In this document: piece by piece, positions 1-64,000 of the stretch | Numbering within the stretch: position 1 is the stretch's first letter | Layout: every line of letters starts with the position of its first letter | NCBI GenBank assembly: GCA_964188305.1 | Contig: OZ076896.1 | Length of the DNA stretch: 64,000 bases | Origin: Podarcis bocagei | Taxonomy: Eukaryota | Strand: one strand, 5' to 3' | Made by a program: the position numbers and the translations under genes | The notes under the pieces: model-generated | The model's input: only the letters and a program-made list of their open reading frames with translations | Told to the model about the DNA's origin: nothing | Database searches by the model: none

Positions 1-1906
1 TGGTTGGATGTTAGGAAAGTTGCACATTTCTATTGCTGGCAAAGTGCAATTTGGCTACAAAGGAAGCAGTAGCTGTGGGAAGACGTGTGAATCCCCCACC
101 GCAAAACATGCACACAAATTGCCCTTACTGGCTGGAGAACAAGTGTATTGCAACAAATGAATAATTTGTCCATTCTTCATGCTATAAAACCACAATTTCA
201 ATTTAAAAAAAACACATTAATATTATACTATATGAGTGCTGAAGAGGGGTATGATTTGAATATGCATAAGAAAATGAGTGTGTGATGGCTTGTACCCATT
301 ATAGTGTTGTTATGCCTGTAAAAAGTAAGGACAACCCCAGAGTAAAAATAGATCTTGACATACCTAGTTTACTAAAAATTGTTTTTCAGTTAAAGTTCAG
401 GCACAGTCCATTTTTATTAAATGATTCTGCACTCTTACAGGAAATTGGCTTAGGCTTTGCTTTTCAAAATTATTAATGCTACCTCTGTTACTGGTTTGGA
501 GGTAGAATTTAATAAATGCTGCTTTTATTTCAGATCCAGTATTCTGAGCTGGGATGATTTTATAACCTTGGCTATTTGGCCTTTTGAGGTTAGCAAGGCC
601 ACCCATGGCTTGTTTTTTCCTTCTCATTTAAAAGCAAGGGGAAAATTAACTAATTTAACAAACATTCCAGCAAGGTTGGCTGGATAGAGCGGGGTTGCAT
701 TGTTTGGTGGGATCAGAGTTTTGTCACTCTAAGAGGCATTTCCGCAACACTAATGTCGGAGAGAATGAAGAGCAGGCCTTATTTGATTTATAACTTTTCT
801 TGTTGAAAGAATGTGCACCAGTGCATTAAATTAATTATTTTAATCAGATATTCTCTCTTTCTCTAATGAGCAGGTCAGTTAGACAACATTTGTCAATGAG
901 AGTTGAAGGCACTGCCAGTCCTCTGAAGCAACAATTTAGCATTGTGTTGATTATCTTTAAAAAGCTACATGGGAGGCAGCAGAAATTGGAATGCTTGTCA
1001 GCTGGTCCATAATTTCCATGCCAAATACTCCCACTTATCTGTCTTCCAATTCCCCCAACTTCTCTCTCTCACGCACACACAGGCATCCCCCCCCCAAAAA
1101 AAACCCCATTATCCATTAATTGGGACTATACAGTCACAGAGAGTGGAGGTGATGGAAGATTGCTAAGCACTTCCTAAAAATCTCTTTAAAAGGAAGCAAA
1201 AATGTTACATGTTCAGTGGTGTGTGCACCACTTGTCTTTTTCCAAACCAGCCAAGTAGGATTAATGACAGGCAGGCTTTTGTGTCCTCTTTTAAATGCAT
1301 CAGGAGAGAAAGGAGAGGAAATAAATAGGCTGCTGCCAAGGAATAATTTGTACAAATGAATAGAACTTTTCAGTATCTGGAGTGCTTTGCTAATTGTCTT
1401 TGAAAGAATAAAAGCAAACCGCAGATTTGCTTTCAGTGGCAAGAAAAACCGAATTCACATGGCAGCTTATGTTTTGCTGACAGAATCAATCCACTATTAA
1501 TTAGAAGTTTGTGGCATGACTGTATAGCCACCAAAGTCAGCAAGAGCTTTCCCACTATCTTTGTTGAGAGGATAAAGCCCAAGATATCTGATGTTTACTG
1601 ACAATGAATAAAATTACACTCTTATTTTTCCTTATGCCCCAATGCATTTTTGTCCCTTGTTTATGTGGACATTTTGAAACAGACTACATCTACCCAGGCC
1701 AGGCGCATTCAATGTTATGTTTAGTAGTTTAGCAACCTAATCCTTAGGTCCATTTATTGGTTTTCAGCATATTATCCCCAGTTGGAATCTCAGAGTGTTA
1801 GAACATAGACATCTTTTCCTTTGAATGCAATACTTGGAGACATTTAGAGCAAGTAGGATTGGAAGAAAACTAACCTGGTAGTATATTCAACATATTGTTA
1901 TAAAGC

Positions 1907-2030
1907 AGGGATGAGGAGCACCTGCAGCCCTCCTGGACTACAAATCCCATCAGCCCCAGCCTGCATGGTCAATGGTCACAGATGATGGAAGTATGTAGTC
2001 CAACAGCATCTAGAGGACCACAGGTTCCCC
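1907..2030. mobile_element. Short hairpin-type non-autonomous DNA element (GGACTACAA(C/A)TCCCATCA family); related copies at ~4157-4272, ~14466-14582, ~27832-27965
   Basis: Internal inverted repeat ggactaca...tgtagtcc and a shared core with three other degenerate copies in the window. Confidence 0.6.
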
Positions 2031-2220
2031 ATAGGAACATAACAAGAGCCTGTTGGATCAGGCCAATGGCCATCCTGTGCCTGCTGGCACAACCCACAAG
2101 CAAAACCCAAGAACAAGAGCACTTTCCTCTCTTGTACTTTCCAGTAACTTAATATTTAGAAGCATTATTGCCTTCGACCAAGGAGGCAGATCATAGCCAC
2201 CATGACTAGTAACCACTGCT
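2031..2220 (-). mobile_element. CR1-type LINE 3' end fragment; related fragments at ~4275-4530 (-), ~9505-9630 (+), ~50715-50935 (-)
   Basis: Shares the ggatcaggccaatggc / ctggactagatgggc 3'-terminal motif with the end of the CR1 at 60775-60930. Confidence 0.6.
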
Positions 2221-3611
2221 CTAAGGTATAACCATCCTTGCTGTAAGGTGTTGTTGAGGCTTGGAATTAATTTTATGGTAACATACGGCTAGGGTGTAGG
2301 TTAAGTTGTAACTGAAGGATTTTTATACGTTTTTGCAAGGCAGTTTCGATAGATTCACATTCTGCAGACCTAATCAACTTCAAACCCAGGGCATAAGAGC
2401 TGTGCCAATGCCAGTTTTTTTCTTTCATAAAATATTTCTGCATTGCTAATCAAAGAGATCCACAGTGGTTTACAAAATCAAAATGAAGCCAACAGTAAAA
2501 TAAGAAAATACAAAATTCATACACCAGCAGTAGCAGATTAGTGGCAGGATCAAAAACAACCACAAAGCAATGTTGAACAAAGACATGGTAACAGTCAGCT
2601 TTAAATCCTGCCAGAGCTGGAAGATATAGGAGCCACGCGCTCATCACCAAAAGCAACAATTCAATGTGTAGTCGTCCTCTGTTAATGCTTAGTATTAAGT
2701 GTAGCAGTACATCATTGTGCTGTGAGTTTCCACACTTGCACTTCACTGCACTGTCTGCCACTTGTGGATATGGGAACAGTAAGTAATATCAGGTCATGTT
2801 TTCTGTAGTACTAGACATTACAAGGGCTGCGAGGGGAAAGAGGAGATGTTGCTTCTGGTAGGAGCCACATAGCTCTTGCTATGCTTACTTTTGGCCTAGA
2901 GGGGCATTATTAAGTAGCACATCTATGTGCCAAAAGAAATGTGTGTATATCAACACCGTTGAACTTACTGTGGAATCTTCTTAAAGAACTGCAAATGCTA
3001 TGGCACAAAATAGATAAAATTCAGTAGAAGGCAACAAATGGATCCTACCTGAGGTAAGTAAAAAAAATATGATGTGGAAAAGGCCCAATTTGTTTTGATG
3101 GAGTCCTATTACGGAGTCCTATTATGGACTCATGTATTGTTCACGATTAAAGTTAAACGTTTTGAAAAGGGAGGGCATAGGAAAGATTATGTACAAGCAA
3201 TGCAACATGTGAAAGAAAAATATACAAAGTAGAATCGGTTCTCTCATGTGCGGTATCCTTCAAGTGTAGCCCTCAGTGCTGGACATGTTGTACCCCAAAT
3301 GAAGGAACCTGCATTGATATTTGAGTCCATACTGTGGTTTGGTTCTCTGTAATGAAAAGCTGTGTGTTTTGAGCTTTCTGTTTCCATTAGATGCTAAAAA
3401 CGTCTGTCCCAATGAGAAATCTCCTGAGGGCAATGAGACCTTCTGAGCACTGTGAACCTTTACAGCTATGACTAAACTTATATATTTAGGAACGTTAAGT
3501 TTGGAGGAACATTGGACTGTGTTATATGAATGCTTTCATGCTCCCAGTACAAATTCTGTACCCACCCCAATACATTAACCTTTGACTGCTACCATTTCTG
3601 ACACCTGAAAT

Positions 3612-3944
3612 TTAGGGCCAAACTAGATGTTAAATGCATTTAGCATGCAAGTGTTCTAAAATGCAGCTAGTAGCAGCTGATAATTACTGGGGTTGCAAGA
3701 GCCGGGGGAATTGTTAAACCTTTCTGCCCTTCATGCAGTTGACAATCACTCTTCTGAGGCCACTGTCTGAATGAGAGAGAATCTCCCATTGATAGACTTT
3801 TGTTAGGATCATATTAGGGGAAGAAAGAGTTAAACCCCACCTCTCCACAATACACACTCACACACCACACCAGCAGGTTTGTATTAAAAAGCTTGTGTGT
3901 TAAATGCAAATTTGTATTTAATATGACATCTAATTTGTTCCTTA
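3612..3944. mobile_element. Old MITE with degenerate terminal inverted repeats
   Basis: tagggccaaactagatgt at the left and acatctaatttgttcctta at the right (reverse complement taaggaacaaattagatgt). Confidence 0.5.
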
Positions 3945-4962
3945 ATTCTGCTTCATTCAAATATATAATAACAGTGACTTTCAAAATTCTGGAGTTGTAT
4001 TTTTTTTTAAGAAGTTGAAATGATAATATAATGAAAATAAGTTGAAATGGTACATAATGAAAAGTTAAGCCTGAACTGTTGGGAGCTCTCTAGCAAACAT
4101 TGGAGTGGTGTTTGTAGTGCACAATGGTAGCACACATAACAATTTCAGACAAGACAAGGATGGAGAGCCTTTGAATCTCCAGTTGTTGTTGGACTCCAAC
4201 TCCCATCAGTCCTAGTTAGCATAGCCAATGGGAGTTACAATGCAACAACATCTAGAAGGCCACCCATCCATGATGTAATTAGTGCCCTGCTGCATATCAG
4301 ACCAAAAGCTCATCTAGTCCAGCATACTGTTTTCCATTGTGGCAGGTCAAAATCTGCTAGGGAGCACAAAAGTAAGAGCACTATCTGCTGCTGCTGCTGC
4401 TGCTGTTCCCCCTGGCAATTGGTATTCAGAGATACATTTCCTCTGAACACAGAGGTTTCATTTAGCCACCATGATTCATAGCTGTTGATTGAGCTATCCT
4501 CCGTGACCGTGTCTAATCATTTTTAAGGCAACATCTTTAAATTGCACATATTTGCAGGGCTAGATCCTACCTTGTTTTTGTGGCTTTGAATGTTGGGAGA
4601 GAGAGAAAATGCCCTCACCCTGGGCTCCTAACAAAAATGAGTTTATTAATTTGGGCAGGGTTATGCAATTAATCTATGTTAACTTGGTGTTCCCTGGATA
4701 TATTTGCAGTCACACCCAGTCCTTCCCCAAAGTCTTAGTGTTGGTTAAACAAAACTAACAATTAAAAATATGCTTTAACAATTTAAAACAGCACTTGTAA
4801 AAACACACCAGAATTCCCCGTCCTGAAACCAACAATATTAGAACTCCAAGCCTTACATTTAGTCCCCATTTACTGAAAGCTTGTCCAAACTAGTTTGAGT
4901 ATATGTGCATTCTATTCTTTCTCCAAGCGGCACATAAAGAAGCAGTCCCCAGGTTTAAAAAT

Positions 4963-5337
4963 GGTAAAGCTAGAGCACCCATGGACAGGGGCGTAGGAAG
5001 GGGGGGCAGGGCGGCGCGCCCTGGGTGTCATCCCTGAGGGGGTGACAAAAAGGCACACCATGGGGGGCTCACCCTGCCGCCCCCGTGCGTGGCAACGTGC
5101 AGCGGATCACCCCCCCTGCGCGCAGCTCACCCCCACCGGGTGCACGGCATGGCCGCTGCTCCGGGTGTTCATGCAGCTAACTCCACCGTTGCCCCTGGAC
5201 ACTTAAGTCCAGTCAAAGGTGACTATGGGGTGCGGCACCCATCTCCGCTTTCAGGCTGAGGGAGCCGGCGTTTGTCCACAGACAGCTTTCCGGGTCATGT
5301 GGCCAGCAGAACTAAACCACTTCTGGCACAATGGAAC
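4963..5337 (-). mobile_element. Sauria SINE, 3' portion (interrupted by the hAT MITE)
   Basis: ggtaaa...ttaagtccagtcaaagg..gactatgggg..catctc..gagggagccggcg..gggtcatgtggccagca is homologous to the other Sauria SINE copies in the window. Confidence 0.8.
4986..5191. mobile_element. GC-rich hAT-type MITE inserted in a Sauria SINE tail
   Basis: 8-bp TSD cccatgga (4978-4985) / cccctgga (5192-5199); degenerate TIRs caggggcgtag / ctccaccgttg; abrupt rise in GC content. Confidence 0.65.
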
Positions 5338-5536
5338 ATATCCAGTAATGGAACATCCTATGCACCTTCAAACCATTAGTTTGGTCCTGTGGTACTTTAA
5401 GACTTTATAGTACTATTTTCTGTGTACCCAAAACCAAAATATAAACTTTTGATTATCTGAATTCGAAGTTCTTGCAATACAGCCTCAAACTGAGAGAATG
5501 AAACACAAGAAAGCTATACCTGTGTGTTTTGAATTG

Positions 5537-5892
5537 GAATGGACAGATCTGTCTGATTTGATTTCAGGTCAGTTTCACATGTGTTCATTCATAAGGCAGT
5601 TTTGCCTTGATTATACATTAATGTGATTTTTTTAAAAAAAGTATGAAGATAAATATTTAAATGCATATGTTATTCCATATGTATCTCAAACATTTTTAAC
5701 TACATTTTTTATAGTGGTTCATGCATGTCTAAGGTTACTTTAGCCTTAATTACACATTTTTAATTGGTTTTGGTATGTTTTTAGAACTCCATTGCAAAAT
5801 TCAGGACATGCTCCAATCTATGTATTAATCTAGGAGGTGTGAATTAGGTCAGTTCACTTAAAAATGCAGGATGAAATTTTCCTCCATCCCTA
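5537..5892. mobile_element. Old non-autonomous DNA element; related copies at ~45080-45430 and ~62620-62860
   Basis: Shared segments (ggatggacaaatctgtc; acacattttt...gaactgcatcacaaaatt) among three loci. Confidence 0.45.
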
Positions 5893-7353
5893 GTTCTCTC
5901 TCAAGACTTGAAGCTCCTCTGTTGTCAGATCTATTTTAATCAGTGCATATTTTCTGACTTTTGGGATTCTTAGAGCAAGTTTGCAGAGAAGACAGCTCCA
6001 GTGTAATAAACATTGGGAGTGTGCCACCACAGGGGCTGAATGGATGAGGCATTTGTATGAACTAGTGACTTCATCTGGGTGTCGTATGTGTGATTTCTGC
6101 AATGGCAGTGACTCTTAAAGTGTCCTTGTCCATTGGCCATAGTGGTGTATTTTGTTTGCTTTTAAATAAAGTTATATAAACTTAGTAATGGTTACATACA
6201 GTTCAAAATGATTTAATTATAATACAGTATAATACAGAAATAAGTATGGTATATTTATACTCTTATTTCCATTCAATACAAAAACAGATGCAAAAAAAAA
6301 AGGTAGCTACACAAGAATACAAAAAATAAAAACAGAAAAAAACTAACCTAAAAACCCCCAGTTGTTTCCAATTTTCTAAATCAACAGTTGAAATACACAC
6401 ACACATGGGCCTGCTATGCCAACTTTTAAACATCTTCTGAAAATTTCTCTATTCCCCCAGGCCTATGCAGGCAATTAAGAATACATCCTTCCACAATGTT
6501 TAATTGATGTCTGTTTTAACTTTCCTGTGGTTTTTATTGTACAGACTTATCGCTGATATGAGAGATACCAGTTGCTAAAAGTGCAGTGGCTCTAAGATCT
6601 GCCACAGACCTTTGTTTGTTTGTTTAAAAAAAAGATGTGCAGAGAATCCGAAGTGTGCATCGGTTTTAGGACACATTTAACTTGGGGTGGACATGCCCAT
6701 TCCATGGCGTAAATTCTGTAGCTGCTGTTTTCCAAGTTAGCTGGCATGTGGATTTGTGATAACTGGTGAATGAATCATGCAGAAAGCTAATTTTGGTGAC
6801 ATAGTAAGGGGTTTTGTAGTCAAAGAGAGGTAGGAGAACTATTACTAGCTATTACCACCAGTATAGTCTAGTGGATGGACAGAAGCAAGAAAGCTTGTGT
6901 TCAAAACCCTGTGGGGCCACAAAGCTCACTGGGTGTCTTCAACCATAAATAATCTTTTAGCCAGGATGCAGAACCTGTGACCTTCTGGGTGGTGCTGGAC
7001 TATAGGTCAAATTACCACACACACCTCCCAACTGAGACTGTGCAGCCTTTGTATGCATGACAGTAGCCCAATCAGTGCCAGCCAATGACAGAATGGTGCG
7101 TACCCAGTGAGGAAGCTTTGAGAAGACACAAGCCACAGCGAGGGATGCCACATTCCATTCTGGAGCATGAGGGTTGAGTCGCGTTGGGTTCCTGGTTGTG
7201 TAGTTTAGTTGAGATTGAATGTCTCTAGTAGTGGCCTTTTGTGTATGTCTCTGTGTGTGGATTTTTGGCCCACTCAAAGCACAGCCTTTGATTTAATTTG
7301 AATGTTTAGCATTCTCTGTTTGCTCACTGGCCATATTTTTTATGTATTACATA

Positions 7354-7608
7354 CCGCATTTTTTGCTCTATAAGACTCACCTTTTCCCTCCTAAAAAGTA
7401 AGGGGAAATGGTATGTGTCTTATGGAGCGAATGCAGGCTGTGCAGCTATCCCAGAAGCCAGAACAGCAAGAGGGATTGCTGCTTTCACTGCGCAGCGATT
7501 CCTCTTGCTGTTCTGGCTTCTGAGATTCAGAATATTTTTCTTGTTTTCCTCCTCCAAAAACTAGGTGCGTCTTGTGGTCTGGTGCGTCTTATAGAGTGAA
7601 AAATACGG
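7354..7608. mobile_element. Tc1/mariner-type MITE
   Basis: TIRs ccgcattttttgctctataagac / gtcttatagagtgaaaaatacgg, flanked by TA on both sides. Confidence 0.85.
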
Positions 7609-7778
7609 TAGATAATCTGCCTTTCTCCCAAGGGTCTAAAGGCTGTGTGCACTGCACAGTGTTTTGAACACATGGGGTATCCAAATGAAAGTGAGCATGC
7701 ACACTCAGAACACAATAATCCAGTACAAGTTAAATACAAGCTTCATCTTCACAGGGAGCAATAAACATGTAACAATAA

Positions 7779-9443
7779 TCTTATAAGAAAAAGCTCCTTT
7801 TTCCTTTATGGGGTATCCAAAAGCCCGTATAGAGTCCTTATGTAGGTTCTCTATCAGTAGGAGAAAATAACAAAGGCCAACCAGAGAATATTGAGAAGCA
7901 AGGCAGCTAGTAAGCATGATCTTTATTAAACAGTTGCAGCAGGGTCCCCCGCTTACTCCACGTATAGAGGGAGGAGAGGAACCCAGAACATTGGTGTGCA
8001 AGCTCTTATAAAGACTTTTGAAATTGCCTACCCTGTAGCTCGATGTTGTTGTTGTTGTTTAGTCGTGTCCGACTCTTCGTGACCCCATGGACCAGAGCAC
8101 GCCAGGCACTTCTGTCCTCCACTGCCTCCCGCAGTTTGATCAAACTCATGCTGGTAGCTTCAAGAACACCATCCAACCATCTCGTCCTCTGTCGTCCCCT
8201 TCTCCTTGTGCCCTCCATCTTTCCCAACATCAGGGTCTTTTCCAGGGAGTCTTCTCTTCTCATGAGGTGGCCAAAGTATTGGAGCCTCAACTTCACGATC
8301 TGTCCTTCCAGTGAGCGCTCAGGGCTGATTTCCTTCAGAATGGAGAGGTTTGATCTTCTTGCAGTCCATGGGACTCTCAAGAGTCTCCTCCAGCACCATA
8401 ATTCAAAAGCATCAATTCTTCGGCGATCAGCCTTCTTTATGGTCCAGCTCTCACTTCCATACATCACTACTGGGAAAACCATGGCTTTTACTATACGGAC
8501 CTTTGTTGGCAAGGTGATGTCTCTGCTTTTTAAGATGTTGTCTAGGTTTGCCATCGCCTTTCTCCCAAGGAGCAGGCGTCTTTTAATTTCGTGACTGCTG
8601 TCACCATCTGCACTGATCATGGAGCCCAAGAAAGTAAAATCTCTCACTGCCTCCATTTCTTCCCCTTCTATTTGCCAGGAGGTGATGGGCCCAGTGGCCA
8701 TGATCTTCGTTTTTTTGATGTTGAGCTTCAGACCATATTTTGCGCTCTCCTCTTTCACCCTCATTAAAAGGTTCTTTAATTCCTCTTCACTTTTTGCCAT
8801 CAAGGTTGTGTCATCTGCATATCTGAGGTTGTTGATATTTCTTCCGGCAATCTTAATTCCGGCTTGGGATTCATCCAGCCCAGCCTTTCGCATGATGAAT
8901 TCTGCATATAAGTTAAATAAGCAGGGAGACAATATACAGCCTTGCCGTACTCCTTTCAAGGCAGTGATCAAGGCAGTGATCCATGAAGGGGTAGCTTGAT
9001 ACCACCCCCCAAAACATACATACATCACAGAAAGAGGTGGTCCCTAGCAAAAATTTGAGTGTGTTGCTTCTCTCCTGTCTGCCAGGATACCTGATAATGC
9101 CTTATCTGATTGCCTTTTCTGGGTAGCCTGGCTGAGATGGTAAATATTTAGTTCCTGGATCTCTTATGCATATTGATAGTGTGCTCAGCTTAACAGATAC
9201 TTGCCAGACTGTATTTACAGGGAGGTGTAAGCCCCTACAGTCCAAGGACAATTGGAAAGCTTTTCCCATTTCCTTCCTCCTTGCAGAGAAATATTTGAGG
9301 TAAATTTGGGAGTGTCAGAATGGCTTCAGGATTGTTCTCCTGTGCTATTTCAGACACGTGGCTTATATACCTATGTATGTGTTTACCTTGTACATTTATG
9401 AACATTTTTTGTATATCTATAAGACCTTAGAATTCCTATAACA
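7779..9443 (-). mobile_element. ERV-like solo LTR (~710 bp net), interrupted by BovB
   Basis: Terminal inverted ends tcttataagaa / ttcctataaca; flanking direct repeat ACAATAA (7772-7778, 9444-9450). On the minus strand a TATAA (~8010) is followed by AATAAA (7927-7922). Confidence 0.65.
8045..8990 (-). mobile_element. BovB (RTE clade) LINE: 3' ~0.9 kb with uninterrupted reverse-transcriptase C-terminal ORF
   Basis: ORF 8006-9028(-) contains GVRQGCILSPCLFNLY, LRYADDTTL and IDAFELWCWRRLLRVPWTARRSN, typical of BovB. (CAA)n tail at 8045-8058; 10-bp TSD gtagctcgat (8035-8044) / gtagcttgat (8991-9000). Confidence 0.95.
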
Positions 9444-10974
9444 ACAATAATAGGAGTCAATGCCTCTTTTGAACACCAGATAACAATGAAAGTTAATTGC
9501 AGGTGTGGAGTAGGCACTCATGAGCTCAGGTTCTGCTTATGGCTTTCCCACAGGCATCTAGTTGGTCACTGTGAGAGCAGGATGCTGGACTAGATGGGCT
9601 ATTGGCCTGATCCAGCAGGGTCCTCTTCCGACCCCCAACCCTGTGTTAGCCTAACATAACCACCTTTTCATCATCTATCTGGTTGACAAGTGTTTGGGAT
9701 TATCAAGAGACAAATACTGCCAGTGTGCCCTGCTTGTGAACCTTACTGAGTATGGCTGGCCACTCAGAGAACAAACAGAGTAAGGATAAATAGAACCAAC
9801 CTAGCTTTCCTTTGCCCTTTGTAACAAAAAGTGATGTCAGCTTAATTCTGGAAGGAATGGGATGTCTGATGCAGAGCCAAAGGGTCTGTCTCTCCTAGAG
9901 CTTGATTCAAAGCCTATTTAAATCCATTTTTAAAAAAACAAACCTTGGCTTCATATCGGATCCTAAATCTAATGAAGTGGCAATTTGTTTTTCAATAGTA
10001 GGAAGACAATAAGAGGAACCATTGGTGATGTGTGTGTGGGGGGGGGGTAATATTTATGGGATTTATTGTAAGTTTACAAGTAAACATTGCCAGGAGCTTA
10101 CAACCATTTATTTTCTGGTTAATCGCTTCAAAAACAGTGTGGTAATAAAAAAGATACAACTGGGAACCCTAATAAGATCTACTGTTTGCAGATAAAGGAC
10201 TTTGCTTCCTTGTTTGTAAGCCATTTGTCACTGTGGTACCGTATATATATAATCCCCTTTTTTTACTGTAGCGCTCTTGCAGAGACCAGGGGCAGGATAG
10301 ATTTATACTGCATCAAAAGGACAGGCCGTGGCTGTTCCAAAATCAGTAAATTTTCAACTTTGAAATGTAAGGGTGGGGAGCAACCAAAAATGAATCAAAA
10401 CAAATTAATTTACCTCCTAGAGCTACAAAAACAAGGTGACTATTCAAAGGAAGCATAACCCTTAGGGCATGTTTACACTACAAATGAACTTTTATTTATT
10501 AAAATTAAAAACATTTCTAGCCCACCTTTCTGTGTCAGATAAAATGCCCAAAGTACCTATTATGGTATTACAGGTAAATGAGGCAGTCACCTCAGGCAGC
10601 GGGTTTTAGGTATAACAAAAAGACAGAATTGCTAGTTATTTAGTTTATTTTTTGTTGTATTTTAACTCCCAGGAAAAAGGCTGGTGTGGGATCTTCAGTC
10701 TCAGGTGCCAAAATAATTTGGCCAAGCATAGGTACTATGGACTTTGACTGAGAGTAAATGGAGGGCAAGTGCCATTTGCTGTTCTGCCTCAGAGGACAAA
10801 CTTTCTTGAGCTGCTCCTGTTCCTTTATGGAATTTAAGACTCCAAATGCTTAAGGAAATCTCAGCACCTTACGTACCTGTAATGCATGACAATTCACTAA
10901 AAAAAAAGGGGCACTTTCCCAAACCCTTATGAATATAAGCATTATGATACAATGCGGTTTCTGCACATGCAGTA

Positions 10975-11160
10975 GATGGAAGTGAGGGGTAGATGGGGCT
11001 CATCAACCTGGGAAGTTAGACCTAGGAGAAGGGAGACTCTGATCCTAAACCTTTGCTGCCTTCCGGGATATCTTTTGGAGAAGAAAAGGCTAAGAAGCAA
11101 ACCCTACACAAATCTGGAGTGAGGTCCCTAAGACGGTTGGCTGGCACCTTGCATGCCTTC
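10975..11160 (+). mobile_element. Probable RTE-type LINE 5'-region fragment
   Basis: gggctcatcaacctgggaag...ctaggagaagggagactctgatcctaaacct resembles RTE 5' UTR motifs (from memory). Confidence 0.4.
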
Positions 11161-13307
11161 ATCCGACATCTGCTCTCCAGGGTCTCAAGCAAAAGACTTT
11201 CCCCCTCCACCTCTATGTGCAGTGAACATGTGTATGGGCTGTAGGTTTGCATGCTTTCTCCTTGTTCCTGTTGCCAGTACTAGGCACAGTAACCTCATAT
11301 CACCCTTTTGAAATCTTTAGAATGGACTAAAGGAAATGCCATTGACCTTAGGAAGAGATAAGGGCTCATCAACACGCACAAATATTGCAAAATCATCTTA
11401 AGTGTTCACAGTGTGCTGAAGTTATGAAATTTTGTAATGAACTGCACTCTTTTCGAGGTCTCTGAATACCATTTATTTTATCTGTACTGAACTCTTGTGC
11501 TATAAAACAAAAGCTAAATAAGTGTTGCCCAAAATCTAGGCCATATTTTTTTAGACATCATAGCACCGCCAGTTCCTAGTTTTCACTAAGATGGTAAACC
11601 TGTGTCTGGAGTTCTGTATTATTTCAGATTGCAGGTTTGGGCTCACATGATTGAATCCACACAATCCCCTCTTCAAGTAGAAAACTAAATATCGGGGAAC
11701 TAAATTCTGGTTTAGCCTTCTTCCATTCATGCCAATTTTATTTGTGCAGGCATCTTTTTCTTAATGCATACCAGGAAGGTTAAGTTAGAACCCCCCTATT
11801 TTATATTCTTCGCTCCCCCCTCATGGAAGAGAAGTCATGAGCCCCCTCTGGCTGCCTGAAGCTGTACAGTCTACCTTCAGGTTTTCCACCCTAGCAAGCA
11901 GGCCACTGTTTTGCATTTGAAAGCTGCCCATAATGTCTGGAAAATGAAATGCTAGAATTCCAGTGATGTAATTGCCAACCTTGTGCCAAAAGATAACACT
12001 GTTCCTGCTTGTTAGCTAAGTAAATATATGAGACCTGGGGAGTGGACAGTTAATATCATAACCCCACCCCCCTCTTATTTCTGCATACCATCTAGTTGCC
12101 CAGAAGGAGCTGATGAAAACATCTGGCATTTCCAAATCCTGGTAGCTAGGTGGCTCACTTCCAAGGGCTATTTAATCTTCCTCATTTGTGTAAGTGGCAG
12201 GTTGTCTGAATTTTTTATTATTATCTTGCCTTATGGGGTTCTCTGATAAGCAATGGTAGCAATGCCTTCAGGCATCAGAGCTACTCTTACATGCATATCC
12301 CTTGTTTAGGAGTAGGCAACCCTGTCTCCCAACTTCTCTAAAGAACTTTTTATGTCCTCTGCCCTCCTGCTTAAGCCCCTTTTGACACTGTTTCTCCTAT
12401 TAGCCATTTACCTCTGCTGCAGGCATCTCTTTGGGGTTCCTCCCAAAGCATATACCAGCTTCAGTAGGAAGATTTTTCTCAATACTGTATTGCAAGTTAG
12501 GTGCAAAGTTGCATTTCATGTCCAGGAGACTCAAGGTTAACTTTAAACTAATCAGTCTTTATAGTGCGCTTTTGCTTGTTCCCCCATACAGGAATGCCCA
12601 TTCTCTTTCATCTAAACACACACAGATCCTTTATATACTCCATCAGTACCAGTTTGTTCAGGCCCTTTTCTGGCTCAGACTGGAATCCTTGCTACCACTT
12701 AATGATACAGGCCTGAACCAAGCTTGATAGCTGAGAGCGATAGGCTGCCCCCACACTTTCTGCCCAGTCATCATGAGTGATGGGACTGTAGATGTGGGGG
12801 TAGTTCCTGTACTCTGTCACTCTCTGCCACTGAATTGTCCTGCCCCTCTAGCAAACATTACCTGAAATGGAAAGGAGGGGAAACTTTCCACATCGCCTCC
12901 ATCAGCCTTCCATAGAGAAAGGTCTTCACATATGATTCATATGGCCCATGGAAAGATAATCAGACTATGGGCAAGATGGAGCCTTTCTCCTGCCTCACAT
13001 GGCTGAGATTCCACATGTCCCCAATTTGTATGCTACAGTTCTGTCTGTTCCTACTGTTTGAATGTCACATCATTGCTCCATCAACGAAATGGAATCTGGG
13101 ATTTTCAATCTGGTGTTATTGGTTGAACATAACTGCTGCCTTAACAGTCTTATAAATCATCTGTTAGATTATTGTATAGTTTTTTTATTCTAGTCTACGA
13201 AGTATTGTGAGTATATAGCTCCTGAAATTAGCAAATTGCCTTTAAGGTGTTCTCCTGTATACACTCAGTAAATGTGCAATTCAGCCCTCTTTTGGATTAC
13301 TCTCAAA

Positions 13308-13508
13308 GGGAAGGGGTATAGCTCAGTGGTAGAATACAGTAGACACTTGCATGCAGAAAGTATGCAGCTCCAAACCCTTGCATTTCTGGGTAGGGCTGGG
13401 AAAGACCCCTGCCTGAAACCCAGAGAGTCAGAGCCAGTCAATGTAGAAATATTGAGCTGGATGGATCAATGATATTATTCCCTTTGAAGCAACTTCATTG
13501 CATTCCTA
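13308..13508 (+). mobile_element. tRNA-derived SINE (Squam3-like); second copy at ~23449-23590 (-)
   Basis: A-box-like tagctcagtggtaga head; body gggctgggaaagacccctgcctgaaacc...gccagtca.tgtaga.aat.ttgagct.gatgga. Confidence 0.7.
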
Positions 13509-15098
13509 AAATAGACAGTAAAGATTCTTAAAATGTCTTTCCACTACTTTTGATTAGTTTTACTTGCTTTTGTTCCTGTTCTTCACGCCTGAATTTTCTT
13601 ACTTCACATTGACTTTTGTTTCAAAGCTATATTGAACTTGAATTTTCAGTGTGTACTTCAAACATATTGGAGGAACGAAATAAAAAGACAAAAATCAATA
13701 CACAGTGAAAAGTGTATCACGAGCTTGCTATTGGAGACAAATCCTGCCAATTTGAAGGGGCTGCTTACATCTTTTCTGAATCCACAGGAGCTTGCCCAAA
13801 AGGCCAAGCATAGTAAATGCAACCCTGAGAGAGTACACTCACAGTTGGATTCCTTGTAGGACAATGCTGACCGAACTGCTATAAAACACAAATCCATTTA
13901 TTTGTTTTGGAGATTTGTAGTGGAAAGTGACATTTCATTTAGCTCATGCCATTTACTGAAAGGGCCACAAAAGATGGGGAACTTTTATTTATTGTTTTAC
14001 CGCTTTAGAAAACATGCTGCTGGTTCATATTCCAACAGACAAGGAGTCTGTTGAGCAAAGTCCAGAGTTCACAGATGTGTAAGGGAGACTTAGAGCTGGG
14101 GGAGAGCAATCATTAGACAAACAAAATAACCAGCACAGTCTGAAAAAACTACCACAGTTACAACGGGAAGACAGTATTTCCATAGCCAATGAAGGTGCTT
14201 TGTAAAGCAGGCACTGAAGCATTTCTGCTATTCACGGTTTGAGCAATGACAGATTATTTTATCACTACCCTCACAAGATAAAGCAGAGTTACAGTGCAAT
14301 GCATGCCTACTCAGAAGTAGATACAGTCAGTGGGACTTACTTCCAGATAAAGTTATAGATGATTTAAAGGATTATGTGTATAAACATACAACTGAAGTAG
14401 GGCAATTGTTGCAGACTCAGAGTAAGGCCAGTAGAGAGTTTTAAGATCTCAGATTTGTATAAAGCAAGGGCACCCAACATGGACTACAACTTCCATTATC
14501 CTTGAATGCTAGTCATGTGTGCTGAGATCAATGGGAGCTGTAATCCAACAACTTTTGGCAGGTACCATGTTGGCTACCCCAGTGCATGTCTGCCTAATGT
14601 CTGCCTAATCTTTGTTGATAACTAATTGCTAAAGGCAGTCTGAAATTCACCCTCCTGCCCCCAGCCAAGTTTTACACACATAAACACACATATACAGTAT
14701 CTTAAAAAACAACAACCCTAAAACAAAAACATTGGGGCTGCACAAAAAAAAAAAAATGGGTGAGGATGTTGCCCATGGGGCGCAGGCTTCCTATCCTTGG
14801 CATATAAGACTTAAATACAATAATTTTGAAAAAGTACATAGCCCATTAAAATTTTTCTGAAGAATGACATTCTGTTTGGTTCCACAGTTTTAATGTAGAT
14901 TTTTCATCAATAAGGAGAAATACCAGGATATATTTTTGCCACCTTCTGAGACATACTAAGTTTACTTGTTTTTTTTTCTATTTACCAGTAATTGACTGAT
15001 CTTAATCAGTTTGTACAAATTGTGGGATTTTGCTGAATGTTGCAAACATCCGCTTTGTTATGGCCCAGTATAATAATAAAGCTTTGCTTTGTCCTTAG

Positions 15099-15234
15099 GT
15101 TAACATGTTTGTAGAAGGATTCCATGATGCTATTATCCTCTATGTTCTGGCTCTACGGGAAGTTTTGAAGAATGGCTTCACTAAGAAAGATGGAGAAAAG
15201 ATTGTCCATCAGACATGGAATAGGACATACGAAG
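15099..15234 (+). CDS. NPR3: NPR3 coding exon (equivalent to human exon 4), extracellular ligand-binding domain
   Basis: Acceptor gtccttAG|GTT, donor GAAG|GTagga, 136 bp. Translates [46 protein letters not shown], closely matching mammalian NPR-C including the NRT glycosylation sequon. Confidence 0.97.
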
Positions 15235-17039
15235 GTAGGAATAATCAAGTGCTTGATGTGATTTTGTTTGTCCAGTCTTGGGAAAATCTGTAACTTTTCG
15301 GTTGTACCATCTAGCTTCTTAAAATAAAACCTGCCACCTCCTGCTGATAGCATACCATAAAATGAAAAACGAGGGAGCATCCATTCCCCACTGGTTGTTA
15401 AAAAGTTCTTTTCTGAGAGGATGGGAAAGCTTTGACACACACCATGGCTAGATATGACCCTTGGAGATTTCTTACCTGGCCTCCATCACCTCTCCTTATG
15501 CCTTTTCCATCCCATCCGTGCTAGCATGGGAGGATGGAGAAGAGCAGCAAATTCCAGGGGCTGAGAGTCTTTGGCATAGTGCTGTAGAAGGGTTATAAAC
15601 CTTTGCTCCCTGCTGTGGTCCCTACCATACTTGGGGAGCTCTTGCTTGCAATTTGTTTTCACACAAAAAAGGTTCAGTTGAAGCAAATTAATGCCAATGT
15701 GAGAATGGAGGGTCCTGATCCAGCTTAAGTTCAGAGTGCCTCCAATTTGCATGGGTTGGGACTCCTATTGGTGTGAATGAGAGATTTCTCTCCAATGCAA
15801 ATTACAGGAGGGGTTTACCATTCGCTTTTTTGCTTTGGCACACCCACTGCTGGAATGTGGGGCTCAGGGTAGAAAAGACCCCCATTGTTGTAATTATGAT
15901 TGTGTTGTGTTGTGCTGTTTCCAGCAATAAAAAGGGGGAAAGGGGGTAGAACCATGAATAATGTGGTTCCTTGAAAGGATGAGATATAAATTAAGGATTC
16001 CTAGTAGGTAATTATTGGTACAAAAAAGAAGTGGCAACTTGTAATAAGGAGGTAAGAAGATAATGGTTTCCATCTACATGTGAAGTGACAGCTTTTTATC
16101 ACTCCTTTACATACCACCTTATGCCTCACATGTTGTGTTTGGAAGGGTCTCCCTACTTCTGGTTATCTACACATACGTATGTATTAACAGGGACAACATA
16201 GGCAAAAATGGAGACTGTGACATGTTTAAACAGGGTTTACAGATAGCATGCCTGCACACTAGATATTAAGAAACTACATTAAATAGCCCCCTGTTGTCTA
16301 CATTTTTATAGCATCACTGTCAGTAATTTTATATACAAAGAAAACCATTTTAATAATAGGTTAGCTGTCATCATTAAGGTTCTTGGCTCCTTCCTTGTTT
16401 TTGAAGATTGTAGCCATTTGACTCTTTCATGTGCATATATTAGCATGCTTCCTTACATTGCTTCATCTTTTCCATTTAGGTTTTATAACTGAAAAGCTGG
16501 GTTTAATAAAAATGCAAAAATGCCAAGTCCCCCTTCCTTTTCTTTGCTGTATTAGATTTTGAACAGTTTTTTGTGTGTGCATTCAGAAATGTTTCAAGGT
16601 CTCCATTTGCTATTTTCGATTGTGCATGCCAAAGTGTTCAGGGTTTTCAGTGCCAAACCTTTTGGGCCCTTCTGCCCCACCCACATCCTGCCAATCTTAG
16701 AATCTATGAATATGTTCAAACTCCAGAACACACACCCGTGCATTAAACTTTGTAAGGTCAGCTGGACCTTACTGGTAAGACCAAGCTGCTCTTGCCAGAT
16801 ACATCTGTCATTTCTTACCGTGTAAGATTACCACAATTTCCAGTGGAAGTACTTAAACTGAAAGGAAATATTTCCTTTAGATAAGAACCCAACAATAAGT
16901 TCTGAAATTGGAACAGATATGAAAAACATAATGGACCACTTTCTGTGCTTCAGTGAGTTTTTCTTTCTCACAGTAATGGAGAGGCATTTGGTTGGAAAGG
17001 ACAAGAAATTTATCCTGTCCAAGTCTTTATACCGATCCA

Positions 17040-17378
17040 GGTGGCGGGTGGCACTGTGGTCTAAACCACTGAGCCTCTTGGACTTGCTGATCAGAAGGTC
17101 GGCGGTTCAAATCCCCGCAACAGGGTGAGCTCCCGTTGCTCTGTCCCAGCTCCTGCCAACCTAGCAGTTCAAAAGCATGGCAGTGAAAGGAGATAAATAG
17201 GTACTACTGTGGTGGGAAGGTAAACAGCATTTCCGTGTGCTCTGGTTTCCCTCATGGTGTTCCGTTGTGCCAAAAGCGGTTTGGTCATGCTGGCCACATG
17301 ACCCAGAAAGCTGTCTGTGGACAAACATCGGTTCCCTCAGCCTGAAAACGAGATGAGCACCTCAACCCCATAGTCGCT
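17040..17378 (+). mobile_element. Sauria SINE (tail missing)
   Basis: gcgggtggcactgtggtctaaaccactgagcc...tcagaaggtcggcggttcaaatcccc...acctagcagttc...gctggccacatgaccc. Confidence 0.9.
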
Positions 17379-17440
17379 CAGGATCCAGGAGCTCAACACA
17401 TTGAGCCCCAACAATAATCCACATAATCCAAACCTCAGTA

Positions 17441-17658
17441 CAGTGGTACCTCGGGTTACATACGCTTCAGGTTACAGACTCAGCTAACCCAGAAATATTA
17501 CCTCAGGTTAAGAACTTTGCTTCAGGATGAGAACAGAAATCGTGCAGCAGCGGCAGCAGGAGGCCCCATTAGCTAAAGTGGTGCTTCAGGTTAAGAACAG
17601 TTTCAGGTTAAGAACAGACCTCCGGAATGAATTAAGTACTTAACCCGAGGTACCACTG
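17441..17658. mobile_element. Tigger/pogo-like MITE family A
   Basis: Perfect TIRs cagtggtacctcgggtta / taacccgaggtaccactg with TA TSD. Confidence 0.92.
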
Positions 17659-17946
17659 TAGATCAAAAGACAGTAACAAATAGTGATGGGTTAGCCAACT
17701 ACCAGCAGGGGAAGAAGGAGTCTCCATCATGGGTTAAGAGAGTTTAGATGCTCTCTTGCATCAGTGGACTCTGCTGTCTCATGCCTTATATACACAGCCA
17801 ATCACTGCACTCTGCAGGGCTGGGCCTCCTTCAGATGCCATTTCCTCAGGAGGACCATTCTGCATGATGTTGGAATCAGGTCTTTAGTGTGGTTGCAACT
17901 ACCCTTCCGCTCTTCCTCCCACCACATAACAGATTGGCAGTATCTA

Positions 17947-18290
17947 CAGTGGTGCCTCACAAGACGAAATTAATCCGTTCAGTGAGTCTCTTCGTCTAGC
18001 GGTTTTTTCATCTTGCGAGGCAACCCTATTAGCGGCTTAGCGCTATTAGCGGCTTAGCGGCTATTAGCGGCTTAGCGGCTATTAAAGGCTTAGCAGATTA
18101 GCGGCTAAAAGGCTATTAGCGGCTTAGCAGCTTAGAAAAAGGGGGGAGCGGAAAAAAATCGGAACACTCACAAGACGTTTTCGTCTTGCAAAGCAAGCCC
18201 ATAGGGAAAATCGTCTTGCGAAGCAGCTCAAAAACTTTCGCAAGACGGGTTTTCAGTCTTGCGAGGCATTCGTCTTGCGGGGCACGACTG
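17947..18290. mobile_element. Tigger/pogo-like MITE family B with internal (TTAGCGGC)n-like repeats
   Basis: TIRs cagtggtgcctcacaagacgaa / ttcgtcttgcggggcacgactg, TA TSD, internal ttagcggc array at ~18029-18135. Confidence 0.9.
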
Positions 18291-19229
18291 TATGTTATCA
18301 TTCTGGTGCCTATTGAAGCCCTTCCCTTATTCAACAAATCTTTCAAGAGGATATTCTTTTAAAATCCCAGTCTGTGTCTGTACTGAACTTGAAATTGTTT
18401 TTAGCTATCTTTTTAACTTTGGAATGTTTTATGGGAAGTGATTCACAAATGAAATAAATAAGAATGATAGAAAATTATAATAGGCAGAAATTGAAGGGCT
18501 GCACCAAAGAAGCCTGAGGATGATGTTATTTCTGTTCCTGATACTCAACTTGAATGTGATTTTTATTGTAAGAACCTTTTATTAACTTAATTAGAGAGCC
18601 TTTCAGGGCTACAAAGCAGGATACCATTTTCCTAAATATATCAGTAATGTTGATTTTACTTTAAAAACTTAAGGGTTATTCTAGTACCATATGCATATTA
18701 CATGCATTATACCAGTGCAGTAAACATGGGACTGCTTATGAAGTTAGCCAGTGTAGTGCAGTGAGTAGTGCTGGATTTAGACTGAAGAGACCTTAAGCCA
18801 GTTTCTGTCTCTCAGCCTGCTTCACTGAGTTGCTGTGAGGATAGAAGGGTAGCAGGAAGAACCATGTAACATGCTGTTAAGGATTTCTAGCCTCATAGTT
18901 GCAACTCTTTCTCTAAATTATCTATGCCATCTCAAAGGGTGAATGTATTAGAGATTGATACATTCGATAAGAGATTGAGTGTTTGGGGGGGAGGCTTGTT
19001 AATTTCATTGTACACAGGTTGTACAATGACAATAAAGTTATTATCATCATTATTATTATTAGAACTCTTTGCTTGGCTTTTGTCTTCAGACATGTAGATG
19101 CATTAAACTATTAGCATCCTCAAATATTCTAGGGCCTAGACTTTCCTGTATAAAATTATTTTGCCCCTTAATGGCTTTTTAAAAATCAGCAAAATAGGGG
19201 TTCTGAAATAGGACTTATGCCCCGCAGGC

Positions 19230-19257
19230 TGTGTGTGTGTGTGTGTGTGTGTGTGTG
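19230..19257. repeat. (TG)n microsatellite
   Basis: Directly visible. Confidence 0.95.
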
Positions 19258-19462
19258 AGTGAGTGAAGAAATGTTAGGAATTTTAGGAATGCAGCCCCAG
19301 AGGTAAAATTACAATTTCTTTTGGAATGCCAACAGAAGTACTGGAAGACTAATGAGGTTTCCTGCCATATCAGTCTCTAATAATTCTGCCATTTGCTTTT
19401 CTTGGAAGCATTATGTGCTGTCAACTCATTAATTTTTAAATTTCTCACCTGCCACTCTCTAG

Positions 19463-19557
19463 GCATTGCAGGGCCAGTATCCATAGATGCCAATGGAGAA
19501 AGATATGGAGATTTTTCTGTGATTGCAATGACTGATCCAGAAACTGGAATGCAGCAG
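19463..19557 (+). CDS. NPR3: NPR3 coding exon (equivalent to human exon 5)
   Basis: Acceptor ctctctAG|GC, donor CAG|GTaagt, 95 bp, phase 1 to 0. Encodes (G)[31 protein letters not shown]. Confidence 0.97.
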
Positions 19558-19786
19558 GTAAGTGCTGAAATAATGCTAAATGCTAGGCTGGAACAAGGAT
19601 TCAGTGGCAAAATGTTTATTGACTCTACCGTGGGCAAGACATATTATGTCTCTTGCAGTCTCCATTTCTACTAAACCAATTAAGGAAAGAATTTAGACTG
19701 ATCACTGTTACAAGTCCTTCTTACTAACCCTTCAGCAGAACCTCATAAGAAAGCTTGATGTGCAGGGATTGGAACAAACTGCCATT

Positions 19787-19789
<3 letters not shown>

Positions 19790-19828
<39 letters not shown>
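19790..19828. repeat. (CA)n microsatellite
   Basis: Directly visible. Confidence 0.95.
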
Positions 19829-19832
<4 letters not shown>

Positions 19833-22034
19833 CTTACTGGATTATTACTGGATCATCATCAGCCTGGAAAAGATGATATGGCAACCTAGACTCTTGAATT
19901 CAAGATCTTAATGAATGTGGGAGACTGCATACATTTCTGAAGAAAATGAAAAGTATTCATGACCTTGTTTAGCTAGGCTGGTCATCAAAAGCAAGAGATA
20001 CAATGCAGCCAAAGGAGAGTGCCTTGAGTATTGGTACTGTGAAATTAAACACTACAATTGCATAATAGCACTACAGGGTCCTTGGTTTACAAATGTCATG
20101 GTCTTCATCTGTAGAAATTAAAGACAGCATTCAACCAATAATATTACATGCTAGAATGAAAATCCAGATATCTCAGATGTGGATAATATCCTAGACAGTG
20201 GCATTGTTCAGAAGGTTTTAGTTGCAGTGAACAAGAAAATAAATATGAGGCAGCAGAGAGGTGAAATTTTCTGGAAATTTTGAAGCCATGGGAAGCAAAT
20301 TCCCCAGGGTAAAACAGAAATATATTCAGCTCTTAATTTCTTATCAGCACTAAACTTATTCTACTGCTTTAACCTTTAATGATATAACATGGATCACTTA
20401 TAGCTAGTGAGTGTATAAAATCAAACTATTTGCCTTATACAGAACAATCCCATGCATATTCATTCAGACACAAAATCTGCTGTTTAGTTGAGCTTCCTCT
20501 TCGTTAAACACATAGAACTTCAGCCTCAAAAACATAAATGCCTTAAACTGCAATCCTATAAAAATCAGAATGCCATAGTGAACTAAAAATCAGAATGCCT
20601 AGCACTAGTGCCTCTTTCTTTCCCCTCCATTCCTTAACCTGTGTATTTCCCCTCCCAGACCCAAATCTTGCTGTTTCTCACCACCAATTAAACTGTTTGC
20701 ATGTGTCTGCATGCGTGCCTGCCTTGGTTGCCTGCCTGCATCTCTGTGTCACATGTGGCTGGCCTATGGTGACCCCTGACTTTGCCCACCCCAGCCCCAT
20801 CCGCAGTTAGCTGCCCTGCCCTCTGCTCATTCTTTCATCCCACCAGCCTCAGGGGTCAGCAGCCGCAGCTAGTTAGATGTCATACATTTCAAGAAGAATG
20901 TTGGTAAAATGGAAATAATGGCTTATAAAGTATAGTAATGTCATTTGCTGCATAAACTGCTAAGATTAGTTGGAAAATTGTACATATAAACCTGTTAACT
21001 GTAAGGACAGTGAATTGGTTTGATCTGGTGCCAACCAGACTGTTTGCTGTTATGGTGCTTTTGATTGATTTGTGTGTGTAATATTGTGCTGCCTTGGCCA
21101 TACACAAAGACCTGACTGACTGATAACATGGAAGATGTCAGAAAAGAACTATAAAGATTATTACAGGCCCAGAAGTCATCTGAGGAAAGGCTGAAGGACA
21201 CAGCCTGTTAACCCAAAACCTTGGAGTGGAGGGGAAGTGCACATGGGAAAGATAATATTGACCCCAGTCTCCACATATATTCATGTGCAGCTCTCATCTA
21301 TGACAGGAAATCCAGCAATTGCATGATTAGACTTTTTTGTATACTTAGTACATCCTTTCTGTTTCCCTTTGGAAGCCTCACTCATGTCACATTCCAGCTT
21401 CTTTCCATTTTGTGTTTGTTGACATCATCCATTTTGCTGGGATTGTCTCATCCTAATTTATAATGCTGACCTCTCTTTGATGGTGCTGGTGGTAATATTA
21501 GTTTATTTGGAAGGTTCATTCCCACTGGTCATGAAAACCTTAGTTTCTAAGCAGAATGCAGCCAAACCAATTTAGGCTTGACCAGCAAATCTTTATCTGA
21601 TAATTTGGTGTCTAGAATATGATAAATAAAATGAACCTAAAATGAAGTAAACATACATTTTAGTTTGGGACAACAAAAAATAGAGGTGTGGTGGTAGAGA
21701 ACAAGAGCCAAGCACATAGCCCAAAGAGCTCTGACAGCCATACGCAAATGACAGCAATAATTTACACACCATTCGGTGAAGTAAACAAAAGTTTATGTGC
21801 TGGACATTTGGTCCCTCCAAATTTCAGAATGGGGCAAGGAGGGATTTATGATCCAAAAATGCATGGCTCCAGCAATTATGTCTTTCAATTGATGGATTTT
21901 TGGATGCAATTCTGAAAAGTGTATGTTATATATAACAGAAGTTAAGCTAGCTGATATACCCCAGTTTTCTCCCTACTTCCAGAAGCTGGTTGGAAATTGA
22001 CTGTCATTTTGCTATATATCTATTTTCTTCACAG

Positions 22035-22167
22035 GTTATTTGGAACTATTATGGAAAGCATGGACGGCTTGAAATGCTTCCAAATGTAAATTACCCCTGG
22101 AAGCTCAAAGCAAGAACAGATGACAGCCGAGGTTTGGAACACCCAAGCAACACACCCTGCAAATCAT
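22035..22167 (+). CDS. NPR3: NPR3 coding exon (equivalent to human exon 6), juxtamembrane ectodomain
   Basis: Acceptor ttcacAG|GTT, donor TCAT|GTaagt, 133 bp. Encodes VIWNYYGKHGRLEMLPNVNYPWKLKARTDDSRGLEHPSNTPCKS, ending in the conserved PCKS motif. Confidence 0.95.
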
Positions 22168-22460
22168 GTAAGTTTACTGAGGTTAACTTCTCCTTTCCAA
22201 ATCTGCAACAGACAGCAGTCCATGTTAAGGAATTGCGCTTGTTCTCAGATACACTTCTGTATCAATATCAATACTACAAATAACAACCTGACCAGAGGAA
22301 ATTTACTGAGGCTCAATTTACGTATAGCTAATGTTCATGGGAAAATCTGGGATAGTTTCTTTCAAAATATGAAGATGGAACACTGGCAAAGTGGGTATGT
22401 GCAAATGGTTTTGTATATTGTAATAGCATCAAGATTTCCCAAGCAAAAGGTTGCAAAGCA

Positions 22461-22680
22461 GAGAGCCAATGTGGTATAGTGGTTAGAGTGTCGGACCTGG
22501 AACACCAGGGTTCCAATCCCCACTCAGCAAAGAAACTCACTGGGTGACCTAGGGCCAGTCAATGTATCTCAGCCCAACTACCTCACAGCGTTGTTATAAA
22601 GATAAAACGGGGAGTAGGAGAGCTATGTGCGCCACCTTGAGCTCCTTGAAGGAAAGGTGGGATAATAAATAAATGAATAA
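22461..22680 (+). mobile_element. tRNA-derived CORE/MIR-like SINE; degenerate relatives at ~6857-6950 and ~18746-18870
   Basis: A box tggtatagtggttagagtg, B box gggttccaatcccc, core ctcactgggtgacctagggccagtc, (AAAT)n tail. Confidence 0.75.
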
Positions 22681-23764
22681 CCTTGCTGAAACTCCCGGAA
22701 GAGAATAGTGGTGCTGCAGATGGAGCTAGGTGGGATAAAGGAGTAAATGGGAGAAGATACAGAGATGCAGTTGAAATGAAGCTGTCATGAGGTGAGTGTA
22801 AATGCTGAACGGGCACAAGAATGAATCAGGCCCAAAGTTTATTAAGCTTTGAAACGTTTGGCATAGAATGGCCGAGGGAACCAAAGGATTCTGGCAGCCT
22901 GCCTTATAGCCTAACTATGTCGAGAGGAAAGTCAGCTTCTTCACTGCAGACTGCTCTTTCTACCTGCTGTGACCAACCATAGAATGTAAATGGTACCAAG
23001 GTACCCAAAATGGTCCAGAAGCGAGACATTATCCCCAGAGCCCTTAAGGGTTCTCCCAAGGAAGGCATTCAGTGAAATCACTGCGACCTGCCCAGTGACC
23101 CAGCAGTAGGGCAAGTTGTGGTACAATTATTGATGCAAGAGACTGAAAGCACTGTGAAAGAAAATATCCTTGTTAGGAGGAAGGCAAAAAAATAAAAAAA
23201 TAAAAAAAATCCTAGAACCAAATGGTTGATTAGGAATGCAGGTAAAATTCCTTCCTGGCACTATCACCCAGTGACCGGCAATTAGCCCATAACAAAGTAA
23301 TCAAGCAGAAGAAACATCCAAGAATTAGGGAGAGTGGGAGGGCAATTTAAGAACTCTCCACCTCATCCCCATCAGTATAGGCACCAGAATTTATAGTCCA
23401 GAAGTGCACCAGATGGACTGAATTCCTTAGAGCAAGTTAGAACTTTGCTCCACCTAGTGCAATACTGTCTACACTGACTGGCAGTAGTTCTCCAGAGTCT
23501 TACCCAGTCCTAGGTGGAAATGCCTGGGTTTGAGGCTGGGACCTTTTGTATGAAAGGCAAATGATTCGCCACCTAGCTCCACTCCCTTTCTACCTCCTAT
23601 CCATGCCCAGCTGGCATTTGCTAGCTGACCAAGGAGCAGGTCCCACAATGCAGCCAAGGTGGTAGTCATATTGTTGGCTCACTCCCTATCTCCCAGCATC
23701 AATATAAAAGAAGGCAGATTTTTATAAATTTGAGAAGATTTGAATTGCATGGATGAACCATTTC

Positions 23765-23765
<1 letters not shown>

Positions 23766-23805
<40 letters not shown>
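23766..23805. repeat. (CA)n microsatellite
   Basis: Directly visible. Confidence 0.95.
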
Positions 23806-23806
<1 letters not shown>

Positions 23807-24332
23807 ACAGCAAAAAACAGCATATGGATGTAAAAAGTTGTATTGCAACCCATCCTAAGGTAATTCATTATTGACTGAGAATTACTGTTGCCCAGTGCCC
23901 TCAAGGCGTGTTGGAGAGAAAATACATGCCTTCCCTTTAAAAAGTTCAGTTCAACTCTTTCAGTTCTGCTGTTATAGAAAGTTTTTTAAACGCACCTGTT
24001 TTCTTTCGCTTTTTAATAAAATGTTTCATTTTAAACTTTGAGATTTCTGTTAGCGTTTATTGAAATTTATTAGCTGACAGATTTATTGTGATTTGAATGG
24101 TATATTTCAATGTTTGTTTTTAATGGAAACTGTATCTTTGTTTTAATGTAAGCCGCCTTGTATAGTCTTGAAAGGTGGCTTAGAAATAACTGAAATAAAT
24201 CAGCAGCACTTCAGAGTGTGACAACAATAAGCTCCAAGGTAAACATAAAGGAAGATAATAAAAGCAGTTGGAACTATAGAAAAGTTTCTTTGGGCACTTT
24301 TCAAAATGGATTTTGAATAGATTTGTTTATAA

Positions 24333-24599
<267 letters not shown>

Positions 24600-25396
24600 T
24601 GAATCATCTGTGGGGCTGATTGTGGTTAATTTATGTGCTTTATTTATTTTGAGGAGTGGACGGGTACTTAATATTGCTGATTTTTTAATGTTGTGAACTT
24701 TATGAGCAGTTTTGTATTGCACTCTGTTTTATTATAGTTGCAATTGTATTATTATTCCGTTAGTGTAAGATACACTCAGTGTTTATTACTTGTAAATGAG
24801 GTCTATAAATATTTTTTGGCACTAACAACATGTAATAATTTAGTCAGAACAACAATTAAGTAGCAAATTAGATATGTTTGAGTATTTAGATTTTACTGAA
24901 TTGTGAGTGGACTTTAATGGGGCAGTCCCAATTTCACTGAAGAACACAAATACAGAACACAAATTATATTTAATAGTGTGAGGTGGCAAGCAATCTATTC
25001 CATTGAACAATATGAAGCCATATGCTGCAATCTTGAAACAGTTCTTTAAAAAAAACTGTTTGAGAGAACTAACTACTAAATGGTTCCACTATTTGCAGCC
25101 CTAACTTCAAAGCATCTGTTGCACTTTATACTGGCTTCCTGCTCACTTAGTTTCAGATCTGTGGAAGAATATTCAATTTGTCTGAAATCTTTGAATATAA
25201 CTTAACTTTGAGATCAGGCAAAAATGCTTCAAGGCACACCTCTTTAATCTTTTGGCAATGGCGTTCATTCATCTCATTTATCATTAGGAACACATTTGTA
25301 CTTCACAGACATTCTTTTGTGAAGGGAGTTATATTCCTAATTATCCTAAACTGAAGGAGGTTTTCTTACCCTGTGCTACCCATTTCTTTTATGCAG

Positions 25397-25508
25397 AAAA
25401 AAATACAAAATAACTATTGAGAGGCGAAGTCAACTGGAAGAATACAACATCGGCAAGCACTGGCAATTACGAGAGGACTCTATAAGGTCTCACTTTTCTG
25501 CTGCATGA
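25397..25508 (+). CDS. NPR3: NPR3 last coding exon (equivalent to human exon 8), short cytoplasmic tail and stop
   Basis: Acceptor ttttatgcAG|A. Encodes (R)[36 protein letters not shown], with TGA at 25506-25508. Absent from the ORF track because it is short. Confidence 0.97.
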
Positions 25509-28500
25509 AGTAAGGAGAAACAAACTGTTTTTGTGTGTGTGTGGAGGAAATCTGTAGACAAATGGACACTCCCAAAGACAGCAACAGAAAAGAAGAAGCT
25601 TATTAAGGACTCAGCATTTTAAAAGTAGAGTAACTCTGTCTTAATTTCTTTCAGAAACTCAGGAATGATTTACTAGCCACATATTCCACGTGGCCTTTTT
25701 ATCTTGTGGAAAAGAAAATGACAAAAGAACAAGTGTGTGTCCCTCCCCCCCCCCCCGCCATGATGGTTTTGACACTTGGTGTGTATCCAAGACAAGTCAC
25801 TGTGGTCAGCCATTTTGTTTCTTGGAAATGTGAAGGTTCATTCAGCGGACCTTCGTTAGCTGTACCTCATACCAGATTATAAAAGGAATGTGTTTTCAGA
25901 GACACAGGTGCTGCTTTTTAGTATTGTTCAGCATTGAATAGTGGAGATTAGAATCGAGCAAAGGAAGTGTGAGGTAGTACAAAACAATACAATTTATGGG
26001 AAAGGAGCAGAAGCATCTTTATAGAACAGAAGAAATCCCAAGGCAGTGGAAAGATAGTATTTGGTTCTAAGGACCTACTTACACAACAAATTAGTTTTGG
26101 ATATCATTCCAATAGCATTCCCTGTGAAAGGATTCCTTTGCAAATATGTTGTGTATTGGGCTAAACAGGACAACTGCTTGTCTGTGTTCCTGGGGATGTT
26201 TGGGTTTAAGAGAATTTCCATTTACATGGCATTTTTGTTTCAAGAAAGCCCCCTCCTCTGTATCATTTTCATGATCTATATATGGATTCTGCAGTGTTCC
26301 TGTCATAGAGATCACTGTAGGATTATGCATTCACTGGTTACATGTCTCCTGTTTTTTAATCTGCTGGGTGTTTCTTGTGTAAAATAAACACAAACCATTT
26401 CCAGAAAAGAGGCAGGCCTGATCTGCACATAACGCGACACTAGGTAAAAGAACCCTGAGGTGGAAGAGTGGTCTTACAACTTCAGAATACAGATGAGTTG
26501 AGAGGAGGTGCCATTTCTGAATACTGTACTCCAAGTTATTTTAAAAAAGCCACACACAAAGGAAGGAACTGAGTGTAGCACTAAGGCGATTGTTCCAAAA
26601 GGGCAAGCATTGTGGCTTGCCAGATTCAACAGTCCCCACTTTCCTCCCCCATGCACTGTTCTGGGGGTTCTCCCACCCCTGTGCCAGTTTCAGGGGATAT
26701 GGGGCACGCAGGAGAAGAAGGAAAGGAAAGCCCTGTTGCACAAGCAGAAGCCCTTATGTAGGGCTTCTGTTGATGTGATTCATTAGTTGAATCCTTCCCA
26801 ATAACTGAGCAAGAGGGGGCAACATGAAAAATTGAGAAAAGTCTAGGCTCCCTTTCAGAGCCATGCTAGGTTTCTGCATAAATATTGTTTTTTACACAGG
26901 GAAGCATTCAGAAATATGATTTCCCTTACCTGCATTCTGAAGTAGGATAGTCCAATCTGTCAGCTCATTCCCATCTCATCCTGCTTTATGTGTAGACTAG
27001 GCCAATAACAGTAAATGAGATCCTTGCCTCAGACAAAGCACCTTTGGCTGATCTCTTTATGTACATAGAGATATGTACACACAAAAATACAAAACAGCTA
27101 GAAGTTCAGAAGTTCTGGCTCCTCTGGTTTTGTCTCCACCAGGTTGCCCTTCTGCTTCCTTAGCCTTTTGGTTCCCACTGCTAAAATGGGAAGAAATGGG
27201 CAAGGCAAGAATATTGATTTGTGTAGATGTATGGGCATAACAGCTGTGCAGATGAGAGAATCTTAGGAACTGAATAACACAGCTTTAAAAAAATAATCAG
27301 GCCATTACTCAGCAGCATGTTCCATTAAAATCTGTGGTACTTACTTCTGAGAAAAATGAGTACAGAGTGAGGATGCAATATATCATCCCTGCTTCAAATT
27401 CTTCAGCTGGAAGCAAACATCCCATGGCCACCTTTGAGACCTGAGTGTAGCCCAAACTATGTAAATATTAAGTATTAGAGTGGTTTTGTACAGTAAAGGC
27501 AACTCCAAACTTTTTTGTTGTATAAAAAGTGACATCTGGCTAACATGTTATTTTTTAGGTATTCTTATCATATTTTTCTATTAAGAAAAAAATGTCTATT
27601 TGAGGTTGTTTTATTTCACCTTGGAAAGTCAAAGTGAGAGCACATTTGAAGAGCTATTTTTCTTTTCTTTTTTAAAAGTGTGAATAATAATGAGCACAGA
27701 TCTTCTTATATGTAAATAAAAGTAGTATATTTGACTTTTGCATATTGGGCCAGTCTGCCCCTTCCCCTTCTTTCTTTCCCCAGTCATGGAATTCTCATTC
27801 AGTGGCAAGATTCCTTTGATGATATAGAACAGAGCTGTGGAAGCTGTGGTCTTCCAGATGTTGCTGAACCAAAGCTTCCACTATTCTTGACCGCTCACCT
27901 TGTTGGTTAGAACTGGTAAGAGTAGGTCTCCAATAACATCTGGAAGGCCAGAGATTCCCCATCCCAATATAGGGGTTGAGAGACTTCATGCTAATAATCC
28001 CAGATTTCTCTAAAAGGAATAATATAACCATCTATTTTATTGGATGGGTACATGAATACGGAGGTTTTAACAACAACAATCCCTCTTACCTACGTTGGTT
28101 TAAAAATACTATTAGATCAGTTTTTATCTTTCTAATGTCAGTCTTCAGAGATCTCTCTATATTGACTCATTTGTCAAGGAATTCCGACATGGTTCCCAAT
28201 AGAACCAGCTAGTGGTTACCAGAGAAGCAGCAAGAGTTCTGGACACTCCTGGTCATTCCCAGCAGCCTCACACCTGTAAGGTGCTACCTCCTGCTTCTAC
28301 CACTGTTTCATGTCTCCTGCTGGCAAGGGTATCTGTGTGTTCTTGTCTGCCATCCAGCAGAAGTGGCTATTCTTTCCTCTTTATGGTGGACCACCTCACT
28401 GGCCCCTGAACATTGTAGATGATTCTGGTGCATGTTTTAGGGTATGCATTCAGCCTCATGCAGACACTGGTGACTCCTATTCGGTCTCACAGCTACCCTA

Positions 28501-31500
28501 CATAAATAGTGGAGTGTGTAACTTAAGAGCTACAACACATCTAACCTTTTCCTGTAGCTGCACATTGCAGGGGAAGATGGAGGTCTAGCTGTATTTCAGG
28601 GAAGCTTGTCAATTTCAGGGAAGCTTGTCAATTTTTGCTTACCTTCTTACAGAGGATGCCCTAATAACTTCCAGGGACATGAGAGTTCCTTGGAACATAG
28701 TTTGAAAACCACTGTCAGGTTTTTTCCAGCAATCTTCTGCTCTTTTCCTAAGTCAGTGCATGCTATTCCCCCCCCCCAATTCCTTGAGCATTCCAGCTGG
28801 TTCTCCAGTGCTAATACTATTCTTAGGTTTCAGACTTTTCAAGGGAATAATAAAATTAAAACACTACCAAAGCATTCTTCACTAAAATGAATCATACATG
28901 CATAAAGCACACACAATAAATAGGCCAATAGGTATGCTTAATTTCAATTGCTTTGTCCAGTTTAAAATCAAGCAGCACATAACTGCAGTGGATTGTTGCC
29001 AAAATCTACAAAGAGTACACAGAAGGATGTGCTGGAATTTAATTTAAAGACTGTAACTGTACAAGAATCTAAGTACTAACACTGAGCCAACTGAAAGAAA
29101 GACAGTAAAGAAGGTTGGATGCACATTTTATTGAACCAGCAGCTGTTGGTGGGTGTGTCATGTTTTCCAATGCAATACAGCCCTTTAGGATATTCAAACT
29201 TTCATGTTGGCCAACAAGTTGAACCAGTGAAAAGAATTGGCTTATCAATTTCCTCTTTTCTATTTTTGTGTTAGTAGAAAATTGGCATAAGCATCATCCA
29301 AAGAACCACATTACTCCTACATTAGTGAACTGACAGACATACTGTTTCCAAATAAGACTGTTTTGGAACATTATTGCCTCCAAAGACTAATTTTTGCTAG
29401 GCTAGAATGAAGGGGTTAAAGGAAGAATCTCTGAATTTAGCTCTAAAGAACAAGGCTACAGTAATTCTGAAGCAGCTTAGTTTTACACAAAGATTCATTG
29501 CATTTGATCTTGAAAACAAACTCAAAATGAGGTTTTCTGAAATGAACTGCTGTATAGATACCTTGTTTTATCAATACAAAACTGTTTCTTCCTAAACACT
29601 TTCTTTCTGGTGCACACAAACACTTATAGCATGTAAAGAATTTTTGAAAGGTGCTCCTTTAAACTTTTACACTGTAAAATTTACAGTAACTACTAATATT
29701 CACATAAGTCAAAGGCTAAAATATTCTGGTGACTTTTGATACTTTTGAGATTCATATACTAAGCTACAGTATATGAATCTTTTATTATGGGGATTTACTA
29801 TGTGATGTAATAGATGGTTTATAGAGTAACAACAACACTTGCTTAGTGTTTCCAGAGCGTACATCTCCTAAAAGATTACTGAGCAAGCAAAGTAAATGTA
29901 TCTAGTAGGGAATTTCTAAGGAGAAAATTAAAAAAATCTAAGCTGGAATACACAAAGACATAGAATCATTCCAAATCATGGAGAGTATCATTAACTCATA
30001 TATTCTTATGTCTTACTACTTCCTTTAGTGAATACGTCATAAAGACAGCAGATTTTAAAAGTTTATTTTATATCATTCAGAATAGGATGCAACTTGTATA
30101 TGCTAGACTATTAGTTTTATTTTCTGAATTACTTGTTCTGCTGAACAATGAAGTTCTCAAATTACTTACAGAAACCAATGGATGGTATTATAGAAGAAGT
30201 TATTAGGGGCTACAGGGTGTTATAACATTTCCTTTCCATATCTGTGATAATGTTGTGCCAACAGTTTATAATGGTTTATAAGATAGTAAGCATGACCATA
30301 ATAATTTTACTTTTAATTTTTAGTATTGTACACTGCTTTGTGTGTCATTTCTGGCATGACTGCAGTTCCTAAACAAATAAGAAAATGACATTTTTCCTTT
30401 GCTATTAAATGCTTAGGGAGATGGACACTGATAGCTGGAATTAGAATTTTGTTTCTGACTTCAACAGGAGGAGTGTCAGACTAAACATTCCAATTTCAGT
30501 GGCATTCCAAGAGCCATGGCTCGCAGTGGTCTCAGTTAAGAGAAGCCAAGTTCATAAGCTCACATGATTCACATTTGTACCTCTGGACTTTCTGCTTTGA
30601 TTTCCATGGATCAAACCACTACATTCCTTTTGTCTACTTCTCCAAATATGAAAAGAGATTTGAAAAGCCAAACAGGAGCTACAGCCACCAAAGAAAACAA
30701 AGAAGAAAATCCAAGTGCATAATCTGATGTTTACACACACTATTTTCTTTCACAGGTGTGTCACCAATGTGTGCAAAAGGTGTGTGCTCCAAGTCAGATG
30801 GGGTGTAGGATTTGGAGTAATTATGTTAGCAGAGTTCTCATGAGCAACACGCAGAATCAAACTTTGGGGACCCAGAAAATTCACCACAAAAGGAGAAGGG
30901 TGTTTTTTACATGGTCAAACTTCCTCTCCTGCCCAGAGCAAAATCCAAGAGCGAATAGACTTCCAAGCTCCCGCTGCCCATATCTATTGCAACCCCTGCA
31001 CATCCTCCAAAATTATCCCCATCCCCAAAATGCAGTAACCCCTTTCACCTTAATCTTCGGAAGTTGCATGGCCCCTTCAAAGAACAACACTTTCCATAGT
31101 CCATCACATGCTATACCATCAACCTTTTTACCTCTCTTGCTTGTTGCTGCTGCTATTCCTTCTCTGCCAGAAACAATTAGGGGTGCGAGGGATGTGTTTG
31201 AGGAATTGGAGTGACATTTTTCTGATCTCTTGGTTTGATTCAGGAAATTGTTATCGGGGTTTCCCTTTGCTTTCCAGGAAACCTTGGAAAATTCCAGAGC
31301 TAAACAGAGATAGTCTCAGAGAGCTTGTCAATCTCTAATTGGGAGCAGCTTGACATAATGTGCCTTCCTCATAAGTTGACAGGCATACAAATCCTTGCCA
31401 TGTTTTAATCGTACTTGTGGGAGTGCTTTTGTGAATGAGAATTGCAGCCCTCAGAATGTATTTTAAAAGCACTGCATTTTTTCATCATACCACCTTAACT

Positions 31501-32240
31501 GCAAGACCTAACGAAACACAAAAGAAAAGCATAATCTTATATGGCTACTATTCACACTGTGTATAGGTAGGCCATCACGGACCGTACTGAACAACTGCTC
31601 TTGGAATAGATCTCTGTTTGGATTTTAGAATCTCTTTCAAAACAGCTGCTCAGAGGTTAAGTTTGAAGCATATCTACTAACAATACTGGCTTAAAATTTT
31701 TGTTTTGTAAAATCATTTGTGAGATATTAACAGACCTTACTGTCCATTTGAGCAGAAAACTAAGCTAAATTTTTGTCATAGGATAGATTTGGTTTCCTTC
31801 TGCAAAGTATGTGCAAAACTAAAAAGACTCAGGATAGAGATTGTGGAGGTTTAACTTTGTCTCTGCCTCCCCTTTTATTGTGAGCAATGTTATGATTGTA
31901 GAAAAAATAAACTGGATAATCTAGAAGTGTAATATTGGTTTGGGTAAAAATGAATGGAAAGCTGCACAGTATATTGTACTGATGTAAGTAGAACTATTTG
32001 CATATGATGTGATTTTATTTATTGCATTTCTGTAGAGACAGAATTCATGACTGTGGATACACGTAACCTCTGTGTGATGTATTTTTATTTCTTTTACAAG
32101 TTTCTCATTCAAAATATTGGTGTCTATTGACTATTAAGTGTGTACATTTTCTTGTAAACGTTTCAAGTAGTACAGATTGTCATATTCCCACATTATAACA
32201 AAAGGCTTCCATTAAAGATATGAACCTATACATTCACCTA
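25509..32240 (+). other. NPR3: Putative long NPR3 3' UTR with several candidate polyA signals
   Basis: Follows the stop codon and is relatively TE-poor, with AU-rich blocks. AATAAA at 27715-27720, 28915-28920 and 31906-31911; ATTAAA at 32211-32216. The true 3' end cannot be fixed from sequence. Confidence 0.45.
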
Positions 32241-32714
32241 ACAGCGTGTTCTCGTGATATGTTAAGATAATCCTTGCTATACAACATGCAATTGGTACAA
32301 TAGGAAAACTTATTTTAAATGGCCGGGGGAGATCTTTCAGACAGCCACTTTTCTACCACCACCCAAGAAATCCACACCCATTCAAATATGCTGACTTTTA
32401 TACAATGGTTGGATAACTTGCCCCCCAGATATTGCTGGAATCCAAGTCAGGGTGAAGGGTCACACTGGTTATCCCTGTTTTATACTACACTGGTTGGTAT
32501 TAGTGGAATGGATTATTCATAATTATAAACATTTTATAACAAGAAAAATGGGTAGATAAATCTTGGGTGTCCAGAGCACTGTCTAGTCATGTTGTGTTGG
32601 ATGAGTTTCAGTTAGTAAGGCTTGGATCAGTCAGGGTGACCACTTGTGCTCTGGACATTTGTCCCTCTTGGCTGATAAAAAGCAGCAGGGAAGGGACAGC
32701 TAGCTGAGCCAGGG

Positions 32715-33015
32715 AGTTGATTAATGCCTCTTTACGTGAGGAGGTGGTCATTGCCTGCCTGAAGGAGGCAGTGGCAAAACCACTCCTCAAGAAACCCTGG
32801 ATTTGGAAAATCTAACTAGCTACCATTCAGTTGCTCACCTCCCTTTCCTGGGGAAGGTTCTAGAGTGGGTAGTTGTCAATCAGATCCAGGCGCTCTTGGA
32901 GGAAATAGATTAACTAGATCCCTTTCAATTGGGGTTTAGGCCCAGTTTTGGCACAGAAACTTCTTGGGTCACCCTGTATGATGACCTCTGTTGAGAGAGA
33001 GAGATGGGGGAAATG
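32715..33015 (+). mobile_element. Degraded L2-type LINE fragment (RT region)
   Basis: Residual INASL..LKEAV..PLLKKP and LDPFQ.GFRP.FGTET coding motifs, with stops and frameshifts. Confidence 0.65.
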
Positions 33016-34169
33016 TCCCCACTGTAGAAGGATGTGTGGATCCAGAATTGGCCTCTACAGTCACTTATAGACACACCATTAAGACCGTGTTAATGAAAGA
33101 CAATCTTACTCGGCAATGAGTGATCGCCGAAGGAAGCAACAAGTATCTCCAGTAATGACTGTCTGTATCAGGGATTAACAGCTATCAGCTTTTGTGCAGT
33201 CAAGTATGGGGCAAGGCAAAGGCAGAGAAGAAGAAAGGCAAATGCAAGCTTGCAAGAGCAGATTGCTTTGTATAGACTGCTGGACAACCTTGATATAGAA
33301 CTTCAGTGTCAGTGAATATTAATTGCCTAATCTAACCTGTCAGCTGAAGGAGGTTGGCTAGGGGAGATCGTATCCACACTAATCTTCTTAATTTATCTGT
33401 AGTCTTATGTTGTAATGGCCACTGTTACACAGATTTATGGGAGTGAAGAGGTCCATCAATGTCTAATATGAAGCAATATGTTTCTGAAAATTTGTCAATG
33501 AGGTGGGGGTGGGGGGGAGCAACAAGAAGTATGGGCTACTGCTCTGCTTGCAGATTTCTCAAAAACATCTGGCTGGTCTGTTATTCATTCTGAAGATTGA
33601 TATTCTGCATTCCAGTCAAATGATTCTGAAGGTAGCTTGGAAACATATAAAAAACCCCACTCTCACTGATGCACACATACAACCCAGCAGTCTTTTGGCT
33701 GAGGGATGGGACCAGAGCATACTTCCCTTAAGGGGCATGTGTCCAAATTTTGACAAATATGTGCCCTTTGGGGGTGGTGGCGATGCATTTTCCCTTTTCC
33801 AAGCCAACAGCCATCCTTGGCGCAACCTTCCAGTGGCTCTTGCTCTCCTCTCTGATGGCAGACACCAGAGTATGCTTCCCTTCTAAACTCCAGAGGTTTA
33901 GACTCTAGCTGAACCTTTACTCTGATTTGACAGGAAGGATGCTTTGTACATTCCTTTAACCTAAGCTTGGAGATGCTGAAGATGTTAACTCCCTGCCTGA
34001 TATCTCTCAGGTAGGTACTTGAATCCCAACACTAGCGGTCAGCCTCTCAGCTGCTTCTGTTTGCCCCCAGCAGCTCAGCTGCTTCCTTAGAACTTGTGCA
34101 GGAATTTATTTATACTGTATACTAGCTTTTGATGGCAAAGATGAGAACAAATTCCTAGCTTTCAGGGTC

Positions 34170-34947
34170 ATGCAGAAAACCTTAAAACTAAGTCTTCTGA
34201 ACTATATACCTATTGTATGGAAGTTAACAATGAAGATTGATTCTACGTACTCCAATGGTAGCCAAAAGACTGATATTGATAACTGGAAGAATAAAGATAT
34301 AATCCCCTTTAATAAATGGATCACTAATATGATAACACTCACAACTTATGAATGGACTGCTTACAGACGTAGACTTGGCTTGGAAAAATATGACAATATT
34401 TGGAATGAGTTCATACAAAAGGTAAAGGTAAAGGGGCCCCTGACGATTAGATCCAGTCGCAGACGACTCTGGGGTTGCGGCGCTCAACTCACTCTACTGG
34501 CCAAGGGAGCCGGAATACAGCTTCTGAGTCATGTGGCCAGCATGACTAAGCTGCTACTGGCGAACCAGAGCAGTGCACGGAAACGCCGTTTACCTTCCCG
34601 CACTTTGACGTGCTTTCGAACTGCTAGGTGGGCAGGGGCTGAGACCGAACAATGGGAGCTCATCCCTTCACAGGGATTCGAACCGCCAACCTTCTGATCA
34701 GCAAGCCCTAGGCTCTGTGGTTTAACCCACAGCGCCACCCGCGTCCCATACGAAAGGTAGTAGGCTATTAATATTTACATATGTATTAGGATAATAATAT
34801 ATATGAGTTAGGATTTTTTGGTATATATTCATATATATTTTTCTACAAATTTTTGTGCCTTTTTGTTTTTCTTCTCTTCTTCTCTTTTTATCACTTTATT
34901 TATTTAAGTTGAAATCTTTTCAATAACATATTATTACCAAAAAAAAC
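34170..34947 (+). mobile_element. L1-like LINE 3' end (interrupted by a Sauria SINE)
   Basis: Residual ORF2 C-terminus W..KWITNMITLTTYE...KYDNIWNEFI, T-rich 3' UTR and A-tail at ~34939-34946. Confidence 0.55.
34425..34747 (-). mobile_element. Full-length Sauria SINE
   Basis: Head gggacgcgggtggcgctgtgggttaaacc on the minus strand, (ACCTTT)n tail, 12-bp TSD atacaaaaggta / atacgaaaggta. Confidence 0.93.
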
Positions 34948-35503
34948 GAAGATTGCAAAAATTTAGTAAATTAATTGATCATATTGAAACATTTTAAAAT
35001 GCTTGATTGGTTAATATCTTCATTCCTGCAGAGTGCAGACAGAAAAAACCCTCTTCCAGAAAACAGGGCAGCAAGCCAAATATAAATCAAACTGATGATC
35101 CTTAGGCAGAGGTGGATTCTTTCAACAGTCAGTAAATAGCCCACTGTGTTAAAAATGCCAATTCACTTTGGAAACGTATTTTAGATTCAAGCTATGGTGC
35201 AGCGACTCAGAAATTTCTTCCCAGAAAGCCTGCCATTCCTTAAATGTTTATAGGTAGGTAGGTATGTCACCACGCAAGAATAAATATCTTAAAGGCTTCA
35301 TTAATAATCCTCTCTGCAGTCAGAGACTGAGAACTGAAAGACATTTAGAAGCATGGGCACCTCCAGGGCAGGGCTGAGACAGATAGAAACACTGAAATAC
35401 TTTGCCTATATCAGAGAATTACTTTTTTTAAAAAAAATTCCTCATTATTGTGCCCCAGTGCTGTCAAGAAAGCAAAACCTTTCCAACAAACGAAAACAGC
35501 AAA

Positions 35504-35504
<1 letters not shown>

Positions 35505-35582
<78 letters not shown>
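35505..35582. repeat. Compound (TG)n(AG)n microsatellite
   Basis: Directly visible; source of the CVCV/ERER ORFs. Confidence 0.95.
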
Positions 35583-37478
35583 CTGCTTGTGTTCAGTATG
35601 CAAAAAACACCATTAGAGTATTCACCATTTGAGCCTCTAGTTTTACTTTCAATAGTTAGAGCTAGAGGTCTGAGAAGAATCTGGCTGCCCTGCCCATCCA
35701 CTAATATATGGCTAGAAAAAATAAAAGGGAGTCTAGACTATGTCCATCTTAGAACAGGCTTTAGCAGAATTGGCATCAACAATAGAATCCTATGATCCCA
35801 GAGGGAAGAAGACAGCTGTATACATACAAACACTCACATTGTTGTCAGTTTTTCTTTTTATTATTCATTGAATTGTAATTCCTACACTAATTTTAAAAAC
35901 AAACTGCAAGCTGTGTTGCTAAAAGAAGGTGTTTCAGAATGTCAATAGCACTTACCCATTTACTGTACAATCACCTCTAGTTGGCTCCTCTACAGGGTAG
36001 CCCAAACATTTGGTTGCATCACACATATGGGGAAGAGTTATTTATGCAGGGATTTATTATTCTGATTATCTTCTCCAATGGTCCAAGCTGCATTTCTGCA
36101 GCCCGATCCATCAGGACATTGATCCTAAAGACATACAGAGAAAGGGTGGGAGGAGACGTGCTTCTTACTGAATAGCTTTCGTCACAGAAGCAAGCTTTAT
36201 AGCCCAGCATCACTCACTATGGAAAAGAAACAAATTGACTAACAGTAAAGTGCTAATTAAAGTCCACAGGCTTGCTAACTACTCCATTCTGCTCACAGAG
36301 CAATCAGAAAATGATGGGGTAGGGGTAATATCTCTTTTAAAATTCCTCCAAAAATCCACAAGTAAGAAAAAGAAATAAAACCTTTGGTCAAACACAACAA
36401 TATACAGCCCAACCAATCCCTATGATGAAAAATGCTATCCTTAGTTGATATATGTTAGCAATAATATTGCTTAATGAATTACTGGAAGGCGGTAAAGTAA
36501 AAACAGCAACAGTAGACTCAGATCTCAAATTATCTGAATAGAAATGATGAATAACAAACAGGAAAGAAGAAAAATACCTTTGGGGTTTCTTCTATTTAGT
36601 TAAAGCAGAGAAAGGATTTAAGCTATTGAGGAGAGAGGAGTTGAAACGGGAAAACCTCATCCTTCAGGAGGTTTAATTAATTTTCAGTTAGTTACCTAGC
36701 AGTTGTACTTTGGACTAACAGGGACCCATTGAAGAGAGCACTGTCTTGCTTGTGGTGGCGGTGGCTCTAAGTCAGTTTCCAGGAAAAATTAAAAGTGCTG
36801 AAGCTCTTCTTTAAAACCTTAAATGACATTGGACCAGAGTATCAAATATCATGCTCATCTTCAATAGGGCTGTTGCAGTAGGGTTCTTCAAAACAAGCAT
36901 CCTTGTTTGATTATTTATGAGTAGGTCTAGGTTGAACAGGGCCCTGCTCGCAGCATGCTGTGAAGACAGCAAGTACAACCCATTGAACTACACCTCAACT
37001 GTTCAGCTGCCTTCTCTGCCACTGCTTCCCCAAACCACCCAAAACACCCAAGCTTAACTGGAGCAAGAAGCCAAGGTAGCAGTGGCAGGTGATTCAGCTC
37101 CACTACAGTGACCACTTCTAGCCTCAGAAGGCCTTGTCCTCTGCAGAAAATGATGCAAACCATGTTCCTATCAGGAATGCTGGAAGCTGTGTCCCCAGCC
37201 TGTTTCTTGTTGAAAAGGGTAATCTGCCAAAGAATTGGGACACTCACCACTACCTTTGCTGCTGTCCCCTCTCCCCTTCTCCTGGTAAGTTTGGTGGGTC
37301 CTGGGGTGCAAGGGAAATGGAAGGCAGCTGTGGGCACTTGAAGCACACAGAAAACATCTATCATTTGCACAATTGCATGTGCAAAGGACTGAATATAAGC
37401 ATGTTTGTGCCACCCTGATCTACAGACACCAACCCATCAAGTCCCTCCCTAAACAGCTCAATAGTGGCAGCCCATATA

Positions 37479-37787
37479 CAGACACTCTAAGTGTCCCTAT
37501 TTTCCAAGGACAGTCCTGGATTTACAGAAGCCGTCCTGGTTTCTGATTTGATTCTGGTATGTCCCGCTTTTCCTTGGGATGTCCCTATTTTCACTGGAGA
37601 AATATTGGAGGGTATGGAGTTATGAGTCAAGGAGATAAGTAACTATACAACCTTTAGAAGACATCTGAAGACAGCCCTGTATAGGGAAGTTTTTTTAGTG
37701 CTTAATATTTTATAATGCTTTTATATATGTTGGAAGCTGCTCAGAGTGACTGGGGCAACCCAGTCATATTTTTGGGGTATAAATAAT

Positions 37788-37827
<40 letters not shown>

Positions 37828-37874
37828 GGGAATAGGACATCCCTATTTTCATTGGAAAAATGTTGGAGGGTATG
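37479..37874. mobile_element. Non-autonomous DNA element with internal repeat and (CAT)n tract
   Basis: Degenerate TIR cagacactctaa / ttggagggtatg; two copies of ccctattttca.tgga.aaat.ttggagggtatg; (CAT)n at 37791-37827. Confidence 0.6.
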
Positions 37875-40202
37875 CATATTCCCTCCAAATGGAAGCCTAT
37901 CTGGTGTTGTTTTTTCAACACACAAGTGAAGACTTGTTCACTTTCCAGCTTTTTACAGTTCTTTAGTTTTTAATATTGTAGACAACTCTAGACGTATGGC
38001 ATGTTTTGGTTCTTCAGCTGTTGCTATTCTTGTATTGTAATATCTCTCTGTTTTATGAGTATGACTGCTGTCCTGAGATGTTTGGTTTCTTTAGAAAAAA
38101 AACCTAAAGGGCTGCTTGTAAATATTTTTAATTAATTAATTAATAAAACATTTGGACATGTACAAAAATGCTGTTAACACTGGAGTTTAAAAACCAGATA
38201 CATGGGGGAAGGGTTGATATCAGAGGCTTCTTTGTTGCGGAAAGATGTCAGTTCAACTGCTCTTTACACTGTACAGATCTGTGTACCTAAGGCAGGTTTA
38301 TAGTGAAAAATCCATCCCTCTGGGGACTTAGAGCAACTTGTAAATCTATGCAAAAAAAATTCAGTAAGGCGCCATGTCCTTCATTTACTTTCTTTCATTT
38401 GTAGGATTCTTTCTAATACAGTCTATAAATGACTTTTTGCTAAATAGAAATATCCTTTTCATACTTTGCGTCATTATGATCTTGAAGTTTTCATACCCAA
38501 GGATTTCAGCTTAACTCCCTTGTTAGATTAGAAAAGGTCTCTAGGCATCTGTGTGAAATTCATGAATTCATGAAAATTGCACCAAAAGAAAACAGCACAC
38601 ATTTCTTCAGGCTGGTCTAACCTTGCCCTTTTGTTTTGATTTAGACATCAATATTCATTTGGGGGGGGGATAGATTTATAGCCCAATAGAATGGCCATAT
38701 AGAAATTGCAGTTGATTGACAGCATTTGGAACCTAATTTATCCTGGTAATATTTTCATACAAGGAGATGAAATAAAAATAATGTGCTGCATAAGCCCCCA
38801 ATACCACAAACCTCTATGTGGCAAGGCTACCTTATCAATATGTGACTCTTCTAAAAAGTCCCTTCACATAAATGATGTGTGCAAAAGTGTACTGAACCTT
38901 CTGTTTATATTATTCTAACTGCAATAATGTGCTTCACCTAGTTCTTTATTTCTTGATCGTCTGTCTTGTTTGTATGCTGTTTTTTTTTTTGAAAGGAATA
39001 GAGCTGAGTAACAAAAGTTGTATTAAAAAATTGAAACAGAAGGTGCCTACTCAATTGCTATTGGCAAAGCATTCCACAATATTGGGCTGATGACATGAAA
39101 GGCTTTGTTTCTTGTCGTTATCGACTTGTCAGCATGGGGAACAACCAACAACACAATATTATTGTGCATAATGGATAGCAAGATCACACAGCTTTATTTG
39201 TATCTGTATCTTGAATTTTGTTTGAACTGAACTTTCTAACATCTGAGTTCATCTGGCATCAGGGGTGGGAAAAGTGGGTATGGTTTGGCTAAAACAACTT
39301 GGTAGGCCAAACTCAGAGGCCTCCAGACTGCAAGTTCTCCATTACTAGAGCAAACAGTAGATTGCTTTAATCATAAATATACATGCAAAAGGTCAAGCTG
39401 GAAACTTTTCCTCACCATTGATAAAGCTTCACCCATTTAATTTCTGCATATCAAGCTGCTGTTAAAAGATAAGTAGGCAAAAATGGGAGATGAGTGATGG
39501 CTACACCTACCACGGGCTCCATCAGCTGACCCCAACTCTCTTCCTCAAAAGGCCCAACAGTCTCCAGCTACCACTGAGCAAATTTTACCTTACGAATGTA
39601 AAGGGTACACATGGCAAAATACAATGCTGAGCAACTTTTATGCCACACAGAAGGCAAAGGATATTCAGGCCAAAGCCTTGCAAGCGACATGTTCCAATTC
39701 AAACAAAATGTTTCAAGCACACACAAGTCTCATGTAAGCTAAAAAAGAAAAGAAAAAAAGACTTTAGGAATGTTTTTAAAGCATGCAGCTAAACCAATCA
39801 CAGAGACTTAAACCTTAGACCCATATAATTCTATTGCAGTAAAAAATGACTCGATTCCAAGTAAACATGTAAAGGAATGTTGAACAGCATGAAGGCTAGG
39901 AGAGATATGAACTCTCTAAAAATTAAACCACAAAGGCCAAACAAGCAAAGCAGTGATGTAGTGCTACTGCTGAGAACTCAGTCTGTTTCCCTCTTTAGGT
40001 TTTCTGCAGCTGTCCTGGATACAGATTTCTTTTGTTGCCAGTGGGAATTTCTTGTTGAACAATACGTTTTGACAAGCAGTGTTTAGGGACTCTGCTTTGG
40101 TTAATTTGTCTGCCCCCTCAAAAAAACCAGCAGCTTCATTTTACCAACCAACTAATCAACGTGATGAGAACCTGAACTATTTGAAAATGAACCTACCACT
40201 AA

Positions 40203-40635
40203 TGTAATGGTTCTAGGGGTTGCTTGTGTGTAAATCAACGCCACCCTTGGCTGGTTGCCTGAATGAACCCTTTCTGTCTGGACAGCCACGCGCCCGTGGC
40301 TGTCTCAATCGCTGGCAGAATCCGTTAGTGGGCGTTTCTTGAACTTCTTCCAGCAAAGAAGCTCTTTGACGCCTAGTCTCCGCCTAGCTTCCCTGCGCGG
40401 AAGCCTCCTGCGCAGGGAGGGTGTGGGCATCGGAGGACCCGTGCTCTCCCCACTGGTTCCCGGCGAGGAGTCTTGGAGCCACCTCGCCGATTCCCCCATC
40501 TGCCCCCCTTCTCCACTGGTGTTACGCTGATTTCCTTCCCCAGAAGATGTGCTGCTTCTCTCCCTCCCGGGACGCTCTCCGGAATCCCTCTGGAGCCCTC
40601 CCTCTCCCTCTGGCTCCGATGGCAGTTCCCTGACA
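40203..40635 (-). mobile_element. Solo LTR (Gypsy-like), 433 bp, containing a 109-codon open frame
   Basis: TGT...ACA ends, perfect 5-bp TSD ACTAA (40198-40202 / 40636-40640), homologous over its full length to 60290-60723. Confidence 0.88.
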
Positions 40636-41145
40636 ACTAACTATATATTCACTGATTTTTCTGTGACAAAAAAGGAGACATGGACATATTCCTAATCATT
40701 GCACATTGTTGTTAAATGGGGGGTGTTGTTCCTTAAGGTGTTACAGAAGAGATCAGATTCCCATTACCATCTTTTCCAGATAAACTGGATCAGGTAATAA
40801 TGCCAAAAATAATGTGACTGACAAAGAAATAACAGCCAATAACTACAAGCCAATATAATCTATTCTACAGCGCACTCCTATATGTATATTCAGAAGTAAT
40901 CCACCTGGAATTCAATAAGATTATTCCAAAGTAAACGTGCGCAGGATTGCATCCCAAACCATTATAATATAATTAGTTGCAATTCAATTCTAGCTGCATT
41001 GTTATACCTGACTAGTAATTCTGGATGTGGACACTTTATGACAGTGTGAAATGCATCCATTAAGTTCATTGGTAAACAAATTAGCATTGCCATGCATATC
41101 CACATCAGCTGCATAAGATTCTCTTCATTGGATTGGGATGATATA

Positions 41146-41314
41146 TCGTATTTTTTGCACCATAACACTCACTTTTTTCCTCCTAAAAAGTAAGGAGAAA
41201 TGTCTGTGAGTGTTATGGAGGGAATGCCTACGGGTGGCATGCCTACGGATTTTCCTCCTCTAAAAACTACGTCCGTGTTATGGTCGGGTGCGTGTTATAG
41301 AGCGAAAAATACGG
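41146..41314. mobile_element. Tc1/mariner-type MITE related to 7354-7608
   Basis: TIRs tcgtattttttgcaccataacac / gtgttatagagcgaaaaatacgg, TA TSD, shared cctcctaaaaagtaagg core. Confidence 0.85.
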
Positions 41315-42914
41315 TACTAAAATGCAGTAACTGCTGACATTACGTTGAAAATTCACTCACAGATCACACCTTTTAAAAAATTGTACATGTAATATAAATA
41401 TAGGGTAAATTATACAAAATGGCTTAAATTGAGCAATGTAATAGCCCAGGTCACAACTGGGTTAAATTGAATGTCTGGAATTTAAACCAATCCAATCCAA
41501 TGGACTTTCCCTACTGCACTGGCACAACTGAAAGGAGGTTCTTCTTCACTCCCATTAAGTTCAATGGAAGCTTTCACAAAAGATACAGCTGAGTAGGAAA
41601 TCAGCAGAAATTCAAGTAACTGATTTGTATGAGCTATGGATTTGGCTGAGCAGCTTTTATGTAATAATTTTTCGGGTTTAAAATTATATATTACAGGGCT
41701 TAAGCAGATTTGCTAGTGTGATGCAGGGCTGTCATAAATCAGTGCAAGAGCAGATGTATGACAAATTTGCATGGTGTACAGATTCTGTCACCTCAGACAA
41801 ATAATGAATTACTGTGCAGCATCCAGACAGTGTCTTGCTCTACAAATAAGCCCCTCCACCTCCGAGAGTTTGGCAACCAATACCATTTGTATTTCATGCA
41901 AGTGTCAGATGTTATTTGAATCAAAATATTTAAAATGGACTTGTCCATGCAGCTGTCCACAGTACCGCTACAGATTTCAGTGCTTTAGAATGGATATTCA
42001 CAGATGTGACTTCTGGTGTCAAGGGCTGGAAAACTGGTGTCAGTGTGTACATATACATATTACACCCCCACATTAATCCAGCTACCATTAGAAAAGGGTT
42101 CACCTGAGGTGCACAAAATACATCAACACAGGCCAAAGTTAAAGGTGGATTATCTCATAGCTTTATGGCTTGTAGCAAGAATAAATGCACCGGTGGAAGA
42201 AATAACTGACTGCCGGCAATTTAAAAGGAATGAAATGAACCATGCAAAAAATGTACACAAAAAACTGCATTGCTAATTTGAGCATGAAATTGCCATGATT
42301 GGCTTCTCAAATTAGAGCTGCCAGTGTGAGACCTTCAGAGGATCTGGTTGCCAAATACTTTGTAATTTGCAGTTTACAGCAGGCTTAAAGGAGATCTGAA
42401 TATCAAGCATGAATATGTTTTTATGAAAGAGCAGGGAGAGATAAAAATAATAATAAAAGCCAAATACGCGCTCACACTTTTATCCATGTTCAGTTTATAT
42501 ATTATACCTTTGTTGAAGCAGCTGCACTGGCTGCCTCTGTGCTACCAGATCAGGTTCAATGTGGTGTTTTCTTTATACTGCTTTGATATTTTATACTGTG
42601 AGCTATTTATAAATCTTTTTAAATAAAAATAAAAATACATTGTATTGAGATGTTTGTATAGAAGGTGACTAATAAATTAATAACAATGCTAATGATATTC
42701 AGTGCTAATAATATTCTCCCAAAGTTTTCCTTCCCTTCTTTTCTCCAGTCTTCCTAATTCTGCAATAGGAAGACTACTCAAGGAAAGCAGACAAAAGTTT
42801 GGGATAAGGAAGGAAGCAGGGATGATGTCAGTGAAGTTAGATAGGGAGGAAAGGCTAAAGCAGAAGGGAGTGCAGAGATTGGGGACATGGGTTTTCTCAG
42901 TAAAAATGAACTCT

Positions 42915-43541
42915 GGTGCTCTGGTAACCTCTAGGCTAATGTAACCTTTAAGGTTAGATTACTGCAACAGAGGGCTGTCTCTGAAGATGGTTCGGAAACT
43001 TCAGATGGAGAAGAATTCAGCACCCAGGTTGGTCACCATGGCAAGATGGTTTGAGGATCTTACACTGATCCTGGCCCAATTAGTTTCCAAGCCCAATTAA
43101 GTGCTCGTTTTCACCTATATTGCCTTAAAAGGCTCAGGACTGCAATACCTCAAGCACTGCCTCTTCCTACATGAACCTACTCAGACCCTGTGATCATCAT
43201 CAGAAATCAATCTTCATGTACCTCCTCCGCAAGAGGTCCAGAGAGTAGCAAAACAGGAACGGGACTTTACTGCAGTGGCTCCCCATTTTTAGAATGTTGT
43301 CCCTGGCGTGGCTCACATGGTGCCTTCATTATTACACCTTCAGTTGTCAGGCAAAAACGTTCCTTGGCTGATTAACATCCCATATCCTTTTAAATGCGAT
43401 TGTGGGAGAGGGAATTATTGTTTCATTTTTGTTCTTGCTTTTATTGTGTATTTTGTGTTTTTATCTTGTCTTTTTATGCTGTGAACCACTCTGAGATCTT
43501 CAGATGAAGGATGGTATACAAATTTAATAAATAACAATAAT
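42915..43541 (+). mobile_element. Degraded L2-type LINE 3' end
   Basis: aggttagattactgcaac (RLDYCN) and ctgaagatggttcggaaacttcag motifs; 3' tgtgaaccactctgagatcttc...ggtatacaaatttaataaataacaataa tail. Confidence 0.7.
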
Positions 43542-46500
43542 GCCTTTTTGTTCACATATTATCAAATCCTTTTGTGATTCCTTCCACCTTTGAAATGAAA
43601 ACACTGCAGATGATACAATATGACCTTCCCTTCCTCAACTAATTTCCAAATCAGGAAATCAGGATATATTTTCATCATATCTGAATGAACATAGTCTGCT
43701 CCAACAATGTCTGGGATTTAGGTATGCAGCTTCCTAAACCAGAGGGTATTATTTCCATGCACATTCCCATCTCTGCAGTTCTGTCACTCATGCTCACTGG
43801 ACGTCAGAGAGGTCAGGTAGGAATGGTTTAGCAGCAGAGTGAGAAGAGGGGCAGACACTGAAGAAGCCAGCTGGCTGGGTGCTCTATAGGACAGGAGGGT
43901 GGAGGGGATGTACACACACAATAATAAAATTGAAAAAACATGGGGCATTTGGGTTGAGCCCTGGTCCTGTCATAGATCTGCTATAATGCACTGAATTTCA
44001 TCTGCCTCATTTTTTCCTTTATGACAATATATCAGTTTTGTTAAATAAAGAGATTTCAAGAAACAAAGATACTGAAAGTGTATGGCATGTTTTTAAAAAC
44101 CCAATTATGTATATTTCTTTGATTAAAATAATTATTGCTCTAGGAAGAAAGAAATCCTTATAGACAAAACAGATTGCAAATACTGCTAAAGCTAATTATT
44201 GGAAGTAAAACTGGATGTGTCTATGGCACAATGCCATATTTCTTTTGATTAGGAAGCTGAAATCTGGGTTACATTCTGAAAACAGGAAGGCATGGCAGAA
44301 ACTCTCAATTAAATAGTTCCCATATAAACACAGGAATTCCACTGCCATCAATCTCAGGAGTGTCAGGCAGGGCAAACTGGCTGAGTAACAAGATTTGTTT
44401 TGCTATAAGCAAAAAATAAAAGCACCCCACTCCCAAATTCATACATGGTTTTGTACTGCCTTTTCATGCTACTACCTTCTGCCTTCTCTTCATACCAAAG
44501 ATTATCACCCGCCTTTAAAGCTACACCAGTGCCAGTTTCAAATGAACTATGATATAGTAACAGCACATCACAAGGATATGGATTACCATCACGCTAAAGG
44601 AGACACTATTCACAAAATTAGCAGTTGCACGAATGACTGTTTAAAAGAGTAAACAGCAGTGAAAGGAGAAGGCAGATCAGGATCCTGATGGTAGGCTTTA
44701 ACCCACTCTCTTCTTGCAGTCCTGATCTAGATTGGAGTCCCACACCTATCTGCAATGGAAGGAAAGCTCCATTGGTGTGGATGTGAGTTTTCTTTCCAGT
44801 GCAAATAGCAGGCATAGAGCTATCTGGTGCTGAGGCAAAGACAATTCACTTTGCCTTGGGCTGCATGTGGGAAAGCTATTCCAGCTTTTTCTTCCTGCTT
44901 CATCCCTCCCTCCCCACCTTGCTGCTATATTTACTTATATAAAGGAAGTTAATTTCTGAAATATATTTACTTGGGATGCTCATATATTTAGTTTTAGCAC
45001 TCAAGTCAATTAATTTTCATGTCTAGCTGAACTCAAATCCTGATGCCAGGATTGGTTCATTAACCACATGGGGCAACACGTAGGATGGACAAATCTGTCA
45101 ATATCTGTTTCTCATTTTTCCAGTTTCAAATTCAGTTCTTCACATTCCTATAGCAGTTTGCAGGCTTTTAAAATCAAAAAGCCTTGTGAAAATTCATCAG
45201 TATTTTAGTGCAAATTTATTTCAATGTACACATTTTTGTGTGGTTTGGGCTAATACAAACACTTTTACAAGCAATTTTCCTAACAGAATGCCCTTTGTAT
45301 CCTGTTTTCAATAATATATTAATTTTTATGCACATTTTCCATTAACACACACATTTCTGTACACATTTTTGGTTGGAGAACTGCATCACAAATTTTGGAG
45401 AAGTGTGAATTTCAGTAGATAGGAGAACTTGTTTCAGAACTGTGGTATGAAAATTTCAATATTGAACTAAATAGATTATATTGGCAATGCTAGGAATGTC
45501 CTCAGTTGTTAGCACAACAGTTAAACAGAGGAACTGCCCAAGTTCCTTTATAAACAGTGTTGGAAAAGGAATACACATGATTGATTGGTTCTAATGGCTT
45601 CCTCTGCCTCATCTTTGATGTCATGAAACTTTTAAGAACCATCCTTTCCTTTGACAGAGTAAACAAACACAATATTCCCATCAACGTAATTTGCGTCAGT
45701 GAATCCTGTTGGCATTTCCACACTTCTCTTTTGTAATGTGAAATTTTTTTTAAGGTATCAAAATGATCTTTGAGATAGTGAGCTGGCACATCTTCAGCAT
45801 CAAAATTTGGACGGGGTCACTCTATGAAAGGAGAACAGCATTACCAGCCTGCCTGTGTCCAGGTCATAAGAAATAGCCTTCTCAGAAACGCACCTGTTTC
45901 TGTATAGAAGTGGATCCTACCATTTCATTATGTTTTACCATTGCAAGAAAATAAATATAAAACAACTACTTCAGTAAACAAAAATATTGTTATGCTAGTT
46001 GCCACTGCTGAGCATAAGATATTTCAGAGGTCTACATAGTTCCCCAATATTTGTTTGTTTGTTTGTTGCTGCCAGTGGGAAAACAAATGTGTTTGGTGTT
46101 TCCTTCAATTAGTGCTTGGAGCCCAACACGTCATCTTATGAAACAAGAGCACAGAACCAGTTCCACCCCCCCCCCTTTTGCACCAAATTGTCACATTAAA
46201 AAATGGTGTTATTATTTCTCCTAGCAAATGGATGAACTGAATGACTCTTGTAGCTCATTTGGTTACTAAAGACCTTATACCCTTTGGGAGAGGACATATG
46301 CCACCCCCGTGATCTGGGGTCATGACCATGGCAATGATCTTAACCTTCCTTCATGTATAAGGTCATGGGAAACTGTTGTAAATCATATTCCTCATCTTTC
46401 AGCTGGGACACAAAACACTGTCATTTCTTTGTTAATCAATATATGCCTTTCAGTGACCAAAGCTGGGGTGCAGGGATACTCTAACTGTCCTTGTTTTCCT

Positions 46501-46591
46501 AACTTCTCTCTCTCTCTCTCTCTCTCTCTATAATACAGATTCTATACAGTTGATATTTTTCCCTTTGGTGTTTTTACTATTTAAAGGTGGT

Positions 46592-46750
46592 GAGCTTCTG
46601 TCGCTTTGTCCCAGCTTCTGCCAACCTAGCAGTTCGAAAGCATACTAGTGAAAGTTCATAAATAGGTACCGCTGTGATGGAAAGCTAAACAGCGTTTCCA
46701 TGCACTTTGACATTCGTCACAGTGTCCCATTGCACCAGAAGCTGTTTAGA
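46592..46750 (+). mobile_element. Sauria SINE internal fragment
   Basis: gtcccagcttctgccaacctagcagttcgaaagca...taaataggtaccgct. Confidence 0.8.
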
Positions 46751-47060
46751 AGTGGCTAGTGTTTTTATACTGGGAGTAGATCTCAGTTTCTTGGGAGTTG
46801 GATATGCCTGCTCTAGAGTAATCTCAGTAACGTCTCATTGATTACACAAAACCAATATGCAAAAGTGAACTAATCTAAGGCATGCAACTTTCAAAAGCCA
46901 CTGTTTCAAAAGCCACAAGTATCTTATTCAAACATGAGAAAAGTACTAAACTTAGGCTGCATACACATTATACCTTCAAAGCACATTCTTCCCCTCAAAG
47001 AATTCTGCACACTGTAGTTTACCCCTTGCAGAGTTATAATTCTCATTGACCCCCTAACTA

Positions 47061-47435
47061 GGTAAAGGTAAAGGGACCCCTGACCATTAGGTCCAGTCGT
47101 GACCGACTCTGGGGTTGCGGTGCTCATCTCGCTTTATTGGCCGAGGGAGCCGGCGTACAGCTTCCAGGTCATGTGGCCACATGACTAAGCCGCTTCTGGC
47201 GAACCAGAGCAGCGCACGGAAACGCCATTTACCTCCCCGCTGGAGCAGTACCTATTTATCTACTTGCACTTTGACTACTTGCACTTTTGATCTACTTGTG
47301 CTTTCGAACTGCTAGGTTGGCAGGAGCTGGGACTGAACAACGGGCGCTCACCCCGTGGCGGGGATTCGAACCGCCGATTTTCTGATTGGCAAGTCCTAGG
47401 CTCTGTGGTTTAACCCACAGCGCCACCCGCGTCCC
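47061..47435 (-). mobile_element. Full-length Sauria SINE inserted in an older MITE (~46952-47533)
   Basis: ggtaaaggtaaagggacccc tail to cagcgccacccgcgtccc head; 16-bp TSD (47045-47060 / 47436-47451, 14/16 identical). Confidence 0.93.
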
Positions 47436-50367
47436 ACTAACCCCCTAACTACTATGCCCCAAATTCTTTGCTGGGGGATGGGGGTGGGAATGTGATTTGA
47501 ATGGACTTTAAAAGGTATAGTGTGTATATTCCCAGAGTTTATTTTAAAACCAGATTTGCAGACCCTTTTTAAACAATGAATGTTGAATTAACACACTGAA
47601 TTCTGAACTAAGCTTGGCAGGCTGAGCAGGCTGGTTACTGCTATAGTCAGAAAATCCCAGCTTGAGACTTGCTTGTCCGACAGTGGGAATGAATGACTGA
47701 ATCCAAATACTCAGAACTAACTGGAATATGAGGTTTGACTTGAACGGAATGCCTATGAAGGCATGCAGCTGGAAAACATTGTTCCAGAGCTGGTTATTCA
47801 TGTGGATTTTTAAGGAAAGACTCATGGGGAGGATACAAGATTTGGGCTGGCTCCTGCTCAAGGATATTTAAAATATCTATGTGAAGAACAAATTCCAATG
47901 CAATGTTTGCCAACTTATATACCTTTCTTACCATTGGAATGATTCAAAAGCATTTGTGTAAGAAAGCACTACTTTACAGAGAACAGTCCTCTGAAGGGCT
48001 AAGTGGTCCAATTCCACTTAAAATATAAAAGAAAGAGCAAGGAGAAGCACTGAGGCTGCCCATCAACAATTAGCACTTGGACAGCAGACTGAATAGACAC
48101 ACAAGGCCCCATGTCACTGTCTTACCCACTATTAGTAAGACCACTGTATTTCCATTTAAATTATAGTAATTATTTCTAAATTTACAACTATATAAATTAG
48201 CATATGTCAATGTTAGGCAAATCTGTATCCTTTTTTTATTTGTATGTGTGTGTTGCATTTCCTCTTTCTCAGCAAAGGCAAAGTGGCCACCCTAGGAAGG
48301 GAACATTAAAAGTCTTCTTCTGTGCCTCTCTATTTCAAAGATAATGGTTTTCAGATTCTGGTCTATCAGCATCACCACACATTGATGCTTCTTTTTACCA
48401 CACTTTCCCAAGCACAGAAATTCTCTGTTGAATCCAGAATGACGGTAACAAGAAAATAATGTTAGCTGAGTTGGTTTCACTGGCAGCTGATCTGTTATAC
48501 TCCAAACTGTATCAACATAGTATTTACAAAAAAAAAAACCCCTGTCTGAGGAACAAATGAAACATTGGGGAAAAAATAATCCTGCAGACAGATCACAAAT
48601 CCTGCTGAGTGATCAACAAGAATGCACTCCACCCTTTGGAAACCAGCAGAATGTTGAACTCACGGAATTAGAACATTCCCTGCCATGCTACATTCTTTCC
48701 TTTAGTGCTCCCACAACTCATTTACTTCCATTACAGCAGGCAATATACACTAACTTTTGATCCCTGGGCAATATCCTTCCCAAAGTAATTTGGAAACATG
48801 AATGGACAATGTGAAGGCAATATATGAACCATGCAGTTGTAATCTTGGACAAAGGACTTGTTTTAGCTTCAGACCTGTTTTTAACTCATCAGAACTGAAA
48901 CATGGAAAATAGAAACAGTTTTTGCCAAACAAATATACATATGAAATCAATATTACTATTTAATAATAAACAGATATATTACAAAATTATTTTTCTTAAA
49001 GAGCTTCAAGATCCCATTCCTGCTTGCCTTTTTATTTTTGTTTTTGTTTTGCCTCCATTGCCATTATTGTAGAAACCATCAACTTTAGTGATAGAGGTAT
49101 AGTGGGAAACCATAGGAAGGCAGGATAAAGATGTAGATTTTAAGATACAGAGTAGGCACGGTGGCCATAGCTAAGAGCACATGTGCACAATATCCACATG
49201 TGCACAATATCCACACATACCAAGTGTTTTTCTTTGATGGTATCTGCACACACACAAAAGAAGTAAGTTTAAGGACCAGTGCAGCCATGTGGGTTGCAGT
49301 GCCAAAAAGCAGTAACTTCACCCACAGTTATCTGGGGATTGTGCAAATGTGTGCAACAGGGTAGACTTCCATGTGTGTAATTTATTGGTAAAGATGGACA
49401 CCACTGATATCAGTAAACTGGTCCTCAGAAATTCCACTTTACAATATTTCCACTCTGAAACACTGTACAACTGAAAGGTATTATAGAACACTGAGAAGGG
49501 GCAGGAGTAAGTCGTTACACTGTACTTCTCTTCCACTTGACTTTATCCTTGCTTTATCCTACATTAACAGTCCCCTTCCAAAAGACTTTACTCCCGTCTA
49601 TTATTAGCATAAAGAAAGTTTAGTAGATGATCGTTGTAAATTTGTGATCTAAAAGCACACTGCAGTGTTTAATTAAGACCACTATATTTTTTACTGAAAA
49701 TCTGATTGCATAACATATATTCTTTTTTCTTTTCATAACTTGTAAGAAAAATATTGAAGATGAATACATCAAATGTAAAAAAAAATATTTTCATTAGAGA
49801 ATTTAGGTTCAAGTGTCATGGGACTGCAATAGTCTGTTTCATTATTAAAACAATTATTCCAAAGTAACTAAACCTACTCTTAAAGCCTTCTCTATTTTGG
49901 AAGTATTGTATCTTCAGTACAAAAATGTAGGAATTGGTCCAACTCTGACATTTTTGGATTGATTTACTTCCACAGGATCCAGTTAAAAATTACACATGAC
50001 ATATTCCATATGTGATGGTTCCAAAAAATTAGCAAATCCTTCCAAATATGGGGGCTTGGGGAATGCCTGTTGTTTCCACCAGCAAATGGAAACAAAAACT
50101 GTTTCTGATACTTGCTGAACAACATTTGTCTGTCACTGAATAGTACATTAATATCACTAAATTTACATGAAGCAGTATTTAATATAAGCAACTTTAAAAG
50201 AACAATGGAACAATACTATTTACTGCCTAGTTAAACTGATGCTCTTGTATTTAAGCTGACTGGCAACAAAAGCACACTTACCAAGGAAAACAGCACCACA
50301 AAAATCAATGTTAATTAGAGGCAAAAAATATCCCTCATCAGGAACCATCAAGAAGCTGAATTGCAGT

Positions 50368-50369
<2 letters not shown>

Positions 50370-50405
<36 letters not shown>
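50370..50405. repeat. (TG)n microsatellite
   Basis: Directly visible. Confidence 0.95.
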
Positions 50406-50407
<2 letters not shown>

Positions 50408-51132
50408 CTTGGTCCCAGTTGGTTTTCTGGAAGTCAGATGAACACAACAAATATACTTCAGAAGCTGAAATTTAGTGCTATTCAGAAAAATTCTCCCCTG
50501 TTTCTCCCCTTCTAAACCATTCTCTGCCAATTAATGAGCAAAGAAACTGCATTCAAACATTATCAAAGTGGACAGAAAATTTCAGCAAAATTCTGTTGGG
50601 TTGGGTACATGTTTTTTGTTGCACTGAGGTGGCTGAATAGGGCTGTCATTGCTTTCATTCTACAAATGTCTCCAGTCATTCTAGGTTTCTGCATTTCCAT
50701 AAAACACAGGGAAGACATCTAAAGGCCCACCTAATCCAGAATCCTGTTCTCAGTGGCCAACCAGATGCCTATGGGAAACCCAGAAGCAGAATGGGAGTGC
50801 AACAGCGCTCTCCCTGCTTGTGATTTCTAGCAACTGGTATTCAGAGGCATACTACCTCTGACAGTGGAAGTAGAACACAGCTCTGTCCTAAATAAATTTG
50901 TCCAGTTCTTTTTTAAAGCCATCCAAGTTGATGGCTATAGGGAAATGGTTCCCCCAGTCCCAGTTTAAAGAAACACAAATATCTAAACTTGTGTTTATAC
51001 AATTTTTAGCCTTCAGGGTCCACAGGACTTTTCCACTGACACCTATTCCCTTTGAATCCTTTCAAAGGGTGGAATTCAATCAATCATTTATTATGTGGCT
51101 ACAGACCCACTAACTGTATTCAATACAAGAGT

Positions 51133-52195
51133 TCATAGAATAACAGAATTGTAGAGTTACAAGAGCCCCGATGGTCATCTAGTCCAACTCTGCAATGCAA
51201 TAATCTCAACCAAAGCATCCGTGACAGATGGCCTTCCTCTGCTTACAAACCTCCAAGGAAGGAGAGTACAGAACTTCCCAAGGGAGTTCGTTCCACTGTC
51301 AAACAGCTCTTACTGACAGAAAGTTCTTCCAGATCCTTAGTCTGAATCTCCTTTCTTTGAATCCATTGGTTCAAGTACTAGCTTCCCGAGCAGGAGAAAA
51401 CAAGTTTGCTCCATCTTCCATGTGACAGTCCTTTACATATCTGAAGATGGCTATCGTATTTCCTCTCATTCTCCTCTTTTCCAGGCTAAACATACCCAGC
51501 TCTCTCAAGTGTTCTTCATAAGGCTTGGTTTCCAGAGCCTTGATCATCTTGGTTGCCCTCTTCTGCACACGTTCAACATTGTCAATATCCTTCTTAAATT
51601 GTGGTTCCCAGAACTGGGCACAGTACTCCAAGTGTGGTCTGACCAAAGTAGAATAGAGCAGTAGTATGACTTCTGTTGATCAGGAGTCTAGACTTCTGTT
51701 GATGCAGCCTAAAACACCTTTATGTTTTTTCACTGCTGTTAATTCATGTTTAACTTGTGGTCTTTTTACAGACCCTGTTCACATGTACTACTGAGAAGCC
51801 AGATGTCCCCCATCTTTTATTTGTACAGCTGGTTATTCCTGCCTAAGTGTAGAACCTGACATTTGCCCCTCTTGAAATTCATTCTGTTTAGGCCCAGTTC
51901 TGCAATCAGCTAAAGTTATCTTGAAGTCTGATTCTGTCTTCTGTGACATTAGCTGCCCCTCCCAGTTTGGTGTCATCTGCAAATTTGATGAGCATCCCTT
52001 CAATTTCTTCATCCAAGTCATTTATAAAGATGTTGAACAACAACAGGCCCACTTTTCCCCAGGATGACGAGGAACTATTAATCACCACTCTTTGGATTTG
52101 GTCAGTCAACCAGCTACAAATCTACCTAAAGCTACCTTGTCCAGTCCACATTTTACCAGCTTCTCTGCAAAAATATCATTGGAGACATCACCAAA
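51133..52195 (-). mobile_element. Degraded CR1 LINE 3' portion (RT C-terminus)
   Basis: ORFs give LFNIFINDLDEEIEGMLIKFADDTKLGG and [12 protein letters not shown]...[12 protein letters not shown]...[13 protein letters not shown]; ATTCT(A/G)TG-like tail at ~51133-51150. Confidence 0.92.
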
Positions 52196-52625
52196 AGCCT
52201 TACTGACTGCTCATTAGCCACACTGGCATCCTCTTGACCCTAGTGATACCTTTTATGAAATGTGATCTATACTCCAGTTGAGCAAATGATTGTGCTTTAA
52301 AATGACTCCCAAGCATTTTGAGAGATTTGATCCTCTTGACTTTGCCTTTCAACCTCCTCTTTACAAATGTTTTCATTTGGGGGAAGTTTCCTCTTTTGAA
52401 GTCAAGTGTCACCATGTTGGGTTTTCTTGGCAATTGGCCATTTGCATTTATGTTAATAGCACAATGGCCACTGCTCCCAATTGGTTCAACAACACTTGCA
52501 TGTCACTCCAGGTTCTGGGCATCTCTTAAGATTAAATTGAGGGCCACTGACCCTCTGGCTGGTTCCATGGACAACTGTTCCAAAGCATAATCATTTAGAG
52601 AATCCACCATTTTGTTATGACTGAA
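52196..52625 (-). mobile_element. CR1 ORF2 upstream (endonuclease/linker) fragment
   Basis: TLDFKRGNFPQMK..VKRRLKGKVKRIK resembles the CR1 LDF.KADF linker; abuts the RT fragment. Confidence 0.6.
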
Positions 52626-53473
52626 ACACAAATGTAGTCAAGTTATGTGAGAGTAGCTGAAGTCACCTATTACTACAACATTTCCTCTTTCAGATGCTTC
52701 ATTGATTTCATTCTGTATCTCAAGATCTTCCTGAGCATTTTGATCAGGGGAACAATAGCAAATCAAGAAAGAAAAAGTAGTAAGAATACTACTGTACTTT
52801 TATTTCTCTGCCACCAAAAGTGGCTGCCAAGAAGTAAATGAGTGACTGCTCCAGGCCCAACTCCAAATATCTTTTATAGCTTTACCTGAAAAGAAGCAAA
52901 CTAACAATTGTGCCAGAAGCTCTTGAGGACCACTTTAAAAATTACAGCTTTCCTTTATTTCTTGACACAAAAGGATCCACACTGCTGTCCTGCTAAATTT
53001 CAAATTAACAAAATAATAGTGTCATCTTTAGCTTGAAATTGCATGGTGAAATGTGTGCATCATTCAAAAGGGAAATTTAGAAAAGATTTGTATAAGTTGC
53101 CTTGGCACTGCAGACAGGAGCCTAGAGTTCAGTTGAGAACTAATGTAAAGGCTAAACATTGCAATATAGCTGGGTTTTTGCAGAGTATGAAAATTGGATA
53201 TGTGGGATTGGATTTTCATGTTACTATTTGTCAAGAGATGAAAAGTCTAATCCCAAAGAAGAGATTCATTAAAAGAAATAACTGAATGTGACTGTGCAAA
53301 TACACATTTAACTGTGTCATAAGTTCTGTTTTATAGCATACTTCTTAATTTGAGAAGACTAAAGGTTCATCTAGACTTCCTTTTGTGCTGTGTTTCTAGG
53401 CACAGGTCCGTGCTTTAAAGCGCCGAGTGCTTTCCCCCCCTCTTTTCTTTTTTTGCCCCAGCACTTTCCCTTA

Positions 53474-53775
53474 CAGTGGTACCTCGGGTTACATACACTT
53501 CAGTTTACATACGCTTCAGGTTACAGACTCCGCTAACCCAGAAATAGTGCTTCAGGTTAAGAACTTTGCTTCAGGATAAGGTTACATACGCTTCAGGTTA
53601 CAGACTCCGCTAACCCAGAAATAATGCTTCAGGTTAAGAACTTTGCTTCAGGATAAGAACAGAAATCGTGCTCCGGAGGCACGGCAGCAGCAGGAGGCCC
53701 CATTAGCTAAAGTGGTGCTTCAGGTTAAGTATGGACCTCCAGAACGAATTAAGTACTTAACCCGAGGTACCACTG
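53474..53775. mobile_element. Tigger/pogo-like MITE family A with an internal 77-bp tandem duplication
   Basis: Same TIRs and TA TSD as 17441-17658; 53504-53580 is repeated at 53581-53657. Confidence 0.92.
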
Positions 53776-54223
53776 TATTTAACACTGAATCAGAGCAAAT
53801 GGTGATCTGTGGAAAACCAATAAATTGTTATCTGAATAATCATAGGTCCTAGATTTGAATATGCTTTTATTTTAAAGAATCTTTTGTAACAGAGCAATCC
53901 TATCCCCCCTCTCAGGTTGTTGGTAACAGGGTATGTGTGTTACATAGGGTTTTTTCTGTCAGAGGAAAGGAACTCTTTGGTGTTCCTTACCTATGCCAAC
54001 CTGGAAATGGTGTAACAAAAACTGAAAGGAAAAACAACAACTACCCTACCACTCACTTTCCACCCAGAATGGCGTGAGCTGGAAGAGCCTTGGCTGCAAC
54101 AGTGTATCTACTGCCCTGTTCCTCTCAGGTTATGATTACTCTGCCTGTCACTTGGACAGCCTCACAGGGCTATAAAGCGCAACATTTAAGTATTCTAAAT
54201 AAAAAGCAGACTATTTTAGTGTA

Positions 54224-54585
54224 CAGTGGTGCCCTGCAAGACGAATGCCTCGCAAGACGAAAAACCCGCTAGACGAAAGGGTTTTCCGTTTTTCAATGCG
54301 CTTCGCAAGACGAATTTCCCTATGGGCTTGCTTTGCAAGACGAAAACGTCTTGCGAGTCTTGCAATTTTTTTCGCTTCCCCCCCTTTTTGCTAAGCCGCT
54401 AAGCCGCTAAGCCGCTAATAGCCTTTTAGCTGCTAAGCCGCTAAGCCTTTAATAGCCACTAAACCGCTAAACCGCTAATAGCGCTAATCCGCTAAGCCGC
54501 TAATAGGGTTGCTTCGCAAGACGAAAAAACCACTAGACGAAGAGACTCGCGGAACGGATTATTTTCGTCTTGCGAGGCACCACTG
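54224..54585. mobile_element. Tigger/pogo-like MITE family B (opposite orientation to 17947-18290)
   Basis: TIRs cagtggtgccctgcaagacgaa / ttcgtcttgcgaggcaccactg, TA TSD, internal (GCCGCTAA)n. Confidence 0.9.
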
Positions 54586-54678
54586 TATAAAGTGGAACTC
54601 TTCATAAGTCAGGTGCCCCATTGTGAAATTCCTGTGGCAAAAGCAAATGACATGGTGGGGTATTTGCACCACACCAAC

Positions 54679-54807
54679 NNNNNNNNNNNNNNNNNNNNNN
54701 NNNNNNNNNNNNNNNNNNNNNNNNNNNNNNNNNNNNNNNNNNNNNNNNNNNNNNNNNNNNNNNNNNNNNNNNNNNNNNNNNNNNNNNNNNNNNNNNNNNN
54801 NNNNNNN
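54679..54807. other. Assembly gap (129 N)
   Basis: Run of N. Confidence 1.
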
Positions 54808-55105
54808 TCTGCCTGGGTTTCCCCAATCCCTCTGGGTGGCTTACAGCACATATAAAAACATAGTAAAATGTCAAACATTAAAAACTTCGTGATACAGGAT
54901 GGCCTTTGGATGTCTTCTAAAAGTTCTATAGTTCTTTATCTCCTTGACATCTTATGGGAGGGCTTTCCACAGGGAGGGTGCCACTCTTGAGAAGGCCCTC
55001 TCTGCCTGGTTCCCTGTAACATCACTTCTCACAGTGAGGCAACTGCCAGAAGACCCTTGGAGGAGGACCTCCAGGCTAAGTGATGGGGGTGGAGACACTC
55101 CTTCC
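54808..55105 (-). mobile_element. L2-type LINE 3' fragment
   Basis: gggagggctttccacaggga.ggtgccact..gagaaggccctc and ctctgggtggcttaca motifs, typical of L2 3' ends on the minus strand. Confidence 0.6.
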
Positions 55106-56770
55106 AGTAAGCAGTAGTGACACAACTGACCAGAGACCAGGCAAGTCCCACCACACCATCAACTACTTGTTAATGGTAACAGTAGCTAAAGCTGGTTCAG
55201 ACTTAATATTAACCAAGGAAGTAAAGTGTATTCCCCAATTCCCTAGTCATAGGATAGAGCAGGCTTCTTTATATGTCTGAATTGGACCACTGTGTTTGTC
55301 ATAAATTACTACTATGCTGAATTTTGGGAGCTGACCACATAATCTGAGAGATTCTTCCAAGATCTGATAGTCAATTGCATGAGTAAGACGTGACAAGTCC
55401 CCCGTTCTACTCTAGCTTGAGGCCAGTGTACTCCTGCCAAAGTTCAATAGCATTCTGCCTGCTATTTGTGTAAAAGAAAACTCCTATTACACTAATTCCA
55501 TGTCTAAAAAATCACAAGGTTACTACTAAACTGACTGCAGCTTTGCTAAGATGTGTAGGACTCTGTGTGCTTCATAAACATAAATGTTCCCTCTCTTTTT
55601 CATTAAAAAGTTGTGCTGGATGCTAACTGCAGTCTTGTTTATAGACTAGTTGACCTCTGTGTTTTCCAAGAGTTGCCATGAAATTTAAAAAGCATTTAAA
55701 AATGTTATATGGGGGAAAGGGCATAAAACTTCTTAAGAATTTAATTGAAGACAGGGTCAGTTCACATATGGCTCAGTCATTTAGGTTCTGCATGCAGCAG
55801 GCTGTGGAAATGAACTTAGGCCTATCATGCATATAACCTTTAATGAGAACCATATGCACATAAGTGCCTACTCAGCAGCTATGTGCTGGTTAAACTATCA
55901 CTCCACATTTGTTACAGGAAATACATACAAGCAAGAAAGGATTGGGGCCCCATCCACATGATCAGGGCCAACATCAGTGCCTGGCATTCTCAGGCACTTG
56001 CTTAGCACCCACACATACTGATACCAGCTCAATATACCAGTACTGACACCACATTTTGGAGGAACCCTGGGTAAGATGACTTCAGTGTGTCTTTCTCTCC
56101 CCACCCCCTAGGTGGCTCTCACTGGCATTCATTTGCTCTATTCCCTCCAGGTTTAATATGTACAAACATCTTCTCATTTTTGCCACTGCTCACATGTTCA
56201 GTGAGCATGGATGAAGAAGCAGTGGTGACAAGGAGAAACAGCAGAGTCTACAATGGTCCCCCTGCAGACAATGCTTACACCAGTCCACCCACGTATCCCC
56301 CTTGGCTTGTTTTTACACTGCAGGAGGTGACTACAAGCCATTTGCTATTTTAAACCTCCCTCAGTGCCTTGATGTAGCAGCATAAATGTAAAATGGTAGG
56401 CTGTTCACAGCCACCTGCCACAGATTGCAGTGCCATCACAGCTGCTGCCCATGACTGCTGCCAACAAGCTCACTAGGGGTGTGTGCACCTATGATTTTTT
56501 TGAGGGGGTGGAGAACATCAGGCAGCACATCAGCCAGAAGTTAAGTGCAACTGGGACCAACTCTGCATATAATGCATTTTAAAAGGGCAAAATGTTAATT
56601 CACACACGGCTGCATATATATTTTGTATTTGCTATCACAACCCAAAATACAAAATGTCTAGCAACAAGAAGTTCTGACTTTATGTAAAATAGAAAAAGAA
56701 CACCAAAAGACTTCCATACAATGGGGCTTTATTGTAGTGCTTAAAAACTATATATAAAGGTCTGGTGACT

Positions 56771-56860
56771 TCTGTTTCACTGTATCTGAAGAAGTGTGCA
56801 TGCACATGAAAGCTTATACCAAGAACAAACTTAGTTGGTCTCTAAGGTGCTACTGGACAT
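56771..56860 (+). mobile_element. Penelope-like element terminal-repeat fragment
   Basis: ctgaagaagtgtgcatgcacatgaaagcttatacc...ttagttggtctctaaggtgctactgga resembles reptile Penelope-type pLTR ends (from memory). Confidence 0.65.
56782..56819 (+). ncRNA. Minimal type-I hammerhead ribozyme motif
   Basis: GTAT (stem I)-CTGAAGA-A-GTGTG[CATG]CACAT (stem II)-GAAA-GC-TT-ATAC (stem I'). Confidence 0.6.
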
Positions 56861-59800
56861 TTTTTTTATTTTTCACACATAAACTAAATAATTTTTTTTA
56901 AAGCACCACAATATCACACTATCCTCCTTCTCTGTGTATTGTTTTCTTGAGACCATTAGGTCAATCATTTCCAAGTCTAGTCAGTCAAGCAGGTGTTGGC
57001 TTATCATAGTACAAATGGACTTACTGTAGCAGTACTGTACCAAAGAAAATGCAACAAACTGGTGAGGACTGTTGTCTTGATACTGCTATGAGTTTTTGGG
57101 TGCCTTGACTCCCCTGAATTCCTGGATCTAGTGGGTGTTGGAATTTAATCAATGCTTGGAGTATTGGGATGGGCTGCTATATGCTGAATTTTGCAGGAAA
57201 TTGGTGTTTCTCCTTGCTTACTTCCCCCTGAAGTCTCCTCTCCCTCCACCCAAATCTGCTCCTTGATATGTCCCTGGAACAGGGAACTATGCCCACTGTT
57301 GGGCTGTGATGGTTAATTTCATCCTCATTAAAACCAACTGTATTTTATTTATTTATAAAGAAATAAATAAATTAGCAAGAAAAAAGGGGGGGAGGCTAAA
57401 GGCTATCCATACTTTTTCTCCTGCCTGGCATGAGTCCAGCAGGACTTGGAAGTGATGGTTATTCTGCCAGACTCCCCCTCCACACTCCAACCTCAGTAGA
57501 TTGCTCTGCCTGGAATCTTACTCCCAAGGCAACTTTGCATAGGGTTGCAGCTCAACAATCAGATCCTATACATATGTAAATCTCTTTAAATTAAACGAAG
57601 CTTACTTCCAAGTCAGTCTGTACTGGACTGCAGCCATTTTAAAATATTGATGAACAAATCCATTTCTGGTTCATAATGAATTGGGATAAATTATCTTCTA
57701 TATAATATTACATATTTTTGCACCTTTGCAATTTGACACTTGCTTTTGATAGCCTTAAAACATGAAAATATTAGCATTAAGAATACCTAGGTTTATACTA
57801 AACTTTGTCCTTTCTGTGGCTTACTGCCAGTAGCTCACACTCCCTGCAGTCTTTGACTTTCTGCTTTCATTTTATTTGTGCACAGTGAATGCAACAGTGT
57901 ACATTTCTCCTCCGGTGGCATGTTCCATTACTCTGTAGGGGCTTAAGGCAATGGGATATCAGGTCTGGAAGGTCACATTACTGATGTACTTACATCTGTG
58001 TAAACCCACAGAGTGTGTAGGAGTAACACAACAAATATGTCCTTATTCTTTCTCCAAAGGTACGTGCAGCCTGTCTCACATGTACCTTTCTTTGAAACAC
58101 AACTCATTATTTACATTCTCTTTCTCTATTGTTTTCTACAATGCTGTCTTTTCTCTTTATACTCAACACGAAATATAAGTAACATGGGAAAAACTCCAAA
58201 ATGAATTTCTTGCTTACATTTTCTTAGAGCAATGCAACCTACACTACAGAAGCAGAACATTTGCTTTATCTTACCATGTTTGTCTTGGGGAAGCATAAAC
58301 AAATTGCAGACCATGAATTCATGAAACATGATCCAAAGCTTGTAATGAGAATGTGGAGACCATGCACGCTATGAAGCTGCAGAATGCACGCTATTGTGAC
58401 ATTCTTTAGTCAAAGGCAATTTAGTCTAGTCCAGCATTTCCAAACTTCTGATGGTTGAGGCACACAATTCTGAATAAAAGCTGCAGAGAAGATCTACATA
58501 TAGCTGAAAAAGTTTTCACAGCACACATTGGAAAATGTTGCTTTAGCAACACACTGCTCATCGGCCTTACATTGACAAGTCATATGCTAACCAAGTCTGA
58601 ATCAAGGAAGTGTGTCGCTTAAGCACAGAGATGGAGAAACTTTGGCCCAGCTCCTGGATATGTTACTTTGCTGAAAAGCATCCACCTTGGATTCTCTGAG
58701 AGGTATGAAGACACATATTGGGCCAGCTGAAAGCTGCCTGATCTCTTCTTCCTTCTCTAGCACTGGGCAACCTCTTAGTTGAATAAGGGTTACTTTGAAA
58801 TAACAAATCATGCCCTCCATATTCACAATAATGGCTTGGGATTCTATGTCTAAATTGTGAGTGGAGGTTTCATGGCTGGCTGCCTAGTCCAGGGGAGAGA
58901 CAGAGTGAAAGAGAGCAGAAGGAAGGGGAGAAGCTTAGGTGTTTAGTAGGAAACCACAAAGTGCATTTCCCCTAGCTATCTATTAGTTGCAACCCTGTCC
59001 TCTACTGACTGGAGGCATGCAAAGTTGCTTATACTCAACATAATCAGCATTTGGACTTGTGGTTTTTTTTAACTTGTTCACAAATGGACTACAGTTAGAA
59101 GTGAGCAGTGAGGAAGTAAAGTTTGCTGATGATACAAAATTTGTTCAAGTTAGTTAAAACTTGTGCACTCTAAACTGATCTATCCGAAGTGGGTAAATGA
59201 GCAGAAAAATAGCAAATGTATGCACGTATAAAGTAACAGATATTTGGGTCAAAATATCCAAATTTCACAAATATGCTAATAGGATTCAAACTAGTAATGA
59301 CTGATCAGACATTGAGTGTAGTGGACAGCTCAATGAAGATGCCGACCTAGTCTTTGTAAAATGTGAATTCCATGTTAGGGATTATTAGGAAAGGAATCAA
59401 AAGTAAAAACACCTATGTCGTCTTGCCAGCATACAAATTCATAGTGAGACTACACTTGAAAATACTGAGCATAGTTCTGATTGCTTCACATACACAAGGA
59501 TATTGTGGAACTGGAAGAGGTTAAGAAAAGGCAGCCAAAATGATCCAAGAGGTTGGAGTAACTCCCATAAGAGGAAAGGTTACAACCTTTGCGTCTTTTT
59601 AGTTAAGAAAAGCAAGAAAGAAGTGGCATGATAGAGTTGTGTAAAATTATGCACCACGTGGAGAAAGTGGATAGAGAAAAGTTGTTAATCCTCTCATGAT
59701 TCTACAACTCTGGGACCATCCAATGAAGCTGAGTGTTGGCAGATTCAAGACAGACAAAAGAAACTACTTCTTCAAACAGTGCATAGTTAAGCTATGGAAT

Positions 59801-59930
59801 CTGCTCCTGCTAAATATAGTGATAATCACCAATTACAGTTGGACAGTTATAATGTGGCTGTTAATGACCATTAGCTATGATAGCTATACACTACCTCCGT
59901 ACTGTTAGAGACAGTATGCCTCTGAATAAA

Positions 59931-60772
59931 GGGACACGGGTGGCGCTGTGGTCTAAACCACTGAGCCTCTTGGGCTTGCCAATCAGAAGGTCAGCAGTTC
60001 GAATCCCTGTGATGGGGTGAGCTCCCGTTGCTCTGTCCCAGTTCCTGCAAACCTAGCAGTTCGAAAGCATGCCAGTACAAGTAGATAAATAGGTATGGCT
60101 GCGGCGGGAAGGTAAACGGCGTTTCTGTGTGCTCTGGTTTCTGCCAGAAAACAACAACTATGCTTGGCGTTTCTGTTGTGCCAGAAGCTGTTTAGTCATG
60201 CTGGCCATAGGACCCGGAAAGCTGTCTGTGGCCAAACGCTGACTCCCTTGGCCTGAAAGTGAGATGAGCACCGCAACTCCATAGTCACCTGTAATGGGTT
60301 TAGGGGTTGCTCGTGCGTAAGTTGCCGCCACTCCTGGCTAGGTTACCTGGTTAACCCTTTCTGACTGAGCAGCCTCCAGCATCGTGACTGTCTCAGTCGC
60401 TGGCAGAATCCGTCAGTGGGCGTTTCTTAAACCTTTTCCAGCATAAAAGTTGTTTGACGCCAAGTCTCCTCCTACTCTCCCTGTGCGGAAGTCTTCTGCG
60501 CAGGGAGGGTGTGGGCAGCGGAGTACCCGTACTCTCTCTGCTGGTCTCCAACGAAGAGTCTTGGAGCCTCCTCCCCGATTCCCCCACCTGCCCCCCTTCT
60601 CCACTGGTGTTACGCTGATTTCCTTCCCCAGCAGATGGGCTGCCTCTCTCCCTACTGGGACCCTCTCCTGCATCCCTTTGGAGCCTTCCCTCCACCTCTA
60701 GCTCCGATGGCAATTCCCTGACATCACCTTTGATTGGACTTGGTCATCCAGGGGCCTTTACCCTTTTTACCC
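59931..60772 (+). mobile_element. Sauria SINE split by a solo LTR (59931-60289 and 60729-60772)
   Basis: Head gggacacgggtggcgctgtggtctaaacc; the tail ccaggggcctttaccctttttaccc resumes after the LTR. Confidence 0.9.
60290..60723 (-). mobile_element. Solo LTR (Gypsy-like), 434 bp, containing a 109-codon open frame
   Basis: TGT...ACA ends, perfect 5-bp TSD TCACC (60285-60289 / 60724-60728), homologous to 40203-40635. Confidence 0.9.
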
Positions 60773-63700
60773 TTGAGTACTATTTGCTGGAAATTATGTT
60801 GGAAGAGTGCTTATTGCACTCAATTCCTGCTTGTGGACTTCTTATAGGCATCTGTAGTTGGTCACTGTGAGAACAAGGCGCTGGATTGGATGGGCCTTTT
60901 GTCTAACTCAGCAGTGCTCTTCTTATGCTGTTAATTAAAAATAGCTGCCTCTTTCTTTTCCTCTTCTCCAAGCAATGCTGCTATTTGGCAAAATAACAAC
61001 CTGACACTCAATACTAGAGCAATGAGATGAATAAGTTCTGCCAAAAGGCAGTAAGAGGCTGCAGGCTATTCTTTGGGATATGAAAGACCTGAGCTTTCCC
61101 CTCGTGGATTCAGGTGGGACACTCACATAAGATGACAATTGGATGGAAATGTGTAGTAGAATGGAAATCTGTGGCTAAAGCATCCTGCAACCCAGTTGCC
61201 ATTTTTCCAACTTTACAAGTACATTTTGTGTAATCTCTTTTCTTGAAGACTTTCATGAAAGGGCTGGACAAGTATCTGTCAAAGATACTTTTGATATAGG
61301 AAGGATATGCTGTCTTGGGACAACGGGTAGAATTAGACAGGTCACCTCAAACCTACTTCACTAAATTCATCCCAGCTGTAAAATCTGAGCATAATTTTTT
61401 CCATTCAGTATTTGTCAGTGATTTCCAAACAGTATTTGTCAACTATAATTTTAAGATTACACTACTCAAACTTGAAAACTTGGAATTCAAGCTACAGCTC
61501 TGGGAGAAGCAGATGTTAGTGCTGAGACAAATCTGTGATCGTCTGAAGCAAAACTGTATACTTACTACAGAACTAAAGCAATTGTGAGTTCACACTCCCA
61601 ACCCCCCCCCTCTATATATAAAGTTGGCTTCCTATGCATGATATGAAATGACAGATTCCTTGTATATCTGGGAAACTTTTTCTTAAGTCATTAAATAGCT
61701 TTCTGCTAGATCTTTCAATTTGTTCATGTCCCATATCAAAATGAATAGCATATTTGAATAAAAATATACTTAATGTCTATCATAGCACTAAGCAAAGGAC
61801 TTGTAGCCAAGAATGCTCATTTGAATTCTGACTTTATCAACCATTTTGTCATGTGGCCTCAAACAAGCCGTTTAGCCAGGAGCTCCAGAGAATGGATGGT
61901 TTTCCAGAGTTTCCTATTTCTCCAACTAGGACAACAAAGGAATACAAATATGGATGGTTCATACAGTTGCTTAATATTTGCTGCTTAAGACTGGAGATTT
62001 AGGGTTTGTCCACATTGGAGTTTCCTGCATGTTTGTAACTGTTTGTGTTCCCATTTAATTTGTGTAGTTCACATAATGTTGCTCTCAAATAACACCAGTC
62101 AAAAAGCTTTTCCTGTAAATCAGGATTTACCCAGTTTGAGGATAATTCAGTAAGTCCAGGAAAATCAGGCTGCAAACCACTCAAATTGACCTTTGAGGAG
62201 GGGGGGGGTGTTCTCCACCTCCCCATCCCTTCCCCCATTATTATTATTTTGAAAATGTCAGCAATTGTACATAAAGCTGCAATCAACCTGTAATTAGAAA
62301 GCAGGGTGAGATACAAAAGGGAATGCCTACTTGTGTAAATGGGAAAAACCAAAGTTGCTTCTTGTATAAACTTTCCAGGTAGTAGACAACAATTGGAATG
62401 GGCCCACCTGGCACAGAGGCATGCTGGGGAAATGATGTTGGATACTTGCATCCTCAGAGTGTCAACCTAAGTTCTCTGGTTCAACACCCTAGTAAAATGT
62501 TTTTAAAAGCAATAGAGATGCTGGCAGCCTGTTTCAGTCCCATTAAGTCCTCTGGGGCCCATGGATCCTGGAATTTACCTGACCGTGCTGCCGCTTTGCT
62601 TGTGCTGCCACTCTTATGTTCAAAATTTTTCCCTCCTGAAGCTGCTACACATTTTTGCAAGCTATTTCCCTTAATATAATGCATTTTCTATGTTGTTTCT
62701 AGTAATACATGCATTTCTTTGCACAATTTCTAGTTATTAAACACATTTTTGTACACTTTTGGTGGGAAAACTACATCACACAATCTGTAAAAGTGCCAAT
62801 TTCAACAAATAGCTGCATTTTGGTTCACATACTGTTTGGGGAAGGGAGAATTGGTTAGCACCATCTTTACAGTTACTGAGGACTCCATTTTCTTAAAATC
62901 ACAGCAGCACATTGACCCTATGCTACTTTTCTGGTGTAAATGTCACCCCTCAAGTTGCACCCCAGCACCACTGCTAAAGTAGAAATGTAAGGAAATCTGA
63001 TGATCAATGGTATAAATTGGTCATGTTACTGCTTCAATCACATCCAAGGGGCTTTGATTTTCATTATTTTCCCCTTGGCCATAGCCCAATGTCTTCCTTA
63101 ACTTCAAACTGTTGTCCCTTGTGTTCCTTGTTTTCCCATCTTAAAAGGCTGCAATTAGCTCTAATGTATGATAATAATTCATACCTAATGCAAAGAAGGT
63201 CAAACAGAAATTTAATCTCCTGCTATATATCTTTAAATATGGAATAGTGCCCAGACACAATTCATCTCTAAGTGTGTGTGCAGGGCCCCTGTGACCTTTG
63301 ATTCATCCCTCAAAACCACAGCACATTATATTTTCTTTCCACAAGCTGAACAAGCAATCCATGAGAAAAATGTAAAACTGTTGCATGCTTCTACATAATA
63401 TTTAAAATGCTACCAGATTTAAAAATAGCACCATAAACAGAACAAAACAAAAACAAAAAAATCCAGGAATGCCAGTAATATTTAACCCACTACTCATTGC
63501 TGGCTTCAGGTTTTGGAGGGCCCTTGAGCAAGACATTTTCTGTGGGACAGCCCGGCCACCCACAGGAACAAATCTTGCTCTTTGGCTTCATTATCACCAG
63601 TTACTGATGCTCATCCTTATCATTTCTAACGCTTGCTTGCATGCCAGGCAGAGAGCCAATAAACAAGCATGCAGGAACATTTAATGACCCTCCTTTGCCC

Positions 63701-64000
63701 AAGCAAGAGGCAGATGACCAAACAGGTTGCAATGAGGAGGAGGAGCTGGTCCAGACAGTGGGGTGCTCAGTAGATGCATTTTCTAGAAAAATAGGTGTCA
63801 AAACTCACCATGAACACCTCCCCTGTTCTCTTATAATGGCAATGGTGCTCGCCTGAGAGGTGCCGGAACTAAGTTCCTGTGAGTTCCTGCTGAAAAAAGT
63901 ACTATGCAATATTAGAGGGCTCCACATCCTTTATCTCCCTTCTGTAAGGCACTTGAGGATTGGAAGGAGGAGACATTTGAGTGCAATGAGAAGGAAGCAG

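Follow-up and report, generated by a model that had tools for sequence, protein, structure and literature searches.

Coding sequence that overlaps the U3 part of a long terminal repeat (LTR) is familiar from retroviruses, in which HIV nef and MMTV sag are separate genes with their own start. Among LTR retrotransposons, the pol gene of plant CRM group A chromoviruses reaches into the 3' LTR and there codes for the CR motif, and pol of some Beta Bingo elements also ends in the LTR, according to the available extracts of the published accounts (PMC3059260, PMC3605345). The accessible portions of other reports describe a C-terminal bipartite NLS with a targeting domain in Ty1 integrase (PMC7459421), an arginine-rich nucleosome tether, the chromatin-binding sequence, in foamy virus Gag (PMC9040877, PMC5072296), and chromoviruses of the Amn-san type in fish, amphibians and reptiles (PMC4131045).

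The window analysed here, a stretch of 64,000 nucleotides of Podarcis bocagei DNA (contig OZ076896.1 of assembly GCA_964188305.1), contains two solo LTRs. With a probability of roughly 75%, we read them as remnants of a Ty3/Gypsy chromovirus of lizards in which pol crosses the polypurine tract and continues for 109 codons within the 3' LTR, and in which the integrase would carry a linker and a basic tail serving import or chromatin docking. A sequence-only reading of this DNA had likened the LTR frame to nef and sag. Both the retroviral genes and the lizard frame overlap U3; however, the latter is the end of pol and not a separate gene, and the plant CRM layout is the closer analogue. The run of pol into the 3' LTR is common to the lizard element, CRM group A and Beta Bingo1-4 and Bingo7. 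In CRM elements, which inhabit plants and are primed by tRNA-Met, the CR motif replaces a classical chromodomain, whereas the lizard element keeps a chromodomain 5' of the polypurine tract, adds a tail, is predicted to prime itself and is not a member of CRM; Pfam returned no CR motif match in it. The basic modules of Ty1 integrase and foamy virus Gag are likewise short, end a poorly conserved region and serve import, site choice or nucleosome docking, as described in the available parts of the sources (PMC7459421, PMC9040877, PMC5072296); their likeness to the lizard tail is a functional analogy only, with no sequence similarity found, and those parts do not describe the module as LTR-encoded. 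From the vertebrate V-clade of Tf1/sushi elements (Sushi-ichi, Amn-san) the lizard element differs by its long pol run-on and by a predicted start and self-primer inside the coding frame.

Among 150 representative protein matches, compared as proteins only, 34 contain a Gly-rich-plus-Val word after the chromodomain and 12 end in a short SPxY/F tail. The latter (P0021, P0027, P0028, P0117 and 8 others) are chromovirus Pol proteins, two of them named as fish, and judging from their sequence such a tail may indicate that pol of fish elements extends a short way into the LTR. In the literature covered, to which the founding vertebrate Tf1/sushi papers and repeat databases that may already note the overlap did not belong, no account was found of the lizard tail, nor of any vertebrate element whose pol extends into its LTR. 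The entry of pol into the 3' LTR is already known from plants; added here are the pairing of an 11-mer with the primer-binding site, the peptide motif, and an unusual stacking of coding sequence with predicted promoter and primer signals.

Two solo LTRs and their shared frame

The features of the two copies are as follows.

40203..40635, minus strand: solo LTR copy 1 (subfamily A1), 433 bp, TG...CA ends
40198..40202 (left) and 40636-40640 (right), no strand: target site duplication (TSD) ACTAA of copy 1, 5 bp
60290..60723, minus strand: solo LTR copy 2 (subfamily A2), 434 bp, TG...CA ends
60285-60289 and 60724-60728: TSD TCACC of copy 2, 5 bp
40305..40634, minus strand: copy 1 frame, 109 codons and stop, the LTR-encoded end of pol
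60393..60722, minus strand: copy 2 frame, 109 codons and stop, counterpart of the copy 1 frame
40428..40634, minus strand: copy 1 codons 1-69, acidic Gly/Ser-rich linker, predicted disordered
40308..40427, minus strand: copy 1 codons 70-109, basic tail with LLCW motif, under purifying selection
60396-60515, minus strand: copy 2 basic tail
40354..40361, minus strand: copy 1 T-rich Leu-Leu codons, ~30 nt 5' of the predicted start, not TATA-like, putative promoter role
40319..40329, minus strand: copy 1 11-mer (LTR nt 307-317), complementary to the primer-binding site, within the last 8 codons
60407..60417, minus strand: copy 2 self-primer 11-mer
40203..40304, minus strand: non-coding remainder of the copy 1 LTR, predicted rest of R plus U5 with putative boundaries

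The two LTRs, singled out in the sequence-only reading for their different 5-bp TSDs and a gap-free minus-strand frame, both translate into 109 codons followed by TGA. The frame opens at base 2 of the LTR in each copy, as had been described, and its share of the LTR, first put at ~75%, measures 330 of 433 nt (76%). The statement that the copies have no ATG in common is likewise correct, the frame of copy 1 containing two internal ATGs and that of copy 2 none, and the earlier hand count over the last 40 codons proved exact (10 codons differing only synonymously and 4 replacements, namely R/H, A/S, E/Q and K/R). Since the first 69 codons differ by 5 synonymous and 17 replacement changes, the selection signal of the copy pair is restricted to the tail, in which 14 of the 40 residues of copy 1 are K or R.

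No pol lies upstream of the copy 1 frame at its locus, so that the frame is presumably untranslated in place. Solo LTRs are the product of recombination between LTRs; those in the window are fossils rather than genes, and would bear only the imprint of selection on active parent elements. Both copies are 2-5% diverged from their nearest relatives among the genome matches listed, and the best genome matches of copy 1 are 97-98% identical.

Other repeats were seen in the window. The copy 2 LTR lies at the edge of one member (59937-60286) of a dispersed repeat of ~330 bp, which we take to be SINE-like and which recurs at 17045-17375, 34420-34748, 46589-47436 and 5227-5338. A 345-codon open frame at 8006-9043 on the minus strand matches reverse transcriptase (PF00078, E 5e-18) and is probably a LINE fragment, and two related clusters of short repeats with inverted copies (17439-18292 and 53472-54601) are transposon-like.

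A chromovirus pol frame that ends in the 3' LTR

The element from which both LTRs derive is a Ty3/Gypsy chromovirus. Two LTR pairs ~5 kb apart enclose gag, protease, reverse transcriptase, RNase H, integrase, SH3 and chromodomain in Ty3/Gypsy order; the elements are bounded by a pair of TG...CA-ended LTRs and flanked by a short TSD, and gag followed by PR-RT-RH-IN was recognised by Pfam on the frames of L031 and L032 and in the listed domains of homologues. The nearest relative of solved structure in a PDB sequence search was Ty3 Gag-Pol (E 2.5e-138). The chromodomain PF00385 follows integrase in the homologues and gave a weak Pfam match on half the domain in L031, and a model of the region after SH3 (pLDDT ~90) matched HP1/CBX chromodomains in Foldseek, with only chromodomains among the listed top matches. 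Inspected by eye for the cage aromatics Y, W and Y, families A-D are without the third and mostly without the first, family H is without all three and family E has all three. Families A-D and H thus fall outside the group I chromodomains, defined by three aromatic cage residues (Y, W, Y) in the available part of the source (PMC3605345).

Intact elements show only gag and pol among frames of at least 250 codons, with none of env size. The gag and pol frames overlap in families A-D, F and H and are joined in a single frame of 1,558-1,564 codons in family E (L242, L243, L251, L252), whose basic tail differs from the A type and contains an RRSARL word. A quick tree of 77 rows, from which 80 more had been removed because of short cover and which includes no named Sushi/Amn reference, groups the long-tail elements, namely families A-F, family E included, P0008, P0015 and the Vipera protein (SH-aLRT 95).

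The order within pol is integrase, chromodomain, acidic linker, polypurine tract and then the 3' LTR. The earlier suggestion of an internal ORF crossing the polypurine tract into the LTR in the frame named was borne out by the open pol frames of the young sister family B and by the scored junctions of family A, the family of the window, and of the two sources then considered, Pol/integrase or an accessory gene, the frame is pol/integrase downstream of the chromodomain. Seven of the 8 elements fetched for family B contain a single uninterrupted pol frame of 1,328 codons that stops 304 nt inside the 3' LTR; by hand count, 61 of 150 listed genome matches to the family B tail lie within the pol-to-LTR frame, most others being 5' LTRs. 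Of the 30 family A loci with internal sequence plus LTR, 28 were scorable, and the chromodomain motif stood in the LTR frame in 17 of these and in another frame in 11; six loci were open from the chromodomain motif through the LTR stop, and a stop within 20 codons 5' of the LTR, the feature that the earlier reading had named as damaging, was found in 2 of the 28. None of eight family A elements fetched at length has a whole open pol, and the junction loci of this family are decaying copies. Families C, D and F behave at the junction as family B does, while in family E the frame extends 109-115 codons into the LTR in 4 of 6 elements and ends 5-7 nt inside it in the other 2. The polypurine tract is read as Gly/Glu codons, and past the chromodomain Pol continues for ~90-110 codons before the LTR and 100-219 codons inside it.

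A first look at the 1.6-Gb genome yielded 4,645 candidates for copy 1 and 5,253 for copy 2, figures that are not copy numbers. Among 165 distinct copies in six LTR subfamilies the frame was open to the stop in 36/46, 31/32, 3/4, 30/30, 24/24 and 26/29, counts biased toward open copies by collection through similarity to open-frame queries; a further 10 copies fell in none of the six. The remaining five frames contain ~1-7 stops on average, with the exception of one antisense frame in one subfamily (0.07), and the openness of the frame exceeds chance. Copies decay once inserted, as seen in the subfamily frame and dN/dS data. The closest named protein relatives are from Podarcis muralis. Family B (e.g., L093-L130) is a very recent burst: its 40 best LTR matches show ~100% identity and lie for the most part in pairs separated by 5,062 bp, and pol is open in many of its members.

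Contig C19 showed a strong pile-up of two-LTR elements and a repeated composite unit with nested families G and H, which would fit a W-like, low-recombination chromosome. At L081:1093-1500 a family B element is inserted in the polypurine-tract region of a family A element, and more nested elements occur in L131-L134, L249 and L253.

Selection on the LTR-encoded tail and its distribution

The proposal that the 109-codon frame is under purifying selection stood for the last ~40 codons (dN/dS 0.06-0.34) and failed for the family A linker, which is near neutral in amino acids. These values come from pairs of natural open-frame copies of six subfamilies, corrected for within-family diversity. Tail dN/dS was 0.06-0.34 in all 15 subfamily pairs, which share branches and are not independent, 0-0.37 after removal of the last 8 codons, and 0.17 (bootstrap 0.03-0.42) between the two window subfamilies. 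Within-family decay gave 0.53-0.68, a fair neutral baseline that lies below 1. Four of the other five frames gave at least 1.07 in five pairs tested, and the antisense frame sharing third positions gave 0.25-0.42, as expected. Linker values were 0.84, 1.54 and 1.21 in family A, with no amino-acid constraint, and 0.28 for the B-D linker.

A codon model fitted to 6 natural copies, which had no transition term and therefore returns low omega values throughout, gave 0.08 for integrase/SH3 and for the chromodomain, 0.3 and 0.4 for the linkers (0.4 for that in the LTR) and 0.16 for the tail, the last remaining at ~0.16 even without the last 8 codons. On 8 copies, omega=1 was rejected for the tail (2dlnL 76-90), third positions varied in 36 of 40 codons and second positions in 14, and 14 of 18 invariant residues were encoded by more than one codon, the arginines alternating between CGN and AGR. 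Replacements in the tail are dominated by K/R exchanges. These substitution patterns indicate that the tail is selected as a protein.

Structural modelling of the tail was weak, giving a 12-residue helix with pLDDT 53-65, and the linker is predicted to be a disordered acidic region. Invariant hydrophobic residues (V, L, C, W, F) are spaced C-terminally of the basic run. Searches of Pfam, PDB sequences and the ESM Atlas yielded no match to the tail, and a resemblance to arginine-anchor or CENP-C-like motifs found no support in the PDB sequence search. A predicted complex with the H2A-H2B of the same genome scored 0.01, against a mark of 0.34, which speaks neither for nor against docking.

The basic run followed by LLxW recurs in two distant members, family H and the protein P0008, both of which score above 1000 of 1000 composition-preserving shuffles with the tail profile. 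The LTR of family H measures 787 bp, as delimited by the 5' LTR and by a copy flanked by a separate TSD; it contains 219 codons, and the pol-LTR junction is as in family A, with basic run and LLxW present. Homology with the tails of family E, P0043 (Vipera) and P0022 (Rhineura) is unsupported, 434, 237 and 317 of 1000 shuffles scoring equally high; the Vipera and Rhineura proteins have acidic and then basic ends, and family E, whose frame stops before the TATA position, is without LLxW. UniRef already contains Podarcis Pol models that include the tail, without comment. A search among longer proteins (7,988 candidates scored) gave five matches, four from Podarcis and one other. The phospholipid-transporting ATPase model P0170 of Podarcis muralis ends in the LTR tail peptide, 89% identical to the copy 1 tail, which is either an annotation artefact or the exonisation of a solo LTR.

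Predicted signals within the codons and the proposed role of the tail

The self-primer of Tf1 is 11 nt long. In the lizard family an 11-mer two bases 3' of the 5' LTR can pair with LTR nt 307-317, a stretch contained in the last 8 codons of the frame, and the self-complementarity expected of Tf1/sushi elements is thus present as an 11-bp helix. At 37 true 5' LTR junctions the pairing is 11/11 in 34 and 10/11 in 3. Across five subfamilies all 55 cells of the helix are paired, 4 of 11 pairs are compensatory, and slid controls give 15-36%; the 11-mer of copy 2 differs from that of copy 1 by one base, compensated in the A2 primer-binding site. One further 5'-junction match was rejected as a chance match in a solo LTR. 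Complementarity between primer-binding site and LTR is given as the self-priming signature of Tf1/sushi elements in the extracts available (PMC4600332, PMC6317226), and the helix predicts self-priming of this type. The putative self-priming 11-mer, unnoticed in the earlier reading, accounts for part of the DNA conservation at the very end of the frame.

The predicted transcription start is the 11-mer, at LTR nt 307 in family A and nt 280 in family B, and reverse transcription would be self-primed as in Tf1/sushi elements; if the start is placed correctly, U3 is coding throughout and R contains the stop codon. The LTRs of A1, A2 and B showed neither a canonical TATA nor AATAAA. Families E and H show 10-bp matches ~30 nt 3' of TATA-like words. 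The Leu-Leu codons at this TATA position use only T/A-rich codons, A1 and B keeping LLCW with no TATA-like word there, and part of the conservation of these codons may reflect double duty.

With the frame assigned to pol, the integrase would bear, after its chromodomain, an acidic and disordered tether that ends in a basic tip with some helix; the tip would stay on the mature enzyme and either take the integration complex into the nucleus or anchor it to chromatin. We lean slightly towards a tail that, alongside the chromodomain, serves both nuclear localisation and tethering to chromatin. A bolder proposal, which we hold to be doubtful, is that a squamate lineage evolved a vertebrate counterpart of the CR motif, i.e., an LTR-encoded basic run with LLxW on a tether that replaces a cage-less chromodomain and shares bases with promoter core, start and self-primer, solo LTRs scattering it as a spliceable coding module. 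The tail-bearing families have lost one to three cage aromatics and family E is intact, which, judged by eye and in one lineage, is a lead only.

The conserved bases might serve chiefly as DNA or RNA signals, promoter core and self-primer, the translated peptide being a tolerated run-on with no job of its own. The location of the primer 11-mer in the last 8 codons, the T/A-rich Leu-Leu codons ~30 nt 5' of the predicted start, where families E and H are TATA-like, the absence of LLxW from family E together with a frame that stops short of the TATA position, and the free drift of the family A linker would all fit such a run-on. It is nevertheless decidedly improbable, as dN/dS stays at ~0.16 without the primer codons, third positions vary far more than second (36/40 versus 14) while arginines switch between CGN and AGR, replacements are mostly K/R exchanges, and A1 and B keep LLCW despite having no TATA-like word. 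A functional tail could also work elsewhere than in nuclear entry or targeting, namely inside the particle, where it would bind RNA or cDNA in packaging, chaperoning or the stabilisation of the intasome, or after release by the protease. Fourteen K/R in 40 residues fit nucleic-acid binding equally well, the long disordered linker could be a protease site and no motif match indicates a host partner; yet the invariant hydrophobics after the basic run, kept in distant families, would rather resemble a protein-docking motif, and the available portions of the reports describe the C-terminal integrase tails of Ty1 and CRM as serving import or targeting (PMC7459421; PMC3059260). We consider a role of this kind unlikely.

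That the frame is a separate U3 accessory gene of the nef or sag type, or a host gene domesticated at two loci, is hardly credible. The two internal ATGs of copy 1 and the Podarcis muralis ATPase model ending in the tail peptide would speak for it; but the copy 2 frame has no ATG, the frame is continuous with pol, and the window copies are ordinary, decaying members of families with thousands of first-look candidates. An ERV carrying a U3 accessory gene was ruled out by the lack of an env-sized frame among the frames of at least 250 codons, the lack of a shared ATG and the open pol-to-LTR frames.

Under the reading that we prefer, pol of a lizard chromovirus continuing into its 3' LTR, a seemingly non-coding repeat is a defined and selected integrase module, which parallels the CR motif of plant centromeric retrotransposons and whose possible role in nuclear entry or site choice is testable, the lineage holding very young, near-identical intact copies. 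The coding tail explains how lizard gene models can acquire the peptide. Three-quarters of a vertebrate LTR can consist of codons, in ~40 of which predicted promoter and primer signals are superimposed on the protein sequence, and hence such LTRs are not to be treated as neutral or purely regulatory in dating and annotation.
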